From an uncultured Bacilli bacterium (GTDB lineage Bacteria > Bacillota_I > Bacilli_A > RF39 > UBA660), in the NCBI GenBank assembly GCA_947594595.1, contig CANQEE010000003.1, positions 1 through 42,124 of the forward strand: a DNA stretch of 42,124 nt, read 5' to 3'. The notes under the pieces are model-generated. The model did no database searches. It had not been told where the DNA came from and saw nothing but the letters and a program-made list of their open reading frames with translations. This document shows positions 1-42,124 of the stretch, in pieces. The first letter of the stretch is position 1. The number at the start of each line of letters is the position of its first letter. The position numbers were made by a program, and so were the translations under genes.

Positions 1-75
1 AATGGAGAGAAGACGCATTTAGTTGCAAGGGACAAAAAGAAGGAGTTGATTAGTCGTGTCACAAATCTTCATTAA
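1..75 (+). CDS. 3' end of a gene running off the window, possibly a LytTR-family regulator
   Basis: Frame 1 reads NGEKTHLVARDKKKELISRVTNLH* and is followed by a hairpin. It resembles LytTR C-termini (NG..L.SR..KK.L). Confidence 0.4.
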   Translation, partial: NGEKTHLVARDKKKELISRVTNLH

Positions 76-110
76 AAAAATTTTCCACAATGATTGTGAA
101 AAATTTTTTT
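74..110. terminator. Bidirectional intrinsic terminator
   Basis: aaaaaaattttccacaa-tga-ttgtgaaaaattttttt, a 17-bp inverted repeat with 1 mismatch between convergent genes. Confidence 0.7.
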
Positions 111-987
111 ATCCTTTATATTCTCCACCATTGATGTGGAAAACTTGTCCTGTTGTATAAGAAGCATCATCACTTGCTAAATAAACAAAAATTGGAGCAA
201 TTTCATAAGGTTGACCTGCACGTTTCATAGGACAATCTGCCGCCAGATAAGGAATTTTAGAAGCCTCCCAACAAGCAGGTTGTAAGGGGGTCCAAAAAAA
301 GCCTGGAGAAACAGCATTTACACGAATATTTTGAGATGCAAGATTGGTAGCAAGACTTCTTGTAAACCCTACAATAGCTCCTTTCGTCGTAACATAATCA
401 ATTAGTTCTGGTTCTCCTTTAAAAGTTGTAATAGAGGTTACGTTAATAATGGAAGCTCCACTTTTTAAATAAGGAAGTGCCGCTTTTGTTAAATAAAACA
501 TCCCATATACATTTACTTTCATTGTATAATCAAATTGTTGATCCGTAATTTCTGTTAAATTTTTCTTTTGATATTGTACACCAGCATTGTTTACTAAAAT
601 ATCAAGTTTTCCATAGGTCTGAATTACTTCATCAATCAATTGTCTACAAGAACAAGGCCTTGTTATATCACTTTGAATGGCACAACAAATTCCACCTAAA
701 GATCGAATATAATGAACCGTATCCATTGCATCTTTTACCTCATTCAAATAGGAAATGACAACTTTTGCACCTTCTTTAGCAAAAAAAACTGCAACAGCTC
801 TACCAATTCCAGAATCTCCTCCTGTAATCAGAGCTACTTTAGAAGAAAGTTTTCCACTTCCTTGATAATTGGGACGATCAAAAATAGGAAGTGGTGTCAT
901 TACATATTCAAAACCAGGTTGCCTATTTTGATGTTGAGGAGGAAATTCTAAAAAAAATTCTGTACATTTTTTTCCAATTTTTTGCAT
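109..987 (-). CDS. SDR family oxidoreductase (YhdF/YghA-like)
   Basis: TGGDSGIG, NNAG, YxxxK (YVTTK) and the N-terminal PPQHQ..QPG motif typical of this subfamily. Confidence 0.9.
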   Translation of the reverse strand: MQKIGKKCTEFFLEFPPQHQNRQPGFEYVMTPLPIFDRPNYQGSGKLSSKVALITGGDSGIGRAVAVFFAKEGAKVVISYLNEVKDAMDTVHYIRSLGGICCAIQSDITRPCSCRQLIDEVIQTYGKLDILVNNAGVQYQKKNLTEITDQQFDYTMKVNVYGMFYLTKAALPYLKSGASIINVTSITTFKGEPELIDYVTTKGAIVGFTRSLATNLASQNIRVNAVSPGFFWTPLQPACWEASKIPYLAADCPMKRAGQPYEIAPIFVYLASDDASYTTGQVFHINGGEYKG

Positions 988-1039
988 TATATCACCTAGT
1001 AAACTATATGGAAAAATAGAAAAAAAAAAAGTAGATTTT

Positions 1040-2992
1040 TTAAGTTTCTTCTACTTCTAATTCAAATAACAAATCTCGAAGTTCCATTGCACGCTCAAAA
1101 TCTAATTCTTTCGCAGCTTCTCGCATCTGCTTTTCAATAGTATCTTTCATAAGAATCAAATCTTTCTTTGATTTTTTCTTTTGTTTTTCTTCTTTATTAT
1201 CAATATTATGAATCACTTCTCGAATTTCTTTTTCAATTGTTTTTGGAACAATATGATGTTCTAAATTGTATGCTTGTTGAATCTCACGACGACGTTTTGT
1301 CTCATCAATTGCTTCCTGCATACTGTCTGTAATTTTATCTGCATACATAATAACATGTCCATTTGCATTTCTTGCACAACGTCCAATTGTTTGTATTAGA
1401 CTTCGACTACTTCGCAAGAACCCTTCTTTATCTGCATCTAATATTGCAATTAAAGAAACTTCTGGGATATCAATACCTTCTCGAAGAAGATTGATTCCAA
1501 CTAAAACATCATATTTTCCTGCTCGAAGATCATGAATGATTTGAAGACGTTCTAAAGTTTTGACTTCTGTATGTAAATAGGCAACTTTTATATCAATTTC
1601 TTTTAAATAATTCGTCAATTCTTCTGCCATTCGAATTGTAAGAGTAGTTACTAAAACTCTTTCATTTCTTTCTATTCTTATTCGAACTTCTTCTATTAAA
1701 TCATCAATTTGTCCTTCTGATTTTCTCACTTCAATCGTAGGATCTAACAATCCTGTAGGTCGAATAATTTGTTCTACAAATTGATGATTTGTCTTTTCAA
1801 GTTCATAATCTCCTGGAGTTGCTGATACATAAATTGCTTGATTGATTTTTTTCTCAAATTCTTCAAATTTTAAAGGCCTATTATCCAGTGCGCTTGGTAG
1901 ACGAAATCCAAAATCAACCAAATTCATTTTTCGAGCTCGATCTCCGTTATACATTCCACGTACTTGTGGTAAAGTCACATGACTTTCATCTACTACCAAT
2001 AAAAAGTCATCTGGGAAAAAGTCCATCAAAGTAGTCGGAGTCTCTCCTTCTTCTCTTCCTGCCATATGCCGAGAATAATTTTCAATTCCATGACAAAATC
2101 CTGTTTCCTCCAACATTTCAATATCATACTTTGTTCTTTGTTCCAATCGTTCTTTTGCTAAGAGTTGATTGGTATCATTAAAATAAGCAACTCGTTCTTT
2201 TAGTTCTTCTTTAATTCGAGCAATTGCTTTTTTTAGTTTTTTGTCACTAATTACAAAGTGAGATGCTGGAAATAGGGTAATGGTTTTTTTCTTATTTAAA
2301 ACAACTCCTGTAAGGGTATCAATTTCGCTAATTCGATCAATCTCCGCACCAAAAAATTCAATTCGATATCCTGTACTGTTTTGATAGCTTGGAATAATTT
2401 CTAAAACATCGCCTCTTACCCTAAAGGTTCCACGTTTAAAATCAAAATCATTTCTTTCATATTGCATCTCTACGAGTTTAGCCATAATAACATTACGTTC
2501 TACTTCTTCTCCCACATTTAATGTCAACATTTTATTTTGATATTCTTCGACTTCACCAATTCCATAAATACAAGAAACAGAGGCAACAACGATAACATTA
2601 TTGGAAGATAAAAGAGAGGAAGTAGCAGCATGCCTTAATTCATCAATCTCATCATTGATGGATGAATCTTTTTCAATATAAGTATCTGTAGAAGGAACAT
2701 AGGCCTCTGGTTGATAGTAATCATAGTATGAGACAAAATAACATACCTTATCTTCTGGGAACAGCTCCTTGAGCTCACTATATAACTGACCAGCAAGAGT
2801 CTTATTGTGTGCCAAAACTAACGTCGGTTTTTTTACTTGAGCAATAACATTTGCGATTGTAAAGGTCTTTCCAGTTCCTGTTGCACCTAGTAAAACTTGG
2901 TGTTTCTTGCCTTCTTTGATTCCTTGAACGAGTTTTTCTATTGCTTGTGGCTGATCTCCATTTGGTTTAAATTTTGAGTGAATTTTAAACAT
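1040..2992 (-). CDS. uvrB: Excinuclease ABC subunit B
   Basis: [23 protein letters not shown]-terminal UVR motif. Start set at ATG 2992 behind an AGGAGG RBS. Confidence 0.98.
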
Positions 2993-3147
2993 TTTTTCCT
3001 CCTTCCTGTGACTTATTATGATTACTTTCATCCTTTCATTGGTCCCCAAACGAATATTTTTGTCTGGTTAATAGTTAATTTTTTGGTCGGGACGAATAAA
3101 AGTCACAAATTTCATTTTTAGAATATAAAATACGAAATAATATTAGT

Positions 3148-5124
3148 TTATTTACTTTTTCCTGCAGGATTGGTTACTATTTCCTGATATTTATTACAAT
3201 TTTTTAATACCGTAGTATCTTTTAAAGATTTAAAGTTAGCATCTCCTCCTATGTATTTTAAAGAATTTAAATCCTTGGCATCTTTTAATGATTCAAAGCC
3301 AGCAGAAAGTCCTATGTATTTTAGATGTTTTAAACCCTTCGCAGTCTCTAGAGAATTAAAACGAGCAATACCTCCTATATATTTTAAAGAGCTTAAATTT
3401 TGGGCATCTTTTAATGATTCAAAGCTAGCATAAGAACCTATATATTCCAAGGAATTTAAACCCTTCGCATCTTTTAAAGAACTAAAGTATGCATCTCTTC
3501 TTATATGCTTTAAGGATTTTAATCCTTCGGCAGTCTCTAGGGAATTAAAACGAGCAATACCTCCTATATATTCCAGATGATCTAAACCCTCTGTAGTAGT
3601 CAAATAATAGAAGTCAGCTGACGATCCTATATGTTCAAGATGATTTAGTCCTTCAGCATTCACTAATGAATGAAAGTTGACCTCTCCTCCTATATATTTT
3701 AGATGATTTAAACCTTCAGCAGTCTCTAAGGAATAAAATTGAGCATTACCTCCTATATACTCCAGATGATCTAAACCCTTCGCATCCTGTAATGATGGAA
3801 AATCAGCATATCCAATAATTGCTTTTAAATGTCTATATTTTTCTGGTACTATTTTACCTTTATAAATAAAATCGGATGTAAAAACTTCAATATCTCTTTC
3901 GTCAAAGTCTTTCATTGTGGTTCCTATTTGATCTTTTCTGCAACCAAATATTATACTTAAATCTTCTTTCATATCTCTCTTTGACTTAATCTCTTCTATT
4001 CTAGGATCTTTTTCAAATCCAAATCCTAATATCTCTGATTCTATTTCATATAAAAATCTTAATTCTTCTATGGTTAGTTTTTTATTATCTTTTACTTTAT
4101 GCTCTATTTCTGTTAGTTTTTTCATATCATGTACTTTTTTCTTATATTTTTCTTTATCTTCAAATTCATCTAGTTTCTTTTCTGTTATCTCTATCATATT
4201 TCCCTCTAGATTTTGATTCTTACTAACCCCTCTTACTTCCCCAATCTCTTCTTTCCCATTCATTCGAATCGCAATTCTTGGGGTGGTATATCGTCCTTCT
4301 TCATTCTTTGTATAATATACATAAAAGTCTCCATTATCCAGTTGTGTTTTTGCTGTTTCATATCCTGCTGTACACCATCCTGTATTCTTCCCTTGTAAAC
4401 TATCACATAACTTTTTAGAGTCACTTCCCTGTTCATATTTTATCCATTTTCCTTCTGTTTCTTTATCTTCTCCTTTATAATTCTGTTTCTTTAGAAAATA
4501 CAAATATAGTTTTTGAAAACTTTCTCCTATATTTAAAATTTCTTCCTGTTCTTTACTTATTTCATTTTCTCCAATTTCCCCTTTTAATACATCATATATT
4601 TGTGCTAGTATTTCCCTATTTAATTCTAGATATTTCTCCACTGTTTCACTTGTTCTTTTTGTAAATTTCATTTTTTCTTTATCAAATTTTCCTAGTTTTA
4701 ACATTCCTCTAAATACATAATGTTTAAACCACATTGGATACATTGCATCATCACTGCTTAAATAGGTTATCCATTCCTTCAGTGATTCTTTCTGATCTTT
4801 TTGAATTATTTTTAACATATCTTCTTTCATTTGATCATTGATTTCTACATTCCCATATCCTTGTTTTTTATATATTTCCTTTTGTAGTTTAATATAAGAT
4901 TCTGGCAATTCTTTGATTACATATTTATCATAATATACTTGTAATAATCTTTCTAATCGATGAGCATTATCTTTTGACTCTTCATGTATCTTTTCTAGTC
5001 TATTTAAGTATTTCCTTATTTTTTCTTCGGGACTATCACTTTTTAATGCTTTACTCTCTACAATATCTTCTTTATGCATATCACTATATAATTTATTTAA
5101 AAACTCTTCTCCTGTCTTATACAT
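3148..5124 (-). CDS. Hypothetical protein with a conserved WCTAG central domain and C-terminal LRR-like repeats
   Basis: 658 aa ORF with GGAGG RBS, motif GKNTGWCTAG..DFYVYY..PRIAIRM..EVRG, and ten 21-aa LxxIGxxAxFxxL repeats. Confidence 0.85.
   Translation of the reverse strand: MYKTGEEFLNKLYSDMHKEDIVESKALKSDSPEEKIRKYLNRLEKIHEESKDNAHRLERLLQVYYDKYVIKELPESYIKLQKEIYKKQGYGNVEINDQMKEDMLKIIQKDQKESLKEWITYLSSDDAMYPMWFKHYVFRGMLKLGKFDKEKMKFTKRTSETVEKYLELNREILAQIYDVLKGEIGENEISKEQEEILNIGESFQKLYLYFLKKQNYKGEDKETEGKWIKYEQGSDSKKLCDSLQGKNTGWCTAGYETAKTQLDNGDFYVYYTKNEEGRYTTPRIAIRMNGKEEIGEVRGVSKNQNLEGNMIEITEKKLDEFEDKEKYKKKVHDMKKLTEIEHKVKDNKKLTIEELRFLYEIESEILGFGFEKDPRIEEIKSKRDMKEDLSIIFGCRKDQIGTTMKDFDERDIEVFTSDFIYKGKIVPEKYRHLKAIIGYADFPSLQDAKGLDHLEYIGGNAQFYSLETAEGLNHLKYIGGEVNFHSLVNAEGLNHLEHIGSSADFYYLTTTEGLDHLEYIGGIARFNSLETAEGLKSLKHIRRDAYFSSLKDAKGLNSLEYIGSYASFESLKDAQNLSSLKYIGGIARFNSLETAKGLKHLKYIGLSAGFESLKDAKDLNSLKYIGGDANFKSLKDTTVLKNCNKYQEIVTNPAGKSK
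3205..3834 (-). repeat. Ten tandem 63-bp (21-aa) LRR-like repeats
   Basis: Units such as DHLEYIGGNAQFYSLETAEGL. Repeats 5 and 8 share YIGGIARFNSLETA and near-identical DNA. Confidence 0.9.
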
Positions 5125-5151
5125 GGAATCCCTCCTAGTCTTCTTTTTGAT

Positions 5152-5285
5152 TTATTTTATTTCTATTATTCTAATTATTTTTTTTGATGATACTCTTTCT
5201 TCAGTTTTCTTTTTGATTTTCTCATACTGATTACAATTTTTTAATGGTTTTTATCTTCTAAAGAAGAAAAGTATGCATCTCCTCC
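5152..5285 (-). pseudogene. Remnant 3' end of a paralog of the LRR-like gene
   Basis: Reads GGDAYFSSLED(frameshift)LKNCNQYEKI...*, aligning to GGDANFKSLKDTTVLKNCNKYQEI at the end of 3148..5124. Confidence 0.7.
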
Positions 5286-5384
5286 ACGTACAAAAATTTC
5301 TCCAAGTAAGTAATTTTATTTAGTTAATAACTCTTTTTTATGATTAAATAATATGAATAATGTTAAAAAGTTTTCTGTCTACTT

Positions 5385-5413
5385 ATTCTAGCATTTTTAC
5401 AATGAAAAAACAA
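5385..5413 (-). promoter_or_regulatory. Putative sigmaA promoter upstream of the LRR-like gene
   Basis: TTGTTT-17 bp-TAGAAT with extended -10 TG. Confidence 0.45.
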
Positions 5414-5627
5414 GGTAAGCAAAAATTACCTACCCTTGCATTTTGTAGTGTTACAATTGACGTGAAACATTCCTATGTAAAAAAGTAATTTTTCAAAATA
5501 CTAATATCATCGAACATTTCTAGTTTATTTTTTAAAACATAAAATAATAAAGGAAGAACTCTAATAAAAATAAGAAGTCCAATTATTATTTCAAAATTTG
5601 AATAATTCACAATTTATCACATTTTCT

Positions 5628-6209
5628 CTAATTTTCCTTATATTCAATTTTTCGTCTACAAAACTTACAAGTTCCTGTTTTTTCTGTAAGCATATTATCA
5701 GAACCACAATATGGACAATAAATGATATGAGTATTTTTAGCTTTTTCTCTTTTTTCTTTCATAATTAAATCGTTTTTCTGAGATATTTTACTTTCCCTTT
5801 GATCATTCTTAAAAATATAATTTCTAATTTCGCTATTAAACTTTCCACTAATTTTAGTAAACACCCTTTTAAATACAACTGATAATATAAGAAATATTAT
5901 ACTTACTGATATAAGCAATTTACTATAACTTATAAATTTTTCATTGTATAAATTAGAATTAACTATATCGCTTAAATATGGAATATTAAAATTTTTTATA
6001 TTGATTAAATTTAATACTTCATTTATAAGTATAAGACTAATTATTACAACTCCTATACTTAATAAACATATTGATGTTGAAACTTTTTTGTTATTATATA
6101 TCAATAATCTTAAAAGTATTAAGCATACTCCAAGGAAAGGAATAAAGTACAAAAATACTAAGATACTAGGAATACTTGCTAAAAGTTTTATAAAAAAATT
6201 TTCTTTCAT
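5628..6209 (-). CDS. Membrane protein with C-terminal zinc ribbon
   Basis: About 3-4 hydrophobic segments and CPYCG..CKFC. Confidence 0.8.
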   Translation of the reverse strand: MKENFFIKLLASIPSILVFLYFIPFLGVCLILLRLLIYNNKKVSTSICLLSIGVVIISLILINEVLNLINIKNFNIPYLSDIVNSNLYNEKFISYSKLLISVSIIFLILSVVFKRVFTKISGKFNSEIRNYIFKNDQRESKISQKNDLIMKEKREKAKNTHIIYCPYCGSDNMLTEKTGTCKFCRRKIEYKEN

Positions 6210-6223
6210 TTTCTATTCTCCTA

Positions 6224-9061
6224 TTATTGATTGAAATACGCCAAATCGTATTCTAATGATGGTGTTATTCTGATAGGTTGGTTTGAGTCTGTATAATATG
6301 AATTTGCCTTTGTAACACATTTATCTTTTTTACATTCAACATCTACATATCTTTTTTCACCAGGATAATTATTATCATATACACCTATATAATAATAATT
6401 TGGATTTTCAATATCCTGTACTAAACTAATTGCGTTAATAGCATGTAATCCACCACTATAACTAGATGAGATTACTAAAGGATCGTGATCAGCTAATCTT
6501 GTCTTTATTATATTTATAAAACCTGATGCACCCGTATATCCTGTTGTTTCTGTACCTATAACATTTTTTAACCATAAAATAAAATTGGTTGATGATGAAT
6601 AGAAAGTTGTGGAGTTTTGCTTTATAAAACTGGCATATATAGCATTAAACATTTGCTTATCATCATTGATAAAAGAACTACTTTTTTGCATCTTATCTTC
6701 ATTTAACAATAAACTCTCTGCTGTTTTATAATTTACTCCCCATTTTTCGATTTGTGCTTCCTTAGATAATCCAGATTCTTCTTCTTTTATATCGTAAATT
6801 CCAGAGTTTTCTATTTCTTCCTTATACTTATCATTGATAATTAACACATCGTCTTTTAATCCTCTAAAATCTGCTGGAACTTCTTCGCCAAATATATCAT
6901 AACCAAAAGTATATTTTAAAGTGTTTGTCTTTAATTTGTAATCATATAAGTTGCTATAATTTTTAAAATATGTATTAGATAAATCATATTCATAAGATCT
7001 ACTATTATCAGATGTAAGAGAGCCAACCTTTAATGGCAATACTTTTTTATAATATAATTCGGCAAAAGTAGCCATTCCAAAACAATGTCCTCTAGCAGAT
7101 AAGTTTGTTCCATAGTTTGCAAATGAGAATCCATCACGATTTACTACGAAGCCACTATCAGCTACCAATATACCATCAGACTCACCATCATTATCAAGAT
7201 CTACTAAATCATCATCCAATTCAGCTCCAATATTTTCAAACAATTCAGTTAAGCCATTAACATTACTTGAAGAAAAGAACTTACATCCTGTACCATTTGA
7301 AATATTGGATAACTCAGTATTATATGAACCTCCACCAAAACCTATTGAACATATTTTTACATCACTAGAGTTTGCTTTTTCAATGATTTTTTCTGTTTTA
7401 CTATTTAATGATGAATCTTGTCCATCCGTTAATATAACGATAAACTTATTATCACTATCTTTAGAAAATTCTCCAATACCACTTGTTAATGCATTTCCAA
7501 TATTAGTACCTTCTGATTTGGTTATAAATTTACCCTTCATTCCACTTAAGGTAGATTTAATTGAGGCTGCATCTGTTCCTATTATAGAGGCATTTGCATA
7601 GTCACTTCTAAATTCTGATAATCCCATTTGATAATTTTTTTGAGATAATCTTGATACTAAATCACTTGTTAATGTAAATCTTACTCCTTTTTCATCAAAT
7701 CCATCTAACTTAGATCCTCCAAATAATCCTCCAGAATATTCTTTTCCAGTTATTTTTTTATATTGAGCATTACTATACATACTCCAAGAATTATCAAGAA
7801 TAAACAATATTTGAGTGACTTCTTCTTCTTTTACTAATGACTCATCACCTACTACATAATTAGAAAAATGTTTTAATTTTGCTGTTAAAGTGTTATTGTC
7901 TTTATCAATAGTTGTTTCAATCTTCTCATATTTTGATTTCTTTTCATTATAATAAAAGATAGATAAATTGTCTTCATTTAGCCCGTATTTTGATAAATCT
8001 TCATCTGTATAGAAAATTGTAATTACTGCTTCATCAATACTTCCATCCGTATAGAATGTGTATAAATTATCAATCATACCTTTTTTATTGCTAATTTTAG
8101 TATTTGAACTTATCTCAGCTATTGTACTTGCAATATTTCCTTTACCAAAAACAGAAAGTTTTAAGCCATCTGTCTCATAATCATAAGTTAGCTTTCTTTC
8201 CCCATCCTTTTTTCCATCACCTTTGGAATCTGATTTTAATGGATCTAAACCTAATTCTATTTCATCATAATCATTTAATCCATCACCATCTGTGTCCTTT
8301 TTATTTGGATCAGTTTTACTTGTGTTAATTTCATAATCATCATCCAAACCATCCATATCACTATCAGATAATAATGGATTCGTTTTGTATTCTTTTTCTT
8401 GTTTATTTGTTAAATTATCTAAATCTAGGTCTTCATCAGAATCTAAATCTATTTCATAGTCTAAAGTAAGTTCTTTGTCTTGCATATCAAATGGTATAAT
8501 CTGATATTCTTTACTTATTTTCTTTAACTTATAGGCAGCTGTTATTTTACATTTTCCAGTTGCTTCTGTTAAATCCCATTTTACTTCTAAACCATTGCCT
8601 TCAACTTTACCACAAGTAGAAGAATATTTTATTTTATCAATTTTCGTATCATCAGAAAAATTTACACCTAATTTTATATTGGATTGTGTTATATAAGTTA
8701 ATTTAGAATCAGAATAATTATCATTCCAACTTAACTTTTCAAACCCAATAAAACGACTATATAAAAATGACCCAATAGCAATTACTAAAACACAACAAGA
8801 TCCAACTGCAATCTGTTTTTTATGATTTTTCATGAAGGTTTTCGTTTTATCAATTTTGGGCTTTATAAAATCTGAACTATTTTTTGAAAATTTTTCTGTC
8901 ATGGTGACATTCGTATTTGAAGTTGTTTGTTGGATTGGTTGAATGTCATCTTGTTTTTGTCCTTCCTGATTAGGAACTGATAATTCTTTAATACTTTTTC
9001 CACAATTTGGACAAAATTTCTCATTCCCATTCAGTTTATTTCCACAATTTTGGCAAAACAT
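6224..9061 (-). CDS. Zinc-ribbon/TM/Ca-binding repeat/VWA protein with putative C-terminal cysteine-peptidase-like domain
   Basis: Start ATG 9061 (GGAAAGGAG RBS). CQNCG..CPNCG, one TM, DxDxDGL repeats, LKHFS, MIDAS (DNSWS..T..LTDG), GHCFGMA..HAI..YDNNYP. Confidence 0.85.
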   Translation of the reverse strand: MFCQNCGNKLNGNEKFCPNCGKSIKELSVPNQEGQKQDDIQPIQQTTSNTNVTMTEKFSKNSSDFIKPKIDKTKTFMKNHKKQIAVGSCCVLVIAIGSFLYSRFIGFEKLSWNDNYSDSKLTYITQSNIKLGVNFSDDTKIDKIKYSSTCGKVEGNGLEVKWDLTEATGKCKITAAYKLKKISKEYQIIPFDMQDKELTLDYEIDLDSDEDLDLDNLTNKQEKEYKTNPLLSDSDMDGLDDDYEINTSKTDPNKKDTDGDGLNDYDEIELGLDPLKSDSKGDGKKDGERKLTYDYETDGLKLSVFGKGNIASTIAEISSNTKISNKKGMIDNLYTFYTDGSIDEAVITIFYTDEDLSKYGLNEDNLSIFYYNEKKSKYEKIETTIDKDNNTLTAKLKHFSNYVVGDESLVKEEEVTQILFILDNSWSMYSNAQYKKITGKEYSGGLFGGSKLDGFDEKGVRFTLTSDLVSRLSQKNYQMGLSEFRSDYANASIIGTDAASIKSTLSGMKGKFITKSEGTNIGNALTSGIGEFSKDSDNKFIVILTDGQDSSLNSKTEKIIEKANSSDVKICSIGFGGGSYNTELSNISNGTGCKFFSSSNVNGLTELFENIGAELDDDLVDLDNDGESDGILVADSGFVVNRDGFSFANYGTNLSARGHCFGMATFAELYYKKVLPLKVGSLTSDNSRSYEYDLSNTYFKNYSNLYDYKLKTNTLKYTFGYDIFGEEVPADFRGLKDDVLIINDKYKEEIENSGIYDIKEEESGLSKEAQIEKWGVNYKTAESLLLNEDKMQKSSSFINDDKQMFNAIYASFIKQNSTTFYSSSTNFILWLKNVIGTETTGYTGASGFINIIKTRLADHDPLVISSSYSGGLHAINAISLVQDIENPNYYYIGVYDNNYPGEKRYVDVECKKDKCVTKANSYYTDSNQPIRITPSLEYDLAYFNQ

Positions 9062-9077
9062 AAATACACTCCTTTCC

Positions 9078-9109
9078 AAAAAAGGATAACTAAAGCAAAT
9101 AGTTATCCT
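9078..9109 (-). terminator. Intra-operon intrinsic terminator just upstream of the VWA gene RBS
   Basis: Perfect 10-bp stem aggataacta/tagttatcct, 7-nt loop, T-run on the minus strand. Confidence 0.65.
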
Positions 9110-9125
9110 CACTTAATATTTCGTT

Positions 9126-9803
9126 TTACTTTGCTTCAGCTGGAATTGTTATTGAACCAGAATTATTATAATTACTATAGTTAATTTCAACTACTTCGGA
9201 AATTCCCATTATTTCCATTTCAAAATTCATTTTTTCTATATAATTGGAAGAATTAACAAGAATACTTATATTGATATCATTGCTTACAATTTTACTTGTA
9301 TCAATACTAGAATCTGCTTGAGCCATTGCTGCGGCAAGTTTCTCGCTTGATATTGTACCAGTATATAATGTATTACTTCCTTGCATTTCTTCTTTAATAT
9401 CAAAAATATAATTATTCAAATTTAACCATGAATTCGTATTTGAATTTTTCACAGAAGTAGAGGTCCATTTACCATTGGAAGCATCACTACTATATGGAGA
9501 GTATACCTTTGTATACGCTTTACCATTGCCATAATCATAATATTCTTCTGTATTAACTCCATAAGTAGATGTTGAACAGTACCCTATTTTATTCTTACGA
9601 TCTTCTTTACAACTCATTGTTGTTGCCACATCCACAATTCCTGTTTTTGTAGTAATTTTTGCAGTATAACTAAAGTTATCTAAATGATTTGTCATTACGT
9701 CCTTTATCTTAGCTAACTGACTATCCTTATTTACTTCTTCTTTTGTAAAACTACATCCAGAAATTCCAATCAAAACTACCATTAAAATAAATAAACGTTT
9801 CAT
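9126..9803 (-). CDS. Lipoprotein, possibly DUF6612/LppX-LprAFG-like fold
   Basis: Signal peptide MKRLFILMVVLIGISG-C with lipobox. Beta-rich body ending YSNYN..ITIPAEAK. Confidence 0.75.
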   Translation of the reverse strand: MKRLFILMVVLIGISGCSFTKEEVNKDSQLAKIKDVMTNHLDNFSYTAKITTKTGIVDVATTMSCKEDRKNKIGYCSTSTYGVNTEEYYDYGNGKAYTKVYSPYSSDASNGKWTSTSVKNSNTNSWLNLNNYIFDIKEEMQGSNTLYTGTISSEKLAAAMAQADSSIDTSKIVSNDINISILVNSSNYIEKMNFEMEIMGISEVVEINYSNYNNSGSITIPAEAK

Positions 9804-9804
9804 A

Positions 9805-10422
9805 TTAAAACTTATGCCCACACATGAAACATTGCGTTGCTGTTTCATCTACTTGATTCCCACAGTTTGGACAGAATTTTGTATTTATTGCACTATTTTG
9901 AACTGGTTGTTGCATTTGTGGTTGTGTTGGTTGTTGGTAGTTTTGTTGTGGATTAACATTTTTGTTATTATATCCTTGATTCACATTCGCTTGTGTCTCA
10001 GTTGGTTTCTTATATAGAATTGCATGAGCAACTAAACATATAACACCTAACCATAATAAATAGAAACCAAGTCCATTTTTTAAGTATTCACTATTAAAAT
10101 CAGATTTTGTATTTAAGTAAATAACAAATCCCACTACTAATATTGTAGGTATAATAGATAATTTAGGACTAGCATTTTCAATTTTTCTACCTAAATTAGA
10201 ATTAAATACTCGAGGAATATCTTTTTGCAAAAAATCCCTAAATATAAACATTGTATTTAAAATTATTAACACAACAATTATCTTGCCTTCCCAGTATTTC
10301 CATAATGATATAGAATACGAGTATCCTAAAAATGAAACTTGAAAATATGGTGTTATTGTACCTACAAACAAACATGCAATTCCAATGATTGCCAATATTC
10401 TTTTATTTTTCAAAACATCCAT
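9805..10422 (-). CDS. 4-TM membrane protein with Q/P-rich linker and C-terminal zinc ribbon
   Basis: Four hydrophobic segments and CPNCG..CFMCG. Confidence 0.8.
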   Translation of the reverse strand: MDVLKNKRILAIIGIACLFVGTITPYFQVSFLGYSYSISLWKYWEGKIIVVLIILNTMFIFRDFLQKDIPRVFNSNLGRKIENASPKLSIIPTILVVGFVIYLNTKSDFNSEYLKNGLGFYLLWLGVICLVAHAILYKKPTETQANVNQGYNNKNVNPQQNYQQPTQPQMQQPVQNSAINTKFCPNCGNQVDETATQCFMCGHKF

Positions 10423-10427
10423 TTTTC

Positions 10428-12125
10428 TTACCTTTCCTTATTTGATTCATAAAATAATTTTCCATTATAGGCATAATATTGTTCATTATTATCTTTGGTA
10501 ATTAAGATGTAATGATCATAAAAGTTTGGTGAGCTTTCTAACTTTAATATTTCTGCTTTTTTACTTATATCATAAAGAATATATTTTGAATCAGTCGTTG
10601 ATAATTTTGCATAATATTTATTTTGTTTTTCAGTAATATCAATATCAGAATATTTGCAATCTAATACTTGTTTTCCATTCTTATCTAAAATTCCCTTTAA
10701 ATTATTTTTAGTAACTATATAATAGTTATTGTATAAAGAAAGATTATCAAAATCATCACTAATCTTTTTACCTGTGGTGTCAATTAGATAATACTTTTCT
10801 TTATCATCACTAACTTTAGCAAATCCATTTTTGTCAAAATTATCAGCTCTAGCAAATGATTTGCCAAAAGCATTTTCGCCTTTTGAATTATAAAACTCAT
10901 AAGTACCAGAAGATGTCCCACAAGATGAACTATAATAGGTTCCTAAAATATACAAGCCCTTTTCAACATAACCTGTTCCTTTTATATTTCTACACGAAAT
11001 ATTTTTAACAACTTTACCATCAATATAAAAATCAACCCCATTAAATGAACCTTCTTTGTTTTGAGCATAATGGTTATTATCTAGATAGAGTTTTTTTGAA
11101 ATATTTATTCCAACATTTAGGTTATTATCTAAAAGATATGCCTTATTATCTTTACTACATACTAGATTACTATTTTCATAATAAACTTGATCACATTTAT
11201 CATTTAAATCATATAATTTACCATCTTTTATAAATTTATAATAGGTGTTATCTTGACTTTGAAACCACCCAACACAAGAATTTAGAGTAATTATTTTTCC
11301 ATCGTCTTCAACATGATTGACACAGTAATGTTTATCATCAGTAAAAGATATTACTTCTTTTCCTGTTTTTTCATTGAATATAAAATTTTTGTTATTATAA
11401 AATACCGATATGTATCCATCTTCTTCATTTGTTTCCGGATCATCCTCAATATTTTCTAAAATAGGAAAACTTGTCATTACCTTACCCTGATAGTTTAATA
11501 CTTTATATGTTTTCGTAGATTTTTCTTCCAAGATTGAATAATATTCACCAATAAAAGTGTTTAGATCATTCTCTTCTAAATCATATAAAACTTTCCCTGT
11601 CCCATCAATAAGGAAGTCGTGATAATCTTCCCCTTGAGCTTTATACATACCTGCTTCGGTTGAAATATAAGAATACTTGCCAAAATCTACTGTCATTTTC
11701 CCATTAGAATCAATTATTCCATAAGCATCATCTTTTTCTACTAAAGATGTTCCATTTACAAAATTACTTGCTGAATTAAATATAAATTCTGTAAGTTGCT
11801 TTCCTTCATCATTAAATAAGGCATATTTACTATCTTCATTTTTAATAAAAAATGCAGTAGAATAAGTGATATCTTTTTCTAAATTTTTATTTTTATCTTT
11901 ATTAAAATAAAAGAAAGCAATTATACCAAAAATTATTATTATAACAATTACGATCCATATTACTTTTTTATTATTTTTTGTTTGATTACTTGAAGTATCA
12001 ATATAATTATTATTTATAGGTTGCTGTATAGGTTGATTTTGAGGTTGTGCATATGTGGGTTGACTTATTTGTTCGTTACTGGTGTTAATTTGTTGTGAAA
12101 GGTTATTATTAAATTCATTATTCAT
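10428..12125 (-). CDS. Membrane-anchored WG-repeat-like protein
   Basis: N/Q-rich N-terminus, one TM, repeated Y/G-IID..GK motifs (YGIIDSNGK, YYLIDTTGK, KGILDKNGK). Confidence 0.75.
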   Translation of the reverse strand: MNNEFNNNLSQQINTSNEQISQPTYAQPQNQPIQQPINNNYIDTSSNQTKNNKKVIWIVIVIIIIFGIIAFFYFNKDKNKNLEKDITYSTAFFIKNEDSKYALFNDEGKQLTEFIFNSASNFVNGTSLVEKDDAYGIIDSNGKMTVDFGKYSYISTEAGMYKAQGEDYHDFLIDGTGKVLYDLEENDLNTFIGEYYSILEEKSTKTYKVLNYQGKVMTSFPILENIEDDPETNEEDGYISVFYNNKNFIFNEKTGKEVISFTDDKHYCVNHVEDDGKIITLNSCVGWFQSQDNTYYKFIKDGKLYDLNDKCDQVYYENSNLVCSKDNKAYLLDNNLNVGINISKKLYLDNNHYAQNKEGSFNGVDFYIDGKVVKNISCRNIKGTGYVEKGLYILGTYYSSSCGTSSGTYEFYNSKGENAFGKSFARADNFDKNGFAKVSDDKEKYYLIDTTGKKISDDFDNLSLYNNYYIVTKNNLKGILDKNGKQVLDCKYSDIDITEKQNKYYAKLSTTDSKYILYDISKKAEILKLESSPNFYDHYILITKDNNEQYYAYNGKLFYESNKER

Positions 12126-12979
12126 TATTTAAACATATCCATTATGTTGTCTAGTCCACCTGCTACTGAACTCATAAACAATTTCATATATGCATAATAT
12201 CCTGCAACTGCTAATATACCAAAACATATTAAGTTAAAGTATATTTTTGCATCTTTCTCTAATTTCAATTCACTATTCATCAATTCATACAATATTATTA
12301 AAGTATAAACTGCACCAACAACCATAAATACTATACTTAAAGGACTCCATATCATACCACCTAATGGAGATAAAATCATTATTCCAAAAACAGCAGGTAT
12401 GACTGATGTTGCTGCAATAGATAACGATTTTATAAAACTTAATTGTTTTTTTGCAACTAAACCGCCTAAATAAAATACTAATGTTATAGCAAAAATTATA
12501 CAAACATAAATCAAAAAGTTCTTACCTATTAGTTCTAACCATTTGATATTTTGTAAATTATCCCATTGCCATGAGGATGTATGACCCTCTGTCCAACTAT
12601 AACTTGATACTCTCACAGTTGTTAAAATTGTTTTAACCATATTGATGATTGTCATCACTACACTAACAACCAAAGCCAATATAACTGATGTTTTAGGATT
12701 ATTTAACTTTGTTTCTTCTTCTTGAAAACATTTAAATGGCTTTAAAAGAATAGCAATTATATACATGAAATAATTTAATGATGCCGTACTAACAGGATTG
12801 TTAGGTTGTTGGGTAGTTTGATTTTGAGAACCCACAAAAGTAGATTGAGCAACTTGCTCATTCATAGGAGCATTGTTAACAACATGATTCATGGATTGTA
12901 ATTCTTGTAAATTCGTTCCACATTTTATGCAAAATGTTGATCCATTCATATTTTCTGCTCCACATTTTGGACAATTCAT
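12125..12979 (-). CDS. Zinc-ribbon plus YIP1-family membrane protein
   Basis: CPKCG..CIKCG at the N-terminus, then LLKPFKCF and 5 TM segments as in Yip1. Confidence 0.8.
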   Translation of the reverse strand: MNCPKCGAENMNGSTFCIKCGTNLQELQSMNHVVNNAPMNEQVAQSTFVGSQNQTTQQPNNPVSTASLNYFMYIIAILLKPFKCFQEEETKLNNPKTSVILALVVSVVMTIINMVKTILTTVRVSSYSWTEGHTSSWQWDNLQNIKWLELIGKNFLIYVCIIFAITLVFYLGGLVAKKQLSFIKSLSIAATSVIPAVFGIMILSPLGGMIWSPLSIVFMVVGAVYTLIILYELMNSELKLEKDAKIYFNLICFGILAVAGYYAYMKLFMSSVAGGLDNIMDMFK

Positions 12980-14523
12980 TGTTTTCCTCCTTTATCTATA
13001 TTATCTTTAATAAAACTTGCAATAGGATTACTATTTGCAACTGAATTAACAACACTATTGGTAATGTTTTGCCCTGTTAATGAATCAAAAACTTTACTCG
13101 TGCTTGTTTGTCCATCAACTCTTTTATTGTTTGCACCATTCATAGTAGAATTCGTAAGACCTTGTTCTGATTTAATAAAGTTATCTACTTTTCTTAAATT
13201 GGTCATATTTTTTTTCGTTTCTGTTTCATAAGTATGTCTGGCATTAGAATTACGATACCTTATAAACATGAGAATAAAATAAACAACTCCAGAGAATAAA
13301 AATAAGAAACTATAATCAAAATCTACAAAGAACATAGCAATGATACCTAGAATTTCAACTAAAAATGATATTCCTATTAACTTGGGCATGTGTATTGGTA
13401 CACTACCCATTGTTTCCTTCGTTCTTGCATTAACTGCAACGTAATGTAATATTTTTCTATTTCCATTGACTTGTTGATAACTATATAACCAAACAGGCAA
13501 ATATGCTGCCTTCCATTGTTGTCCTTTTACACTGAATTGTTCATTAGACCATGCAACACCACGATCATATTCCTTTAACGTTTCATTTGCAGCAAATCTT
13601 GCAATATCTTTTGATTCTGTATCTACAATTGATCTTAATTGGTCAACATTCGTATCCCTTTTTTCAGAGGTATAACCTTTTAAATAGTTCGCATTATATT
13701 TAACACTATTTTCAACATCAAAAGGCATAATAGCATTGATTACATTATTTGTTTCATCTGAAGCAGTATTATTCAGTTTATCAAGACTCGATTCAACTGA
13801 AAGTCCACTGATTGCTAAGTCAAATTCTCTTTCAACATGATATAAATCAGCATCATAATAGGCTTGTTGATTATTACCACTACCTCGAAAGTATTTTTTT
13901 GTTTGATGTTCACCCTCTCCAATAAAATTAGCATGAGCATTAACATCTACGATCATATAAGGAAAATATACACCCATTATATTTTCAGTAGTAAATTCTT
14001 CTCTAAATTTTGGATGTGCAAAAAATTTTCTCTTTCCTACAAATTTTTCAATTTCTAATTTAGCAGTATCTTTATTGATGTTGAAAGGCAATACAACATC
14101 TGGAATACTACCATTAGGAATTTGTTGATTCACAGATAATGTGTTTCTACACCAATGGCATCTAGCTTGCGAAGCAGAAGCAGTATCTATCACAACTTCC
14201 GCGCCACAACTACTACATTTAAAAGTTAGAACTTCATTGGTATCCGCAACAATATCGGTCGCTCCTGAACCCATAACTTGCCCTTGTAATTGAGATATAT
14301 CTTCTACCATACCTGAAACTTTTTCAGGTTCAAACTCATGACGGCAAAAATTACATCTTAATTTACCATTATTTGTATTTGTTGAAATATCTGTCGAACC
14401 ACATCGTGGACATTTTTCTTGTCCATCTTTTGCGTCGACGTCCGTCTTTACAATAGTAGGCTCATGATTTTGAATATTATTATTTATAGGAGGAGTTATA
14501 TTTGAATTAGAACCGTCTTGCAT
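12976..14523 (-). CDS. Double zinc-ribbon membrane protein (YdjG-like, 'TFIIB-type zinc ribbon')
   Basis: CPRCG..CNFC, CSSCG..CHWC, PD.VLPF, GVYFPY, YLPVW, VNARTKET.G..P, two C-terminal TMs. Confidence 0.8.
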   Translation of the reverse strand: MQDGSNSNITPPINNNIQNHEPTIVKTDVDAKDGQEKCPRCGSTDISTNTNNGKLRCNFCRHEFEPEKVSGMVEDISQLQGQVMGSGATDIVADTNEVLTFKCSSCGAEVVIDTASASQARCHWCRNTLSVNQQIPNGSIPDVVLPFNINKDTAKLEIEKFVGKRKFFAHPKFREEFTTENIMGVYFPYMIVDVNAHANFIGEGEHQTKKYFRGSGNNQQAYYDADLYHVEREFDLAISGLSVESSLDKLNNTASDETNNVINAIMPFDVENSVKYNANYLKGYTSEKRDTNVDQLRSIVDTESKDIARFAANETLKEYDRGVAWSNEQFSVKGQQWKAAYLPVWLYSYQQVNGNRKILHYVAVNARTKETMGSVPIHMPKLIGISFLVEILGIIAMFFVDFDYSFLFLFSGVVYFILMFIRYRNSNARHTYETETKKNMTNLRKVDNFIKSEQGLTNSTMNGANNKRVDGQTSTSKVFDSLTGQNITNSVVNSVANSNPIASFIKDNIDKGGKQ

Positions 14524-14526
14524 TTT

Positions 14527-15732
14527 TTATAATCCCAATAATTGTGCCTTTAATTTATCATAATCTTCTTGCGTAATTAACCCTGCATCTAATAATTTTT
14601 TCTTTTCACTTAAAACTGTCATTGGATCTTGTTGTGCTGTTTCTTGAGCTTGCTGTACAGGTTGGGCTTGACCAAATGCAGGTTGATAGGAAGATTGAGT
14701 TGGTTGTTGTTGCATTGCACCCATCATATTCCCTGCTGCATTCATGCCCATTCCCATAAAGGCCATACCTGCACCACCTCCGTTTTCACCAGCGGCTTGC
14801 ATTCCTCTAGCAACAGCCTGTTGCATAAATGCATTGCCTCTTGCACCAGATAGTGCATCTGCTGCTTTTACATCCTTCATTAGTTTCTTTGTATCTTCAT
14901 CATATTCAATAGCAAGAATTGCTGTTTTAACGATTTCAAGTCCTCTATCACTTTTCCATTGATAGGCATCTTCAACTGCTTGTGCCATAGCTTGTGCAAA
15001 ACCTATTTGATCCCCTTGAATCTTTGAAATACGGTTTCCTTTGCTTGGATCATTTGTATAATTTGAAAATGCTGCTGACAAAGTACCAACTACTTCATTA
15101 AATAATTGACTTCCAGCATCATTATCCATATCAGCAAAGTCAAATACAGGAGCTCCTGGTTGTAAATATTTAGCAGGAACAAAATTCTTCACGAATAATA
15201 ATGGATCAACTATTTTTAAAGTATATGTACCTCTAGTTACCGCTCCAACTTGTGTTCCAAAAAAGGCATCATCCCAATATATTTCTGATTGCGTACCAAA
15301 TTTATTATTTGGTATTTCTTTTAAATTAACATAAAATGCTAATTGTTGACTGCCAGGTTGTCCACCAAATTTAACCTTTTCCCATGTAGATTTAAGAGTT
15401 TGACCAAAAATACCATCTCCTGCAAACATAGATTGTGAATTTGGGTCATCTGATCTAAATTCAAAACCTCCTGGCTCTGCTATACAACCTGTAATAGCAC
15501 CATCTTGAATAGTAATAAGGGCAGTACCTTCTGGTACAACTATTTTACTACCATTCGTAATAATATTTTCATTTCCCTTATAATTTTCACCACGACCATT
15601 GTTTTGTGATTGTGGTACAGCTTGAAATAATCCTGCAGTACCAGGAACGTTTGCTCTAGGCATATAAAAATCTTTCCATTGATCTGCAAATGTGCCACCC
15701 AGGGCACCTGAAAATGCTTTAATAAAACCCAT
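14527..15732 (-). CDS. SPFH/band-7 protein (YdjI / 'virion core protein'-like) with C-terminal SHOCT domain
   Basis: ADQWKDF, IITNGSKIVVPEG, EPGGF, YVNLKEI..KFGT, GMAFMGMGM, SHOCT (KKLLDAGLITQEDYDKLKAQLL). ATG 15732 behind GGAGG. Confidence 0.88.
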   Translation of the reverse strand: MGFIKAFSGALGGTFADQWKDFYMPRANVPGTAGLFQAVPQSQNNGRGENYKGNENIITNGSKIVVPEGTALITIQDGAITGCIAEPGGFEFRSDDPNSQSMFAGDGIFGQTLKSTWEKVKFGGQPGSQQLAFYVNLKEIPNNKFGTQSEIYWDDAFFGTQVGAVTRGTYTLKIVDPLLFVKNFVPAKYLQPGAPVFDFADMDNDAGSQLFNEVVGTLSAAFSNYTNDPSKGNRISKIQGDQIGFAQAMAQAVEDAYQWKSDRGLEIVKTAILAIEYDEDTKKLMKDVKAADALSGARGNAFMQQAVARGMQAAGENGGGAGMAFMGMGMNAAGNMMGAMQQQPTQSSYQPAFGQAQPVQQAQETAQQDPMTVLSEKKKLLDAGLITQEDYDKLKAQLLGL

Positions 15733-16067
15733 ATTCACTTACCTCCAATTTCTTATTTCATCATTTTCAAGATGAATAGTGAGATTACAAACAAATTACC
15801 AATAAATTAGTTATATTCGCTATTATTAACTGATATCGACTTTTATAAATCACCACCTAACTTTCTAAAATTTTAACTTGCTCTTTCTTGGTATTTATTT
15901 TTTTAGACCAACCGACTAAAACCAATAACTGAATCTAACTATATATTTTTTAGTGGCATTTCTTACACTTTTAAACAAATACGAATGTGATTTATAACAA
16001 TACAGAAAACCTAAAGAATATAAGAAATTTATATCAAATACCTCCTTTGACTCACCTATTCTACACA

Positions 16068-16179
16068 ATTATAACAAAATTCGACGAAAATTGCACTATT
16101 TTTGGATGTTTTCATAACTTTACTGACTAATAATGAGTAAAAAATGCACTATTTTTATAGGATAATGAGAATAGTTGCA
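16068..16179. promoter_or_regulatory. Divergent control region: extended -10 for the SPFH operon plus repeated candidate operator
   Basis: TGtTATAAT on the minus strand (16068-16076), tgcactattttt at 16092-16103 and 16145-16156, near-inverted copy aatagttgca at 16170-16179. Confidence 0.5.
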
Positions 16180-16225
16180 TATAACTAACCTTTAATATAA
16201 TACTGATTTTTAGGAGGTGAAAGAG

Positions 16226-16657
16226 TTGAAATTCAAAAAAGATGATGAAAATTATATTTATCAACTAATTGGGAAAAATATTAAAAAATATAGAAAACTG
16301 AAAGGTTGGACTCAAGAGCGTTTAGCTGAAGAAATCAATTATTCTCTCTCATTTATCAGTGGTATCGAATCTACAGCATATCATCAGACTTTTTCTCTAG
16401 GTGCATTGTGGCGAATCTCTAGAGTATTAGGAGTTGATTTTTGCAAATTATGTGAAGATACCGATAATATTAAGAAGGTAAAATTTATAACATATAAATG
16501 TGAGTCTTGTGGGATAGAAACAAAAATGCCTATACAAGTAGTAAGGCATTTTAAAAATATTTACGAATTAACAAACAATAAAAACATTCCAACTTTTGAT
16601 TGTACAAATTGTGATGGGCAATTAAAACCTATCAATCCAATGGATTTAATCGAGTAG
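16226..16657 (+). CDS. XRE-family HTH regulator with C-terminal zinc ribbon
   Basis: IKKYRKLKGWTQERLAE..SFISGIE, then CESCG..CTNC. Start is probably TTG 16226 after AGGAGG. Confidence 0.88.
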   Translation: MKFKKDDENYIYQLIGKNIKKYRKLKGWTQERLAEEINYSLSFISGIESTAYHQTFSLGALWRISRVLGVDFCKLCEDTDNIKKVKFITYKCESCGIETKMPIQVVRHFKNIYELTNNKNIPTFDCTNCDGQLKPINPMDLIE

Positions 16658-16768
16658 AAAGAAAGAATAAATTATTTCGTTTCTCTTACGTCCCTGTACG
16701 TATCATTCGGTAACAGCAGTTCGTTTTAGTATAATGATTCATTGGAAAGAATCCCCTTTTTTTGCATT

Positions 16769-16807
16769 AAAAAAAATGAATCTGTGAATTAAACAAATTC
16801 ATTTTTT
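16769..16807. terminator. Bidirectional terminator between the XRE and dockerin genes
   Basis: aaaaaatgaatctgt / acaaattcatttttt inverted repeat with A/T tails. Confidence 0.6.
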
Positions 16808-16847
16808 CTTTTTTTTATTTCTTTCAACAGGCTTTCTCCATATAATT

Positions 16848-18101
16848 TTATGTCAATGATTGAAGAATTGCTAATACATCTGCATTGGTTATATTTTTAT
16901 CCTGATTATAATCAGCAGCTTTTTTTGCAACTTCATCTAAATTCTTTAAGCCAGCTAATGCTTGTTGAATCATTGTAGCATCTTTAGAAGTAACTTTTCC
17001 ATCCCCATTCACATCTCCTAACAAATAGTATTTCTCACTTGGATCTAACTTAGGAATTACATGAATGACATATTTTGAAATCAATTCAGCATCCAAAGCA
17101 TCTACTACTTGATCTGCATTGACATCTGCTTTTTGAAATTGAGAAGAAGAAAGAGAAAAGGTACCTTTTGTATATTGTAACACGAGAAAAGAATCATCTG
17201 TTGTCACTTTTCCATCTTCATTCACATCCCCATAGATAAATTCTTTCACTACCTCTTGCATCGCTTCCTCTTGTTGAGAAGAAGATAAATTAGAATCATC
17301 TTCTTTCTCTGGAATTTTCTTGGAAGAACACATCTCTAATATTATGCGAACATCCTCTTCTGTAATTTTTAAATCTCCATCGATATCTGCAGCAAGTTTT
17401 TGAATCATACGTAAAGAAATAAGATTTACTAAATACTGTTGAATCATTGTAGCATCCTTAGAGGTAATTTCCCCATCTTCGTCTACATCTCCTAAAGTAT
17501 AATACTTTTCCTCTGGATTAAGAATTGGAAATTCCCGAATCTTATTTGTGCAAAATAATAGAATCAGTTCTGCATCTAATTCATTGATTTCATTATCTCC
17601 TGAAACATTTGCAAGAACTTGTTGATATTCTGTTAAAGAGGTCTGGTTAACTATATATTTTTGAATGATCGTACTATCCTTTGTGTTAACTATTCCATTT
17701 TGATCAACATCTCCAGGTTCAAAACCAAATTTTCCCTCTTCTATAGGAAATCTTTGAATTCTTTTCCCTACTTTTTTTAAAATAAGTTGTACATCAATTT
17801 GATTGAGTTTCTTGTCTCCATCCACATCAGCAATCTTTATCTGTTTTGTACTCAACTCTTTTTTTCCAGCGATTTTTTGTAAGATCAATACTGCATCTTT
17901 TGTAGTAACAGTTCCATCCATATCTACATCCCCATAAGCATAGCCTCCTGCTTCAAATAATAAGGAAGGAATTCCTGCTTTCTCTAATATTTTTCCCTCT
18001 GTAACTATGAATGTACAAACCAAAAGCAAGACAATCACAAGAGAAACAATTCCTATTTTCTTCAAAAGTGAATTTCTTTCTTTTTTTTCGTGTCCTTTCA
18101 C
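16848..18101 (-). CDS. Membrane-anchored protein with five tandem type I dockerin domains
   Basis: N-terminal basic plus hydrophobic anchor, then five GDVxxDGxVxxxD...ADxxxDxxIxxxD duplicated EF-hand pairs. Confidence 0.9.
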   Translation of the reverse strand: MKGHEKKERNSLLKKIGIVSLVIVLLLVCTFIVTEGKILEKAGIPSLLFEAGGYAYGDVDMDGTVTTKDAVLILQKIAGKKELSTKQIKIADVDGDKKLNQIDVQLILKKVGKRIQRFPIEEGKFGFEPGDVDQNGIVNTKDSTIIQKYIVNQTSLTEYQQVLANVSGDNEINELDAELILLFCTNKIREFPILNPEEKYYTLGDVDEDGEITSKDATMIQQYLVNLISLRMIQKLAADIDGDLKITEEDVRIILEMCSSKKIPEKEDDSNLSSSQQEEAMQEVVKEFIYGDVNEDGKVTTDDSFLVLQYTKGTFSLSSSQFQKADVNADQVVDALDAELISKYVIHVIPKLDPSEKYYLLGDVNGDGKVTSKDATMIQQALAGLKNLDEVAKKAADYNQDKNITNADVLAILQSLT

Positions 18102-18125
18102 TTTGATACCACCTTTCTTATTATA

Positions 18126-18154
18126 ATGATAGCAAAAAGAAAATTATTTTGCAA
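18126..18154 (-). promoter_or_regulatory. Putative sigmaA promoter of the dockerin gene
   Basis: TTGCAA-17 bp-TATCAT with extended TG. Confidence 0.5.
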
Positions 18155-18206
18155 CTATACGCTGAAGTTTTAAATCTTTTTTAAGAAAAAAGAAGAGTTT
18201 TACCTC

Positions 18207-18860
18207 TTACTTTAACTTACTTTCTCCTGTTTGATAATCTATTTCAATGCCATCTTGAACATTATAAACAAAAACATGAAAGGAGACACCTTTTCCTTGA
18301 TCTTTTAAAGAATAAGCTTCCATTTCTACTCCACTTGCAATTAAGTTAGTACCGTAAAAGATGGGTCGAACTCGGTAAAGCACAGGATTTCCTGCTTCTT
18401 TTACATAATCTGCCACTTGATTTTCGAAAAGAAGCATTGATTCTGTATTCATTTGTCTTGTGCAGGTTATTAAATTTTTTAAATTAGCATTTTCTCCTGT
18501 AAGTTGATAGCCTATTAAATGACAACGATTATATAAGTATTTTCCATCAACTATATCATACTTAATCGTATGCCATCCAGAAGGTTTGATCATGCCAATA
18601 CTCCCTCTTTTTTCTTTAGGCATTGTTTTTTTAGAAACGAGCGCAACAGTAATACCACAACGACCTAAATAATCAAGTGGACTATATGATTCTAAGGAAG
18701 ATAAACTTTTTTCTTCTTCTGAAAATTGAGGAATATTTTCATTTATAATAACATAAGGAGAACCAGAATGTTTTGGAAGATCGCTTATTGCATAAGATTC
18801 TTGTACTTTCCATGAAAAGATCAGTTGTAAAATTTTTGTACTTCCCCTTGATGAATCCAT
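18207..18860 (-). CDS. DNA/RNA non-specific endonuclease (EndA/streptodornase-like); 5' end possibly frameshifted
   Basis: LD.LGRCG, PSGW, YLYNRCHLIG, NLITCTR.MN, FEN, YRVRPIF, VFVYNVQ. Confidence 0.85.
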   Translation of the reverse strand: MDSSRGSTKILQLIFSWKVQESYAISDLPKHSGSPYVIINENIPQFSEEEKSLSSLESYSPLDYLGRCGITVALVSKKTMPKEKRGSIGMIKPSGWHTIKYDIVDGKYLYNRCHLIGYQLTGENANLKNLITCTRQMNTESMLLFENQVADYVKEAGNPVLYRVRPIFYGTNLIASGVEMEAYSLKDQGKGVSFHVFVYNVQDGIEIDYQTGESKLK

Positions 18861-18998
18861 AAAGTTCCAAACAATATTAAAAAGAAAAAAGAAAGTGTGG
18901 CCCTTTTTATTTTTTTCTTTCTCTTCCTCTTATCATTTCATCCCTACTTTCTATTTTCAATATATCATAATAAAAACATTATTTCAAAGAATTAAAGA

Positions 18999-19811
18999 TT
19001 ACTTCTTTTCTTGTGCAAAAAAATCTCTATGATTCCACTTTGAAGTCATAAATCGAAATGCTGCTTTTCGATTGGTTAACCAAGTAAATTTGACATTATT
19101 TTTCGTATTGGTTAAAATTTTATCTACCATAAAAGCAGCAATTGTTTCTGGATAGTCACCTAAAATATTATAAACTTTTTTAGTAGATTCATCTAGTTCA
19201 ATCTCTTCTCCATTTCCAAGAGCTGTATGAATAAAATTAGTAATCATAATTCCTGGAGTAATTTTTCCTACTTGAATAGGAAGTTGACATTTTTCAATTT
19301 CATAAGCAAGACTTTCTGTGAAGTAAGTAACTGCTCGTTTGCTTGTTCCATAAATAGATAAACCTAAAATTTTAGCATCATTACTTCCATGACCTTCTAC
19401 ATTATAAATTTGACCTTTTCCCTGCTCTTTCATCACAGGAACAATGAGCTTAGAACAAAGAATAGTTCCTTTTAAATCAATAGCAAGTAATCGATCAATC
19501 TCTTCTTCTTTGATTTCCCAAATTGGTTTATTAGGTTGATTGACCCCTGCATTATTGATCCAGATATCAATCTCTTTGAATTCCTTTAAAACACCTTTAA
19601 TCATATTAGAAATTGTTTCTTCCTTTGTTACATCCACTAAAAAAGAAAGTACTCTTCCTTTCGAAGAAAAAGAGGTAAGTTCTTTTTCTGCTTTCTTTAA
19701 ACTTTCTTGGTCTATATCGCATAGAACAACATGACAATTTTTTTGACGAAATAATTTAGCCATTTCAAAGCCAAAACCACGTCCACTTCCTGTAATCACA
19801 ACTGTTTTCAT
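18999..19811 (-). CDS. SDR family oxidoreductase
   Basis: ITGSGRGFG, WINNAG, YGTSK. ATG 19811 behind GGAGG. Confidence 0.9.
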   Translation of the reverse strand: MKTVVITGSGRGFGFEMAKLFRQKNCHVVLCDIDQESLKKAEKELTSFSSKGRVLSFLVDVTKEETISNMIKGVLKEFKEIDIWINNAGVNQPNKPIWEIKEEEIDRLLAIDLKGTILCSKLIVPVMKEQGKGQIYNVEGHGSNDAKILGLSIYGTSKRAVTYFTESLAYEIEKCQLPIQVGKITPGIMITNFIHTALGNGEEIELDESTKKVYNILGDYPETIAAFMVDKILTNTKNNVKFTWLTNRKAAFRFMTSKWNHRDFFAQEKK

Positions 19812-19872
19812 AAACACCTCCACTAATTAAGACCTTAAAAAGGAAGAAAAATACCCTCTACAGGTATTTTCC

Positions 19873-21081
19873 TTATCTTCCATACCAAGACGTTGGTAAA
19901 TTCAAAAGACTTTGAGCTCCTTCAAACCCACTATTATAACGATTCATCACATAATTAGACCAACGATTCCAAGTAGAACAACGTGAATCTGTTGGATCAT
20001 ATAATCTACAATCTGCCACTTCCAAATGTAAGTGAACTCCATAAGCCCATCCTGTATCTCCCATACCACCTAAAACAGTATTTTGATCAATAACTTTTCC
20101 TTTATAAAGGCTTCCAGAAACCCAGTCCATATGGACATACAAAGAACTATAATTTCTTCCATCTGGACCCACATGATAAACAACTACTAAATTAGCTCCA
20201 TAATAATCTTGGTCTACAAGTCCAACTATACCAGGTGCGATTGGATAAATAGGAGTTCCTCTTCCACTTGGACTTGTCAAATCAATTCCTTGATGGAAAT
20301 TGCTTCCTGCTGCAGAAAAACTTCGATATCCCATATAACTACTAATTCTTCCATTTTCAAGAGGTCGATACCATCCTGTGGTTGGAATTGATTGATTGAC
20401 TGCACAAGTAACATTGATAATATCATTAGGTTTACATCCTAAATTTTGATACATTTTTACAGTATCTTGATAATTTTTTAATTGTTTATTAGAACTGATG
20501 GCTCCAGATTGAATGGAAGCTTTTTCACCTTCCAAAGAAGAAATTTTTTGTCCCATCAATACTTTCTTCTCTTCCATTTCCTTTTGCCCTTTTTCAAGTT
20601 CTTTTTGTCTTGCTTTATTAGCTTCAATCATCTCTTCCAATTCATGAATAGTCTGATCATTATATTCTGTTAACTGTTCTACTAAACTCATTCTATAAAT
20701 CATATCGGTAATATCTGTCGCACCAAATGCATATTCTAAATATGCATTTTCTCCATCTGCAATTTGAAGATATTGGAAAAGATCTTTCGTTTCTAAACTT
20801 TTTTCTTTAATACTTTGATTATATTCTTCTATTTCTTGTTGTTTTCTTTCAGCTTCTTCCATCATAGACTGGATCTCATCTTGAAGCGAAGAAATTTCTG
20901 CTTTAATTGCTCGTATTTCTTGATCTGTCTTTTGTACCTTCGCATTGGCAGAATCTACTTCCTGTTGATACTTATTTACTTTATCAATATAATCCTGTAA
21001 AGTCGTTGCTCCTGCTTCCATAGGTAGTGCTAGAATGGAAAGGAGTGCAAGGATTGTAAAGAAAATCTTTTGCTTTTTCAT
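19873..21081 (-). CDS. Coiled-coil plus M23 peptidase murein hydrolase (EnvC/CwlO-like FtsEX partner)
   Basis: Signal peptide, long coiled coil, HQGID and HLH zinc motifs. Overlaps the ftsX stop. Confidence 0.88.
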   Translation of the reverse strand: MKKQKIFFTILALLSILALPMEAGATTLQDYIDKVNKYQQEVDSANAKVQKTDQEIRAIKAEISSLQDEIQSMMEEAERKQQEIEEYNQSIKEKSLETKDLFQYLQIADGENAYLEYAFGATDITDMIYRMSLVEQLTEYNDQTIHELEEMIEANKARQKELEKGQKEMEEKKVLMGQKISSLEGEKASIQSGAISSNKQLKNYQDTVKMYQNLGCKPNDIINVTCAVNQSIPTTGWYRPLENGRISSYMGYRSFSAAGSNFHQGIDLTSPSGRGTPIYPIAPGIVGLVDQDYYGANLVVVYHVGPDGRNYSSLYVHMDWVSGSLYKGKVIDQNTVLGGMGDTGWAYGVHLHLEVADCRLYDPTDSRCSTWNRWSNYVMNRYNSGFEGAQSLLNLPTSWYGR

Positions 21082-21980
21082 ACCTTTAAATACTTCCTTA
21101 CTGCACTTGCACTACCAATCATTCCGACCAACATTCCGATTCCAATTACCATAAGAGAGACCAAATAGATAAATGGTTCAGGAGTAATTAGTTGAATGAC
21201 TTTAGAAAATAAATATCCATCAAAATGATTGTAGAAAGCAAGATATCCAAAAAGGACAAGACAAACAGGAAGAATAGCACCAATCAAACCTAATACCATT
21301 CCTTCAATAATAAAAGGGGTTTTAATTGTAAAGTTACTAGCTCCTACCAAACGCATAATAGAAATTTCTCTTTTTCTTGAAAAGATAGTTAATTTGATGG
21401 TATTGATAATTAAGAAAACAGTAACCACAATCAAAGCAATGACAACTCCATAAGCAACTTTCTCAATAGATTTGAAGGCCGTAACCATTTGATCAACCAT
21501 TCCTTCACCATACCTTACCACAGCAACATTTTCAATTTTTTTAATTTCTTCTGCTGTATCACTAATCTTTTCTACTTTTTTTACCTTTACTTGAAAAGTA
21601 TCTTTCAAGGGATTATTTTCTTGATCCCAATCTGCCATAATGGTATTAAAAATATCAGATTCTTTCTGCATTTCTTCTTTAACTTGTTCTTTTCCTTTAA
21701 ATACATAAGAATCCACATTGTCCATCTTTTTTATTTTTTTATCAATTTCAGAAATTGTATCAGAAGAAGCTCCATTTTCTACAAATACAACAATCGTCAT
21801 ATCCTTTTCAATTTCTTTCGTAAAATTCTCTACATTAAAAGATGCAAGGATTGAAAGGGATACAATAATCAAAGTAATTGTAATACAAGAGATCGAAGCA
21901 AGAGATAAAGAAAAGTTTCTAAATACACTTTTAAAAGCATCCCGAATACTTCTTCCTAACATTCTAAAAAGCTTCATCAT
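21078..21980 (-). CDS. ftsX: Cell division permease FtsX
   Basis: 4 TMs, NTIKLTIFSRKREISIMRLVGA..IKTPFIIEG. Confidence 0.95.
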   Translation of the reverse strand: MMKLFRMLGRSIRDAFKSVFRNFSLSLASISCITITLIIVSLSILASFNVENFTKEIEKDMTIVVFVENGASSDTISEIDKKIKKMDNVDSYVFKGKEQVKEEMQKESDIFNTIMADWDQENNPLKDTFQVKVKKVEKISDTAEEIKKIENVAVVRYGEGMVDQMVTAFKSIEKVAYGVVIALIVVTVFLIINTIKLTIFSRKREISIMRLVGASNFTIKTPFIIEGMVLGLIGAILPVCLVLFGYLAFYNHFDGYLFSKVIQLITPEPFIYLVSLMVIGIGMLVGMIGSASAVRKYLKV

Positions 21981-22659
21981 AAGTCCCCCTTTCTTGTTGT
22001 TTAATAAGACGACCTTCTTTTAAAACAATGACTTGTTTTTTCATTTTATTAACAATTTCTTTATCATGAGTTGCCATAATGACTGTTGTTCCACAAGTTT
22101 TGTTGATTTCTTCTAGGACTTTTACAATTTCCATAGAACGATCTGGATCTAAGTTCCCTGTTGGTTCATCACAGATCAATAATTTAGGTTCATTGACAAT
22201 GGCTCTTGCAATGGCAACACGTTGCTGTTCTCCTCCTGATAATTGGTCCGGATAATTATGAATTTTATTTTTAAGGCCAACCAATTCAAGAGCTTTTAAT
22301 ACTTTCCTTCTTGTCTCTTCCTTTTTAGCTCCAATTACTTCCATAGTAAAAGCAACATTTTCATAAACATTTAACTTAGGAAGAAGACGATAATCTTGAA
22401 AAACAATTCCAAGTTTTCTTCTTAACTTATAAACCTTTTTATTACGAAGCTTTGCGACATTGACTCCTCCTACAATAATGGAACCTGTCGTTGGTTTTTC
22501 TTCCCGATAAAGCATTTTTATAAGGGTACTTTTTCCACTTCCACTTCCACCAATTACAAAGACAAAAGAGCCTTTTTGAATAGACAGGTTCATATCATAA
22601 ATAGCTGTTACACCATTCTTATATCGCTTACTTACATTCTTAAGACGAATTAAATCCAC
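21964..22659 (-). CDS. ftsE: Cell division ATP-binding protein FtsE
   Basis: GGSGSGKST, VFQDYRLL, LSGGEQQR, DEPTGNLD. Start is GTG 22659 or 22668. Confidence 0.95.
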   Translation of the reverse strand: MDLIRLKNVSKRYKNGVTAIYDMNLSIQKGSFVFVIGGSGSGKSTLIKMLYREEKPTTGSIIVGGVNVAKLRNKKVYKLRRKLGIVFQDYRLLPKLNVYENVAFTMEVIGAKKEETRRKVLKALELVGLKNKIHNYPDQLSGGEQQRVAIARAIVNEPKLLICDEPTGNLDPDRSMEIVKVLEEINKTCGTTVIMATHDKEIVNKMKKQVIVLKEGRLIKQQERGTYDEAF

Positions 22660-22784
22660 CTTGATCACCTACTATCTAAATCATTATAACATAGAATATG
22701 ACAAATTGTAACAGGAAACGATTGGAAATGAAAAGAAATCCTGTATAGTGGACAAATTTCTAAAAAAACAGACATTCATTTATT

Positions 22785-23102
22785 TTAAAAAAAAGGTTTT
22801 AGAATCTTTCTTAAAATCTTTGAAGAAGAAATAGAAATTGGAAGCATTTTCCCTTTTACTGGTTTTCTCATTACAATATATCCATTTGCAATCTCACTTG
22901 TAAAAAGACTTTCTTCCATCTTGATAGGAATTTGATGTATTTTTTTATCAATCAATCTTTCTTGTTCTTTTCTATCTAATTTTTCATATTCACTATAAGG
23001 AATCCCTATGTCTGCTTCTAGTTGTCTTTTGATAATTTCATGTACTCGATTCATTCCCATAACACTTCTCTTTCTTATTGTAAACTGCTTCTTAGAAAGC
23101 AA
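22785..23102 (-). CDS. Small hypothetical protein (start uncertain, possibly 23060)
   Basis: Co-oriented ORF filling the smpB-ftsE gap. No recognisable motif. Confidence 0.55.
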   Translation of the reverse strand: MLSKKQFTIRKRSVMGMNRVHEIIKRQLEADIGIPYSEYEKLDRKEQERLIDKKIHQIPIKMEESLFTSEIANGYIVMRKPVKGKMLPISISSSKILRKILKPFF

Positions 23103-23153
23103 TCTTCCTTTCTTTGACTCTTGTAATTAAAAGCTTCTTTGTCATCTTTCTAT

Positions 23154-23603
23154 TCAAAAATGTTTATATTTATATTTTTGTAATTTTTCAATTTCTCTTT
23201 TTTGATCTTTTTCTTTTAAACTTTCTCTTTTATCATAATTTTTCTTTCCCTTACAAAGCCCTAATAATAGTTTTGCCTTGTTTTTTACAAAGTAAATTTT
23301 TAAAGGAATGAGGGTATACCCTCCTTCTTTCGTTTTTGTGTCCAACTTTTGAATTTCTTTTTTATGAAGCAATAATTTTCTCGTTCTTGTCTCTTCATGG
23401 TTAAAAATATTTCCCTCTTTATAAGTTGAAATAAAAGTATTTAGAAGAAAACATTCTTGATTTCGAATGATTGCATAACTATCTTTCAAATTACATTTTC
23501 CAGCTCGAATAGATTTGATCTCTGTTCCAACTAAAACCATTCCACACTCATAAGTTTCTTCTATAAAATAATCATGTTTAGCACGCCGATTTACAATTTC
23601 CAT
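23154..23603 (-). CDS. smpB: SsrA-binding protein
   Basis: [35 protein letters not shown]. Confidence 0.97.
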
Positions 23604-23605
23604 GG

Positions 23606-24781
23606 TTATCCTCCTAATTCTGGCATGATAATTTGATCCCCTAATATTTCTTGGACAATTCCTTTATATCGTTCATAGTAATTTTTATAATTTGGTAAGA
23701 GTGCATTCGATAATTGAGTATAAGGATAAACTGTAAATTGCCTTTTTCTTCCATAATTCGAATGAGTATAAAGAAGTTCTGCTTTTAAATCATCGAGTGC
23801 AATGGTTGTAATTCCTCTATTGGTTGTTTTCTTAATTTTTACAGATGCAAGCAATCCCGTTAAACGTTCAACTCCTTCTTGATCTGAAATAAAGTTTCCA
23901 AGAGAATAAATTACAAGAGTATTTCCAACATAAGCAATAGGTTCAACTACATGTGGATGGGCACCGATGATAATATTGACACCCAGTGAAGATAAATAGT
24001 TGGCAATTCGTTCTTGATCATAAGAAATTCCATGAGAATACTCTGTTCCCCAGTGCATCGCTACCAAAATGACATCTACCTTGTCCCGAACAGCTTCAAT
24101 ATCTTTTTTTGCAAGTTCATCAGAATACACATTATTTAAATACTCTTTTCCAACAGGTGTTTCAAGTCCATTGGTCCAGGTTGTATAAGAAAAGAAAGCA
24201 TAGCGGATTCCATTGATTTCTTTGATTTTAACCCGATCTCTTTCTTCAAAAGAAGAATAGCTTCCTGCCGTAAAAGCAGGTTTGTCCTTCCAATAAGCAA
24301 GAGAATTTAATACACCCTGTTCTCCCTTATCCATAGTATGATTGGTTGCAAGAGAGACAAGATTAAATCCTGCATCCAAAAAAGCATCTCCTACTTCTTG
24401 AGGGGAATTAAATCTTGGATAATTGGAATAACCAAGTTCACTACCCCCTAAAATTGTCTCCTGATTATAATATCGTAAATCATAATTTGCAACCATTGGT
24501 TTAATATGGGAAAGCATTGGCTTAAAATCATAACTTCCATCACTTTGATATGCATCTTGATATACAGTACTATGTATCAAAGCATCTCCAATCATGACAA
24601 GAGAAGCTTCTTTTTCTTCTGGAATCTTAATTGCTACTTCATAAATCTTTTCTTTTTCTGGATTCTTCTTACTAAAATAAGTATAACTAATTCCTGCACT
24701 AACTAAGAAAATTCCTGCTAAGAAAAGAAGGATTAAAGTTTTAATAGGTCGCTTTAATTTTCTTTTCTTTTTTACTGCCAT
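23606..24781 (-). CDS. CapA-family (PGA_cap) membrane-anchored metallophosphoesterase-like protein
   Basis: GD, NQET, ATNHTMD, HWGTEY, GAHPHV, YSLGNF. Confidence 0.9.
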
Positions 24782-24782
24782 A

Positions 24783-26882
24783 CTACACCTTCTTTACAAT
24801 TTCAAAATCAATTTGTTTTTCTTCTTTATTTGCACGAACAACTTTTACAACAACACGTTCCCCTATTTTATATTCTATATGACTTTTTTCCCCTTTCAAT
24901 GTCATATTCTCTTCATCATAATGAAAGAAGTCATCCATATCTCGTATCGGAACAAGTCCTTCGATGAGGTTGTCCAGTTGTACAAACATACCAAAGTTCA
25001 TTACCGAAGAAATCATTCCTTCAAATTCTTCTCCAATATGACTTTCCATATATTCTGCCATCTTCATATCTTCTACTTCTCGCTCACAATCTACACTAGA
25101 ACGTTCTTTGGCTGATGAATGCTCTGCGATATAAACTAACTTGTCTTCAAAGTGTTGTAAGGTAGAATGGGAAAGGTTATGGTCGAATAGATAGGTGTGT
25201 AAAAGTCTATGCACTGTCGTATCTGGATATCTTCGAATCGGACTTGTAAAATGTGTATAACAAGGACTTGCAAGTCCAAAGTGCCCTACATTATCTTTCG
25301 AATAAATCGCTTTTTGCATACTTCGTAACATTAGGGAAGCCAAAATTTTGTATTCTTTTTTATCTTCTAATGCACTTAAAATTTTTTGGATGGTCTTTGG
25401 ATCTTGGTTTTTCACATTTCCATTCACATGATATCCAAGTGTTCCAATAAATTGTAAGAAATCTCTTATTTTTTCTTCCTTAGGACTTTCATGAATTCGG
25501 TAAATAAAAGGTAAATTCATATAGAAAATATGCGTAGCAACACATTCGTTCGCAGCAATCATAAAGTCTTCGATTAACTTTTCACCAACACCACGTTCTC
25601 TTGGTTTAATCTCGTAAGGAACACAAGCATCATCCACTAAAATCTTCGCTTCATCAATATCAAAGTCAATAGAACCACGTGCATTCTTCTTCTTGCGCAA
25701 AATATCTGCCAATTGATGCATTGTAGTTAGGCTCTCTACAAAAGAAGAATAACCTTCTGGAACTTCTCCTTTTTCTAAAATTGAATTGACACAAGCATAA
25801 GTCATTTGTTTTCTACTTCGAATCACACTTGGAAAAATTTCATAATCTTTTAAATTTCCATCTAAATCATACTGCATTACACAACTGATGGTAAGACGAT
25901 CTACACCTGGATTTAGAGAACAAATACCATTGGAAAGTTCATGGGGAAGCATCGGAATTACACGGTCTACCAAATAAACACTAGTACCTCGCTCCATAGC
26001 ACTCTCATCCAAAGGGCTTCCTTCTTTGACATAGTGAGATACATCTGCGATATGAACACCTAATTCATAACCATCTTCTTTCTTCCGAATTGAAATTGCA
26101 TCATCAATATCTTTTGTATCTGCTCCGTCTATAGTAAAAATCTCTTCTTCACGCAAATCTCTTCTTCCTTGGTATTCTTCTTCTAAAACTACTTCAGGAA
26201 TCGTCTTAACTTCCTCTTTTACTTCCAAAGGAAAATCTACTTCAATTCCATATTTGTAAACAATGGATAAAATATCTACACCTGGATCGTTTTTATGACC
26301 AATAATTTCCACAACTTTTCCTTCACTTTGCCGGTTAGAAAGTCTTTTGATAATTTCGACAACCACTTTATGCCCATCGACAGCATGCAACGCATTTTCT
26401 TTGGAAACAACGACTTCCATTTGAATTTTATCTTCATCAAGTTTTACAAGTCCAACATCATTTTGAAAAGTAATTTCTCCAACAAAACGATTACTAGAGC
26501 GCTTTAATACTTTTAAAATTCTTCCTTCCATTCGATCGATATTTTTTTTACTAGTAACTTCTACCAAAACTGTATCATTATGAAGAGCCCCATTGATATT
26601 TTCTTTTGCAATGTAAATATCTTGATCACTATCTTCAGTATCAACAAAAGCAAAGCCTTTTTTATTGGCATGAATGACTCCTTTTTTTAAGTGACTATTT
26701 TCTAAAATCATATATTTATCTTTATTGGTATGATAAATGAGAGCTTTTTCTTCTAATGAATACAATATTTTAGTTAATTCTTCTAAAGAAAGCTGCTCTT
26801 TACTTCCCAATAATTCTTCTAATTCAAAAATAGTAATTGCCTTTTCTTTCTGTTTTAAAATATCAAGAATTCTCTCTTCCAC
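24783..26882 (-). CDS. rnr: Ribonuclease R
   Basis: TIDGADTKDIDDA, HIADVSHYV, HFTSPIRRYPD, C-terminal S1. Lies between secG and smpB. Confidence 0.97.
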   Translation of the reverse strand: MEERILDILKQKEKAITIFELEELLGSKEQLSLEELTKILYSLEEKALIYHTNKDKYMILENSHLKKGVIHANKKGFAFVDTEDSDQDIYIAKENINGALHNDTVLVEVTSKKNIDRMEGRILKVLKRSSNRFVGEITFQNDVGLVKLDEDKIQMEVVVSKENALHAVDGHKVVVEIIKRLSNRQSEGKVVEIIGHKNDPGVDILSIVYKYGIEVDFPLEVKEEVKTIPEVVLEEEYQGRRDLREEEIFTIDGADTKDIDDAISIRKKEDGYELGVHIADVSHYVKEGSPLDESAMERGTSVYLVDRVIPMLPHELSNGICSLNPGVDRLTISCVMQYDLDGNLKDYEIFPSVIRSRKQMTYACVNSILEKGEVPEGYSSFVESLTTMHQLADILRKKKNARGSIDFDIDEAKILVDDACVPYEIKPRERGVGEKLIEDFMIAANECVATHIFYMNLPFIYRIHESPKEEKIRDFLQFIGTLGYHVNGNVKNQDPKTIQKILSALEDKKEYKILASLMLRSMQKAIYSKDNVGHFGLASPCYTHFTSPIRRYPDTTVHRLLHTYLFDHNLSHSTLQHFEDKLVYIAEHSSAKERSSVDCEREVEDMKMAEYMESHIGEEFEGMISSVMNFGMFVQLDNLIEGLVPIRDMDDFFHYDEENMTLKGEKSHIEYKIGERVVVKVVRANKEEKQIDFEIVKKV

Positions 26883-27008
26883 TCTATCACCTTCTACTAT
26901 ACTATTATCATAACATGTTTTCTTGTGATTACCCAGAAAATTCTACATTTTTTTAAAAGAAAAACTTCCTGTTTTTAACAAGAAGCCTTTTTAAATTCTA
27001 CTTATTTT

Positions 27009-27224
27009 CTACAAAAATGATTCTACTAAACAAATAATAAAGAATAAAAGTCCAAGAACTAATGTAATACGACTAATGGCAAGTTCTGTCCCTCTTTCTT
27101 TTCTTTGACTAAACAAAGCTGAATTTCCTCCTGAGAAAATTTGAGAGGCTCCTTCTGCTTTTCCACTTTGTAGTAATACAATCACAATCAAACAAATTGA
27201 AATGATTAAAAGTACAACTTGCAT
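27009..27224 (-). CDS. secG: Preprotein translocase subunit SecG
   Basis: VLLQSGK..G....SGG...LF..RKERG, 2 TMs, upstream of rnr. Confidence 0.93.
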   Translation of the reverse strand: MQVVLLIISICLIVIVLLQSGKAEGASQIFSGGNSALFSQRKERGTELAISRITLVLGLLFFIICLVESFL

Positions 27225-27284
27225 AATAAATTCCTCCAATAACAGTATTATCTTATCATAAAAAAAAAAGAATGCAAAGAGAAA

Positions 27285-28280
27285 TTACTCTTCTTGTTCT
27301 AGTTTTTTTACTTGATCTAAAAGAACACCTGTTCCTTCTACGACACAAGTAAGAGGAGAATCTGCAATAAAGACGGGAACTTGTAGTTCTTGACTAAATA
27401 AATCTGTAAGACCTCTTAACATCGCTCCTCCTCCTGTTAAAACAATTCCTTTTTCTACAATATCTCCAGACAATTCTGGGGGAGTTTGTTCTAAGACATT
27501 GGTTGCAGACTTAATAATTTTATAAAGACTTTCATGAAGAGCTATTTCTACTTCATCTTCCGTAATTTCAATGGTATCAGGTAATCCTGTTACAAGATTT
27601 CTACCTCGTACTTCCATTTTTTCCTTTTTACTTGGATGAAATACATTTCCAAATTGGATTTTTATCTCTTCTGCTGTTTTATCTCCTATTAAAAGTTTGT
27701 ATTTTTCTTTAATATATTTGATAATATCTTGATCAAAAACATTTCCTGCAATTCGAATGGATGAACTTGTTACAATATCATCTAAAGAAAGAATGGCTAT
27801 ATCTGTTGTTCCTCCTCCTATATCAATGACCATATTTCCACTTGGTTTTGAAATATCCATCCCAGCACCAATGGCTGCAACTTTAGGTTCTTCTTCAATA
27901 TAGACTTTCCTTGCTCCTGTTCTCTCAGCAGCTTCTTTAATCGCATTTTTTTCAACAGGCGTAATATTTGATGGACAACAAATTAGAATACGAGGTCTTG
28001 ATAGAATACTTTTAGCATGAATCTTTTTAATAAAGGTATTCAACATAATTTCTGTAATTTCAAAATCTGCAATAACACCATCTTTCATAGGACGAATGGC
28101 TTTTACTTTTCCTGGAGTTCTTCCCAACATTTCACTAGCTTCTCGTCCAACTGCAACAACTTTTTTCGTATCTGTATCAATGGCAACAACACTGGGTTCA
28201 TTTAAAACGATTCCTTCTCCTTTAATATAAATCAAAACATTCGCTGTTCCAAGATCAATTCCAATATCTTTTGCCAACAT
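27285..28280 (-). CDS. mbl: MreB-family rod shape protein, most likely Mbl
   Basis: GIDLGTAN, DIGGGTTD, LTGGGA. Start MLAKDIG and the position after spoIIQ favour mbl over mreB. Confidence 0.85.
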   Translation of the reverse strand: MLAKDIGIDLGTANVLIYIKGEGIVLNEPSVVAIDTDTKKVVAVGREASEMLGRTPGKVKAIRPMKDGVIADFEITEIMLNTFIKKIHAKSILSRPRILICCPSNITPVEKNAIKEAAERTGARKVYIEEEPKVAAIGAGMDISKPSGNMVIDIGGGTTDIAILSLDDIVTSSSIRIAGNVFDQDIIKYIKEKYKLLIGDKTAEEIKIQFGNVFHPSKKEKMEVRGRNLVTGLPDTIEITEDEVEIALHESLYKIIKSATNVLEQTPPELSGDIVEKGIVLTGGGAMLRGLTDLFSQELQVPVFIADSPLTCVVEGTGVLLDQVKKLEQEE

Positions 28281-28306
28281 TGTTATCCCGCCTTTCAATC
28301 GTTTTT

Positions 28307-28335
28307 ATTCTACCAAAAACAAAATTAGTTGTAAA
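28307..28335 (-). promoter_or_regulatory. Putative sigmaA promoter of mbl
   Basis: TTTACA-17 bp-TAGAAT with extended TG. Confidence 0.5.
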
Positions 28336-28395
28336 CACTGTTTCTTCTTTTCTAGTATATGTAAAAAGAGATTTTTCATACAGAAAAAAAGCTGG

Positions 28396-29034
28396 TTAGC
28401 TTTCTTTTGTTTCTATTTTTTGATCAAAGTATTTTGCTGGATCTACAATGGCTCCATCTTTATAAAGTTCAAAGTGTAGATGATTTCCCATTTCTTGATC
28501 AATGGTATTTTCACCACTTTTTCCAATGACTTGTCCTTGTTCCACTGTATCTCCTTTTTGAACTGCTATTTCACTAAGACTTTGATACGTACTAATGTAG
28601 CCATTATCATGTTTTACTTCAACTGTTTTTCCCATTAACTCATCATCTCTTACATCCAATATAGTTCCTTTTAAAACGGAAATAACATCAAAGATACTAT
28701 CTGCTTTAAAGTCCATTCCAGAATTTTGGATATATGTGTTTTCATGGTAGATAATGGAACGTTCTTGTTGTTCTTTTTCTCCTTGATAATCATAGAAGTA
28801 TTTTGCAATGGTAACTCCTTCACTTTGATAAGGTTTTCCAAACGTTACTTCATCAGTTTGAACAACAGGAAGATTTTCTTCAATCACAGAATCATTTACA
28901 TAATCTACTTTTTCTTCTTTCTTTTCCGTTGGTTGGAATGTAAGACTAACAAAATAAGTGGTTGCTGTAACTGCTACAAGTAAAACTACATAAATTCCTA
29001 CAACTACGAAACGTTTTAACTTTCTTTTTTTCAT
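28396..29034 (-). CDS. spoIIQ: SpoIIQ-like membrane-anchored degenerate M23 protein
   Basis: One N-terminal TM, KYFYD...EQQERSIIY..NTY.QNSGMD (first zinc His missing), YQSL, HLHFE. Upstream sigmaF-type promoter. Confidence 0.82.
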   Translation of the reverse strand: MKKRKLKRFVVVGIYVVLLVAVTATTYFVSLTFQPTEKKEEKVDYVNDSVIEENLPVVQTDEVTFGKPYQSEGVTIAKYFYDYQGEKEQQERSIIYHENTYIQNSGMDFKADSIFDVISVLKGTILDVRDDELMGKTVEVKHDNGYISTYQSLSEIAVQKGDTVEQGQVIGKSGENTIDQEMGNHLHFELYKDGAIVDPAKYFDQKIETKES

Positions 29035-29051
29035 CTTCTCACCTCATTAGA

Positions 29052-29080
29052 AGTGTTTCCAAAAAAAAGTTATTTTATAC
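29052..29080 (-). promoter_or_regulatory. SigmaF-type forespore promoter of spoIIQ
   Basis: GTATA-15 bp-GGAAACACT matches the B. subtilis sigmaF consensus GYWTA-15-GGnnAnAHT. Confidence 0.75.
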
Positions 29081-29085
29081 GTGTT

Positions 29086-29283
29086 TTAATAAATTTTTGA
29101 AGCTTCAAAAAAATCAATAATAAAATTAGAAGCTAAATAAATCAAAGAGATTGCTAAAAAGAAATAAAAGAGGCGTGCTTGTAATACTTTACCTTTTTTA
29201 AAAATTTGATTGATTCGAACAGCATCCATAGAATAAATAACTCCAATGGTTACAAATAAATAAACAAAAAATTTAACGGACAT
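29086..29283 (-). CDS. DUF1146 (YwzB-like) membrane protein
   Basis: 2 TMs with FKKGKV.QARL..LAI..YL.SNF. Confidence 0.8.
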   Translation of the reverse strand: MSVKFFVYLFVTIGVIYSMDAVRINQIFKKGKVLQARLFYFFLAISLIYLASNFIIDFFEASKIY

Positions 29284-29722
29284 AAGATCCCTCTTCATAG
29301 CTATGAATTTTTTCAATTCTTCTTTTATGACGATCTAAGGAAGAAAAAGGAGTATTTAAAAAAACTTCTACTATTTCTTTTGCTTGTTCTATCTTTTGAG
29401 TACCAGAAAGACATAAGATATTGGCATTATTATCCATTCTTGTCTTCTTTGCATCTTCTACATTTTCTACTTTCGCAGCTAATACTCCTTTTACTTTATT
29501 ACATGCAATTGAAATACCAATTCCACTTCCACAGATAGCAATTCCATAATCTACTTTTTTTTGAGCAACAGCTTCTCCTAATAAAAAAGCATAATCTGGA
29601 TAATCTACTTTTTCTTCATTTTTAGTTCCATAATCAACTACTTCGTATTTATTCTTTAAAACTTCTACTAATTTTGTTTTTAATTGATACCCTCGATGAT
29701 CATTTGCAATTCCAATTTTCAT
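29273..29722 (-). CDS. rpiB: Ribose-5-phosphate isomerase B
   Basis: IANDHRG, DYPD, CGSGIG, NNANIL, RH.RRI. Confidence 0.93.
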   Translation of the reverse strand: MKIGIANDHRGYQLKTKLVEVLKNKYEVVDYGTKNEEKVDYPDYAFLLGEAVAQKKVDYGIAICGSGIGISIACNKVKGVLAAKVENVEDAKKTRMDNNANILCLSGTQKIEQAKEIVEVFLNTPFSSLDRHKRRIEKIHSYEEGSYVR

Positions 29723-29826
29723 AAAGCTCTCCTTTCCACTTTTTCTATTTTATTGTAGCACAGCTTTGCTTTAAAATTCAAAATATATCATAATGTTTCT
29801 TAAAAACTAATAAGAAAAAACTTTTA

Positions 29827-29855
29827 TTGTAAAAATATCTATTTTTATTTATAAT
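29827..29855 (+). promoter_or_regulatory. Putative sigmaA promoter of the plus-strand hypothetical gene
   Basis: TTGTAA-17 bp-TATAAT. Confidence 0.55.
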
Positions 29856-29865
29856 AAGTTCGGAT

Positions 29866-30309
29866 GTGATTCAAATGGAAGAAAAAAAATCAATCACTAT
29901 TTTCTTTAATAAAAAAGAAAGAGATCGATTAAATTTAAATTCATATAAAACTGAATTTTCCAATAGGATAAATCATGATGGAAAATTAAGAGAAATCAAT
30001 CATCAATTTCACCTACATATTGATTTTTTAGATCGTTGTAATTTTATAGTAGATTATGCTTTCTCTGGTCATGTGGTTTTCTCTGAAACAGGTTCTTATA
30101 AACTACTAGCAATTCCTGAAGATTTAGATTCTTATCAACTTGAAGAACTTCAAAAATTAAAAGTTCAAGAATCTGATTTGTTATACATTTATCTGGTAGA
30201 TCAGCAAGGTCTAGAAATGATCGAAAAAAATAAAGTATTTACAACCAATCAAAAAATGTTGAAAAGTGTTCTTGATAGAAAAGTGAAAGTAAAAAAGTAT
30301 CCTTTGTAA
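29866..30309 (+). CDS. Hypothetical protein (start 29866 or ATG 29875)
   Basis: 147 aa ORF with its own promoter in an otherwise empty gap. Confidence 0.7.
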   Translation: MIQMEEKKSITIFFNKKERDRLNLNSYKTEFSNRINHDGKLREINHQFHLHIDFLDRCNFIVDYAFSGHVVFSETGSYKLLAIPEDLDSYQLEELQKLKVQESDLLYIYLVDQQGLEMIEKNKVFTTNQKMLKSVLDRKVKVKKYPL

Positions 30310-30362
30310 AACTTTAAAGAAGCATCTTCACTTTTTTTATCATGTTAAAAAAAGAAAAAAGC

Positions 30363-30578
30363 TTATGCAGCTTCTTTTTGGTCAAATCCATATTTTTTAT
30401 TAAATTTCTCTACTTTTCCAGCACGAGATGTTCTTGCTTGTTTTCCAGTATAAAATGGATGACATTTTGAACAAACTTCTACAACGATTTCGTCTTTGGT
30501 AGACATTGTTTCAAATGTTTCTCCACAAGCACAAGTTACTTTACAAGGCTTATAATCTGGATGAATTCCTTTTTTCAT
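30363..30578 (-). CDS. rpmE: 50S ribosomal protein L31 (zinc-binding type)
   Basis: [25 protein letters not shown]. Confidence 0.97.
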
Positions 30579-30584
30579 TTTAAC

Positions 30585-30625
30585 CTCTCCTTCCGCCATG
30601 ATCTTTAAAAGATCATAGTAATTCG
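30585..30625 (-). promoter_or_regulatory. Candidate L31 leader hairpin
   Basis: CTATGATCTTTTAAAGATCATGG hairpin followed by CGGAAGGAG next to the RBS. Reminiscent of the Firmicutes rpmE leader. Confidence 0.4.
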
Positions 30626-30655
30626 ATTTGCTTTATTACTATAACAAATTTTTTC

Positions 30656-31408
30656 TTATTTGACAAGCACTTTTAAAAGTTGATCTTCTAAATACGAAAT
30701 GATTTGATTCGAAATAGCACTATATCCTTTACTTCCTGGGTGAATATTAAAAGGATTCGGTAAATACTCTGGATGAGCTTTAAATAGAGAAAGTGTAGAA
30801 ATATAAGAAGCTTTATGTTTGGTAGCTATTTTTTGATAGGAAAGTTCTAAATAAGAAAATAATCGATCTAATTTCACATTACTTTCAAATGGATTATAAT
30901 ATCCAACGATTAGTATCTTGGCGTTTGTATATCTTTCCATTTTTTTTAAAAGTTGATCTATATAAATCATGGTTTGATCTATTTTTTCTACAATTTCTTC
31001 TTCCTCTAATAGAGAAGGTTGTATATTTTTTAAAGAAAGATCACTTAAAATATCATTAGCGCCAATTGAAAGAGTAATAAAGTCGGCGCGTCGTAACAAT
31101 TCTTTTAAAACATATTGTTCTTTTCCAATTTGAATGGTTTCATTTTTTAAAATCATATTCTCTAAATCTTTCACACGCGCACCATTTTTTGCAAACTCTT
31201 TGGTATAAAATGCAAGTAGATCATTTCTTTTTAGATAAGATGCGATGGAATCACTATACCCATATTGGACATTTCCATAAGCATTTTCTCCTAAAGCAAG
31301 AGAGTCTCCTAAAGATAAATAGGTTAATTTTTGAGAAGATGTAAATTGATAAATAAAGTAGATAATGACACACATAAGAATGCAAAAAAGAAGTTTCTTA
31401 TGATGCAT
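30656..31408 (-). CDS. SGNH/GDSL hydrolase, membrane-anchored
   Basis: LGDSL, GAND, YNPF, NIHP. Confidence 0.88.
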   Translation of the reverse strand: MHHKKLLFCILMCVIIYFIYQFTSSQKLTYLSLGDSLALGENAYGNVQYGYSDSIASYLKRNDLLAFYTKEFAKNGARVKDLENMILKNETIQIGKEQYVLKELLRRADFITLSIGANDILSDLSLKNIQPSLLEEEEIVEKIDQTMIYIDQLLKKMERYTNAKILIVGYYNPFESNVKLDRLFSYLELSYQKIATKHKASYISTLSLFKAHPEYLPNPFNIHPGSKGYSAISNQIISYLEDQLLKVLVK

Positions 31409-31446
31409 AACAAACACCTCCTAATAAAAAAGAAAGAGTCTCTATA

Positions 31447-32700
31447 TTATATTTCTCTTTCTTTTATATTAGCACCAATGTTTGTCAATTTTTCAACGAT
31501 TTGCTCGTATCCTCTTAAAATATGTTCAACATTTGTAATCTTAGTAATTCCTTCTGCCATCAACCCAGCAATAACTAAAGAAGCTCCTGCTCTTAAGTCT
31601 GTTGCCACTACAGTCGTTCCTACTAATTCTGTTGGTCCTTTAATGGTTGCTGTTTGATTTTTAATTCGAATATCCGCTCCTAGCTGATTGAGATAAGGAA
31701 CATGCATAAAACGATTTTCCCAAATCGTCTCATCAATTTTGCTTTTTCCATCACAAAGTGTTAGAAATGCAGTTAAGGGTTGCTGTAAGTCTGTTGCAAA
31801 ACCGGGATAAGGTTGCGTTCTTACTTGGATTGCTTTAGGATGTTCTGGTTTGCTGACTATGATAAAATCAGCGCCTATTTCCATTTCTACACCTGCTTCT
31901 TCTAACTTAGAAGTTAAAGCTTCAAGATGCCCAGGGATGATATTATCAATCTTTACATGATTTCCACAACAAGCACCCAGAATCAAATAAGTTCCCGCTT
32001 CAATTCGATCTGGAATTACTTCATGAAAGCATCCACCTAAAGAAGAAACACCTTGAATTTTGATTGTAGAAGTTCCTGCTCCTGTAATTTTTGCCCCCAT
32101 ATTATTAAGAAGGGTTGCCACATTGACGATTTCTGGTTCTTTGGCTGCATTATCAATCACTGTCTTTCCTTTGGCCTTAACAGCCGCTAACATGATGTTG
32201 ATCGTAGCACCAACAGAAGCCGTATCTAAATAAATATTAGCTCCATGCAATTTTTCTGCTTCAATCAAATAACAATTGTCCTCTTCCAAAATCTTAGCAC
32301 CTAAAGCTTCAAAACCTTTTAAGTGCAAGTTAATAGGTCTTGTTCCAATCGAACATCCTCCAGGAAAACGCATTTTTACTTTTCCATATTTTCCAAGAAG
32401 AGCTCCCATAAAATAATAGGATGCCCGTAACTTTTTAGACATCGAAGCAGGAATTGCTTTATTCTTCATTCCGTTTGCTTCAATGACAATACTTTCACTA
32501 GCACGTTTTACTTGGGCACCTAAATGATTTAAAATTTCACAGAGTGCATCAATATCTGTTATTTCTGGAACATTACAAATCGTAACCTTTTCATCTGATA
32601 AAATTGCTGCTGGAATTAAGGCTACAGCGCTATTCTTAGCCCCACTAATTCGAACCGTTCCAGAAAGGGTTTTTCCCCCTTCAATCTCAAGTATTTTCAT
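31447..32700 (-). CDS. murA: UDP-N-acetylglucosamine 1-carboxyvinyltransferase (murAB-type position after fba)
   Basis: SGAKNSA, RASYY, PGGCSIG.RP (active-site Cys kept), PDRIEAGT, TDLRAGA. Confidence 0.96.
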   Translation of the reverse strand: MKILEIEGGKTLSGTVRISGAKNSAVALIPAAILSDEKVTICNVPEITDIDALCEILNHLGAQVKRASESIVIEANGMKNKAIPASMSKKLRASYYFMGALLGKYGKVKMRFPGGCSIGTRPINLHLKGFEALGAKILEEDNCYLIEAEKLHGANIYLDTASVGATINIMLAAVKAKGKTVIDNAAKEPEIVNVATLLNNMGAKITGAGTSTIKIQGVSSLGGCFHEVIPDRIEAGTYLILGACCGNHVKIDNIIPGHLEALTSKLEEAGVEMEIGADFIIVSKPEHPKAIQVRTQPYPGFATDLQQPLTAFLTLCDGKSKIDETIWENRFMHVPYLNQLGADIRIKNQTATIKGPTELVGTTVVATDLRAGASLVIAGLMAEGITKITNVEHILRGYEQIVEKLTNIGANIKEREI

Positions 32701-32744
32701 GCCTACCTCCTACTACTATATCTTATTTCTTTTCCATTTTCTTG

Positions 32745-33593
32745 TTACATTCGTTCTGATTCAAACAAAGTAATGATCTCTTTTATTCTTGTTTGAATGG
32801 CCTCTTTTCCACTCGCAATAATTTTTCTTGGATCATAGACTTCTTTGTTTTCATCTAGAAAGGTGCGAACTGCCTTACTCCATACGAGTTGTAACTCTGT
32901 ATTGATGTTAATTTTTGAAATCCCACAAGCAATAGCTTTTTGAATTTTTATCTCTTCAATTCCTGTCCCTCCATGAAGAACAAGTGGAATAGGAAGATTT
33001 TCTTTGATTTCTTTCATTCTTTCAAAATCTAAATGAGGTTCTCCTTTATAAAGTCCATGAACACTTCCAAGCGCAGGAGCTAAAGCATCTATTTGTGTTT
33101 TTTCATAAAGCATTTTGGCTTCTTCCAAGGTTGCATTCAATTCTTTTGAATCAAGACTATTTATATTCTCTCCAATATGCCCTACTTCTGCTTCGACAGA
33201 AATTCCTAACGGATGAGCATATGATACAACTTCTTTCGTTATTTGAATATTTTCAGAGAGTGGATACTTTGAAGCATCAATCATTACAGAAGTAAATCCT
33301 GCATCGATTGCTTCCTTACAAACTGAAAAACTACTTCCATGATCTACATGTAAGCAAACAGGAATCGTAATTTTCATTGCACTAACTAATGCTTTTACAA
33401 GCTCTGCAACAACAGAAAACCCACCCATATATTTAGCAGCTCCTTCACTGACTCCTAAAATAACAGGACGTTTTAACTTTTCCATCTCTTCTAATATATA
33501 TTGAGTCCATTCTAAATTATTGATATTAAAGTGTGCAATAGCATAATGATGCTCTTTTGCATCCTTTAACATTTCTATCATATTTACTAACAT
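32745..33593 (-). CDS. fba: Class II fructose-1,6-bisphosphate aldolase
   Basis: FNINNLEW, HVDHG, VEAEVG, GSVHG, LVLHGGTG, KININTE. Confidence 0.93.
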   Translation of the reverse strand: MLVNMIEMLKDAKEHHYAIAHFNINNLEWTQYILEEMEKLKRPVILGVSEGAAKYMGGFSVVAELVKALVSAMKITIPVCLHVDHGSSFSVCKEAIDAGFTSVMIDASKYPLSENIQITKEVVSYAHPLGISVEAEVGHIGENINSLDSKELNATLEEAKMLYEKTQIDALAPALGSVHGLYKGEPHLDFERMKEIKENLPIPLVLHGGTGIEEIKIQKAIACGISKININTELQLVWSKAVRTFLDENKEVYDPRKIIASGKEAIQTRIKEIITLFESERM

Positions 33594-33643
33594 TTTTGTC
33601 ACCATCTTAATCATATAAGAACAGACAAATTTTGTCAAAAGAA

Positions 33644-33660
33644 AAGAGTGAATTTCACTC
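33644..33660 (-). terminator. Possible terminator downstream of 33735..34520
   Basis: gagtgaa-t-ttcactc hairpin with a T-rich tail on the minus strand. Confidence 0.4.
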
Positions 33661-33734
33661 GATTTGATCTTATTAGAATTTTTCCATCTAAATCTCTTTT
33701 AATAAAGCTTCTTCTTTTATTTTTCTAATAGAAG

Positions 33735-34520
33735 TTATTGATGAAGTTTATGAATCAATTCCTTATTTTTTTGAAAAGAAGATTTCTTTATTCCTGTTAT
33801 CTGTTCTACAAATTCTTCTTCATATTCACTAAAACAAGCAGATATAAAATTTTGATACAAATTGATTTCTTGAAATTGCATTCGTTCTTGAAATTTAGAA
33901 AGAAAAGAAGAAATGGTAGAATTTGGAGGAGAAAAGGAGTCAATATCATTACTCTTTTTTTCAATATTTAAAGCATAAGTACATCCTTTTCCTCTTTGTT
34001 GATAACAATAAGAAAAAATGGGTCCTTTTTTTTGTAATAAGAAATTTTCATAAGGCTTTGGAGAGCGTAAATAATTTTGATAGAACCCAAGAACAAAATT
34101 TTTTTGTAAATTCATTGAATAAAGAATTTGATTTTGTTTTTGAAAGACACAACGAATCCCTTGTAAAATAATTTCCTTCTTAGAATTTAAATGGAATTGA
34201 TAACGACCCTTTATTGCATCATAAGGTTTTCCCTTAGTAGAAAGAGAAAATTGAATATCTTCTTCTATATTATTAAAAGTTCCTTCTAACTCTCCTACTG
34301 GTGTAGAAAAAGAAAAGTTACAATTCACATTTTTAGATTCAAATTGTATGTCTAAGATCCCAACTTGCTCTCCTCCATCTAAAAATGAAATTTGTTGAAA
34401 TCCATGCTGAGAAGGATGCATCATAATATCCTGTATCGAAATAGAAAAGAGATCTCCCATTAAAAGAATCTTTTCAAAAATAGGAAAATGAACTTCTTTT
34501 TGATAAACTTGTGTCTTCAT
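33735..34520 (-). CDS. Hypothetical protein
   Basis: 261 aa ORF with AAGGAG RBS. No recognisable motif. Confidence 0.75.
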   Translation of the reverse strand: MKTQVYQKEVHFPIFEKILLMGDLFSISIQDIMMHPSQHGFQQISFLDGGEQVGILDIQFESKNVNCNFSFSTPVGELEGTFNNIEEDIQFSLSTKGKPYDAIKGRYQFHLNSKKEIILQGIRCVFQKQNQILYSMNLQKNFVLGFYQNYLRSPKPYENFLLQKKGPIFSYCYQQRGKGCTYALNIEKKSNDIDSFSPPNSTISSFLSKFQERMQFQEINLYQNFISACFSEYEEEFVEQITGIKKSSFQKNKELIHKLHQ

Positions 34521-34692
34521 AAAAACTCCTTTCTTTTTTTATTGTAAAAGGAGATTTTTAATGATTCAATTTTTAATGATCCAAAAATTTTGACAAAAAA
34601 TGACATTTTCATTTTCTTTTTACATCTTTTTGTTTCATTAGTTTTTATCATCTAACTTGTTATGATTCTCTCTTCCTTTTCAAACAAATTTT

Positions 34693-34836
34693 CTATTCAA
34701 GAGAATCCTCTACTCTATTTTTTACCTCCTTATAATATTGAATTCCTTTTTCAATACTTTCCGTTTTTCTTGTAAGTGTCTCTTTTATTTGTTTTTGAAG
34801 ATGTTTTTGACATTTTTGTTTTTGATATTTTTTCAT
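34693..34836 (-). CDS. Small 47-aa ORF or gene remnant
   Basis: AGGAGG RBS then MKKYQKQKCQKHLQKQIKETLTRKTESIEKGIQYYKEVKNRVEDSLE*. Below the ORF-track cutoff. Confidence 0.4.
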   Translation of the reverse strand: MKKYQKQKCQKHLQKQIKETLTRKTESIEKGIQYYKEVKNRVEDSLE

Positions 34837-34875
34837 AAATTCCTCCTAATTTTAGTTTTTCACACGAAAAAAAAT

Positions 34876-35409
34876 TTATCCAAAAAGATAAAAAAGAGAA
34901 AGGAGAAATAGCAGTACACAGCCAAAAAGGTTGGCTTTCTTTCCAAATGATTTTTGTAATTTTTTTCCAAATAAGAGTCCACAATATGTAAATAGAAAAC
35001 TACAAAATGTAAAAATGATTCCTGCAAAACAAACATTTTCTTTTGTCGCGCCAAATCCTAGACCGACAGAAAAACTATCTAAACTTACAGTAAAAGCAAA
35101 GAAAAGAACTTGAAAAATATTTTCAATAGGGCTTGCCTTTTCCTCTTCTTTTAAGGAAAAAAGCATCTCTAATGAAAGAAATAAAAAAATAATTCCCACT
35201 AAATAGTTAGGATGCATAAGATATTTTGAAATGTAATAAGATCCTATTAAACTTCCAAAAAAAGGCATAAAAAAATGAAAAAGACCAACACTACTACTTA
35301 AAATAAGTGCAAGTTTCTTATTTTTTAAAAATAGTCCATATAAAATAGAAAGAGAAAATGCATCCATCGATAAGCCAATTCCAACCAACAAATAACGAAC
35401 AAATTCCAT
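34876..35409 (-). CDS. mntP: Manganese efflux pump MntP family
   Basis: GLSMDAFS, FHFFMP..G, VSLDSFSVG, about 6 TMs. Confidence 0.88.
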   Translation of the reverse strand: MEFVRYLLVGIGLSMDAFSLSILYGLFLKNKKLALILSSSVGLFHFFMPFFGSLIGSYYISKYLMHPNYLVGIIFLFLSLEMLFSLKEEEKASPIENIFQVLFFAFTVSLDSFSVGLGFGATKENVCFAGIIFTFCSFLFTYCGLLFGKKLQKSFGKKANLFGCVLLFLLSLFYLFG

Positions 35410-35447
35410 AATGTCCTCCTACTTATTGTATGAGGAGAAAATAAATC

Positions 35448-36203
35448 CTAGAAGTGATTCTTTTGAAAGAAATGTAGAGCATCTTCATACCCTAATCTCA
35501 TATTTGCAAGAATCTTTTGATGATCAAAATCTAGTACACCTCCTAAATCTTTGGATGGAGTTAAATAGAGAATATTTGGGATATTTTGATATTTTTCATC
35601 TAAAACATCCCCTTTTTTCAATCCAATTGCAAAAATTTGATCTGCACCCATCTCTAGAGCAAAATCAATTGGTAAATTGTCAAAAAGGCCTCCATCCATA
35701 TAAGTTTGTCCTTCTATTTGAATCGTTGGAAAAGCAGGAAAAAGTGCAGAAGAGGCTAATAAAAATGAACAAATTTTATCTTCTTCTAATTGATTTACTT
35801 CTACTTTTACAGGATAAAGAGAAGGAAGAGAAGTTGTTACAATTCCAAAACGTATAGAACTCTTTCTTAATTTTTTCAAATCAATCAGTTCACAAGCTAA
35901 TTTTTTTAAAGGAGTGTTATCGAAACTTCCTTTAAAAAGGTAATGTCCAATATAAGGAATAATTGTCTTGCTTTTTTCTAAAAAATAAGCATCTGTTCCT
36001 TTCAAAATATCCTCAAGTTGAATCGTGGACCAAATATATTTTGCAAGAGCATATTCTCCTGTTGTAAAAAACAAGCCATTTAAAGCTCCTACAGAAGTTC
36101 CACAAACAATCTCATAGGAAATTCCTAACTCTCGAAGAGCTCTCCAAACACCAATTTGATAACTTCCTTTAGCTCCTCCCCCTGAAAGTACAATTGCTCT
36201 CAT
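35448..36203 (-). CDS. Patatin-like phospholipase
   Basis: GGGAKG, GTSVG, DGG. Confidence 0.92.
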   Translation of the reverse strand: MRAIVLSGGGAKGSYQIGVWRALRELGISYEIVCGTSVGALNGLFFTTGEYALAKYIWSTIQLEDILKGTDAYFLEKSKTIIPYIGHYLFKGSFDNTPLKKLACELIDLKKLRKSSIRFGIVTTSLPSLYPVKVEVNQLEEDKICSFLLASSALFPAFPTIQIEGQTYMDGGLFDNLPIDFALEMGADQIFAIGLKKGDVLDEKYQNIPNILYLTPSKDLGGVLDFDHQKILANMRLGYEDALHFFQKNHF

Positions 36204-36254
36204 AAAATCACCTGTTGTATTTTATGAACAAAGAAAAAAAGCGATTAGGCTTTT

Positions 36255-36794
36255 TTAATGAAAGAGAGAATCAAGAATTTCCTGAATGAACGATGTATAT
36301 TCTACCTTTTCACTTTCTGTTTTTTCTCCTTCTAATAAACAAAGTGGTGGAAATAAAACACACCAGAAATTTTCTCCTTCACCCTTTCCTAAACGGACTA
36401 CTAAAGATTCATATTCTCCTTCTTGATAAGTAACACCTTGATATTCTTTTTCTGGGAAATAATGCATTCCATAATCTATCGTGTAAGGAAGAGATCTATT
36501 TTCTTCTCTTAATTCATTTTGAACCACTGTTTCCATTTCTGTTTTATTTTCTAAAAGGCTTGCTTTCATTTGCTTTTTTGTTTTATTTTCTAATAAGATA
36601 GGTTGTAAAAAAGAAGTTAATTGATCTTTTACTGCCTTTTTTGTTTGTTGATCTTCTATGCTATTACTATTAGCAATCACTCGAAACCGAATCGCATCTT
36701 TTGGAATAATGATAGAAGAAGAGGCTTTTCCCCCTACATTGATACAAAATACAATAAGAACTAAAAGAATCATACTTTTTTTCATTTTTTTCAT
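36255..36794 (-). CDS. spoIIR: Stage II sporulation protein R
   Basis: Signal peptide, IRFRVIANSNS..DQ, YFP.KEY.G..Y..GEYESL, GENFWCVLFPPLC. Confidence 0.95.
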   Translation of the reverse strand: MKKMKKSMILLVLIVFCINVGGKASSSIIIPKDAIRFRVIANSNSIEDQQTKKAVKDQLTSFLQPILLENKTKKQMKASLLENKTEMETVVQNELREENRSLPYTIDYGMHYFPEKEYQGVTYQEGEYESLVVRLGKGEGENFWCVLFPPLCLLEGEKTESEKVEYTSFIQEILDSLFH

Positions 36795-36806
36795 TCCCTT
36801 CTCTTT

Positions 36807-36836
36807 AAAAATGAGAAGAGTTAATTCATTTTATTC
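36807..36836 (-). promoter_or_regulatory. Possible forespore (sigmaF/G-like) promoter of spoIIR
   Basis: GAATA-18 bp-CATTTTT, an imperfect match. Confidence 0.35.
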
Positions 36837-36889
36837 ATAAAGAAAAAAAGAAATTTTGACAAATTTTTATGAAAAAGAAAAAGTTTCTC

Positions 36890-38602
36890 TTATTTTTTAG
36901 AAACTACTTTTTCAATTTGATCTTTTTCTTTTTTAGTAAGGGCAAAGAGTTGAAAAATAAATGCATCTAATTCTTCTTTTGCTAACTCATCTTTTTCTAA
37001 AATTCGGTTGACCCAATGTAAAACTTTTTCATCCTCTTCTTTTGTCAAAAGAGGAAATGGAAGTTCCATTAAATTTCCCTTTAATATTTTTATCTCTCCA
37101 AATAATTTTATATATAAATATTGATATAACTTAGAATTGAGAAATCCCATGACAGTTTTAATGGACATGTTTGGAATGTTTGGAATTAAAATATTCGCAC
37201 TGTTCAAAAATAAACTTTTTGAAGAATCATATGCAAATACTAATTTATTAGATACAAACTTATAAACCAATTTTTCAGGTGCACGATAAATTGCTTCTTT
37301 CCCTACTTGTTGTAATTCAGAAGGATTAAAAATAAGATAGTTTTTTGCTGGTTTTAATTCATAAGCATCAATTTCTTTTCCTGTATAAATTTTTTCACTG
37401 TCATCTATTTTTCTAGGAAGTAATTTTTCATGATTATTCCCTGTAACAATACCAATTGACCATAAACTATCTTTCAAGGTTTCTTTGGCATTCTTTTTTA
37501 CTTTTTGTATAATTCCCCTATCAACTTCTTCTAATAAATTAAATACTCTATTTTCTGTTTCATAAAAGGAATCAACCGAAATTTTTTTCTTTTTTTTGTT
37601 TTCAATAACTTTTACAAAAGGGCCTTGCTCTTCTTTTTTAACTTCTATATCTACATAGGAAGTTGTAACGCCACTAAACAAGGTATCATAGATTGTAATT
37701 TGTTTTAAATTTCCATGTTCTAACATAAAGGTTCTTATATCTTTATGTGCTTTTACATTCATAACTGAATAAGGAAATAAAAAACGAATAATTCCTTTTT
37801 CTTTCAATTGTGAGTATGCTTGATAATAAAAGCAAGAAAAATATTCTTGAGAAGAAGAAATCTTCTTTTGATTTGGAATTGCTCCCCAAGGGGGATTGGT
37901 AATAATATAGTCAAACTTTAAGTCATGCCATGAACTTTTTTCATTCAAATAGTCAAAACACTCAATTTGTGGATAAAAGGAAATTTTTGGAAATTTTAAA
38001 ATTAAATTTGCTTTGGCAATCATAACTGCGATAGGATCATTATCAATTCCATAAATTTGTGTAGGAGAAACATTTTCAAGAGCAAGAAAGAACGCTCCAC
38101 TTCCACAACATGGATCTAAAAAGGTTTGTCCTTTAGAAAATTGTAAAGAATGAAGCATATGATGTGTAACCATTTCAGGTGTATAATAAGAACCTTTTTT
38201 GTTTTTAACTCCTTCTAGTAAGGAAGATTGATAAAATAATCCTAAAAGATCTATTTCATTTGGAAGTTCCATTTTTCTTACTTCTTCGATGAGAGAATAA
38301 GGGTATTCTTTTAGAAACCTTTGTACATTAGAATGAGAAAAAATTCCTTTTCTTTGAAAGAGAGAAACTGCAATAGAAAAAAGAACTTCCTCTTTTTTCC
38401 ATTTATATAATTCCATTTTTTTCATAAGATCTTCTAAAAATAAAATCGTAGAAGGATTTTTCATATATTCAATGGGTATAATTTTTTTTGTGGACTGCGT
38501 TTTATTCGCACGAGAAGAGAGTTTTCCTCGTTTTGAAACATTTAATCTTTCCCAATTCTTTTTGGTTGCATCAGAAATTTGTTGTTTTGGCATTTTCATC
38601 AT
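36890..38602 (-). CDS. N6-adenine DNA methyltransferase, gamma class with TaqI-like C-terminal specificity domain
   Basis: GSYYTP, LDPCCGSGAF, YGIDND, ITNPPW, GIVTG, LNS. Start is one of ATG 38602/38599/38593. Confidence 0.9.
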   Translation of the reverse strand: MMKMPKQQISDATKKNWERLNVSKRGKLSSRANKTQSTKKIIPIEYMKNPSTILFLEDLMKKMELYKWKKEEVLFSIAVSLFQRKGIFSHSNVQRFLKEYPYSLIEEVRKMELPNEIDLLGLFYQSSLLEGVKNKKGSYYTPEMVTHHMLHSLQFSKGQTFLDPCCGSGAFFLALENVSPTQIYGIDNDPIAVMIAKANLILKFPKISFYPQIECFDYLNEKSSWHDLKFDYIITNPPWGAIPNQKKISSSQEYFSCFYYQAYSQLKEKGIIRFLFPYSVMNVKAHKDIRTFMLEHGNLKQITIYDTLFSGVTTSYVDIEVKKEEQGPFVKVIENKKKKKISVDSFYETENRVFNLLEEVDRGIIQKVKKNAKETLKDSLWSIGIVTGNNHEKLLPRKIDDSEKIYTGKEIDAYELKPAKNYLIFNPSELQQVGKEAIYRAPEKLVYKFVSNKLVFAYDSSKSLFLNSANILIPNIPNMSIKTVMGFLNSKLYQYLYIKLFGEIKILKGNLMELPFPLLTKEEDEKVLHWVNRILEKDELAKEELDAFIFQLFALTKKEKDQIEKVVSKK

Positions 38603-38655
38603 CCCATCTATATCTTTTTTTATTTTAACACTTTTTATTCTAAAAGAAAAAGAAG

Positions 38656-39492
38656 TTATCCATTTCCTTTTCGATAGACAAAAAGCATACGATCCCTTCC
38701 CTGTAAATCTTTTAAACATTCTATTTCTACATCTTTTAAATAGATTTTTACAAGTTCAGTAAGTGAATCTTTTTGAGTTTCCCCAATTTCAAAAGCAAGT
38801 AAAAATTTTTCTTTTAAATAGGAATTTACATGCTGTAATATTTTACGATAACAAGAAAGTCCATCTTTTCCTCCATAAAGAGCAAGTGCAGGTTCATTTT
38901 TTTTAACTATTTCTTCGATCTCTTCATCTTCTCTAATATAAGGGGGATTCGAAATAATAATATCAAAGGGACTGGATTCTAAATTTTCTAAAAAATCACC
39001 TTGATGAAACAGTACTGGAATTTGTAATGTTTCACTATTTTTTTTAGCAACATTTAAAGCTTTCTCACTAATATCAAGAAGTTCTACTGTAGAAGAGGGT
39101 AACTTATCTTGTAAAGTAAGACCTATAACACCACTTCCGCAACCAAGATCTAAAATATGAAGAGGAAAATCCTTTTCCCATATTTGCTGGATATATTCTA
39201 GTGCCTTTTCAACCAACTCTTCTGTCTCAAAACGTGGTATAAGCACATTTTTATCCACATAAAATTGTCTATTAAAAAATTGTACATGCCCTATTGCATA
39301 TTGAATAGGAGTTCCTTCTTGAAGGGCTTGAATTTCCTTTTTATACTGTTCTAATAAATTTATTGGAACCTCTTCTTCTAAACATAAATAAAGTTCTAAG
39401 GGATTTTTTCCCAATAAATCACTCAATAATATTTTAGCAAAATCAGAATGAACTTTCTCTTTTCCATAACAAATTGCTTCTTCTATACGCAT
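38656..39492 (-). CDS. prmC: Release factor glutamine methyltransferase
   Basis: VLIPRFETEELV, LDLGCGSG, SNPPY, EP.LALYGG.DGL. Follows prfA. Confidence 0.96.
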   Translation of the reverse strand: MRIEEAICYGKEKVHSDFAKILLSDLLGKNPLELYLCLEEEVPINLLEQYKKEIQALQEGTPIQYAIGHVQFFNRQFYVDKNVLIPRFETEELVEKALEYIQQIWEKDFPLHILDLGCGSGVIGLTLQDKLPSSTVELLDISEKALNVAKKNSETLQIPVLFHQGDFLENLESSPFDIIISNPPYIREDEEIEEIVKKNEPALALYGGKDGLSCYRKILQHVNSYLKEKFLLAFEIGETQKDSLTELVKIYLKDVEIECLKDLQGRDRMLFVYRKGNG

Positions 39493-39495
39493 TTA

Positions 39496-40551
39496 TTATT
39501 CTCCTTTTAATTTACGATTTTGATCTTCTGTTATGAGTGCTTCGATCAGTTCTTCTAATTGTCCATTCATGATTCGATCAAGAGTATTGGTGGTAAATCC
39601 AATTCTATGGTCTGTAACACGATTCTGTGGATAATTATAAGTTCTTATTTTTTCTGCTCGATCTCCTGTTCCAATTTTACTTCGTCTTTCTATTCCAAGC
39701 TCTTGATCTTGTTTTTGTTGTTCTTGTTCATAAAGACGAGCGCGTAAAACTTTCATTGCTTGTTCTTTATTTTGAATTTGACTTCTTTCATTTTGACAAG
39801 TAACTACAATTCCTGATGGAAGATGGGTAATTCGAACCGCACTGTCTGTTGTATTGACTCCTTGTCCACCACATCCACTACTACGATAAATATCAATACG
39901 CAAATCTTGTGGTTTAATCTCGATATTAACATCTTCTGCTTCTGGCATTACAAGAACTGTAGCAGTAGAAGTTTGAATTCTACCATTACTTTCTGTGACA
40001 GGAATTCGTTGTACTCTATGAGAGCCACTTTCATATTTTAATTTAGAATAAACATTATCTCCTTTGACCATAAATTCAACTTGAGAAAATCCTCCAGCTG
40101 TTCCTTCTATAGCATCTATTACTTCAATTCGAAATCCTTCTCTTTCTGCATATTTTGAATACATTCTAAATAAATCCCCTGCAAAGATATTAGCCTCATC
40201 TCCCCCTGCAGCGCCTCGAATTTCAACAATTACATTCTTTCCATCATTGGGATCTTTTGGAATCAATAAAATTTCTAATTTTCCTTCTAAAGTTTCTTTT
40301 TCTTCTTCTAAACGAATCAGTTCTTCTTTTGCAATTTCTCCAAGTTCTCTATCTTTTAACATTTCTTTATCTTCTTTTATGGAAGAGAGAACTTGTTTAT
40401 AATGACGATAGACTTGAACTACTTCTTCCAAATCACTCAACTCTTTGGATAATTCTCTCATTCGATTCATATCTTTTAAAACTTCTTCACTAGATAAAGT
40501 TTCTTGTAAAGAAATGTATTTTTCCTCCATTGCATCCAAACGTTCAATCAT
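39496..40551 (-). CDS. prfA: Peptide chain release factor 1
   Basis: [14 protein letters not shown] specificity motif, GGQ, RTYNYPQ. Confidence 0.97.
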
Positions 40552-40635
40552 GTTTTTTCACCCTTTCACATGTCTTCTTTATTATACACAATATTTTAGA
40601 AAAGAAAAAGCCTGTTTATGATAAGGCTTAATATA

Positions 40636-41760
40636 CTAAGATTGAGGAATTTGGAGAACTTCTCCAATTTGAAGAAGACTGCTGGTTAAATTGTTAATTT
40701 CTTGTATAGCTGCGACACTTACTCCAAAATCTCTTGCAATACTCCATAAGCTATCTCCACTTTTTACTGTATAGAAAAGAGGAGAAGGACTTTCTTGATT
40801 AGTTGGAATTTTTAGAATTTGACCAATTTGTAATAAATTATTTACTAAATTATTCGCTTGTTTTAATGTATCAACACTGATTCCAAACTTTCTTGCAATA
40901 CTCCACAAACTATCTCCACTTTGTACAGTATAAGTTGTTTCTGGAGAAACTTCTGGAGAAACAGATATTCTAGGAACTTTCAAGACTTGACCAATTTGAA
41001 GAACATCGCTATTTAAATTATTAAGACGGCGCAGTTCATTGACTGTTGTTTCAAATTGACGTGCGATGGTCCATAGACTGTCTCCTCTTTGGACAATATA
41101 TTCTTCAAGTTCTATCTCTGATTCTATTGTTCTTGGAATTCTTAGGACTTGACCAATTTGAAGAAGATCAGTGGATAAGTTATTTGCACTTCTTAATTCT
41201 TGAACGGATATCCCAAAATCTCTTGCGATACTCCATAGACTGTCTCCACTTTTTACAATATAGGTTTGTTCATTCATAGAAGGAGGGAGTACTTCTTCTT
41301 TTGGAATTTTTAAAACTTGGCCGATTCGAAGAGTATCTGATGATAAATTGTTTGCCTCCCTTAATTCTTGGACCGAAACATCAAATCTTTGGGCTATACT
41401 CCATAGACTATCTCCTTTTTGAACTGTATAAAAATCTTCATTGCTATCTTCTGGAGGACGATAAGTATATCCTCCATATGTAGTGACCTCTCTTACAACA
41501 GCTTCCACATATTTTAAAAGATCATTTTGAAGTTTTTCTTGATCATTTGGATTGTCAATAAAGCCATACTCTAAAAGAAGAGACTGTGCAGGATCTGTAT
41601 CCCGAATAATAAAATAATAATCTTGCATTGGATTTTCTGGTAGACGTCTCTGATAATATTTTCGAGTGATTTGTCCTTCGCTTCCAATTGCCTCTAAAAT
41701 ATTTCTAGCAAGTGTATCGTTATTTCTTAGTGCATAGACAACCTCAGCACCTTCACCACC
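40636..41760 (-). pseudogene. 3' part of an interrupted N-acetylmuramoyl-L-alanine amidase (Amidase_3) plus 5 LysM gene
   Basis: The frame stays open upstream of ATG 41628 as GGEGAEVVYALRNNDTLARNILEAIG..RKYYQRR, then hits TGA at 41770-41772. It keeps LLEYGFIDN but lacks the N-terminal zinc ligands. Five Y.V..GDSLW.IA..F LysM units follow. Confidence 0.85.
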
Positions 41761-42124
41761 TGGGGATAGTCAATGTGTAACTAACCTATTATTTTATTAT
41801 CTTTTAAAAATTTCTATATTATTATTTTTTATTTTTCATTAAATTTTCTATAACATATTCATGAAGTTTTGGCATTGTTACCAATAAATAATCATAACGT
41901 TCCAAGTACATAAAAATTTCAGAAGAATCACCTCTACTATAATAACCAGAACTAACTTTTTTGCTTTCTTCTATAGTACCTTTAAAAAACTTAACAAAAT
42001 TTGGATTACATTTATCAATTCTTTTTAAATATTCTTTAGCTTTTTTGTCATTTCCATTTTTATAGTATATAGCAAATAAAGGAAATAACATTTCTAAATC
42101 TTCTTCTGGATATTTTTTATATAA
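41761..42124. mobile_element. End of a putative inserted element interrupting the amidase gene
   Basis: Abrupt junction ...TTACACATTGACTATCCCCA|GGTGGTGAAGGT on the minus strand, followed by an unrelated gene. No recombinase in the window. Confidence 0.55.
41822..42124 (-). CDS. C-terminus of a helical (TPR-like) hypothetical protein running off the window
   Basis: The frame is open to the window edge: ..YKKYPEEDLEMLFPLFAIYYKNGNDKKAKEYLKRI.. Confidence 0.65.
   Translation of the reverse strand, partial: LYKKYPEEDLEMLFPLFAIYYKNGNDKKAKEYLKRIDKCNPNFVKFFKGTIEESKKVSSGYYSRGDSSEIFMYLERYDYLLVTMPKLHEYVIENLMKNKK

Follow-up and report, generated by a model that had tools for sequence, protein, structure and literature searches.

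A split amidase-LysM gene at the probable right end of a serine-recombinase element in an uncultured gut Bacilli bacterium

The window, by which we mean the whole 42,124-nt stretch of DNA analysed here, is the entire contig C3 of genome bin G000 (70 contigs, 1.04 Mb, 30% G+C, 97% complete by markers). It carries a peptidoglycan amidase gene that is broken inside its catalytic domain, 364 nt from the contig end. We are nearly certain that an integrative element of the large serine recombinase (LSR) type has its right end at positions 41761-42124, with 41744-41781 as its attR. The fuller statement, in which such an element with this attR would also be excised developmentally in the mother cell, appears to us evenly poised between right and wrong. 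Judged from sequence, mother-cell reconstitution of the skin, SPbeta or gin kind is plausible, and a neutral integration hot spot is its main rival. The features of the window on which the argument turns are the following.

40636..41760, minus strand: 3' part of the amidase-LysM gene, comprising the C-terminal half of Amidase_3 at about 41497-41754 and then five LysM domains
41744..41781, minus strand: attR (nearly certain), with its gene-side half at 41744-41760, the core shared with attL, GGTGGTGA on the gene strand, at 41753-41760, and the element arm GTTACACATTGACTATCCCCA at 41781..41761
41761..42124, minus strand: right end of the inserted element (nearly certain); amidase homology stops at 41760 and the contig end cuts the element
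41822..42124, minus strand: last 100 codons of the element's terminal gene, which encodes a TPR-containing protein of about 292 aa when whole

On the minus strand a stop-free frame of 377 codons runs from 41769 to 40636, with its stop codon at 40636-40638. A Pfam search with this piece detected five LysM domains (E 2.9e-98) and Amidase_3, the latter over profile positions 85-168 of 174 only and at 27.7 bits against a cut-off of 27; the piece was 58% identical to residues 86-483 of the database protein P0003. Full-length relatives of 470-549 aa, which possess the whole amidase domain, read ...ISNHINAGGGEGAEV... at the break, where the window reads LSPGGEGAEVVY, and homology therefore starts at GGEGAE (window base 41760, near residue 91). 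Neither a start codon nor an RBS was found at the break, and the first ATG in frame lies at 41628. The original prediction that this is an amidase gene with five LysM domains, that its 3' part is open without stops or frameshifts, and that this part begins in the middle of a motif at GGEGAE without a start or RBS was borne out by the Pfam matches, the 377-codon frame and the full-length relatives. With regard to membership of Amidase_3 (PF01520), the window piece is an incomplete enzyme from which the N-terminal GHGG metal-ligand motif is absent; the gene would belong to the family once rebuilt, and the piece alone would not be a complete enzyme. The dN/dS values between the window piece and the split copies of two congeners, G002 and G003, were 0.05-0.09, and those for split pieces within the genus were 0.05-0.12 at dS above 1.2. 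The purifying selection on split pieces may stem from phases in which the site is unoccupied.

Upstream of the amidase piece, on the same strand, the window contains TTACACATTGACTATCCCCA (41780..41761), a 40-nt spacer and the 3' end of an unrelated gene, the terminal gene of the element. The 100 residues of its product encoded in the window had no match in a Pfam search, and the full-length homologue at locus L019 matched TPR_19. The attR of the window, GTTACACATTGACTATCCCCAGGTGGTGAAGG, is the same as that in G014, G003, L019 and L029, where the right arm TACACAwTGnCyATCnCCAGG occupies the same codon; the inverted copy of this arm, GGTGAT(A/G)GTCAwwGTGTAAC, is present at the attL of G014, L019, L029 and G002. 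The segment 41761-41790 had been proposed to be an att half-site, and this is in good agreement with the recurrence of the arm at 41761-41781, at the same codon and inverted at the other end of the element.

A chimeric assembly at 41760 was a concern already voiced with the original prediction. In the public sequencing run X1, a separately built contig of 425 nt spans 41427-41851 and bridges the junction with zero differences, and the same junction occurs in other genomes. Since X1 may be the source sample, the X1 contig checks the assembler and not the biology. Depth in X1 was 50-211 on the element side versus 7-19 on the gene side, and in run X4, which comes from another study, the 37 nt at 41744-41780 were found in at least five contigs with differing flanks. 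These results indicate that the element occupies several genomic contexts in these communities, which would account for contig C3 stopping where it does. In the assembled contigs of four public runs, in which rare forms are dropped and three of which (X1-X3) come from rabbit gut and contain this strain, neither a rejoined gene nor a circle junction was recognised, and no contig united the 3' piece with a 5' piece. Two apparent skips in X1-X4, 40773>41747 and 41634>41744, had sides of 22-26 letters and were taken as repeats or as other organisms.

Complete copies of the element were found in relatives. In G014 the two gene pieces share a contig and a strand and are separated by 12.7 kb, and the ends of the insert are inverted repeats (attL ...AATGCAGGTGGTGGTGATGGTCATTGTGTAAC, attR CTACACAATGCCCATCACCAGGTGGTGAAGG...). 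The G014 insert encodes a 524-aa LSR (Resolvase, Recombinase and Zn_ribbon_recom domains), TnpV, nSTAND3 with Mrr, an OLD/TOPRIM ATPase and Fic. The copy at L019 is minimal, at 4.2 kb, and consists of the 5' piece, a 30-codon ORF, the LSR, Bro-N, a UPF0158-like gene, the gene for the 292-aa TPR protein (the window's gene) and the 3' piece. The LSRs of the G014 and L019 elements, 524 and 536 aa in length, match all three Pfam domains over the cut-off, and the L029 element also carries a recombinase; these proteins belong to the relatives' elements and not to the window. A TnpV homologue (PF14198, 124 bits in G014) is present in G014 and L029 and absent from the smallest copies (L019). We take the element to resemble LSR/TnpV transposons of the Tn4451 type. 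The best NCBIfam match of both LSR types discussed here was recomb_XisF, at 93 and 106 bits against a cut-off of 375. Elements with both ends assembled measure 4-19 kb, are bounded by inverted-repeat arms, and have the LSR gene after a conserved ORF of 30-32 codons; the cargo (Bro-N, UPF0158-like, TPR, TnpV and defence-type genes) is variable.

The terminal gene of the window has relatives at 23 MAG loci, 21 of which match over at least 94 residues at 66-90% identity, the remaining two being partial matches at contig ends. The 3' amidase piece is the next gene in 11 of the 23 loci and an LSR homologue lies upstream in 9, and both gene pieces are present in two (L019 and L029). Inspection of the natural sites in G014, L019 and L029 placed one core, GGTGG(T/C/A)GA, in both attL and attR and in an identical codon phase. 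Because the core GGTGGTGA stands in one codon phase at both ends, conservative recombination would yield ...HINAGGG(E/D)GAE... in frame, which is the sequence of unsplit homologues; this restoration of the frame was read from G014, L019 and L029, G000 offering attR only. The complete copies have imperfect inverted-repeat att arms around a short core and lack a target-site duplication, as expected of LSR elements, and the window arm matches the family. Around the complete copies there is no direct repeat beyond the recombination core and within them no DDE transposase, the recombinase being a serine recombinase; plain insertion by a DDE transposase, which would have undone the original prediction, was not what the complete copies contained. 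That prediction had also looked for relatives in which elements with other cargo interrupt the same codon, and such relatives were found, with complete elements that carry an LSR. Its further claim that a recombinase lies beyond the window held for the complete elements of relatives and was not borne out in bin G000, where no serine recombinase was found.

Sequence divergence of the element and of its hosts pointed to mobility. The terminal gene is 79-90% identical between hosts, with dS of 0.4-0.8 in eight of ten pairs, and the amidase pieces of the same hosts are 33-68% identical with dS of at least 1.2; the terminal gene is thus far closer than the host amidase pieces, arguing that the element moves horizontally. 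The arms on one side differ between G002 and G003, which indicates that occupancy of the site turns over. The locus itself appears to have been rearranged, given that the amidase gene neighbours prfA in G000 and an HU gene in G002 and G003; the HU region maps to contig C8 of G000. Synteny with G002 and G003 did not show the ends of contigs C1 and C3 of G000 to flank one locus.

Splitting at this site is common. Of the first 25 family genomes, 13 had pieces bounded at residues 87-100 or thereabouts, 8 had a spanning copy and 4 had no amidase-domain match. A wider draw comprised 151 genomes, about one per genus, that were counted by hand, the counts being lower bounds: a piece bounded at the site was present in at least 53 of 151 genera (four of the 53 begin 8 nt or less from the start of a contig, which leaves them ambiguous, and in five there is a spanning copy in addition), a spanning copy was present in at least 69, 21 had no match and 13 were unclassified. 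Six pairs of pieces on the same contig gave element sizes of 10.0-19.4 kb. In a protein database, 512 clusters of 55-175 aa matched the 5' piece. Among the best 120 of the 512, 57 end in the arm-encoded tail ...(C/S)VT(N/K), 2 continue past the site, and the others have at least 10 different tails; the presence of so many tails at one codon indicates that several kinds of element use exactly the HINAGG codon site. Among the best 120 matches of the 3' piece, 7 start within eight residues of GGEGAE.

The 5' half of the amidase gene had been expected elsewhere in the genome, an expectation that was met in part. The first 17 codons, MNERAIKGVVVDAGHGG, with an RBS alongside, are located at C1:49282-49332; after codon 17 the gene is cut at GHGG, and 63 nt of foreign DNA lead to the contig end. 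The same 63 nt, with one mismatch, follow the GHGG of a second amidase whose 5' piece lies on contig C60. Contig C55 holds the 3' piece of this second amidase, for which the best match was CwlD (TIGR02883), the fragment scoring 170 bits against a cut-off of 221.55; ahead of it are the final codons of an LSR-like ORF together with a Bro-N gene, and a SpoIID-like gene is its neighbour. In G002 the element in cwlD is complete, about 6 kb in length, and its LSR is 29% identical to the other LSR type. The cwlD gene is split at GHGG in five of six genomes of the genus (G000, G001, G002, G003 and G005), and G004, the sixth, had no cwlD match. The amidase-LysM gene of G000 is cut twice, at GHGG and at GGEGAE.

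The part of the expectation that did not stand concerns residues 18-90 of the amidase and the GGGGATAGTCAA-type arm, neither of which was found in bin G000 as predicted: a search for the left arm returned the window's own copy and two chance matches with three mismatches, compared with 2+2 in controls. Searches of the bin for serine recombinases with PF07508 and PF00239 gave 0 matches; four tyrosine recombinases are encoded elsewhere in the bin. Overlaps between contig ends connected none of C1, C3, C55 and C60. Repeated mobile DNA would often be left unbinned. Five database proteins (P0211, P0213, P0224, P0228 and P0236) are exact middle pieces of the form xHGG...HINAGG plus a tail, so three-piece amidase genes exist in other genomes. 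Given the missing residues 18-90, left arm and serine recombinase in the bin, the amidase may be unrepairable in this strain.

The uncultured host looks like a spore-former, as the original prediction assumed, from its Spo0A, SpoIVA, SpoIIGA and intact sigK genes. The matches in G000 were Spo0A_C at 139.8 bits, SpoIVA at 369.4 and SpoIIGA at 143.9; sigK scored 301.4 bits, over the curated cut-off, in one open frame, and the second-best sigma match adjoins spoIIGA. SpoIID-like and CwlD-like genes are also present, and SpoVAC_SpoVAEB was not found in G000. Of 24 orthologous regions upstream of the amidase gene, taken from both split and unsplit copies, 21 have CATAnnnTA at 5-10 nt ahead of the RBS, and in 19 of the 24 it is accompanied by AC 16-17 nt further up. 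Among 764 long ORFs of G000 the background was 28 for CATAnnnTA and 3 with AC (0.4-3.7%). The orthologues are related, so that the counts of 19-21 of 24 overstate independence; the flanking sequence is otherwise diverged. The sigma-K consensus is given as mACm-N16-CATA-N3-TA (PMC5749712). The amidase gene thus appears to have a conserved sigma-K-type promoter, and we infer, from the promoter only, that it would be expressed in the mother cell. When motif-bearing genes of G000 were scanned, 8 of 22 matched families named for sporulation (YtaF, YlxY, YqfC, SpoVIF, SleB and, three times, SafA/SpoVID LysM), all under the curated cut-offs.

A candidate for a factor acting with the recombinase is the small ORF of 30-32 codons, which lies upstream of the LSR in nine of nine elements examined. 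Three of these nine elements were scanned in full, and in them the small ORF alone among the element ORFs has a CATAnAnT-type -10 together with an RBS; the LSR gene itself has a sigma-A-like extended -10, as read by eye. Structure prediction for a complex of the LSR with the small ORF product gave a score of 0.56, compared with 0.01 for the best of three controls, and at least 94% contact agreement between runs with a partner pLDDT of at least 74. The mark used for this score is met by 116 of 157 solved complexes and by 2 of 215 mismatched pairs, and among those at the mark, scores of 0.60 or less belong to only 18 of the 157 solved complexes and to both mismatched pairs. The model thus gives a weak hint that the small ORF product may bind the LSR.

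The mechanism that we favour would proceed as follows. An LSR element would sit at codons HINAGG|GEGAE of the chromosomal Amidase_3-5xLysM gene. In the terminally differentiating mother cell, the LSR, together with a directionality factor for which the small ORF is the candidate, would excise the element, and the rebuilt amidase, read from its sigma-K-type promoter, would be expressed in the mother cell as a late wall hydrolase. CwlC of B. subtilis is such a late mother-cell wall hydrolase, and we liken the amidase to it. The spore genome would keep the element. Because a related element, of the kind that splits cwlD, interrupts the 5' part a second time after codon 17, a further excision at GHGG would be needed in G000. 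Extended to the whole family of gut endospore-formers with genomes of about 1 Mb, the proposal is a tentative one toward which we do not lean: a sigma-K-driven, CwlC-like lysin and cwlD would both be kept in pieces in the spore line and assembled in the mother cell through LSR excision of small mobile elements with defence cargo, some genomes, G000 among them, having a three-piece lysin that requires two different recombinases at two catalytic-motif codons, with a directionality factor of 30-32 residues under a mother-cell promoter.

The main rival to mother-cell reconstitution retains the same element and attR and dispenses with any developmental role: HINAGGGEGAE would simply be the preferred attB of a successful LSR family, and a dispensable amidase would be lost until the element leaves. 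We regard this as a serious possibility, albeit somewhat unlikely. The horizontal transfer of the element is what it would lead one to expect, a neutral hot spot would also explain the prevalence, and the defence-type cargo of G014 (nSTAND3 with Mrr, the OLD/TOPRIM ATPase and Fic), the 10 or more different left-end tails at the same codon, the unequal occupancy between congeners and the unsplit copy in at least 69 of 151 genera all fit it, as do the rejoined form being unseen in contigs and the middle piece being missing from bin G000. It accounts less well for the identity of the genes struck, both of which are amidase genes of the sporulation type (cwlD and the gene with a sigma-K-type promoter), and for the finding that every split copy examined keeps both pieces open and under constraint. 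The splitting of cwlD in five of six genomes of the genus is, moreover, difficult to reconcile with a spore-former losing an enzyme of cortex maturation. A different proposal is that growing cells use the element as a reversible switch, comparable to active lysogeny, in which stochastic or stress-induced excision and reintegration would toggle the amidase in a subpopulation independently of sporulation. TnpX-type LSRs can excise and insert without a separate factor, and TnpV in G014 and L029 and the sigma-A-like -10 before the LSR also suit such a switch; nevertheless, with a sigma-K-type promoter the amidase gene would stay unread in growing cells, and the intact and split forms of one strain were never seen together in the contigs of the four runs. 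We hold this proposal to be improbable.

That the junction is an artefact (a chimeric end of the contig) or a dead remnant (a pseudogene produced by a deletion) was suggested by the position of the break so close to the contig end (364 nt) and by the absence of residues 18-90 from the bin. This reading has already been largely refuted by the X1 contig that bridges 41427-41851, by homologous junctions in many genomes, by the intact 377-codon frame with dN/dS of 0.05-0.09 and by the five database middle pieces from elsewhere, and we consider it very improbable. Hardly credible at all is a self-splicing intron or an intein in place of a DNA element: insertion into a conserved catalytic motif is what homing elements often do, yet a stop at the junction closes the frame, and the inserts encode a serine recombinase and are bounded by inverted-repeat arms. 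An Rfam search of four junction loci at E up to 1 detected no intron family, the sole match being RalA at E 0.91. A search for a phage link with the terminal gene product, the one protein searched in this way, found no relative in viral contigs.

If excision of the element is developmental, as in the mother-cell reconstitution that we favour, these loci form a large natural set of LSR, att and directionality-factor units that would be of interest for genome engineering, and it would follow that mobile elements routinely take refuge in the genes of the mother cell, minimal spore-formers included. Should excision have no developmental role, the site nonetheless serves as a clearly defined hot spot for integration, one that accounts for many truncated LysM annotations and MAG contig breaks. 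We found no description in the literature of an amidase gene or cwlD as the target of an LSR element, although supplements and older subscription papers may hold one; the words 'amidase' and 'cwl' are absent from the text of PMC4191935 and PMC5595907. What appears to be new is the pair of peptidoglycan amidase targets, both cut inside catalytic metal-ligand motifs, and the lineage with its tiny genomes, as well as the prevalence of the splits, the sharing of a single codon by many types of element and the three-piece genes.

A small number of sporulation genes in cultured Bacillus and Clostridium are known to be rebuilt in a programmed manner (sigK, spsM, spoVFB, spoVR, gerE and kamA). Among transposons, Tn4451 and Tn4453 (TnpX, TnpV) share with the element described here an LSR, a TnpV homologue, inverted-repeat ends, the lack of a target duplication and a size of a few kb to about 13 kb; they differ in that the present element inserts strictly at one codon within a conserved gene and lacks TnpV in its smallest copies. 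XisF, of the cyanobacterial fdxN element, is a serine recombinase that rebuilds a gene in the terminally differentiated heterocyst. The likeness of our LSRs to XisF is generic to the recombinase family, and phylum and target differ.

The precedents in spore-formers are skin in sigK, SPbeta in spsM, vfbin in spoVFB, vrin in spoVR, gin in gerE and phi3T in kamA, and according to one of the papers that describe them, nearly all intervening elements of this kind occupy mother-cell genes (PMC4191935, PMC5595907, PMC6957869). In the mother cell, an LSR removes skin (with SpoIVCA) and SPbeta (with SprA/SprB) of Bacillus subtilis, as well as phi3T; the spore genome retains these elements, and their directionality factor is under a mother-cell promoter (PMC4191935, PMC6957869). 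In contrast to these prophages or prophage remnants of tens of kb, the terminal gene of the present element had no viral-contig match, and, unlike the situation with skin, sigK is intact in G000. The closest match is gin in gerE of Bacillus cereus, for which precise excision by the LSR GirC with the small factor GirX, rebuilding the gene, has been described (PMC5595907). Both are compact, non-phage LSR elements, and the target of gin is likewise a coding region, that of a late mother-cell gene. The candidate factor here, at only 30-32 aa, is shorter than the 6.5-kDa GirX described there (PMC5595907), and several unrelated left ends share the codon. Excision is known for gin, and for the present element it is proposed, as is its timing. 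Finally, whereas gin interrupts a regulator in Bacillus cereus, the element described here interrupts a peptidoglycan amidase in an uncultured lineage of gut Bacilli with genomes of about 1 Mb.

A second, related large serine recombinase (LSR) element interrupts a CwlD-like amidase gene of the source genome bin (G000) immediately 3' of GHGG, and the left end of this cwlD-type element is common to the split locus and to an end of contig C1, where it follows the ribosome-binding site (RBS) and 17 codons of the amidase-LysM gene:

G000:C60 about 812-1012, minus strand: CwlD-like amidase gene, split (L003/L005, with the C55 part)
G000:C55 1-1592: other part of the split CwlD-like locus (L003/L005, with the C60 part)
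G000:C1:49282-49395: amidase-LysM gene start, then left end of the cwlD-type element (L004)

The right end of the cwlD-type element in G000 carries the tail of an LSR together with a Bro-N gene; in the congener G002 the element is complete, at ~6 kb (L044). The cwlD gene is split after GHGG in five of the six genomes of the genus. Because its 17-codon start runs into the cwlD-type element, the amidase-LysM gene of G000 is in at least three pieces. We found no middle piece in the G000 bin; such pieces are present in other genomes as five database proteins (P0211, P0213, P0224, P0228 and P0236).

In G002 (L016) and a second congener, G003 (L014), a HU-like gene adjoins the amidase 3' piece; in G000 the orthologue of this gene sits on contig C8 (region compared, G000:C8:28458-32264) and prfA/prmC adjoin the 3' piece. 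Judged from gene order, the amidase locus is rearranged within the genus, possibly by way of LSR elements. A 609-aa ORF of the window (36890-38719, minus strand) overlaps the end of prmC and, with its NPPW-type motif, looks like a DNA methyltransferase gene.

The locus L018 holds, at 5754-8644, a homologue of the first element's terminal TPR gene, 89% identical to that of the window, together with other element-type genes, and directly downstream of these an unsplit amidase-LysM gene. No recombinase was found on this 9.9-kb contig, and the element-type genes could represent a remnant or else an element inserted elsewhere. The cargo of the element in the family relative G014 (L006, G014:C6 9238-12727, minus strand), a 769-aa Mrr_cat and nSTAND3 protein beside a 393-aa AAA/OLD-TOPRIM protein, and also a Fic/DOC protein, looks to be of defence type.

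The 1.04-Mb G000 encodes Spo0A, SpoIVA and SpoIIGA, the last with an adjoining sigma-E-like gene, and its sigK is uninterrupted; the regions concerned are C1:10419-10730, C46:5370-6077, C21:15005-16458 and C58:265-915. SpoVAC/SpoVAEB were not found in G000. On this gene content, the organism would be an endospore-former of unusually small genome size. The sigma-K-type -10 motif CATAnnnTA lies a few bases 5' of the RBS of two window genes:

34876-35409, minus strand: YtaF-like membrane protein gene
35448-36203, minus strand: patatin-like phospholipase gene

The motif also precedes the RBS of about 40 other G000 genes. Outside the window it stands before many genes for small proteins that lack annotation and are Gly/Pro/Asn-rich or collagen-like. 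We propose the genes so preceded as candidates for a regulon of the mother cell and for a set of coat proteins.
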